Shown here piece by piece: positions 1-53,349 of a stretch of DNA of 53,349 nucleotides; the stretch's first letter is position 1; every line of letters starts with the position of its first letter. Made by a program: the position numbers and the translations under genes. Source of the stretch: an uncultured Candidatus Saccharibacteria bacterium. Its GTDB lineage: Bacteria; Patescibacteriota; Minisyncoccia; Phycocordibacterales; PALSA-1337. Under the pieces are notes generated by a model. That model was given only the letters and a program-made list of their open reading frames with translations. It did not search any database and had not been told where the DNA came from. The stretch is taken from positions 1-53,349 of the forward strand of contig CAZVVX010000001.1 of the NCBI GenBank assembly GCA_964631035.1, written 5' to 3'.

Positions 1-100
1 CAATAGTATTAGTAAGCTCCAACATACGGTCGGCTAAAGTTGACTTACCATGGTCCACATGTGCCATTATAGAAAAATTGCGAATTTTACTTTGATCCAT
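1..100 (-). CDS. lepA: Elongation factor 4 (LepA), N-terminal fragment truncated by window edge
   Basis: Minus-strand ATG at 100..98 reads [33 protein letters not shown]. This is the translational GTPase G1 motif AHVDHGKST in the LepA-type context IRNFSI(I/M)AH. Absent from the ORF track only because it runs off the window. Confidence 0.8.
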
Positions 101-920
101 ATTTTTTATTTTGCCTTTCATTAATGTTTTTTAAACAAATTTCCATATCTTTCCTTCTTTTATTGTGTCGAATTAATGGTAATAACATTTTAATGAAGCA
201 CATTAAGGATACCATATCATTAATATTCAACCTCCACAAATCATTATTTAATGGATAATTACCTTTCCATACATCTCCCTTTTTATAGATTCTACGAAAT
301 TTAGCATTTATTCCCTTTGAAATTAGCCATTCTGAAATAAAAGAGAGTATATCAACATCGTATGAATCTACTTTGAATCTCGCCCTACCTTGATTTAAAA
401 TAAAATTTGCCTCTGCATCTACATATCCAGCAATAAAACTCGGAATTAGTTCGTCATTTTCTTTAATCCAATCCCAAGCTTCATTACTTTTAGGTAGCAA
501 GAAACTAAAAGTGCTATTTAAGAAACAATTTACATGATAATCTCCATTATTGAATGATACAGTTATCTTACCGAATGGACTAAAAAGATTCTCAATTATA
601 CTCACTTGGTCACTTTGAGTTGTGTGGCAACGAACAACTATTGTTTGAGATTTTGGACTTGGTTTATATACATTTAAATCACCAATACGAAAAGCTATCA
701 TATAGGCTTTATTCATAAGATTATTATCAAAATTTATTCTTTTGGTATGTATACGAGCAAAGGCTGGATCTTTAGTTTTAATTTTAAACTCCTTTAAACG
801 GTTCCTAATCGTTATACTATCACAATCGAAAATCTTACCGATCTTTTTTGGAGTTAAATTCTTATCTATATATAAGTGCCTTAATTCTTCAGCGTTAATA
901 TTTATTTTCTTTCGCCCCAT
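87..920 (-). CDS. Free-standing LAGLIDADG-type homing endonuclease with N-terminal HTH-like region
   Basis: 277 aa. Two LAGLIDADG-like motifs ([13 protein letters not shown] and [13 protein letters not shown]) about 100 aa apart. N-terminal [24 protein letters not shown] looks like an HTH. Its 3' end overlaps the lepA start by 14 nt. Confidence 0.7.
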
Positions 921-975
921 ATGTAATTATATTGTAATATACAACTACATCTTTGTGCAATCATACTAAATTAAA

Positions 976-1671
976 TTAATTCCTAACTTTATATTCTAAT
1001 AGTAAATATGAATCATTTAGTGGTTTAGCATTAATAAGTTCCAAAGTTTTAATTTTCGATAGATCCATTTTTGAGTGTAATGATTCACCATCCATAAGTG
1101 ATGAAGTATTTTTTCCACCTATAAGTGCAGGTGCAACTACTAACAATATCCTATCAACAAGTCCTTCTCTTACAAGAATTGAATTAAGAGTTCCACCTGA
1201 TTGAATTGTTATTCTTTCAATTAAAAACTCTTCTTTAAGTCTAGAGAAAAGATTTTTAAAATCAATTTGATCTTTATATAATATAATCTCTAAATTAGAA
1301 TGTTCCTTCTTAAGATTTGAGGCTGGGTGCAAAAAGTTTGTAGTAATAATAATTACTTTTTTAGATTTTTTGGCAAGATAGATTAAACCACTTTGAGTTA
1401 AGTGTGGCTCATTATCTACAATAATATAGGTTACTGGTGATTTATTTGGTTCATCAGTTCTATTATTAATTCCAATCTTAGCAAACACCCTTCCAGTATT
1501 AAAAGAGAAGAGATCTGTTTGCATTTCTAAATCATAGTACTGTTGGAGACCTTCTTTAAGTCCAGAGATATGCTTGTAATCATTATCAACATCGAGTAGA
1601 TCATTATCTCCAGTGGAAATCTTACCATCAAGTGATGTAAGCATAAATAATGTTGTATACGGTCTATTCAT
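976..1671 (-). CDS. RibD C-terminal domain / dihydrofolate reductase-like family protein
   Basis: 231 aa. N-terminal TLFMLTSLDGKISTG and C-terminal GGTLNSIL...VAPALIGG are typical of the RibD_C/DHFR-like reductase fold. Confidence 0.6.
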   Translation of the reverse strand: MNRPYTTLFMLTSLDGKISTGDNDLLDVDNDYKHISGLKEGLQQYYDLEMQTDLFSFNTGRVFAKIGINNRTDEPNKSPVTYIIVDNEPHLTQSGLIYLAKKSKKVIIITTNFLHPASNLKKEHSNLEIILYKDQIDFKNLFSRLKEEFLIERITIQSGGTLNSILVREGLVDRILLVVAPALIGGKNTSSLMDGESLHSKMDLSKIKTLELINAKPLNDSYLLLEYKVRN

Positions 1672-1691
1672 ATTATTTTATTATACAGTAA

Positions 1692-3371
1692 TTATAATGT
1701 TTCTTGATCTGGCACAACCACATTTGATTTCCAGAACTTATGATGCAGAGTAGCCCAAACTTCCTTGATCTCCCTATTCTTCAAAAGAATGAGTACAATT
1801 ATTCCAATAAATATACCGGTAATTCCAGCAAAGAATCCTTGGAAAAACACATTCCATGCTTTTGTAAGAGGGAAAAATATATTAAAGAATCTCAAAGATA
1901 AGAAAGTGACATAGCCCATGATCACAGATGAAGCAAAACTTTGGAAAAGAGTAACCATTACTGGTTTAGTAAAACCTTTATAATCATTTTCAAACATATG
2001 CCAATGCATATAAGTATTAAATAGAACACCAATAGAATATGCTAATGGTAGCACAAGAACACTTGTTCCAACTTGACTATTTACCTTCAATAGATCTTCA
2101 ATAAAAAATCTGAATACTGGAAATGCAAAAAAAGCCTTGGTTAGACCATATCCAAGAGCAACGATAATCATTCCAGAAGTGATATTTATTATAAGCGGTT
2201 TCTTAGTCTTACCTTCTGCATAATAGGCACGAACAAATAATAATATTAAGCTTTGTCCAATAATCGAAACAACAAACACAGCCAAAGTAGCGGCTGTTAA
2301 TCTAGTATCCGCCCAATCAAAACTTCCTGCTCCATATATAGTTCTCACAATCTGAGCTCTAAGAACAATAAATAAAATCATTATTGGCATTGACCAGAAT
2401 ACAATATGTCTTGCTGAATCGATCATTTGCTTTAAGAATTCTTCTCTTTTCTTTTCAACAAAAAATCTAGATAATGTTGGGAAAACAGCAGATGAATAAC
2501 TCATACCAATGATAGTCATCGGTACCGATTGTAAATTTATAGCCAAATTAAATATAGAAATAGATCCGCCACTCATAAGTGATGCTAAAGACACAAGAAA
2601 GAAAGAGGCTAGCTGATTTGATGATAAAGTTAATGTTCTAGGTAATGATACAAAAACCACCTTCTTTATAGAAGACCAATCAATATCTAACCTTATATGT
2701 GGAAATGTTCCTCTACTGAGTATAAATGGAACCTGAATCATAAAATGCATAAAAGCACCTAAAACAACTCCATATATAAGTCCATTTAACCCACATATAG
2801 GATATAAAAAAACAATTCCAACAATAATTCCAATATTATAGACAATAGGACTAAGAGCATATATTAGAAATCTCTTATGCATTTGAGTGATACTAGATAT
2901 AAAATTAGAAATACCCAAAAATATTGGCGATAACAGCAATACTCTGCTTGCAAATATTAGATCATTGAGATATTTACTATCAGCAAAACCAGGTAATAAT
3001 AATTTAGTTAAATCTGGTATCAAGAAATATATTATTATACTTACAGCAATAATTAGAAAGAAAAAAGCTGAAAAGACTGAATCTATAAATTTCTGTCCAT
3101 GGTCCCTATCGTTTTTATACCTATCAATGAAGAATGGTACAAGCACAGAAGCTGATACCAAAGATGCAATTGATACAAATATCAAATCTGGTATTCTGAA
3201 AGCTGAATAATATACATCCAAGACAACTCCTGCACCAAAATTATATGCTAGTAGCTTATCTCTAACTAGAGCTAAGATTTGAGATAACAGTGCAAAAAAA
3301 GCAAGAAGATACGCAGCCTCGTGGAGTCCGCGTATTTCTTGATTTACCATACTAAAGAATCTCTTAACCAT
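1692..3371 (-). CDS. murJ: Lipid II flippase MurJ (MviN family)
   Basis: 559 aa polytopic membrane protein. N-terminal LSQILALVRDKLLAYNFGAG..LDVYYSAFRIPDLIF matches the MurJ/MviN signature region. Confidence 0.8.
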   Translation of the reverse strand: MVKRFFSMVNQEIRGLHEAAYLLAFFALLSQILALVRDKLLAYNFGAGVVLDVYYSAFRIPDLIFVSIASLVSASVLVPFFIDRYKNDRDHGQKFIDSVFSAFFFLIIAVSIIIYFLIPDLTKLLLPGFADSKYLNDLIFASRVLLLSPIFLGISNFISSITQMHKRFLIYALSPIVYNIGIIVGIVFLYPICGLNGLIYGVVLGAFMHFMIQVPFILSRGTFPHIRLDIDWSSIKKVVFVSLPRTLTLSSNQLASFFLVSLASLMSGGSISIFNLAINLQSVPMTIIGMSYSSAVFPTLSRFFVEKKREEFLKQMIDSARHIVFWSMPIMILFIVLRAQIVRTIYGAGSFDWADTRLTAATLAVFVVSIIGQSLILLFVRAYYAEGKTKKPLIINITSGMIIVALGYGLTKAFFAFPVFRFFIEDLLKVNSQVGTSVLVLPLAYSIGVLFNTYMHWHMFENDYKGFTKPVMVTLFQSFASSVIMGYVTFLSLRFFNIFFPLTKAWNVFFQGFFAGITGIFIGIIVLILLKNREIKEVWATLHHKFWKSNVVVPDQETL

Positions 3372-3389
3372 GAATTAACACAGTATATA

Positions 3390-5783
3390 CTATTTTTGGA
3401 TTTTGGTCTTTGTTGTATCAACTGTTTTCTCCTTGACTGGCAAAGTCTTTCTTTGTTCTGGCTTATTATCTACAGGTGGCTTAACGTCTGCAAATGGTGA
3501 CTTGCCTGTGCGTAGATTGTTTAGAATAAATTGAACTTCTTGATTGTCAGAATTTGTCTCTAGTATCTTCTCAAATTGTTGAACAGCATCAATGTTCTTG
3601 CCTAATCTAGCATATGAAAGACCCAAGAAATATCTTGCATTTGCATATTGATCATTTAGTGAAATAGCCTTTGATAGCGCCTCTACTGCAGCAGTATAAT
3701 TTTTGTCATTATACTGTAGGAACCCTAACTGAAAGAATAGAAGTGGATCGTTTGGATTTATTTGTGATGCAACTTGAACTGAAGTAATAGCATCTTTTAT
3801 CTTACCCTGACTTACTTGTATTTGAGCAAGTAGGAATATTGCATCAATATAATCTTGCTTTAATTGTAAAGCATTACCTATATATCTCTGTGCATCTACT
3901 GCATTATTTTTTGAAGCTTCGAGTTTAGCTAGATTTAGATATAGTCCAGGATTATATGGATTAAGATTGATTGCATTTACATAAGATAATTTTGCATTTT
4001 CATATGCATTCGGTATTTGTAGCGTTGAAGCAAGTTCAGATATTCTTGCTAAAGCAATATGATTATAATGATTTGTTGGATCTATTTCAATTGCCTTTTT
4101 TGAATAATTAACAGACTTCTCTATTAATTCACCTATTGATTTTACCTGTTCCTGATCGGGAGTTTTTGAATTCTGAATTTTTTGAGTTAATTCATTAATT
4201 TTTAATATATTAACCTCTGATAGAGCTTGGTAGAATATATCTGAATCATCCCATGATATTGCCTTTTTGAACTTATTTTCAATATTATCTATTTTTTGAA
4301 TACCAGAAGAACTTAATTCTCTAATACCACTATTGAAATAAGCTAATGCAACTGTCTTTTTTATTTGTGAGAATGACCAAACAAATAGAATTATTATTAA
4401 TAAACTTGCTATAACAGTGGTATATTTCTTTATTTCAAATGTTTTAATAAACATTCTTGAAGCAGATACCGAGACAAATAAACCAGTAATTATAAAGACT
4501 GTAAATAATATGAAGTGTGATGGATTATATAAGAATAATATTATCCATAAAAATCCAGTTAGAAAGAATGTGGAAATAACTGTGAATCTACCTGATTCAT
4601 TGTTTAGCTCCCTTAAATTCTTTATACCAGCAATGAATAAGAATACTAATAGCAATAACCACGAAATAAGACCGAATACGCCATTAGTTATTACAAAATT
4701 CGGAATATAGCCTGAACCATTATTGAACTCAACATTCCAGAAAATAGTTTGATTCAATATTTGAGGCTTATTTAATAAGAATTCTGATACAAATCTATTT
4801 GGACCTGCACCAAACAATGTCTTATTTTTTATCACATCAGAAGCTATATCAAGTGAAAGTTGCCATGGAAGATTAATCTCTGATGACTGAATCTTCATTG
4901 ATTTTATTAGTGGCAAGACAATACTTGATCCCCAAACCATCAAAACAATTGAAACTACAAGCAAAACTAAGGTTGGAACTGATATTTTGCTGGTTGAACC
5001 TGATTTTTTTTGAAATCTATAATTATAAATACCGAAGCCTAGAAAACATAATGCCAATAATAACCACATTATTGGACTATTTACCAAAACAACAAAGATA
5101 AAGGATAGTACAAATAAAGCCCAAATATATATCCTCTTAATCCCCTTCAAATCAGTTAAGTTGAGAGTGAAGAATGTTATCAATAGTACTAATGCAGAAA
5201 ATACTCCCAAATCACTCCATTTACCAATCAAAGAAGATGCCGGAGAAGCGAATATACCAAAACTTAATAAAGTAGAATCAAACAATCTTACTATATGAAA
5301 TATCATCAATAGAACAAAAGTAACTAATATAGAACTATAAAGATAATATAATCTTTCCTTATTCTTATATACAAGTTGTATAACTAAGAATGAAGCTAGA
5401 AACATTAATAAAGTGAAGCTAGTTGTTGTTAGTTCAAAACCTTGTCCAAATAATGATTTACTGAAATTAGAACTGAAAAATGTTGATACTATTGTTGATA
5501 TAACAACCAGAGATGCACCATACAATATTGGATGATTTGGTAAGTAGATCGTCTTTTTATTAAATAATGCCAATGTGTAGAAAATTCCTGATAATAAAAC
5601 TCCTATTGATATTATTGTTGCTTTAATTCCATCAAGTGGTGACTGACTAGTGGTACTAAAAGCGATAGCAGATAATATAATAGTTATAAGCAAGATGATT
5701 AACGATAATTTCTCAAACTTAGTACTTGTTATATTCAATTCTGAACCACCCTGCTCAGGATTATTTAGATTTTGTATGTCCAT
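3390..5783 (-). CDS. O-antigen ligase (Wzy_C)-like polytopic membrane protein fused to C-terminal TPR repeats
   Basis: 797 aa. About 470 aa of repeated TM helices, followed by multiple 34-aa TPR-like repeats (A..Y..A...P.N......LA pattern). Confidence 0.6.
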   Translation of the reverse strand: MDIQNLNNPEQGGSELNITSTKFEKLSLIILLITIILSAIAFSTTSQSPLDGIKATIISIGVLLSGIFYTLALFNKKTIYLPNHPILYGASLVVISTIVSTFFSSNFSKSLFGQGFELTTTSFTLLMFLASFLVIQLVYKNKERLYYLYSSILVTFVLLMIFHIVRLFDSTLLSFGIFASPASSLIGKWSDLGVFSALVLLITFFTLNLTDLKGIKRIYIWALFVLSFIFVVLVNSPIMWLLLALCFLGFGIYNYRFQKKSGSTSKISVPTLVLLVVSIVLMVWGSSIVLPLIKSMKIQSSEINLPWQLSLDIASDVIKNKTLFGAGPNRFVSEFLLNKPQILNQTIFWNVEFNNGSGYIPNFVITNGVFGLISWLLLLVFLFIAGIKNLRELNNESGRFTVISTFFLTGFLWIILFLYNPSHFILFTVFIITGLFVSVSASRMFIKTFEIKKYTTVIASLLIIILFVWSFSQIKKTVALAYFNSGIRELSSSGIQKIDNIENKFKKAISWDDSDIFYQALSEVNILKINELTQKIQNSKTPDQEQVKSIGELIEKSVNYSKKAIEIDPTNHYNHIALARISELASTLQIPNAYENAKLSYVNAINLNPYNPGLYLNLAKLEASKNNAVDAQRYIGNALQLKQDYIDAIFLLAQIQVSQGKIKDAITSVQVASQINPNDPLLFFQLGFLQYNDKNYTAAVEALSKAISLNDQYANARYFLGLSYARLGKNIDAVQQFEKILETNSDNQEVQFILNNLRTGKSPFADVKPPVDNKPEQRKTLPVKEKTVDTTKTKIQK

Positions 5784-5840
5784 ATAATAACTAAAACTTA
5801 TTAATAAATAATATAAAATTACCTAGTAAGTATAGCAAAC

Positions 5841-5868
5841 AAATAACCTCCGGTTAAGGAGGTTATTT
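5841..5868 (-). terminator. Hairpin immediately 3' of RNase P RNA
   Basis: AAATAACCTCC-GGTTAA-GGAGGTTATTT gives a perfect 11-bp stem. On the minus strand it is followed by GTTTG. It abuts the P1 3' strand of rnpB. Confidence 0.5.
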
Positions 5869-6240
5869 GATATTACATATCTATAAGCCGAGTTCTGTAT
5901 CTATCTTGCGATAGACGACAATCATTTATCTGGGAGTTAAGTTGCCTTAACCCTCTAGCGGCACTCCAATAGTATTACTACTAATGGCACGGCCTTGCAT
6001 TGAAGTAAGGATTTTGCCGTTGCACTCATAAAATTACCTTTATGATTTATCCACAAAAGTGGATACCCTGCCCTTTCGAGCTGTCTAATTAAAGACGGGC
6101 GTCACTGTTCGCACCTCGCATCTCACGATGGATGGGTGTTACCCACTACTATTCTGCAAAATTTCTTTTGCCAATGCTCGGACTTTCCTCTATTAATATA
6201 CTTACGCATATCAACAGCAATTGTCTGATATGTAATATAT
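5869..6240 (-). ncRNA. rnpB: RNase P RNA, bacterial type A
   Basis: The minus strand contains GAGGAAAGTCCGAGC (complement of 6176..6190), AGTGCAACGGCAAAATCC, GCAAGGCC and CCCAGATAAATGATTGTCGTC...ACAGAACTCGGCTTATAG (complement of 5881..5898). All are collinear with E. coli M1 RNA conserved blocks. P1 pairing is ATATTACATATC (6238..6227) with GATATGTAATAT (5881..5870). The region is locally GC-enriched and has no ORF. Confidence 0.9.
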
Positions 6241-6275
6241 ACTATACAATAAAATACTAATAAAAGCAATATATA

Positions 6276-7301
6276 TTACTCTCCTGAAGCTATATTGTCT
6301 TTCTTCTCTTCTGGCTTCTTACTAGAATGTGCATGTGAATCGACCTCATAACTTGTATTCTGTGCTTCGAAGAAATTAACTAATTCATATACATCTGTAG
6401 CTGTACTCATCCATTTTGCTGGATTTGTAACATTGTAGAACTTAGGAAAGCCTAATTCTTCTAATCTCCTATCTGCAACATATTTTACATATTGATTCAC
6501 ATACTCAGCATTTAATCCTAGAATTCCGTTTGGAAATAGATCCTTATTGTATTCTATTTCACAATTCACACCCTCAATTATAATATTTCTAATGTCATCA
6601 GCGAAATCTGGTGTAAGTAGACTTTGATTCTCTTCTAGAATATTCTGTATAAGATTCATACCGAATTGTAGATGTAAACTCTCATCTCTAAGTACCCAAT
6701 TTATCATTGAGCCGAAATTTCTAAGTTGCTTTCTTTGTCTGAAAGATAGAACAACCATAAATCCGGAATAGAACCATATACCCTCCATCACAATATTTGT
6801 AGCAACAAGATTTCTAATAAAGTCCTTCTTGCCTTCTATTGTCTCTACATCAAGAGTTGTCAAAGTCATTCTCTTCATGTATTTGTTTATATAATCCTCC
6901 TTTGCCTTCATTGAAGGGACATTCAAGTGATGATCAAATACCTTCTCTCTATCAAATGGAAATGTCTCAAGTACATATTCAAAAGCAACACAGTGATTAG
7001 CCTCTTCCCACATTTGTTTTGCAAGATATAGATGACATTCTGGAGATTTGAGATATGGATATATTCCAAGAGCAATTGACCTATTTACTATCAATTCTGC
7101 TGGATTAAAGAATGCCATAAGAAATTCAACCGCATGTCTCTCATCATCTGTCATATTTTTCCAATCATCCAAATCTTCTTTTAGAGTTATTTCATGTGGA
7201 AACCAAGTATTTCTAACTGCTTGATTGTAGAGATTATAAGCCCATTTATATTTGATGGGATGCAAACTTGTATCTTCGGGTGCAGCTTTACCTAAAAGCA
7301 T
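6276..7301 (-). CDS. nrdB: Ribonucleotide reductase class I beta subunit (R2) with class Ic-type signature
   Basis: 341 aa ferritin-like R2. Metal ligand motifs: FFNPAELIVN, WEEANHCVAFEY, VMEGIWFYSGF, VLRDESLHLQF. Phe occupies the radical Tyr position (H+4) and Glu the first Asp ligand position. Confidence 0.9.
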   Translation of the reverse strand: MLLGKAAPEDTSLHPIKYKWAYNLYNQAVRNTWFPHEITLKEDLDDWKNMTDDERHAVEFLMAFFNPAELIVNRSIALGIYPYLKSPECHLYLAKQMWEEANHCVAFEYVLETFPFDREKVFDHHLNVPSMKAKEDYINKYMKRMTLTTLDVETIEGKKDFIRNLVATNIVMEGIWFYSGFMVVLSFRQRKQLRNFGSMINWVLRDESLHLQFGMNLIQNILEENQSLLTPDFADDIRNIIIEGVNCEIEYNKDLFPNGILGLNAEYVNQYVKYVADRRLEELGFPKFYNVTNPAKWMSTATDVYELVNFFEAQNTSYEVDSHAHSSKKPEEKKDNIASGE

Positions 7302-7340
7302 AGTGTATTAAATTATTATTCTAGTAAAATCGACTAAATA

Positions 7341-10010
7341 TTATTGACAACTATCACACTGAGCACGAAGAGCTGGATCTACTGGGCATACATTTGCAGC
7401 TGAATCGTTTGATGTCTTTTTAATTGATGCCACTGCAATCTCAGGAGAAGAAACAGATGAAGCAACTGATGCAAAAGCTGGTACAGAAGTCGTAGAAGTA
7501 ACCGATGCAATGATTGGTGCGGTGATTGGAACTTCAATAGGAATTTGTACTGGAATCTGTATTGGAGTAGGATTTGAAATCGTCTGTATTGGTGTATTGA
7601 TTACTATTTCATCATCTTTTTTAGCTGAAGCTACGGCTGCAAATCCTCTTTTGCCCATTTTCTCTGCCTTATTTACCTTGACTGTACTCTGTTCAGCAGT
7701 ATGTCTCGGCTTCATATGAAGATAATATGTAGATTTTAGACCCTTTTTCCATGCTGTTTTGTAAATATCCATTGTCTCATCTAGATCTCTTGTTTCAAGA
7801 TACATATTTCTTGAAAGAGCCTGATCAACCCATTTCTGAGCTCGTGCTGCTACCTCAATATAAGCATATGGTGATGTTGTAAAGGAAGTTTTGTAAACGT
7901 CTTTTATGTGTTGTGGTATTTCTGATATTCCTGATATATCTCCTTGATTCTCAACAATAGCTTCTCTTACCTTCTCCCATATTCCCATATTTCTCAAATC
8001 CTTAACCAAATTATGATTCAAATCTAGATACTTGCCTGAAATTTTATTTCTAGAGAAAATCTGTGCAAATCTTGCATCAATTCCTGGAGTTGTACCTACC
8101 ACTAGTCCAATATTTGCATTTGGAGCTACTGCCATCAAAGTTGCATTTCTCATACCTTTCTTAACCTTCTGTCTTAACATATTCCAATTCAAACCTTTAT
8201 GTTTGCTCTGAACATCGACAGTAACTGGTATACCACGAGCATCAGAAAGCTTCTGAAGGGTGTCTATTGGAACACGGCCCTTTGACCATTCTGATCCAGC
8301 AAAATTCTTGTATGGGCCTCTCTCTAAAGCTAGATTTGCACTTTCATCTATTGCCATATAACTTACGAATTCAAATATCCTATCAGCAAAATCCCAAGCA
8401 TGCTCACTATCATATGGCATACCCAATTGTTCAATAGTATCTGCAAATCCCATAACTCCAAGACCGATTGCTCTATTCTCTCTGTCAGACTTCGCTGCTT
8501 CTGGAATTGGAAGAATATTAATATCGATAAGATTGTCTAATTGTCTTACAGCTAATCTCACACTTTCTTCAAGTCTCATCCAATTTACCTCTTTATTTTT
8601 AATATGAGCTGCTAGATTCAATGAAGCCAAATTACATACTGCGACATTGTCTTTGTCCTGTGGAAGACATATCTCGGTACATAGGTTGGACATATGTATA
8701 GTACCAGTATTATTATTCAAAGCTCTTATATTAATAGTATCCTTCCATACCAACCATGGATGTGAAGTTGACTGTAATGAAACAAGAATTTGTCTGTACT
8801 GTTCTTCTGCAGGAACCTTTTTGAACATATTTAATTCTCCTCTTTCAGCTTTCTCTACATAATATGCATATCTATTACTGAATTCCTGACCATAAAGCTC
8901 ATTTAAATCTGCTGTTTCTGCAGGATCAAACATATACCAATCTCGCTTAGCTTCAACTCTCTTCATAAATTCATCGGAAAGGAATACAGCAGTATTAGCA
9001 GTTCGCATTCTCATATAATCATCACCAGCATTGTGTTTCCAATCAATAAATTCTGGAAAATCATAATGCCAATTCTCCATATAGAAACATAATGCACCCT
9101 TTTTCTTTCCCCCTCTCATAACTGCTCGTATTGCAGTATCAATAATCTTAGCGAATGGTGTTGGGCCACTTGATACTCCTCCAAAATTTGACTTGAGTGG
9201 TGATCCTGTAGCGCGCAACTTTGTTATAGATGCACCAATACCTCCAGAACCCTTTGATAGTAATAATACATCAGAAACTGACTTTGCTATATGGCCCATA
9301 TCATCATGTATCTCTAGTAAATAGCAATTAGAAAGTGCTGGCCGTATTGTTCCTGCACCAAGATTTGTAGAACCACCAGCTATATATTGATGTCGAGACA
9401 TTTTGTCGTAGAATTTCTTGGCATATTCAGTAGGATTCTTCTCATTGTATGACAACCCCATAGCTACTCTCATGAAAAAATACTGTGGTGTTTCAATAGG
9501 TTGCTGTTTCTCATTCTTCATGAAATACCTGTTAATAAGGCCATCTAATCCGGCATATACGAATAATTCATCTCGATCTACATCTATAGATCTAGCAAGT
9601 TCATCTAAATCAAACTTTGATGCCATATCTGGGTGTAACTTATTATCCTTTACACCATTATTAATATAACTAGCAAAAAATTCTCTATGTTTGTTCTTTA
9701 TATTTTGTGGATCTTCCTTGTTATATTCTCCAACAACCTTTCGGTAAATCATTTTCAAAAGCAGTCTTGTTGCAACTTTATCATATTGTATGTCTTCCTT
9801 TATATTCTGTACTGCTGCATTTATAGTGGCTTGATCTAGTTCATCTGTAGTTATTCCATCATACAAAGTTAATTGAGTCTCAGTGGCAATCTGTGTAACC
9901 ATTGCTATTGGATCTACTAGACCAGCACAAGCACGTTCAATAGATCTATTGACTCTATCTGCATTGTGAAGTTCACGACTACCATCTGCTTTTGTAATAT
10001 ATATACTCAT
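7341..10010 (-). CDS. nrdA: Ribonucleotide reductase class I alpha subunit (R1)
   Basis: 889 aa. NLCTEI active-site Cys motif, GLGVMGFAD, STYYLH, and C-terminal Cys residues (CPVDPALRAQCDSCQ). Sits immediately upstream of nrdB on the same strand. Confidence 0.9.
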   Translation of the reverse strand: MSIYITKADGSRELHNADRVNRSIERACAGLVDPIAMVTQIATETQLTLYDGITTDELDQATINAAVQNIKEDIQYDKVATRLLLKMIYRKVVGEYNKEDPQNIKNKHREFFASYINNGVKDNKLHPDMASKFDLDELARSIDVDRDELFVYAGLDGLINRYFMKNEKQQPIETPQYFFMRVAMGLSYNEKNPTEYAKKFYDKMSRHQYIAGGSTNLGAGTIRPALSNCYLLEIHDDMGHIAKSVSDVLLLSKGSGGIGASITKLRATGSPLKSNFGGVSSGPTPFAKIIDTAIRAVMRGGKKKGALCFYMENWHYDFPEFIDWKHNAGDDYMRMRTANTAVFLSDEFMKRVEAKRDWYMFDPAETADLNELYGQEFSNRYAYYVEKAERGELNMFKKVPAEEQYRQILVSLQSTSHPWLVWKDTINIRALNNNTGTIHMSNLCTEICLPQDKDNVAVCNLASLNLAAHIKNKEVNWMRLEESVRLAVRQLDNLIDINILPIPEAAKSDRENRAIGLGVMGFADTIEQLGMPYDSEHAWDFADRIFEFVSYMAIDESANLALERGPYKNFAGSEWSKGRVPIDTLQKLSDARGIPVTVDVQSKHKGLNWNMLRQKVKKGMRNATLMAVAPNANIGLVVGTTPGIDARFAQIFSRNKISGKYLDLNHNLVKDLRNMGIWEKVREAIVENQGDISGISEIPQHIKDVYKTSFTTSPYAYIEVAARAQKWVDQALSRNMYLETRDLDETMDIYKTAWKKGLKSTYYLHMKPRHTAEQSTVKVNKAEKMGKRGFAAVASAKKDDEIVINTPIQTISNPTPIQIPVQIPIEVPITAPIIASVTSTTSVPAFASVASSVSSPEIAVASIKKTSNDSAANVCPVDPALRAQCDSCQ

Positions 10011-10143
10011 ATATAAAAATTAATAATTAAAATTATAAAATTAACTTTGGTGGGAGTAATTTTACCTTAATAGAAAATTTAAAAAAAGGGGGAAAACTAA
10101 AAAAATATAGATAAGATACACAAATATTAAAATGTAAATAGCA

Positions 10144-10572
10144 CTAAAATTTAAAATTTAAAATATTTCCCACCTTGATGCCATATTTAGATACCAAACC
10201 TGCATTTAATTCAATAACATACAACGCTTTTTGTGGTGGGACAAAACTTTCAGGATATGAATCTGGTTGAGCATTCTCTTTTATATGTATTACCTCTCTA
10301 TTCTCATTTAACCAAACAATATCAAGTGGGAATTTCATATCCTTCATCCAGAATTCATATATATCTGGCTGTTCAAAAACAAATAGCATAGCTGTATCAT
10401 TTGGCATTGATTCTCTGTCCCCGAGCCCCTTTTCCCTTTCTTCAACAGTATGAGCGATAATTAGGGAAATTGACTGATTGTTAATACGAAGAATTGGCCC
10501 CATATCTCTAAAATAGAAAATTACCGATAAAATTAAAACCAAAATTAGTAATATTGTTAACTTGAGTTTCAT
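10144..10572 (-). CDS. DUF192 family protein (signal-anchored)
   Basis: 142 aa. N-terminal TM, then GLGDRESMPNDTAMLFVF...FWMKDMKFPLDIVWL, typical of DUF192/COG1430. Confidence 0.6.
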   Translation of the reverse strand: MKLKLTILLILVLILSVIFYFRDMGPILRINNQSISLIIAHTVEEREKGLGDRESMPNDTAMLFVFEQPDIYEFWMKDMKFPLDIVWLNENREVIHIKENAQPDSYPESFVPPQKALYVIELNAGLVSKYGIKVGNILNFKF

Positions 10573-12435
10573 TTAATTAAATAATTCATCAATTACATTC
10601 TTATCTACGAAGCCTCCCGCCTGAAGATTCCATAATTTAGCGTATGTCTTATCATTCTTAATTAGATCATCATGGCTTCCTTGTTCAATTATTCCCTCCT
10701 TACCCAGAACAATTATTCTATCCATTTTCTTTATCGTTGATAGTCTATGAGCAATTACTATTGTAGTTTTACCTTTCATTAGTGTGTCTAGGGCATCTTG
10801 AATTAAAGACTCTGAATGTGAATCTAGACTAGATGTTGCCTCATCTAGTACAAGTATTGGCGCATTCTTAAGTAAAGCTCTAGCTATAGCCACTCTTTGT
10901 CTTTCTCCTCCAGACAACTTAACACCTCTTTCTCCAACCATTGTCTCATAGCCATTAGGGAATTCCTTAATGAATATATCGCAATGAGCCATTTTTGAAG
11001 CCTCCATAACTTGTTCATGTGTTGCATCTCTCTTGCCATATCTAATATTCTCATACAATGACCTGTGAAATAATGCTGGATCTTGTGGGACCAAACTTAT
11101 ATTATGTCTTAAACTTGATTGCTTAACCTTGCTAATATCTTGGCCATCTATAAGTATTTGACCTGATTTCAGATCATGTAATCGCAATAGTAATTTAATT
11201 AAAGTTGATTTCCCTGCTCCAGAATGACCAATCAATGCCACCTTCTCTCCAGCTTTTATATCGAAACTCAAATCATTAAATACTGGCTTATTCTCTCCAA
11301 ATGAGAAATTAATATTCTTAAATTCAATTATTCCATTACTTACTGTTAATTCACTTGCATTATCAGTATCCTTAATTTCATGAGGTAGATGTAGGATTTC
11401 TACCATTTGCTTTGCATCTGCTGTAGCTTCATAGAGGTCACGAATGATTCTACCAAAACCCCAGAGGCTACCTGTAATGTAAATTATATATGTCTGAACT
11501 AGCGTAAATGTACCTAAGGTTACAAGTCCCATTTCCCAATATTTGATACCATAATAAAATATAAAAAATTCTATTAATACATTTAATAGTGACTGAAATC
11601 CATCAAGTGAAGTACTCAAATTCCATCTAAATATTGCAACATCTAAATACTTTTTTATAATATCCCTAACTCTAAATGATTCATGGGAATGACCATTAAA
11701 TAACTGAACGGAATTATGATTAGATATTGCATCTGAAATGGTTCCCGTAACCTGAGAATCCAGTGCGGCTCCCTTAATATCATACTTCAATTTATACTTA
11801 GAAAATATAAAGGTTGAAACAAGAAATATACCAGCCCAAACCATAACAGCAATAGCTATATTTTGATCAACAAAATACAATACAGTAATTGATCCTACAA
11901 TTTTTATTATCAAAGGTACAACATCTTCCAAAACTGTATTCATTATTCTGTTATATGACCTTCCATATCTACCTATTTTCTGAACTAATGAACCTGAGAA
12001 ATTATTCGAAAAAAATAGAAATGAATGATCTGTCAAATAATCAAAGGCCTTTTGCATCAATACCTTACCCATATTAAATACTAGGTAGTTCTTTGAGAAA
12101 AATGCTAACCTATAGGCGAACCATTCGATTATATTTAAAATCAATACAACATAAACCACTTTTAATAGTGTTTGAGATAGTAATTTTACATCCCCCGCGC
12201 TAGCTAAAGTGTCAAAAAATATTTTGTAATAAATAGGTATTACTATTGTCTGAATTACTACAGCAACCGTCATACCAAAAACAACAAGTAACGCTATAAA
12301 TGTCTGGGGTTTTGTAGAAATTAAATAATCTTTAAGAACATCCCAGGTTGTAACATTTGGATAAATTATCTGTGGTTTATTTAACTTATGTAAATCCTTA
12401 TCTTCAGACATACGAATCATTATCCCCTTTTTCAA
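10573..12435 (-). CDS. ABC transporter, fused permease/ATP-binding (MsbA/multidrug exporter type)
   Basis: 620 aa. N-terminal 6-TM domain. Walker A GHSGAGKST, signature LSGGERQRVAIARA, Walker B ILVLDEATS. Confidence 0.85.
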   Translation of the reverse strand: MKKGIMIRMSEDKDLHKLNKPQIIYPNVTTWDVLKDYLISTKPQTFIALLVVFGMTVAVVIQTIVIPIYYKIFFDTLASAGDVKLLSQTLLKVVYVVLILNIIEWFAYRLAFFSKNYLVFNMGKVLMQKAFDYLTDHSFLFFSNNFSGSLVQKIGRYGRSYNRIMNTVLEDVVPLIIKIVGSITVLYFVDQNIAIAVMVWAGIFLVSTFIFSKYKLKYDIKGAALDSQVTGTISDAISNHNSVQLFNGHSHESFRVRDIIKKYLDVAIFRWNLSTSLDGFQSLLNVLIEFFIFYYGIKYWEMGLVTLGTFTLVQTYIIYITGSLWGFGRIIRDLYEATADAKQMVEILHLPHEIKDTDNASELTVSNGIIEFKNINFSFGENKPVFNDLSFDIKAGEKVALIGHSGAGKSTLIKLLLRLHDLKSGQILIDGQDISKVKQSSLRHNISLVPQDPALFHRSLYENIRYGKRDATHEQVMEASKMAHCDIFIKEFPNGYETMVGERGVKLSGGERQRVAIARALLKNAPILVLDEATSSLDSHSESLIQDALDTLMKGKTTIVIAHRLSTIKKMDRIIVLGKEGIIEQGSHDDLIKNDKTYAKLWNLQAGGFVDKNVIDELFN

Positions 12436-12528
12436 TTTTATTTACAACTATCAATAAACATTGCTGAATGGTGAAAATCAGCACTTTTCTTAAGCTTTTC
12501 TTAATAACTGATTTGCTATGGTTAGTGA

Positions 12529-12948
12529 ATGAGTAAATTTTACGAAACAAAAGTTAAAAAATTATCTGGTACAAGTTATAAAGATGTATATCCTCAGGCA
12601 TTATCAATTTATAAGAGAATATGTTCAAAAACAAAAAGACGACCTTATATTAGATCAAAATACTTTAATAAAGACAAGATATTTCTTGATTATTTTTGGG
12701 ATCATATCAGAACAAAAAATCCAAATGATCGTACTCGCAGACTAAGATACTATGAATGTGCACTGGGTTTGATTAAAAATTCGAATGTTGAGCCTATTAC
12801 AAAGACAAATCCAAATAAATCCTCTGAAAAATTACATCGCTTCCTCGGAAAAACTAAGAGTGGGGAACTATTTTATGTTCAAATAACTGAACATACTAGA
12901 ACAAAAAATAAACATCTAATGTCTGTATTTCCTACAGAAATAATATAA
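12529..12948 (+). CDS. Hypothetical basic protein (plus-strand accessory gene)
   Basis: 139-aa ORF, Lys/Arg-rich, with no motif I can name. It lies on the strand opposite to the core genes. Confidence 0.4.
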   Translation: MSKFYETKVKKLSGTSYKDVYPQALSIYKRICSKTKRRPYIRSKYFNKDKIFLDYFWDHIRTKNPNDRTRRLRYYECALGLIKNSNVEPITKTNPNKSSEKLHRFLGKTKSGELFYVQITEHTRTKNKHLMSVFPTEII

Positions 12949-13043
12949 AAGAAAAAAACCCTCCGCCAAGTGTGGTGTATAAACCACGGCCGAAAGTCTC
13001 TTTCATTACCAAATATTAACAAATATATTTTTAACGGTCAAAT

Positions 13044-13499
13044 CTATTTCCTACCACCTTTCAACGGATGCAGATGCGCAGCTATACCCATAGCAAGAGC
13101 AATTATTGCTAAATTTTTAATTATGTACTGCCCCTCTAAAGTTGGAGTCATAAATCCCTGCCATGTAACTGTTGTAAGGAAAATGAGAGGTAATACTGTC
13201 ATTATCATATGTGGTATAAGCAGAGCAATTGCCAATCTCTCAAGTCGAGGAATAATAAATGAAATACCGATTATCATTTCATAAATAGAAAATAAAACAA
13301 TGAATACATTCCATGTCATAAATGGTAATGTTGCCTCCATAAGACTCTGAACTAGTGGATTGGCAGGACTTGTACCGATTATTTTTAAAATTCCAAACCA
13401 GAAAAAAACTACAAAAAGTGCAAATCTAGCAAAAGGAATACTTAATCTTCTCAAAAATCCAATAAACCATATATCAAATTTTTCCAAAGAATTTCTCAT
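13044..13499 (-). CDS. Small integral membrane protein (about 4 TM)
   Basis: 151 aa with clear hydrophobic helix periodicity. Preferred over the overlapping plus-strand ORF 12970..13284, which has Cys/Ile-rich nonsense-like composition. Confidence 0.5.
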   Translation of the reverse strand: MRNSLEKFDIWFIGFLRRLSIPFARFALFVVFFWFGILKIIGTSPANPLVQSLMEATLPFMTWNVFIVLFSIYEMIIGISFIIPRLERLAIALLIPHMIMTVLPLIFLTTVTWQGFMTPTLEGQYIIKNLAIIALAMGIAAHLHPLKGGRK

Positions 13500-13533
13500 A
13501 CAATTTATTATAACATATGATAATATATAAAAT

Positions 13534-14097
13534 ATGAAAATCGCCTTCGTCGGACCACCAGCTGTCGGTAAAGATGCTATATCAGATTATATTGCACAAA
13601 AATTCTCATTAAAACACATTTCAAGCGGAAATATTGTTAGGGATTATGTTAAAAATAATAATTTAGGCAGTATAGATAGAGATAATTTAAGAATAATAGC
13701 CAACAAAATGCGTACAGAATTTGGTGGTGATATTTTGGTACAAATAGCTCTGAAAGAAGCTCATGATAATCTAATTTTGAGTGGTTTGCGATCAATAGAT
13801 GAAGTAAATACTTTCAAAAAACATGGTGGCAAAATAATATGCATCACTGCCCCATTAGAAAAAAGATATGAATTAGCCAAAATTAGAAGAAGAATTGATG
13901 ATAATGTATCTCTTGAAAATTTCAAAATATCAGAAGAGAAAGAATATTCAAATCCAGACAAAAATAGCCAAAATGTTCAGAGAGTCATAGAAATGGCTGA
14001 TATTGAAATAATAAATGATGGCAGTCTAGAAGAACTATTTGACAAAGCTACAAAAATAATTGATAACATAAAATCTGTGGATAAGTCATTGACATAA
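13534..14097 (+). CDS. P-loop nucleotide/nucleoside kinase (adenylate kinase / dephospho-CoA kinase-like)
   Basis: 187 aa. N-terminal Walker A FVGPPAVGKD. Size and layout fit small NMP-kinase-fold proteins. Confidence 0.55.
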   Translation: MKIAFVGPPAVGKDAISDYIAQKFSLKHISSGNIVRDYVKNNNLGSIDRDNLRIIANKMRTEFGGDILVQIALKEAHDNLILSGLRSIDEVNTFKKHGGKIICITAPLEKRYELAKIRRRIDDNVSLENFKISEEKEYSNPDKNSQNVQRVIEMADIEIINDGSLEELFDKATKIIDNIKSVDKSLT

Positions 14098-14116
14098 TTT
14101 TATTTAGGAGTATTAT
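14089..14116 (+). promoter_or_regulatory. Candidate sigma70-type promoter for the GC-rich island
   Basis: TTGACA (14089..14094, overlapping the last codons of the kinase gene), 16-nt spacer, TATTAT (14111..14116). The predicted start near 14123 coincides with the abrupt AT-to-GC composition jump at 14120. Confidence 0.4.
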
Positions 14117-14119
14117 TTA

Positions 14120-14395
14120 CCCTCGGAGATCTGACACCTTCCTACTTCGTAGGACCGTCTCGGATCAACAGCGCAAGGACAAAACACAACCCGAAAACAG
14201 GAGACCAACATTATGAATGTGTCGCCCCAAGCACGTCGCCGTCAGCTGGATCAGTTCGCCACCGGTTGTCACGTCGCCAACCATGCCACCACCGTTGCCG
14301 TCACCCCGGACCAGAAGGCCACCACCGTGTTCCCCGGCGGGTCCTGAGTCAACGCCACCGACTCAGCACTCGCAATGGTTCCCAAGGAGGAACCA
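14120..14395 (+). other. GC-rich, C-biased island (by eye about 55-60% GC against about 30% background)
   Basis: Abrupt composition change at both ends. Repeated GCCACC-like motifs. Local hairpins CCTAC-TTC-GTAGG (14141..14153), GAGTC-N9-GACTC (14346..14364) and GGTTCC-N6-GGAACC (14377..14394). Confidence 0.7.
14213..14347 (+). CDS. Candidate 44-aa small protein inside the GC-rich island
   Basis: ATG at 14213 is preceded by AGGAG (14199..14203, 9-nt spacer). It reads MNVSPQARRRQLDQFATGCHVANHATTVAVTPDQKATTVFPGGS then TGA. About four fifths of third codon positions are G/C, i.e. codon structure typical of a high-GC coding sequence. Too short for the ORF track. Confidence 0.35.
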   Translation: MNVSPQARRRQLDQFATGCHVANHATTVAVTPDQKATTVFPGGS

Positions 14396-14432
14396 CAGCG
14401 TAGAGAGTAAAATCTCTACGCTGTATTTTTTT
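14396..14432 (+). terminator. Rho-independent terminator closing the GC-rich island
   Basis: CAGCGTAGAGA-GTAAAA-TCTCTACGCTG (11-bp perfect stem) followed by TATTTTTTT on the plus strand only. Confidence 0.8.
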
Positions 14433-14458
14433 GTTTATTTTTTCAACAATTTACTATT

Positions 14459-15259
14459 TTATGGTTTATTTAAATAATTCTCATTTGAAATGATACTTCT
14501 ACCTATTTCCTTTTCTGCATGCTTTCGAGCATTTCCAGCAACATTTCCACCTCTTCTTGCAACTTTTTTGCTTTTATTGAAGCTTTCTGGCTTTTCTTTC
14601 TGAGAAATTTCAGTTGTCACTTTCTCACCTAGCATAGTAAAAATTAGTTCAAGATCAGTCATATGATCTCTTAGATTCTCTTTTTCCAAACCCTTTAAAT
14701 TCTTGTATTCAGCCGGTGTTATATTGAAAGTAGCTTTAGATATTTCTGCAGTTAAAATGGCATAATCTCTTTGTGTAGAAATACCCCTCTCCTTCCATTC
14801 ATCAGTAAGATTTTGTCTAATTGCTATACCTCTTAGCCTTTTATCGATCCAATCCTTAGAATATCCTTTCTGTTCATAAAGCTTTTTCATCCTTTCCTGT
14901 GCAAGTTCAGGATCTTCGATTTCCTGAATTCTTTCATATCCTACCTTAGCCAACCATCGTTTAAAGATTTCAGCTTTGGGTGATGGAATTGATTGGATTA
15001 TACGAAGAATTCCCTCTGTATTTGAACAAATTATTTTTTGTAACCCTCCTGATGTTTCGATTGGAAGGGGGGTGGCAATTTGCCCCCACCCTTCAGCTAA
15101 TTCTGGATCACGTCGGCGCATGTCTTTTAAATACCCATCTGGTTGACTTGAATTGGTTAGCGCCTCAATAATATCAACAACAACAAACCACCACTCATTA
15201 TTATGTATGGTTTTTCTTATCTTTTTTTCTTCAAATAAAGCAATTCTAGTATTTTCCAT
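14459..15259 (-). CDS. Bro-N domain protein (DinD / phage antirepressor-like)
   Basis: 266 aa. The N-terminal region ..IRKTIHNNEWWFVVVDIIEALT.. and the following KDWIDKRLRGIAIRQNLTDEW region resemble the Bro-N/DinD architecture, common in phage and mobile DNA. Confidence 0.6.
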   Translation of the reverse strand: MENTRIALFEEKKIRKTIHNNEWWFVVVDIIEALTNSSQPDGYLKDMRRRDPELAEGWGQIATPLPIETSGGLQKIICSNTEGILRIIQSIPSPKAEIFKRWLAKVGYERIQEIEDPELAQERMKKLYEQKGYSKDWIDKRLRGIAIRQNLTDEWKERGISTQRDYAILTAEISKATFNITPAEYKNLKGLEKENLRDHMTDLELIFTMLGEKVTTEISQKEKPESFNKSKKVARRGGNVAGNARKHAEKEIGRSIISNENYLNKP

Positions 15260-15347
15260 ACCCTAATTTTATCAAGTCCAAATGGCTTGTGAAGTTCCGG
15301 ACGAATAAAAATTATGCTATAACTGCAAAAATTGCTAAAATATAAAC

Positions 15348-15872
15348 ATGGAAGAAACTCATAAAGAAATAACTGTAAACGATAAGATGCAGTCAAATTA
15401 CAAATATTTCTTAATTGAACCTATTGGTAAAAATTTCGATAAAGAATTTAAGCCTGACCTAACACCAAAAGAAATGCTAGAACTTGGAGTATTCGGTGGA
15501 GTCTATATGAGAGACTGCACACAGGAATTCCCTAGTGATTGGTTCAAAAAAGCTAAATTCGCTTCAGCAGAGACTAATAAACCACAAACTGAATTAAATT
15601 ATTTCGGAATAAATGCTAGCCAACCACTATCAGTATGGAAAGCTAAGGGCTGGATATATCCAGAAGATCCAAGAGGATGGTTCCAGTGGTATTGCCGATA
15701 TTATATGGGAAGAAGAATACCAGATGAGGATATGAGACAAATCAAGAGATGGAAAGCTATAAAGCGCCACATAGCTCAGATAGCCTACAACTGTCGTGTA
15801 GGAGATGAATTCTGCAGAAGTAGGCAACGACAAGCAGTATTGCATTGGGCTTATGATAGTAGGAAGATTTAA
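15348..15872 (+). CDS. Conserved hypothetical protein
   Basis: 174-aa ORF with a Trp/Arg-rich conserved-looking block GWIYPEDPRGWFQWYCRYYMGRRIPDEDMRQIKRW. I cannot assign a family with confidence. Confidence 0.45.
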   Translation: MEETHKEITVNDKMQSNYKYFLIEPIGKNFDKEFKPDLTPKEMLELGVFGGVYMRDCTQEFPSDWFKKAKFASAETNKPQTELNYFGINASQPLSVWKAKGWIYPEDPRGWFQWYCRYYMGRRIPDEDMRQIKRWKAIKRHIAQIAYNCRVGDEFCRSRQRQAVLHWAYDSRKI

Positions 15873-16289
15873 TTAAATAGACATCAGAATCGCTCCGCAA
15901 GCAATAAGTATTGCACCTAATCCTTTATATAGAGTTAATTTCTCACCAAGAAATAATACAGCTAGAATTAGTACAAACAATACACTAGTTCTATCTATAG
16001 CCGATACTCCTGTAGCTGGACCCAATTTCAATGCATAGAAATAGAATAACCAAGACAATGCTCCAGCAATACCAGAAGCAAATATAAATAAATATGTTTT
16101 ATTATCTATTGAAGACAGATTGCTAAATTTACCAAGTGAAACAGATACTATAACCAAGAATAACATCATCACAATTGAGCGAATAGATGTTGCTAATGTA
16201 GTATCAATTCCCTTTAAGCCGATTTTCCCTAGTATTCCAACCGCTCCGGCAAATAGTGCTGATAGTAATGCGTAGATAGACCAGTGCAT
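15873..16289 (-). CDS. EamA-like (DMT superfamily) small membrane transporter
   Basis: 138 aa, 4-5 TM. The pattern ...AL.WLFYFYALKLG.A..V..IDR.S.. is typical of an EamA half-transporter. Confidence 0.6.
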   Translation of the reverse strand: MHWSIYALLSALFAGAVGILGKIGLKGIDTTLATSIRSIVMMLFLVIVSVSLGKFSNLSSIDNKTYLFIFASGIAGALSWLFYFYALKLGPATGVSAIDRTSVLFVLILAVLFLGEKLTLYKGLGAILIACGAILMSI

Positions 16290-16295
16290 AAAACA

Positions 16296-16736
16296 TTATT
16301 TCAATAATTGTCCTGAGCAATCGGTACTTTTATTAAAATCACTAGCTGATATATCAATTACTTTTGGAGAATTAGTATCAACACATACATAAATATCTCT
16401 GCTTGATTCTGATGCCTTAATCGAAGCTCCATTATCAAAATTAAATATTCTATATGAGTACTCGCCAGGATTACTATCTTGAAGTAAACTCAATTTTGCA
16501 TCAAGTGACTCCTTAACCTTCAAATCCTTATCATATTTTGTTGAATTCTTCGTATCACTATCGTGTTTAATTAATTCAATCATTGTGTTGGCTACAAAAG
16601 CTTTAAGTGAAGACTGAACTGCATTTTTAGTTGAATCATTTATAGCCTCCTGTATAACAGGTCCGGGTTTATTAATAACAAAAATTACAGCTAACAGAAT
16701 AACTACAACAACTAACACAATTATTATTTTTTTCAT
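16296..16736 (-). CDS. Signal-anchored protein with a pilin-like C-terminal Cys pair
   Basis: 146 aa. N-terminal TM without a G-F-T-L-I-E prepilin motif. C-terminal YVCVDTNS...STDCSG resembles the WCVDSTG...C disulfide region of the pilins at 40.9-44.8 kb. Confidence 0.4.
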   Translation of the reverse strand: MKKIIIVLVVVVILLAVIFVINKPGPVIQEAINDSTKNAVQSSLKAFVANTMIELIKHDSDTKNSTKYDKDLKVKESLDAKLSLLQDSNPGEYSYRIFNFDNGASIKASESSRDIYVCVDTNSPKVIDISASDFNKSTDCSGQLLK

Positions 16737-16786
16737 TTATATAAATATTATAATTAAATCTAGAACAAATTACATTATACTATATA

Positions 16787-17383
16787 TTATATTGGGCCGT
16801 ATACTAAGCAAGAAATAGCAAAAATTATTATTGGGACAAAAAACAATGAAATGAACAAGTATAGAATGTCTTTAAATTTCTGGGTTTGTTTGAAAATTGA
16901 AACTTCTCCAGTCTTCTCAATCGCTGATGATCTCTTAATAATCTCTGAAATTAATTCGCCACCCATTGAACGAAATGTATATGCTCCATGACGCTTTATG
17001 TTTGCTTTGTCTGTATACTTGCTGAATCCAGATTTTGTCTCTATAAAAAATGCATTGGATTTATAACCACGATGAGCATTCATTGTACTAGGCGCCCAAT
17101 CATAATGAATTGCCAATACTTCTGACCATGGTGCGACAATCTTAGAACTACCCTTTTTAATAGTAAGAGTTGAATCTGATATCTCAAATACTGATGGCCT
17201 ATAGAATAACGTTAAAAAATTTGCAACTAGACTAATTAAAAGAAAATAAATTGAAACCCTTGATAATCCAATATCGTCAGACAAAGTAAGTGAAAAGAAG
17301 AATAGTGAAAGTACAACTGTAATAACTCTATACTGAATCCTACTTTCATAGTAAATAATCTTATTGGGTATTGGTAGTGACAT
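16787..17383 (-). CDS. Hypothetical membrane protein
   Basis: 198 aa. Two N-terminal TMs and one C-terminal TM flank a soluble domain. Confidence 0.4.
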   Translation of the reverse strand: MSLPIPNKIIYYESRIQYRVITVVLSLFFFSLTLSDDIGLSRVSIYFLLISLVANFLTLFYRPSVFEISDSTLTIKKGSSKIVAPWSEVLAIHYDWAPSTMNAHRGYKSNAFFIETKSGFSKYTDKANIKRHGAYTFRSMGGELISEIIKRSSAIEKTGEVSIFKQTQKFKDILYLFISLFFVPIIIFAISCLVYGPI

Positions 17384-17460
17384 ATATTATTTGTTCTATA
17401 TTTTGTGCGTACATTGTGGATATTTTAGCATAAATTTAAATGGAAATTTGTTTATCTAAA

Positions 17461-17985
17461 TTACTTTTCTGCCTTTTCAAGCAATAGGTCACTATATGAT
17501 ACAGAAATAAGGTCAGACTCTGAAATGTCAAATTGTTTGAGATATTTATTACATTGTTCAAGTAATTTATCTTTTCCAATACTACCATCTTTATCTATAG
17601 CTTCTATTTCCATAAATGTACCTAGTTCCTGAACAGTATCGATATGAAATTTAACATTATCAATAAAATAAATCTCTCTTTTTTTATCAACAACTGTAAG
17701 TATTCCATTTGCATTAACCAATATTGACTTAAGTGAGCTACCTGGGTCAGATTTTAAGAGTATGATATCAGATTGCTTAGGACCCTCTTTATTCTCTCTT
17801 TCATAATAGATTAGATAATTTTCAATATTTCCTTCTCGTAGCTTCAAGCGACCATTATTTACTTTAAAGTATGTATCAATCTGATGATCAATTCCTTTAA
17901 AATCTGCATGGTTAGTTTTCAGAAATTCACGAATTTTATCGTGATTATTTGATTTAGCTTTTATTTCAATATTTATGTGTTTCAT
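17461..17985 (-). CDS. CYTH domain protein (class IV adenylyl cyclase CyaB-like / triphosphate tunnel enzyme)
   Basis: Starts MKHINIEIKAK (the EIK motif of CYTH). The track ORF extends to 18066, but that extension overlaps tRNA-Ser, so the ATG at 17985 is preferred. Confidence 0.65.
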   Translation of the reverse strand: MKHINIEIKAKSNNHDKIREFLKTNHADFKGIDHQIDTYFKVNNGRLKLREGNIENYLIYYERENKEGPKQSDIILLKSDPGSSLKSILVNANGILTVVDKKREIYFIDNVKFHIDTVQELGTFMEIEAIDKDGSIGKDKLLEQCNKYLKQFDISESDLISVSYSDLLLEKAEK

Positions 17986-18020
17986 AATATTATGACTACT
18001 CCGATACTTAACTATCATTG

Positions 18021-18107
18021 CGGAGAGAAGGAGATTCGAACTCCTGATACCCTTTCGGATATACAACCTTTCCAGGGTTGCCCATTCGACCGCTCTGGCA
18101 CCTCTCC
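18021..18107 (-). tRNA. tRNA-Ser (anticodon GGA), class II
   Basis: Minus strand GGAGAGG...CAACC-CTGGAAA-GGTTG, long variable arm TATATCCGAAAGGGTATC, T arm CAGGAGTTCGAATCTCCT, acceptor 3' strand CCTCTCC, discriminator G. No encoded CCA. Confidence 0.9.
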
Positions 18108-18111
18108 AAAA

Positions 18112-18576
18112 CTATATCTTATTGTTAACCATTTCTATCTCATCTGCAATACCCTCTATCAAATCTAATTCTTTAGCTTCTTCGAGACTAACCCATTTGA
18201 ACTCTACTGCATCCTCATCTAATTTCACTTCACCAGAAATATAAGGTGCATAATAACTTAGAACAATTACAGGTATTCCGTCCGGTCTAATGAAAGTTAA
18301 ATCAAGAAGATATTCAGCTTTACCTATTTCAATATTTACTTCTTCTTGAATTTCTCTTCTTAATGCTTTCTCTATTGGACTGTACCATTGTCCAGGATAT
18401 GTTTCCTTTGAATTTATATAATCGTCAACTTCTAATCCCCCTCCAGGCACCGTCCATTTATTGGGGTGAACTTTCTTGTTAGGGCTTCTTTTGGTCACCA
18501 AATATTTTTTGTCTTTATTATAAATAATACAAGTAGTTGCAATTCTATGTAATTCTTTATGTATTGGTGTTGACAT
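18112..18576 (-). CDS. NUDIX hydrolase
   Basis: 154 aa. Nudix box GGGLEVDD...EKALRREIQEEVNI. Confidence 0.8.
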   Translation of the reverse strand: MSTPIHKELHRIATTCIIYNKDKKYLVTKRSPNKKVHPNKWTVPGGGLEVDDYINSKETYPGQWYSPIEKALRREIQEEVNIEIGKAEYLLDLTFIRPDGIPVIVLSYYAPYISGEVKLDEDAVEFKWVSLEEAKELDLIEGIADEIEMVNNKI

Positions 18577-18587
18577 ATATTAATATT

Positions 18588-19427
18588 TTACCATGATCCA
18601 CTGGATCCACCACCTCCAGATGATCCTCCACCAAATCCTCCGAAGCCTCCTCCGCCATGCCCTCCTCCGAATCCACCACCCCAAAATCCTCCATGTCCTC
18701 CACCCTTTGACACAATAAAATCAAAAAATAGACCAATAAGAATCAATATTGGAATAGCAACAATCCCAACAAAGAAAAATCCATAAATAATACCTATAAC
18801 AATGCCTGCTATACCACCGAATACTCCACCAAGCCACCAGCTCTTGCTTCTGCCCAAGATACTTGCAAGTATTATAAAAGCAATAAATCCATAATTATAA
18901 ATAAAATTCCAGCTAGATCCAGAACTTGCAGGGGTTGAATAATCTGCCTCACTCTTAACAACCGATATTATCGCCCGTGTACCATCAACTATACCTTTCT
19001 CATAATTATCATTTCTAAACTCAGGAAGAACAATCTTTTGAATTATTCCATTTGACTGAGCATCAGTTAGAACACCTTCTAGTCCATATCCAACCTCTAT
19101 TCTCGTCTTTCTATCATTTAGAGCAGTAACAAATAGCACTCCATTATCTTTATCCTTATCTCCAATCCCCCATTCTTCAAACAACTTTACAGCATAGCTT
19201 TCTATAGTCTCATCAACCAGATCAGGAATAGTTACAACTGTAATCTGTATAGTTGTTGTTTTATTAAAATCAGAGAGAGTTGTCTCAAGATTTGCTTTTT
19301 GTTCTTTACTAAGTAAATTTGCATAATCATTTACAAAACCCTGGGGTTTACCAGGGCTAGTAAATGCATTCACAATATTAGCAAATGAAAATGATATTAT
19401 AACTGCGAGAAAAATTGCTCGCTTCAT
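18588..19427 (-). CDS. TPM domain protein (YgcG-like) with TM and Gly-rich tail
   Basis: 279 aa. Signal peptide, TPM phosphatase-like domain (VVTIPDL...WGIGDKDKDNGVL), TM helices, and a C-terminal GGGHGGFWGGGFGGG repeat. Confidence 0.7.
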   Translation of the reverse strand: MKRAIFLAVIISFSFANIVNAFTSPGKPQGFVNDYANLLSKEQKANLETTLSDFNKTTTIQITVVTIPDLVDETIESYAVKLFEEWGIGDKDKDNGVLFVTALNDRKTRIEVGYGLEGVLTDAQSNGIIQKIVLPEFRNDNYEKGIVDGTRAIISVVKSEADYSTPASSGSSWNFIYNYGFIAFIILASILGRSKSWWLGGVFGGIAGIVIGIIYGFFFVGIVAIPILILIGLFFDFIVSKGGGHGGFWGGGFGGGHGGGGFGGFGGGSSGGGGSSGSW

Positions 19428-19433
19428 ATTTGA

Positions 19434-19988
19434 TTAGAATTTAACTGCTGGTGCTAATTCTGAACCCTTAGCTGCCTCAAAATATGATCTTTCAGCAAAT
19501 CCTGTCATAGAAGCTATGATTGAACTTGGAATTCTCATTACTTTCAAATTATATGCTTTTATTGTATCGTTAAATCTCATTCTTTCTACATTGATCCTAT
19601 TCTCAGTTCCTTCTTGTTGTGATAAAAATGTTTGCATTACATCAGAAGACTTCAACTGAGGATAATTCTCAGTTATAACCAATAGTCTTCCCAATGCACT
19701 TTCTACTTGACTTGCAGCCTTAGCCTTATCATCTACACTAACTGCACCAGAATATCTTGTTCTAGCATCAGCAATAGCTGTGAATACATCCTTCTCTTGC
19801 GTCATTACACCCTTTACTGATTCAACTAGATTTGGAATTAGATCGAAACGTCTTTGATACAAAGTCTCAACTTGCTTCCACTGAGCATCTGCATTCACGT
19901 TTAAAGTAACAAGACTATTGTATGTTGTGAATCCATATAAAACCACTAATACTACAATTATAACAATACCAACAATTATTTTTTTCAT
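19434..19988 (-). CDS. LemA family protein
   Basis: 184 aa. N-terminal TM plus the QRRFDLIPNLVESVKG LemA signature. The LemA-TPM pairing is a common operon. Confidence 0.8.
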   Translation of the reverse strand: MKKIIVGIVIIVVLVVLYGFTTYNSLVTLNVNADAQWKQVETLYQRRFDLIPNLVESVKGVMTQEKDVFTAIADARTRYSGAVSVDDKAKAASQVESALGRLLVITENYPQLKSSDVMQTFLSQQEGTENRINVERMRFNDTIKAYNLKVMRIPSSIIASMTGFAERSYFEAAKGSELAPAVKF

Positions 19989-20011
19989 TTTTTTAAATAA
20001 AATAGTAAAAC

Positions 20012-20680
20012 TTATTTCTTAGGAGAGACCTTTGTTTCGTCTTGACCAGCTGGACCAACTACGAAAGCAAATGACTTAACCATGTCCTTGAATTGATTAT
20101 CGATAGTATCAATTATAGTTGTATTTCTTGCTCCCACTTTCTGAGCATCAGCTCCGGTGTAGCCTTTACTTGATGGACTTGAAGTAATAGCACCTAGGGT
20201 GAAGTAGTAACATATAGAATCCTTCTGTAGTGAGTACATTCTATTAAAGAATGTTCTACCTTGAATTGTATTTGATAGAGATATCATATTAAATGAAAGA
20301 TCTCCAACTTTTACTGTATTTCTTTCCTTTACAGTTGTTACAGGAGGAAAAGCACATGAACCTGAACTAACATCAATCTTAGCTTCTACTTTACTTACTG
20401 TATTTTTTTCTTTTTCACTTCCTAAAGGAATGATGAAAGTAACGTTTGAAGAAGATTCTAACTTCTCCCAAGTTGTAGGATATTTAACTGAGAATCCTAG
20501 TTCATCATTTTTATATTCTGATAATTTCTCTGAAACCTTAACAGTCTGACTTGAAGGGACAGAAACTGTCTCGGTTTCAGTTGGAGTTGGATTAGGTGTA
20601 TTTGTGTTTGGGTTTGAATTTATTTTCCATATCAACACCCCAATCACAACTATAACAATAATAAATAATATTTTTTTCAT
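20012..20680 (-). CDS. Hypothetical secreted protein
   Basis: Signal-anchor MKKILFIIVIVVIGVLIW. The start is moved to 20680 because the longer track ORF overlaps the groEL 3' end. Confidence 0.45.
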   Translation of the reverse strand: MKKILFIIVIVVIGVLIWKINSNPNTNTPNPTPTETETVSVPSSQTVKVSEKLSEYKNDELGFSVKYPTTWEKLESSSNVTFIIPLGSEKEKNTVSKVEAKIDVSSGSCAFPPVTTVKERNTVKVGDLSFNMISLSNTIQGRTFFNRMYSLQKDSICYYFTLGAITSSPSSKGYTGADAQKVGARNTTIIDTIDNQFKDMVKSFAFVVGPAGQDETKVSPKK

Positions 20681-20702
20681 GATTATGTGATTATAGCAGA
20701 TT

Positions 20703-22346
20703 TTAGTAGTCCATACCAGACATACCGCCATTTGCTGAATTTATAGGTTTCTCTTCCTTTGGTACTTCTGCTACTGCTGCTTCTGTTGTTAATAGTATTG
20801 CAGAAGCTGAACAAGCATTCTGAACCCCTAATCTTGTAACCTTAACAGGATCGACAATGCCTAGAGCTATCATATCGTTCACCATTTCATCTTTCAATGC
20901 ATCGTAACCTGCATTTCCCTTTCCATTTTTTACTTTATCTACTATTACTGATCCATCTTCTTTACCTGCATTCATTGCAATTTGCTTAAGAGGGGCTTCA
21001 AGAGCCTTTAGAACTATTTGATAACCAATCTTTTGTTCAGCAGTCATACCTTCTAATTTCATAGCTGATTGAACCTTTTGAGAAGCCTTGATAAGGGCTA
21101 CACCTCCTCCTGCTACTATTCCTTCCTCTATAGCAGCCTTTGTTGCATTCACTGCATCCTCTATTTTTAATTTTAGATACTTCATCTCTGTCTCTGTCGC
21201 AGCCCCGACCCTTATAACAGCAACTCCAAGTGAAAGTTTAGCAATTCTTTCATCTATCTTCTCTTTATCGTATTTAGAATTTATTGATTCCTTCTGCTTC
21301 TTAAGTTGAGCAACCCTCTTATCAATATCTATTTTCTTTCCCTTTCCACCAACTATTACTGTATTATCCTTTGTAGATACTATCTTTCTAGCTTTACCCA
21401 ACATATCAACTTCCGCATTCTCAAACTTTAATCCTAACTCTTCAGATATAACCTTGGCACCGACCGTTACAGCAATATCTTGTAGTAAATCTTTCTTTCT
21501 ATCACCATATCCAGGAGCCTTGATAGCAAGCACATTGAAATTTCCCCTTAATTTGTTCACCAAAAATGTTGTCAGAGCTTCACCATCAACGTCCTCTGCA
21601 ACAATAACCAAATCTTTCTTGCCTGATTGAGCTAATTTCTCAAGTAATGGTAATATTTCTTTAATTGAAGATATCTTCTTATCTGTAATCAGAATCGCCG
21701 GATCATTGTATTCTGCTTCCATTCTCTCAGTATTTGTAACCATGTATGGAGAAATATAACCCTTATCAAATTCAATTCCTTCTGTAACTTCTGACTCCAA
21801 ACCTATTGTTTGAGATTCTTCCACAGTCACAACTCCATCCTTACCCACTTTCTTTATTGTGTCTGCAATTATATTTCCCAATTCCACTGATTCAGCAGAA
21901 ATATTTGCTACCTGACGAATTTCTTCATCTGTTTTTATTGGTTTTGATATTTCTTTCAATGCCTTTACTATATCTTGTGAAGCAGACTCAATTCCAAACT
22001 TTATTCCCATAGCATTGACACCCATGGTTGTATGCTTCATTCCTTCAGAAATAATAGCCTGCGTTAGAACTGTGGCTGTTGTTGTACCATCACCTGCAAT
22101 TTCATTTGTCTTTGTTGCAACTTCTTTGATAATTTCCACTCCCATATTCTCGAACTTATCCTTTAGGGAAATTTCTTTTGCAATTGAGACACCATCATTT
22201 GTAATAGTTGGTGCCCCATATCCCTTATCAAGCACAACATTTCTTCCTCTTGGACCTATAGTGATCTTTACAACATCTGCAACAGCATCTATTCCTCTCT
22301 TAAGGGCCTTTCGCGCTTCTTCATTAAAAATAATTTTTTTTGACAT
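20703..22346 (-). CDS. groL: Chaperonin GroEL
   Basis: 547 aa. ITIGPRGRNVVLDK, AGDGTTTATVL, and a C-terminal GGMSGMDY-type tail. Confidence 0.97.
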   Translation of the reverse strand: MSKKIIFNEEARKALKRGIDAVADVVKITIGPRGRNVVLDKGYGAPTITNDGVSIAKEISLKDKFENMGVEIIKEVATKTNEIAGDGTTTATVLTQAIISEGMKHTTMGVNAMGIKFGIESASQDIVKALKEISKPIKTDEEIRQVANISAESVELGNIIADTIKKVGKDGVVTVEESQTIGLESEVTEGIEFDKGYISPYMVTNTERMEAEYNDPAILITDKKISSIKEILPLLEKLAQSGKKDLVIVAEDVDGEALTTFLVNKLRGNFNVLAIKAPGYGDRKKDLLQDIAVTVGAKVISEELGLKFENAEVDMLGKARKIVSTKDNTVIVGGKGKKIDIDKRVAQLKKQKESINSKYDKEKIDERIAKLSLGVAVIRVGAATETEMKYLKLKIEDAVNATKAAIEEGIVAGGGVALIKASQKVQSAMKLEGMTAEQKIGYQIVLKALEAPLKQIAMNAGKEDGSVIVDKVKNGKGNAGYDALKDEMVNDMIALGIVDPVKVTRLGVQNACSASAILLTTEAAVAEVPKEEKPINSANGGMSGMDY

Positions 22347-22354
22347 AATTTAGA

Positions 22355-22669
22355 TTATTTAATTATTGCTAATAATTCACTTTCTTTAACTAAATAAAAT
22401 TCTTCTCCTTCAACTATTATTTTGTCACCCCATTGAAATATTACTTGCTCACCGATCTTCACTGAAATAGGAATTAGCTTGCCATCCTCATAACGACCAT
22501 TTCCAATTGCAATTATTTCACCCTTTTTACTTTCTTTATCCTCATTTACTGTACCGGGAATTATTATTCCTGAAGCTGTTTTCTTTTCGGAATTAGGTTT
22601 TATTTCTTTAATTAAAATTCTATCTGCCAAGGGCTTAACTTTCTTTGAAATATCTATATTTTTCGCCAT
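22355..22669 (-). CDS. groS: Co-chaperonin GroES
   Basis: 104 aa. KPLADRILIK...ASGIIIP mobile loop. Sits immediately upstream of groEL. Confidence 0.95.
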   Translation of the reverse strand: MAKNIDISKKVKPLADRILIKEIKPNSEKKTASGIIIPGTVNEDKESKKGEIIAIGNGRYEDGKLIPISVKIGEQVIFQWGDKIIVEGEEFYLVKESELLAIIK

Positions 22670-22704
22670 TTTATTATTTTAATTAAGACTAATAATGTAG
22701 GGGT

Positions 22705-22732
22705 ATTATATAGCATGCACAGTAGGTAGCAA
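22705..22732 (-). promoter_or_regulatory. Candidate groES-groEL promoter
   Basis: Minus strand TTGCTA (22732..22727), 16 nt, TATAAT (22710..22705), about 35 nt upstream of the groES ATG. Confidence 0.3.
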
Positions 22733-22785
22733 CTTGACTTAATGAATAAATTAATATATAGTTTCTTTTAAGAAAGGAGTTCTTT

Positions 22786-22917
22786 ATGGAAGATACTTGG
22801 AGTGTACTATGCAAAAGTTGTGGCCACAATTTTGATGTACAAGCATCTGGTGATAATCAACCCTTTACACGCAAGTCCCAGTCAGCTAGATCTGTCTGGG
22901 ACTTACTTATTATTTAA
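22786..22917 (+). CDS. Candidate 43-aa ORF or small transcript divergent from groES
   Basis: AAAGGAG sits 7 nt upstream of ATG. Reads MEDTWSVLCKSCGHNFDVQASGDNQPFTRKSQSARSVWDLLII. The 3' end contains the hairpin AGTCCCAG-N14-CTGGGACT followed by T-rich sequence, so it could instead be a non-coding transcript. Confidence 0.2.
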   Translation: MEDTWSVLCKSCGHNFDVQASGDNQPFTRKSQSARSVWDLLII

Positions 22918-22920
22918 TAT

Positions 22921-22965
22921 ATAAAAAAAGAAAGAACGTCGCCAGCACCATGTGCTAACGACGCT
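22921..22965 (-). terminator. Rho-independent terminator downstream of secA
   Basis: Minus strand AGCGTCGTTAGCAC-ATG-GTGCTGGCGACGTT forms a 14-bp stem with G-U pairs that are valid only on the minus strand. It is followed by CTTTCTTTTTTT. Confidence 0.7.
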
Positions 22966-22973
22966 CCCCGAGT

Positions 22974-23036
22974 GCTGACTTCCAAGTCAGCTCCAGCAAG
23001 TGCTACCTACCAAGGAGAACGAGGAAGCATTTGCTG
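22974..23036 (-). other. Two additional stable hairpins in the secA 3' region
   Basis: GCTGACT-TCCA-AGTCAGC (22974..22991), and CAGCAAGTGC...GCATTTGCTG (22994..23036, 10 bp). GC-enriched relative to the surroundings. Confidence 0.4.
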
Positions 23037-23081
23037 TCCATATTGAATATACTACATAATCAAAAATAAATCAACTACTAG

Positions 23082-25550
23082 TTATTTCCCATGACACTTC
23101 TTATACTTCTTACCTGATCCGCAATAACAAGGATCATTTCTACCTAATTCTGGCTTACTTGATATTTCTGCTGGTTTACCACCATCACCTTGCCCAATTA
23201 CTTGAGCTTGATCGTGTACTTCTTTTAATTCTACAGCTTCTGGAGTAGCAACATTGCCACCAACATGAGGCAAGAGATTTAGTATTTGGTTATTAATTGC
23301 TGCCTGCATTTCCTTAAACAATCTTAATCCTTCTTTCTTGTATTCAACTAGAGGATCTCTCTGACCATAAGCACGGAGATTTACACTTGATCTTGTATAA
23401 TCCATTATTTCCAAATGTTCAACCCAGAACATATCTATTGATTGAAGCATCAATTGTCGAGTTGTATTAATAAATCTCTCTCTTCCGATCAATTTAACTT
23501 TATGTTCAATAATTTTCTTTAGCTCAGCATTATCACCCACTACTTCCATTAGTCTTGCTTCTACTTCATCAATATTACCTAGAAGAATTGCAAGTCTCCT
23601 TTCATACACAGTTTTTCTTTGATGATTCAGAATATCATCATATTCCAAAATGTGTTTTCTAGAATCGAAATTAAATCCTTCAATCTTTGTCTGTGCGGTC
23701 TCCAATGATCTTGTGATTATTCTATTCTCTATTGGTTCATCTTCAGCAACACCTAGTCTACCCATCAAGGATTTGATAGTATCGGAAGCAAATATTCTCA
23801 TAAGTGAATCCTCAAGGGAAACGAAAAATTGAGTAGCACCAGGATCACCTTGTCTACCAGAACGACCTCTAAGCTGATTATCTATTCTTCTCGCTTCATG
23901 TCTTTCTGTTCCAAGAACAAATAGTCCTCCAAGAGACTTAACTTCTTCGTATAAATCTTTTGATCCTGGGTTACCTCCAAGTCTGATATCTACACCACGA
24001 CCTGCCATGTTTGTAGCAATTGTTACTGCACCCTTTTTACCCGCTTGGGCAATAATCTCTCCTTCACGTTCATGGTTCTTGGCATTCAAAATCTCATGCT
24101 TTACACCTTCTGCTTTTAGAAATTCTGAAAGCACTTCGTTTTTTTCTATTGAAACAGTACCAATAAGCACAGGCTGACCAGTTTTATTTAATTCTTTCAC
24201 CTTACGAGCAATAGCCTTAAATTTCCCTATTTCAGTTTGAAAAATATAATCATTAAGATCTTTTCTTTGAGTTTGATTGTTTGTTGGAACTATTATAGTT
24301 TCAAGTCCATACACCTTGTAGAATTCTTCGCTAGAAGTTGCAGCAGTACCTGTCATACCAGAAAGCTTTTTGTAAAGTCGGAAATAATTTTGGAAAGTAA
24401 TAGAAGCGAAAGTTCTGCTTTCTTTCTGAACTGTCACTCCTTCCTTAGCTTCTATGGCTTGATGCAAGCCTTCTGACCATCTTCTTCCGGGTTGTAGTCT
24501 TCCGGTGAAGGTATCAACAATTACAATCTGATCATCTTTGACAACATATTCAGTATTTAAATTGTATAAAGCTTTAGCTTTAACTGCAGTTTCTAGATGA
24601 TGAACATATTTAATACCTTTATCAGTATAAATATTATCTACACCTAGATTCTTTTCTGCTTTTTCTATTCCTTTAGCTGTGAGTGAAATAGTTCTTTGTT
24701 TCTCATCAACAGTATAATCCTCATCTTTAATAAAATCTCTTACCATTATAGAAAATGTCTTGTATAAATTTTCTGAATCAGTTGTTGGAGCAGAAATAAT
24801 AAGAGGGGTACGAGCTTCATCTATCAAGATTGAGTCGATCTCATCAACAATTGCATAATTAAATGGTCTCTGTCTCAAAGCGCCAATTTCATATTCTAGA
24901 TTATCTCTCAAATAATCGAAGCCAAATTCATTGTTGGTACCATAAGTTATATCTGCATTATATGCTTCTCTTCTAGTAACAGGTCTTAGAAATTCATGAA
25001 CAACTTTGAATGATCCTAGCTCATCTCTCTCTTTGTCCTTCTCAGTATGAGTAGGATCATAAATAAATGAACTCTCGTGATTTATTACTCCAACAGATAA
25101 TCCTAGGAAATTATAAATCTGACCCATCCAAGCCGCATCTCGCCTTGAAAGATAATCGTTTACTGTTACAACATGCACACCCTTACCAGTAAGAGCATTA
25201 AGATATGCTGGCAATGTAGCAACCAATGTCTTACCCTCTCCTGTTCTCATTTCTGCAATACTTCCACTATTTAGAATTGCACCTCCAATAAGCTGAACAT
25301 CGAAATGTCTTTGTCCCAGCAATCTTTTAGATGCTTCTCGAACAGTAGCAAATGCCTCAGGTAAGATAGTCTCAAGAGTTGCTCCAGAATTTAGTCTAGA
25401 TTTAAAATCTGTTGTCTTAGATTTTAATTGTTCATCTGTTAAACCAGATATAGTAGCTTCAAAGCTATTAACTTGAGCCACAATAGGCTCGTATTTCTTT
25501 AGTAATTTCTTATTCGGATCGCCAAATATGTTCTTTATTGAAAATGCCAT
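23082..25550 (-). CDS. secA: Preprotein translocase ATPase SecA
   Basis: 822 aa. MRTGEGKTL Walker A, DEVDSILIDEARTPLIIS-type motif (DEIDSILIDEARTPLIIS), GRSGRQGDPG, and a C-terminal zinc motif CYCGSGKKYKKCHGK. Confidence 0.97.
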   Translation of the reverse strand: MAFSIKNIFGDPNKKLLKKYEPIVAQVNSFEATISGLTDEQLKSKTTDFKSRLNSGATLETILPEAFATVREASKRLLGQRHFDVQLIGGAILNSGSIAEMRTGEGKTLVATLPAYLNALTGKGVHVVTVNDYLSRRDAAWMGQIYNFLGLSVGVINHESSFIYDPTHTEKDKERDELGSFKVVHEFLRPVTRREAYNADITYGTNNEFGFDYLRDNLEYEIGALRQRPFNYAIVDEIDSILIDEARTPLIISAPTTDSENLYKTFSIMVRDFIKDEDYTVDEKQRTISLTAKGIEKAEKNLGVDNIYTDKGIKYVHHLETAVKAKALYNLNTEYVVKDDQIVIVDTFTGRLQPGRRWSEGLHQAIEAKEGVTVQKESRTFASITFQNYFRLYKKLSGMTGTAATSSEEFYKVYGLETIIVPTNNQTQRKDLNDYIFQTEIGKFKAIARKVKELNKTGQPVLIGTVSIEKNEVLSEFLKAEGVKHEILNAKNHEREGEIIAQAGKKGAVTIATNMAGRGVDIRLGGNPGSKDLYEEVKSLGGLFVLGTERHEARRIDNQLRGRSGRQGDPGATQFFVSLEDSLMRIFASDTIKSLMGRLGVAEDEPIENRIITRSLETAQTKIEGFNFDSRKHILEYDDILNHQRKTVYERRLAILLGNIDEVEARLMEVVGDNAELKKIIEHKVKLIGRERFINTTRQLMLQSIDMFWVEHLEIMDYTRSSVNLRAYGQRDPLVEYKKEGLRLFKEMQAAINNQILNLLPHVGGNVATPEAVELKEVHDQAQVIGQGDGGKPAEISSKPELGRNDPCYCGSGKKYKKCHGK

Positions 25551-25563
25551 AATGTGAATGACA

Positions 25564-26583
25564 CTATATCACATATTCCACCTCAGGAAAAATCTCAATT
25601 CCAGTCTTCTCATATACAGTATCTACCATCTCTTGTGCTAATTCAATGACTTCGTCTGAAGTCGCATTGCCATAATTTACTAATACCAAAGCCTGATTTT
25701 TGTAGACTCCCACATTTCCCTTTCTCTTACCCTTAAATCCACAAATATTATCAAGAATCCAAGCCAATGAAATTTTAACTTTCTTATCATTAACTTGATG
25801 TAATACTATTTCAGGATATTTTGATATTAACTCTCTTGCTTTTGATTGGGAAACAATAACATTTTTGAAAAATGATCCAGCAGTTCCGTACTCTTGTAAA
25901 TTAGGTAATTTGTTCGTACGAATATCAATTATTGCATTTCTTACTTGTCTTAGACTTGGATTAGAATTCTGTCTTCTGCTTAGATATTCCTGAACATCTT
26001 TGTAAGTAAGGTTTAATTTACCATCCTTAGATAAATTGAAAGTCACAGAAATAACTACATATCTACCTTTTTCTTTTTTAAATATACTATCCCTATATGA
26101 GAAATCACATTCTGAATTAGAAAAATTTTTGTATTCATCCTTTTTTACATCTAATACATATACTGATTCGATAGTATCTTTAACCTCACTACCATAAGCA
26201 CCAATATTCTGAACTGGCGAAGCGCCAACTGTTCCTGGTATCAAAGATAAATTCTCGACGCCATAATATCCCTTATCAACATTATCAGCAACGAACTGAT
26301 CCCAATTCTCTCCTGCTCCTACAATAGCTTTTACAGAATTTCCATTCTCTTCATATTTTATTCCCTTAATTTCAATCTTTATTACAATACCATCAAAACC
26401 CTTGTCCGAAACAAGAATATTAGAACCGCCACCAAGGATAAAAAAGGGGATTTTATTTTTTTTAGAAAAACCTATAGCCTCTATAAGCTCATCCTCATTT
26501 GTAACAACACAAAAATAACGAGCATTTCCACCAGTTTTAAATGTGGTCAATTCCTTCAAACTCTGATTCTCAGTAATTTTCAT
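25564..26583 (-). CDS. murB: UDP-N-acetylenolpyruvoylglucosamine reductase MurB
   Basis: 339 aa. FAD-binding N-terminus TTFKTGGNARYF...ILGGGSNIL. GAGENWD and GSFFKN motifs. Confidence 0.85.
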   Translation of the reverse strand: MKITENQSLKELTTFKTGGNARYFCVVTNEDELIEAIGFSKKNKIPFFILGGGSNILVSDKGFDGIVIKIEIKGIKYEENGNSVKAIVGAGENWDQFVADNVDKGYYGVENLSLIPGTVGASPVQNIGAYGSEVKDTIESVYVLDVKKDEYKNFSNSECDFSYRDSIFKKEKGRYVVISVTFNLSKDGKLNLTYKDVQEYLSRRQNSNPSLRQVRNAIIDIRTNKLPNLQEYGTAGSFFKNVIVSQSKARELISKYPEIVLHQVNDKKVKISLAWILDNICGFKGKRKGNVGVYKNQALVLVNYGNATSDEVIELAQEMVDTVYEKTGIEIFPEVEYVI

Positions 26584-26715
26584 TTCCCTATACTACCATA
26601 GTTTGCGCCAAATGTTGGCGAACGGGTGCTAGCTCCAAATATAATGTCTAAATTAATATGTGAGTACAGCCGTCCGCCAACGCTTGGAACAACTGTAAAC
26701 ATTATATCAATAATA

Positions 26716-27447
26716 TTAATTTCTAGACAATGGTTGTTGAACACCTCCCTTTGTTAAATAGTATCTGTTTACTGGTTTTAGATTCTCATCCAATTCATAA
26801 ACAAGCGGTGTACCTGTAGGAATTTCTAATCCAACTATTCCATCATCACTTATACCATCAATATGTTTTACAAGGGCTCTAAGACTATTTCCACTTGCTG
26901 CGACTATAGAGACTTTGCCAGCTTTAACAACAGGAACGATATCATTTTGCCAATATACCAAAACTCTCTTCACAGTATCTTCTAAAGATTCTCCACAAGG
27001 CAAATCCTTTTTATCAATATCACAATATTTCTCGTCATTGCATGGATTTCTAGGATCTTCCTCAGTAAGTAATGGTGGCCTTTCACAGAAGCTTCTTCTC
27101 CATTTCTGAACTTGCTCAACACTACATGTAGCTGCAACATCTTCATGCTTCTGACCTTGCAATGCACCATAGTGTCTCTCGTTTAATCTCCAAGTATAGT
27201 TAATTGGTAAATCTGATTGACCTAATTCATCTAATACAATACTCAAAGTCTCTCTTGATCTCTTAAGTACAGAACAGAAAGCTGTATCTAATTTATATCC
27301 AGCTATCTTTAGACTCTTACCAGCCTCAATAGCTTCATTTATCCCTTGTTCTGTTAAATCCACATCTGTCCAACCACAAAAAACTTTATCTCTGTTATAA
27401 ACTGTCTGTCCATGTCTAAGTAATACTATTTTATACATAATATCCAA
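26716..27447 (-). CDS. gpmA: 2,3-bisphosphoglycerate-dependent phosphoglycerate mutase
   Basis: 243 aa. LLRHGQTVYNRDKVFCGWTDVDLTEQG and NERHYGALQG histidine phosphatase motifs. Confidence 0.85.
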   Translation of the reverse strand: MDIMYKIVLLRHGQTVYNRDKVFCGWTDVDLTEQGINEAIEAGKSLKIAGYKLDTAFCSVLKRSRETLSIVLDELGQSDLPINYTWRLNERHYGALQGQKHEDVAATCSVEQVQKWRRSFCERPPLLTEEDPRNPCNDEKYCDIDKKDLPCGESLEDTVKRVLVYWQNDIVPVVKAGKVSIVAASGNSLRALVKHIDGISDDGIVGLEIPTGTPLVYELDENLKPVNRYYLTKGGVQQPLSRN

Positions 27448-27454
27448 TTATAAA

Positions 27455-53349: not shown

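Follow-up and report, generated by a model that had tools for sequence, protein, structure and literature searches.

A GC-rich transcription unit with a hypervariable and apparently translated mini-ORF in one clade of Patescibacteria

Dual-function sRNAs that carry a small peptide include RNAIII/hld of Staphylococcus aureus, SR1/SR1P of Bacillus subtilis, SgrS/SgrT of Escherichia coli, and Pel/sagA of Streptococcus pyogenes. Very short ORFs also code for the leader peptides of transcription attenuators, such as thrL and tnaC, and for the precursors of pherotype peptide signals and bacteriocins, i.e., agrD, comC, and blp-type genes. C-rich sRNAs of Gram-positive bacteria are represented by 6C RNA and RsaE/RoxS. 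Patescibacteria (CPR), which live on other microbes, form a large and poorly understood share of bacterial diversity, and to our knowledge the molecules of this way of life are largely unknown. Here, we describe a locus in a 53,349-nucleotide chromosomal stretch (the window) of a member of this group, in which the top transcript is an unannotated 300-nt RNA that would encode a hypervariable mini-peptide. With moderate confidence, we favor the view that the locus is a gene complete in itself, expressed at a very high level and restricted to one patescibacterial clade, with a translated mini-ORF on a ~310-nt RNA.

The unit coincides with an island of 59.4% GC (14120-14395), all other 276-nt windows having a mean of 33.3% (standard deviation, 4.2; maximum, 46.4; z = 6.3). 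This bears out the jump in composition reported by a first-pass annotation of the sequence. The plus strand of the island contains 36% C, 23% G, 25% A, and 16% T, and its composition changes at the start of the transcript and at the terminator, two conserved features of host type. The near-consensus promoter proposed earlier holds up as well: it matches 11 of the 12 consensus positions, the top match within 12-17 kb, and its -35 box overlaps the final codons and the stop codon of the nucleotide-kinase gene. Both boxes are found with the same spacing in relatives L003, L005, L014, L022, L023, and L027, and as TTGACG...TAAGAT in L017. A conserved YCTCGGA motif is located among the first bases of the transcript, TCGGA being 5 to 6 nt 3′ of the -10 box in all lineages. 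The terminator is present at the island end as announced, but its stem comprises 12 bp rather than 11. It is conserved in L014, with one G/A change that keeps the pairing, and L022 also has a terminator. The features of the locus are listed in Table 1.

Table 1. Features of the unit and adjoining Bro-N gene (window positions)
Feature	Position	Strand	Details
Sigma-70-type promoter	14089..14116	+	TTGACA (14089-14094), 16-nt spacer, TATTAT (14111-14116)
Predicted transcript, ~305-313 nt	14120..14432	+	Based on promoter, terminator, and metatranscriptome contigs
5′ three-tier stem-loop (predicted)	14128..14166	+	GATCTGA...TCGGATC around CCTAC-TTC-GTAGG
CA-rich, mostly unpaired linker	14167..14212	+	Holds AGGAG at 14199-14203
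Small ORF, 44 codons + TGA	14213..14347	+	Putative peptide MNVSPQARRRQLDQFATGCHVANHATTVAVTPDQKATTVFPGGS; core hypervariable
33-nt direct duplication	14285..14329	+	GCCACCACCGTT ... GCCACCACCGTG; yields ATTV twice
Stop-codon hairpin (predicted)	14337..14373	+	UGA (14345-14347) in 5′ arm
Second 3′ hairpin (predicted)	14377..14394	+	GGTTCC-CAAGGA-GGAACC
Intrinsic terminator	14395..14432	+	12-bp stem (14395-14424), 6-nt loop, T7 (14426-14432)
Bro-N gene	14459-15259	-	Adjoins the unit; missing in sibling strains

In four metatranscriptomes from three studies, real contigs from the 53 kb were found only inside 14136-14384, at depths of 6 to 12. They span 14138-14335 in X7, 14162-14335 in X10, 14136-14186 and 14322-14384 in X27, and 14138-14348 in X28; the sole exception was the organism's own RNase P RNA in X27, at a depth of 3 to 4. 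One X19 contig starts exactly at 14120, and of the public runs with the island core, half are RNA runs. Judged from assembled contigs and not from reads, an estimate that a GC bias of RNA libraries could inflate, the island RNA is the most abundant RNA of the 53-kb region, with a level at least that of RNase P RNA. Coverage of the island flanks was even in runs X2-X5. The island, with its own promoter and terminator and with RNA confined to the unit between its predicted ends, is an independent bacterial transcription unit, and expression in metatranscriptomes thus supports what had been proposed from the sequence.

An assembly chimera, as envisaged earlier, or contamination is refuted; all that speaks for it is the sharp change in GC content. 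Both junctions are crossed by more than 10 independent assemblies and are identical in ENA, JGI, and Logan assemblies from different samples. Contigs from RNA runs extend across 13521-15143 with zero mismatches, and syntenic versions of the unit exist in other species.

The same island is indeed present, in synteny, in sibling genomes. The unit is directly 3′ of the nucleotide-kinase gene in relatives with kinases 100, 94, 86, 83, 78, and 71% identical to that of the window; every relative whose kinase is at least 71% identical has it, GC-rich at that place, and it is absent from relatives whose kinases are at most 68% identical. Six relatives with divergent sequences share both the architecture and its location, more than chance would give. 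In L028, the kinase gene directly abuts the ortholog of a gene for a 174-aa protein, with no unit between them. The downstream gene varies, being the 174-aa gene, a short-chain dehydrogenase gene, or, as here, the opposite-strand Bro-N gene. The first-pass annotation had rightly named a Bro-N neighbor; it put the island in a plus-strand patch, and the Bro-N gene is on the minus strand. The neighborhood comprises genes for the nucleotide kinase, a small membrane protein, Bro-N, and the unknown 174-aa protein; strains of the L003 type are without the ABC transporter.

If a high-GC organism, e.g., the host, had recently donated a micro-gene, this might still show the donor's codon usage along with its Shine-Dalgarno sequence and TGA stop. 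Such an origin, suggested by the first-pass annotation, would account for the GC content at third codon positions (GC3) of 77% in the ORF, compared with 22% for the genome, and for the rare C-ending codons, the AGGAG sequence, and the TGA stop, all of them atypical of the genome; moreover, the kinase and 174-aa genes are ancestrally adjacent, and the unit is an insertion between them. We nevertheless consider it improbable. The unit is syntenic and equally GC-rich in lineages where neighboring four-fold sites differ by 0.67 to 0.70 and are thus saturated, and a passive foreign segment should already have drifted there toward an A+T-rich composition. The GC boundaries coincide with a conserved transcript start and terminator of host type, which also argues against capture. 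Searches of phages, plasmids, viral contigs, 5.8 billion proteins, and 1.84 billion representatives turned up neither a donor nor any similar sequence; for phages and plasmids, BLASTN returned only chance matches of 30 to 50 nt, and motif scans of viral contigs gave 0 matches. Two scans of metagenome_contigs gave 0 matches as well, in a collection that seems to be without the lineage and is therefore uninformative on rarity. In public runs, the variable core was confined to the same metagenomes, from sludge and freshwater, with no high-GC donor.

The GC-rich, U-poor composition extends to the island UTRs, and the RNA of the organism outside the island is ~67% A+U. Because the GC-richness includes the UTRs and persists where neighboring synonymous sites are saturated, we infer that the composition is held by selection on the RNA rather than reflecting recent foreign origin. 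Translational selection for C-ending codons was rejected: C occupies at most 15% of third positions in every window gene, and GroEL is not among the highest, ranking outside the top twelve. If selection on the RNA does hold the composition, GC islands offer a simple way to similar units in reduced genomes.

The architecture of the unit is conserved, although the mean column identity of its alignment is only 58%, and MAFFT alignment of whole units was poor in the middle. Six of six lineages have a predicted 5′ hairpin of 38 to 42 nt that begins at nt 9 to 11 (-14 to -18.6 kcal/mol), with differing sequences; its inner stem reads CACTCC/GGAGTG in L022, CACCC/GGGTG in L023, and CATCC/GGATG in L014. 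In four lineages, a CUGAA motif is in or next to the apical loop. The 5′UTR measures 89 to 94 nt in the six variants (A, 0.29-0.36; C, 0.28-0.35; G, ~0.19), and the mean unpaired probability of the linker was predicted to be 0.49 to 0.64. Downstream, the UGA stop is paired in a predicted hairpin in four of four lineages, in the 5′ arm in three of them and in the 3′ arm of a small hairpin in L017. The second 3′ hairpin is found in L005, L022, and L014 (GGTTCCC-CTT-GGGAACC), and a 10-nt deletion removes it in L003. Two hairpins had been described 3′ of the ORF, and both are retained here, the first of them including the stop codon. The earlier argument that a C-rich, G-poor RNA has little base pairing applies to the linker and the ORF but fails at both ends, where the hairpins are located.

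This layout, with a short ORF ahead of a strong terminator and a stop codon within a hairpin, recalls a thrL- or tnaC-like leader-peptide attenuator or another cis-regulatory leader of the downstream gene. Thr, Val, and Ile are frequent in certain alleles (TTITIGKTT in L022 and SIIVTTVT in L017), and in L003, L014, L022, and L017, a co-oriented gene starts 40 to 50 nt past the terminator. Regulation of this type is quite improbable, however, as the downstream gene is not constant between genomes and the downstream genes carry promoter-like boxes of their own immediately upstream of the ATG. A search for an antiterminator revealed no conserved pairing partner for the 5′ arm of the terminator. 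In addition, the RNA is a discrete, abundant species, and the flanking genes are without signal.

As for the ORF, its ATG is at +89 to +94 in six of six variants, and its length ranges from about 25 to 44 codons across alleles. The encoded N terminus, M-x-S-P-P, is conserved, with TCG, TCA, or AGC for Ser and CCC, CCG, or CCT for Pro. GC3 in the ORF frame is 0.68 to 0.84 and A3 is 0.03 to 0.08 in the six variants, which represent four lineages, GC3 being highest in the same frame; G is highest at codon position 1 in five variants and tied in L017. Alleles that share start and stop have ORF length changes of -27, -36, -60, +3, and +3, and the UTR indels are of 1, 2, 3, and 10 nt, mostly 1, 2, or 10. 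On two contigs (L008 and L009), gene callers annotated the ORF. Given the frame-keeping indels, the GC-rich third position in each lineage, and the Ser switch between TCN and AGC, the ORF looks translated. These signatures favor the G/C-biased coding ORF and small peptide precursor suggested by the first-pass annotation. The ORF is built from the rarest codons of the genome, and UGA is the stop codon of only 3 of the 55 window genes. The AGGAG sequence had been described 9 nt upstream of the ATG, which is correct, and a Shine-Dalgarno sequence precedes the ORF in four of the six variants, two lineages being without one. As a ribosome-binding site, it is of little weight since Shine-Dalgarno sequences are nearly absent from the 55 window genes.

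All three plus-strand frames are open at such composition, and length changes by multiples of three keep any frame. The ORF might then be a by-product of the stop-poor composition of a non-coding, C-rich regulatory or protein-sponging sRNA. Such an RNA would work through its unpaired C-rich stretches, either against G-rich ribosome-binding regions, like the C-rich sRNAs of Gram-positive bacteria, or by sequestering Rho or another RNA-binding protein. The abundance of the RNA would agree with this, as would the selected composition of the UTRs, the missing Shine-Dalgarno usage of the genome, the CUGAA motif that four lineages have at the 5′ hairpin, and the fact that the peptide sequence is hardly conserved. 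A purely non-coding role is unlikely, however, because the indels are in frame within the ORF and not within the UTRs and because the conserved N terminus shows the switch of Ser codon family together with synonymous Pro changes. A three-base periodicity is found in the same frame in four lineages, with a fixed ATG position. Furthermore, conservation is lowest in the C-rich core, no conserved candidate seed exists, and complementarity between the island and the rest of the 53-kb window is no better than chance. The novel non-coding RNA put forward by the first-pass annotation is thus at odds with the coding signatures as a sole reading and survives as a possible second function of the same RNA.

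The ORF core varies by repeats. The window allele has four copies of GCCACC and two of GCCACCACCGT (at 14285 and at 14318), and its peptide has two copies of ATTV, which confirms the internal repeat noted earlier at both levels. Other alleles show comparable duplications, as well as deletions between short repeats, and allele boundaries are mosaic, in a recombination-like manner. Between the window and L005, the four-fold sites of the kinase gene differ by 0.04 and the 3′ part of the island is identical, and the ORF core is only ~55% identical. Several alleles are found side by side in single samples: the assembly graph branches at 14186 and at 14396 in X8 and X9, with two paths of depths 29 and 11 between shared flanks with depths of 35 to 54. 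Examples of allele-specific peptides are QLDQFATGCHVANHATTVAVTPDQK and ATTVFPGGS. The ORF was also considered as the target of a diversity-generating retroelement, a possibility we rejected: the changes are indels and duplications and not A-specific, and scans of the neighbors and the 20 largest window proteins revealed no reverse transcriptase.

The unit is invisible to databases. Peptide searches with the single sequence, a six-allele profile, and exhaustive phmmer recovered only the query itself, with no similar sequence in 5.8 billion proteins and 1.84 billion representatives, and no Pfam or other protein homolog was detected. For the RNA, Rfam at gathering thresholds matched only RNase P RNA and tRNAs in the whole window; for 13900-14600, at E values up to 10, it returned only chance matches of at most 20.5 bits, and the units of the relatives had no Rfam match either. 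A known RNA family, which the first-pass annotation had left as an option, is thereby excluded. ARAGORN detected no tmRNA, and tmRNA, 6S RNA, and SRP RNA were rejected given this result, the lack of a tRNA-like domain, and the hypervariable sequence.

The AlphaFold2 model of the peptide is weak (pLDDT, 68), with one short helix only. The grand average of hydropathy ranges from -0.48 to +0.20, the most hydrophobic 15-residue window reaching at most 1.45, and a type I toxin peptide was rejected for want of hydrophobic, membrane-spanning character. Other candidates fared no better. A Tat-signal-like sequence, RRRQLDQF, occurs in two alleles only. Gly-Gly is found near the C terminus, with one residue after it, but a role in leader cleavage or as a ubiquitin-like end was rejected since it is not conserved (L017 ends in VTV). 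UGA read-through or a SECIS element was discarded because the downstream frames are not conserved, and an antisense ORF because a stop interrupts the codon-aligned minus frame in L014 and the minus strand is without a fitting promoter and terminator. Among the neighbors, no export, processing, or receptor gene linked to the peptide was found. Searches of the neighbors and the 20 largest window proteins with Pfam, NCBIfam, and PHROG revealed no RiPP-modifying enzyme (radical SAM, YcaO, LanM, etc.), and PADLOC gave no match for the island peptide.

We thus propose that a strong promoter of its own drives a ~310-nt RNA that would comprise, in this order, the 5′ stem-loop, an unstructured CA-rich leader, the ORF, the UGA-stop hairpin, the second hairpin, and the terminator. 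The CA/GC-rich, U-poor composition of the entire transcript would likely confer resistance to decay and an open, Shine-Dalgarno-independent translation start, so that the RNA builds up to a level no lower than that of RNase P RNA. The product would be a short soluble peptide with a conserved M-x-S-P-P start and a hypervariable body. The latter probably diversifies through short-repeat duplications and deletions and through recombination, several alleles being maintained together in one population. Our best guess is that it is a strain-specific interaction peptide, related to a host, a competitor, or a phage, and the same RNA may double as a C-rich regulatory RNA. The coexisting alleles provide a population-genetic marker for strain-level interactions in wastewater communities. 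It is very improbable, by comparison, that the abundant, decay-resistant RNA or its peptide is an effector delivered to another cell, the high-GC, actinobacterial-type host of the episymbiont. The Shine-Dalgarno sequence in four of six variants, the C-ending codons, and the UGA stop, atypical of the bacterium's own genes, would fit translation in such a host, and the coexisting alleles would then record a host-parasite arms race.

The interaction-peptide gene that we favor resembles each of the systems introduced above in part. Like 6C RNA and RsaE/RoxS, the island RNA is an abundant small RNA with C-rich, G-poor single-stranded segments, but it is much longer, has coding signatures and a C-rich part that is not conserved in sequence, and has no Rfam match even at E values up to 10. 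It shares with thrL and tnaC a short ORF, Thr/Val/Ile-rich in some alleles, a stop-codon hairpin, an intrinsic terminator, and a peptide whose sequence matters little, frame aside. Unlike those leaders, it has no fixed regulated gene or conserved antiterminator, and the RNA appears to be a stable end product. In common with agrD, comC, and blp-type genes, it has a tiny ORF with a variable middle between conserved ends, distinct coexisting alleles, and mosaic boundaries. It differs from them in having no co-varying processing, export, or receptor gene beside the ORF and no signal or leader motif common to all lineages, and its Gly-Gly is at the very C terminus and not ahead of the core. Finally, the island RNA is related to RNAIII, SR1, SgrS, and Pel neither in sequence nor by Rfam; in contrast to them, it forms a compositional island over its full length (59% versus 33% GC) with a hypervariable, multi-allelic ORF core, and no seed or target was found for it within the window. 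With these dual-function RNAs, it nonetheless has in common a discrete, abundant transcript of 200 to 500 nt with its own promoter and intrinsic terminator, an ORF of 26 to 44 codons far from the 5′ end, structured ends, and unpaired C-rich stretches.

The GC content of the island (14120-14395) is 59.4%, compared with a mean of 33.3% (sd, 4.2; maximum, 46.4%) for the other 276-nt windows of the 53 kb (z = 6.3), and its plus strand comprises 36% C, 23% G, 25% A, and 16% T. GC content starts to climb a few bases past a near-consensus promoter and drops at a terminator, the stem of which has 12 bp rather than the 11 bp counted in the first-pass annotation. An AGGAG sequence, a 44-codon ORF, and two 3′ hairpins are present within the island, as are two repeated sequences, GCCACCACCGT and CACGTCGCC, each occurring twice. 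The description of this segment as a GC-rich island with its own promoter, AGGAG, ORF, and terminator thus holds. In the 25 nt upstream of the 55 ORFs of the window (38 ending in TAA, 14 in TAG, and 3 in TGA), Shine-Dalgarno sequences are almost absent, and the observation that TATAAT-like boxes directly precede many ATGs suggests leaderless or Shine-Dalgarno-independent initiation. AGGAG, although present, is therefore weak evidence for a ribosome-binding site.

Coordinates of features in the window, unless the contig of a relative (L) is named
Feature	Position	Strand	Remarks
P-loop nucleotide or dNMP-kinase-like gene	13534-14097		upstream of island
Promoter TTGACA-16-TATTAT	14089-14116	+	11/12 positions matched; top promoter-like site in 12-17 kb
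AGGAG	14199-14203	+	inside island
Small ORF	14213-14347	+	ATG 14213, TGA 14345-14347; 44 codons
Terminator	14395-14424	+	12-bp stem, then T7
X7 contig	14138-14335		depth 9
X10 contig	14162-14335		plus one variant allele
X27 contigs	14136-14186; 14322-14384		depth 11.6; 7.3
X28 contig	14138-14348		depth 5.9
Bro-N gene	14459-15259	-	
174-aa gene	15348-15872		
CYTH protein ORF	17461-18066		TTG start
tRNA-Ser (GGA)	18020-18107	-	
154-aa ORF	40977-41441	-	
156-aa ORF	41599-42069	-	
tRNA-Arg	42394-42482		
IS1595-family transposase gene	43378-44250	-	
L003, 19-nt repeats in allele of island ORF	3684-3746		
L003, 92-aa ORF	5721-5999		
L007, GC-rich segment	~237-462	+	
L029, C-rich segment	1261-1520	-	

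Ten independent contigs, from different samples and three assembly sources (ENA, JGI, and Logan), show the same island junctions, and contigs of the RNA runs X2 to X4 cover 13521 to 15143 with 0 mismatches. This rules out an assembly chimera, raised earlier as an explanation, the probability of which we put close to nil. Expression was assessed by comparing four metatranscriptome assemblies from three studies (X7, X10, X27, and X28) with the entire window. Their genuine contigs were confined to the island, except for the organism's own RNase P RNA, found in X27 only (depth, 3 to 4.4); none mapped to the genes for GroEL, SecA, the pilus, the kinase, or Bro-N. One contig of run X19 begins precisely at 14120, and RNA runs make up half (6/12) of the public runs containing the variable core of the island. 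The island is thus expressed, and very strongly: its abundance equals or exceeds that of RNase P RNA, as judged from assembled contigs rather than reads, where library GC bias may favor a 59%-GC RNA over 30%-GC mRNAs. Together with the promoter and terminator, the metatranscriptome contigs, all within 14136-14384, bear out the proposal of a separate transcription unit. A further caveat is that coverage of the flanks is even in runs X2 to X5, probably because DNA was carried over or because the population was very abundant.

The window derives from the chromosome of a member of the Patescibacteria (CPR) found in activated sludge or wastewater, and it encodes class A RNase P RNA, tRNAs, ribonucleotide reductase, MurJ, SecA, GroEL, LigA, and GatA as well as a type IV pilus cluster. 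The closest genome records by kinase are labelled Candidatus Saccharibacteria (94% identical) and Ca. Nomurabacteria (63%), and the runs containing the sequence are sludge, wastewater, and freshwater metagenomes. The first 12 bases (TTGTTTATGAAG) are the same in two adjoining ORFs of 154 and 156 aa, the upstream sequences of which are also partly alike, making them probable tandem paralogs next to the pilus cluster. A tRNA-Ser (GGA), called by ARAGORN but unlisted by Rfam at the gathering threshold, overlaps the 5′ end of the CYTH ORF, so that the true start of this ORF probably lies farther downstream. Between the CYTH gene and tRNA-Ser, L003 has a 92-aa ORF of ~50% GC with its own TTGACA-17-TATTAT-like promoter, missing in the window. 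The IS1595-family (ISXO2-like) transposase gene, ~0.9 kb from tRNA-Arg, has the top C3 and GC3 among ordinary genes.

Relatives were located using the kinase as an anchor. The kinase stop codon overlaps the -35 box of the island, and the unit directly follows this stop at kinase identities of 100% (three allele types: window, L003, and L005), 94% (L014), 86% (L027), 83% (L021/L022), 78% (L023), and 71% (L017 to L020). It is absent at ≤68% identity (L024, L028, L029, and L015), and in L028 the kinase gene directly overlaps an ortholog (76% identical) of the 174-aa gene. This makes the unit an insertion into an older kinase-174-aa adjacency, limited to one sub-clade. Downstream lie the opposite-strand Bro-N gene (window), the 174-aa gene (L003, L014, and L022), or a short-chain dehydrogenase gene (L017). 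As these genes differ and each has its own -10-like box right before the ATG, the unit is tied to the kinase side and to no single downstream gene. A leader-peptide attenuator is very unlikely, given that downstream genes vary, that a search for an antiterminator found none, and that the island RNA accumulates.

Bro-N is encoded on the minus strand, which corrects the first-pass annotation. It is found in window-type strains and missing in L003, L006, L007, L014, and L022, where the 174-aa gene directly follows the island, and it is therefore an accessory insertion immediately past the island terminator. Its product matches PDC-S13, a candidate defence family in PADLOC, along the entire length of the protein (E 1e-111), and also PHROG 15286 (E 4e-88). 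The 174-aa protein belongs to no family in Pfam, NCBIfam, PHROG, or PADLOC. At the DNA level, its motif KGWIY.EDPRGWFQWYCRYYMGRR is so well conserved that many unrelated RNA-run contigs match 15651-15710, with depth spikes of 47 to 81. Two further segments were noted. In L007, a second GC-rich stretch, of ~200 nt, takes the place of window positions 12948-13044. It has a TTGACA-type promoter, several hairpins, and a hairpin followed by a T-run; missing in the window and L003 and without an Rfam or tmRNA match, it may be another accessory small RNA. In L029, a species without the island after the kinase, the interval between a methyltransferase gene and an HTH_3 gene contains ~250 nt of C-rich sequence (C, 0.32), including a strong hairpin (AGGCGGCACGGCA...TGCCGTGCCGCCT); this may be a unit of similar composition at a different site.

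The aligned units have a mean column identity of only 58%. All lineages keep the promoter boxes and spacing, a TCGGA motif 5 to 6 nt past the -10 box, and a predicted three-tier 5′ hairpin of 38 to 42 nt (from nt 9 to 11; -14 to -18.6 kcal/mol) built from differing sequences (CACTCC/GGAGTG, CACCC/GGGTG, and CATCC/GGATG). Every lineage also has a CA-rich linker predicted to be mostly unpaired; an ORF of 26 to 44 codons, with its ATG at +89 to +94 and its UGA stop base-paired in a predicted hairpin; and a 68- to 94-nt 3′UTR with hairpin and terminator. The island is real, expressed, and conserved in architecture.

The predicted peptides start alike (MNVSPQ..., MKSPPV..., MSPPV..., and MTSPPS...), with conserved Ser encoded by TCG, TCA, or AGC and Pro by CCC, CCG, or CCT; the swapping of Ser between its two codon families suggests that selection acts on the residue itself at the N terminus. 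In the ORF frame, codon position 3 has the highest GC (0.68 to 0.84) and C (0.45 to 0.71) and an A content of 0.03 to 0.08 in 6/6 full variants from four independent lineages; G peaks at position 1 in five of them, with a tie in L017. Between shared start and stop contexts, ORF length changes by -27 (L003), -36 (L005), -60 and +3 (X10 allele), and +3 (X5 allele); five multiples of three have a chance probability of ~(1/3)^5, and most UTR indels measure 1, 2, or 10 nt. The 44-aa ORF was also predicted by two gene callers independently. Against translation, the island composition leaves all three plus-strand frames open, and Shine-Dalgarno sequences are barely used by the organism, with no good one before the ORF in L014 and L022. 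Also counting against it, the peptide had no relatives in 5.8 billion clustered proteins, 1.84 billion representatives, Pfam, NCBIfam, PHROGs, or PADLOC, and its AlphaFold model is weak (pLDDT 68; a single helix, residues 5 to 17). The ORF is probably coding, and its coding signatures make a purely non-coding C-rich sRNA unlikely. The predicted peptides are soluble and slightly basic, without a membrane-spanning stretch.

Between the window and L005, kinase four-fold sites differ by 0.04, and the 5′ hairpin and last ~110 nt of the island are identical; the ~100-nt core is ~55% identical, with indels, which looks like cassette-like replacement. For the window and L003, four-fold divergence rises from 0.04 upstream of the island to 0.41 downstream, placing the island at a recombination boundary. 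In L014, with a kinase four-fold divergence of only 0.10, the 5′ hairpin, linker, and ORF are unalignable with those of the window and resemble those of more distant species. The assembly graphs of the single DNA samples X8 and X9 branch at precisely 14186 and 14396 into two paths, at depths of ~29 and 11, between shared flanks at 35 to 54; several alleles therefore coexist within one population. Alleles differ by duplications or deletions between short direct repeats, such as a 33-nt duplication in the window and a 60-nt deletion between GAYCAG repeats in X10. The L003 ORF contains a 19-nt direct repeat, TCGCCCCAAGTCCGTCGTCA, twice, 44 nt apart and read in two frames (SPQVRRQ and RPKSVVN), so that an out-of-frame duplication has created new peptide sequence.

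The codons of the ORF are the rarest of the genome, where C at position 3 amounts to 7.9%. Ordinary translational selection is an unlikely cause, since no window gene exceeds 15% C at this position and GroEL is outside the twelve highest. Both UTRs are also A/C-rich and U-poor, the composition starts and stops with the transcript, and it is retained where neighboring four-fold sites differ by 0.67 to 0.70, a divergence at which a passive foreign segment would have drifted toward the A+T-rich composition of the genome. We therefore infer that selection on the RNA keeps the composition. A recently acquired high-GC micro-gene, as first proposed, is unsupported: the island is old, its boundaries match the transcript ends, and no donor was found, making recent transfer from a high-GC donor improbable. 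Under selection on the RNA, the likely benefits would be decay resistance, in an organism whose RNA is A+U-rich, and a leader that is free of structure and independent of Shine-Dalgarno sequences, both of which fit the abundance seen. The amino acid make-up (Thr, Val, Ala, Pro, Gly, Ser, His, and Arg) is a consequence, not a cause, of the nucleotide bias. That the RNA or peptide is tuned to the translation system of a high-GC host and delivered by the episymbiont is very unlikely.

With modest confidence, we favor an autonomous, extremely abundant, decay-resistant mRNA for a fast-diversifying small peptide, which may have a second function at the RNA level. The peptide would most likely be a factor in strain-specific interactions, with diversifying or balancing selection maintaining its multiple alleles. 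No paper describing the unit was found in the literature. The island RNA is built like dual-function sRNAs (RNAIII/hld, SR1/SR1P, and SgrS/SgrT), and its population genetics are similar to those of polymorphic peptide-signal or bacteriocin precursors (agrD and comC). It is a member of neither class. It matches no Rfam or protein family, and no seed, nor any target within the window, was found; genes for processing or a receptor are not linked to it, and the core is not preceded by a leader cleavage motif. Rather, it is a small-ORF-bearing abundant RNA that appears unusual in its GC island, apparently held by selection, its hypervariable core, and an abundance at least that of RNase P RNA.
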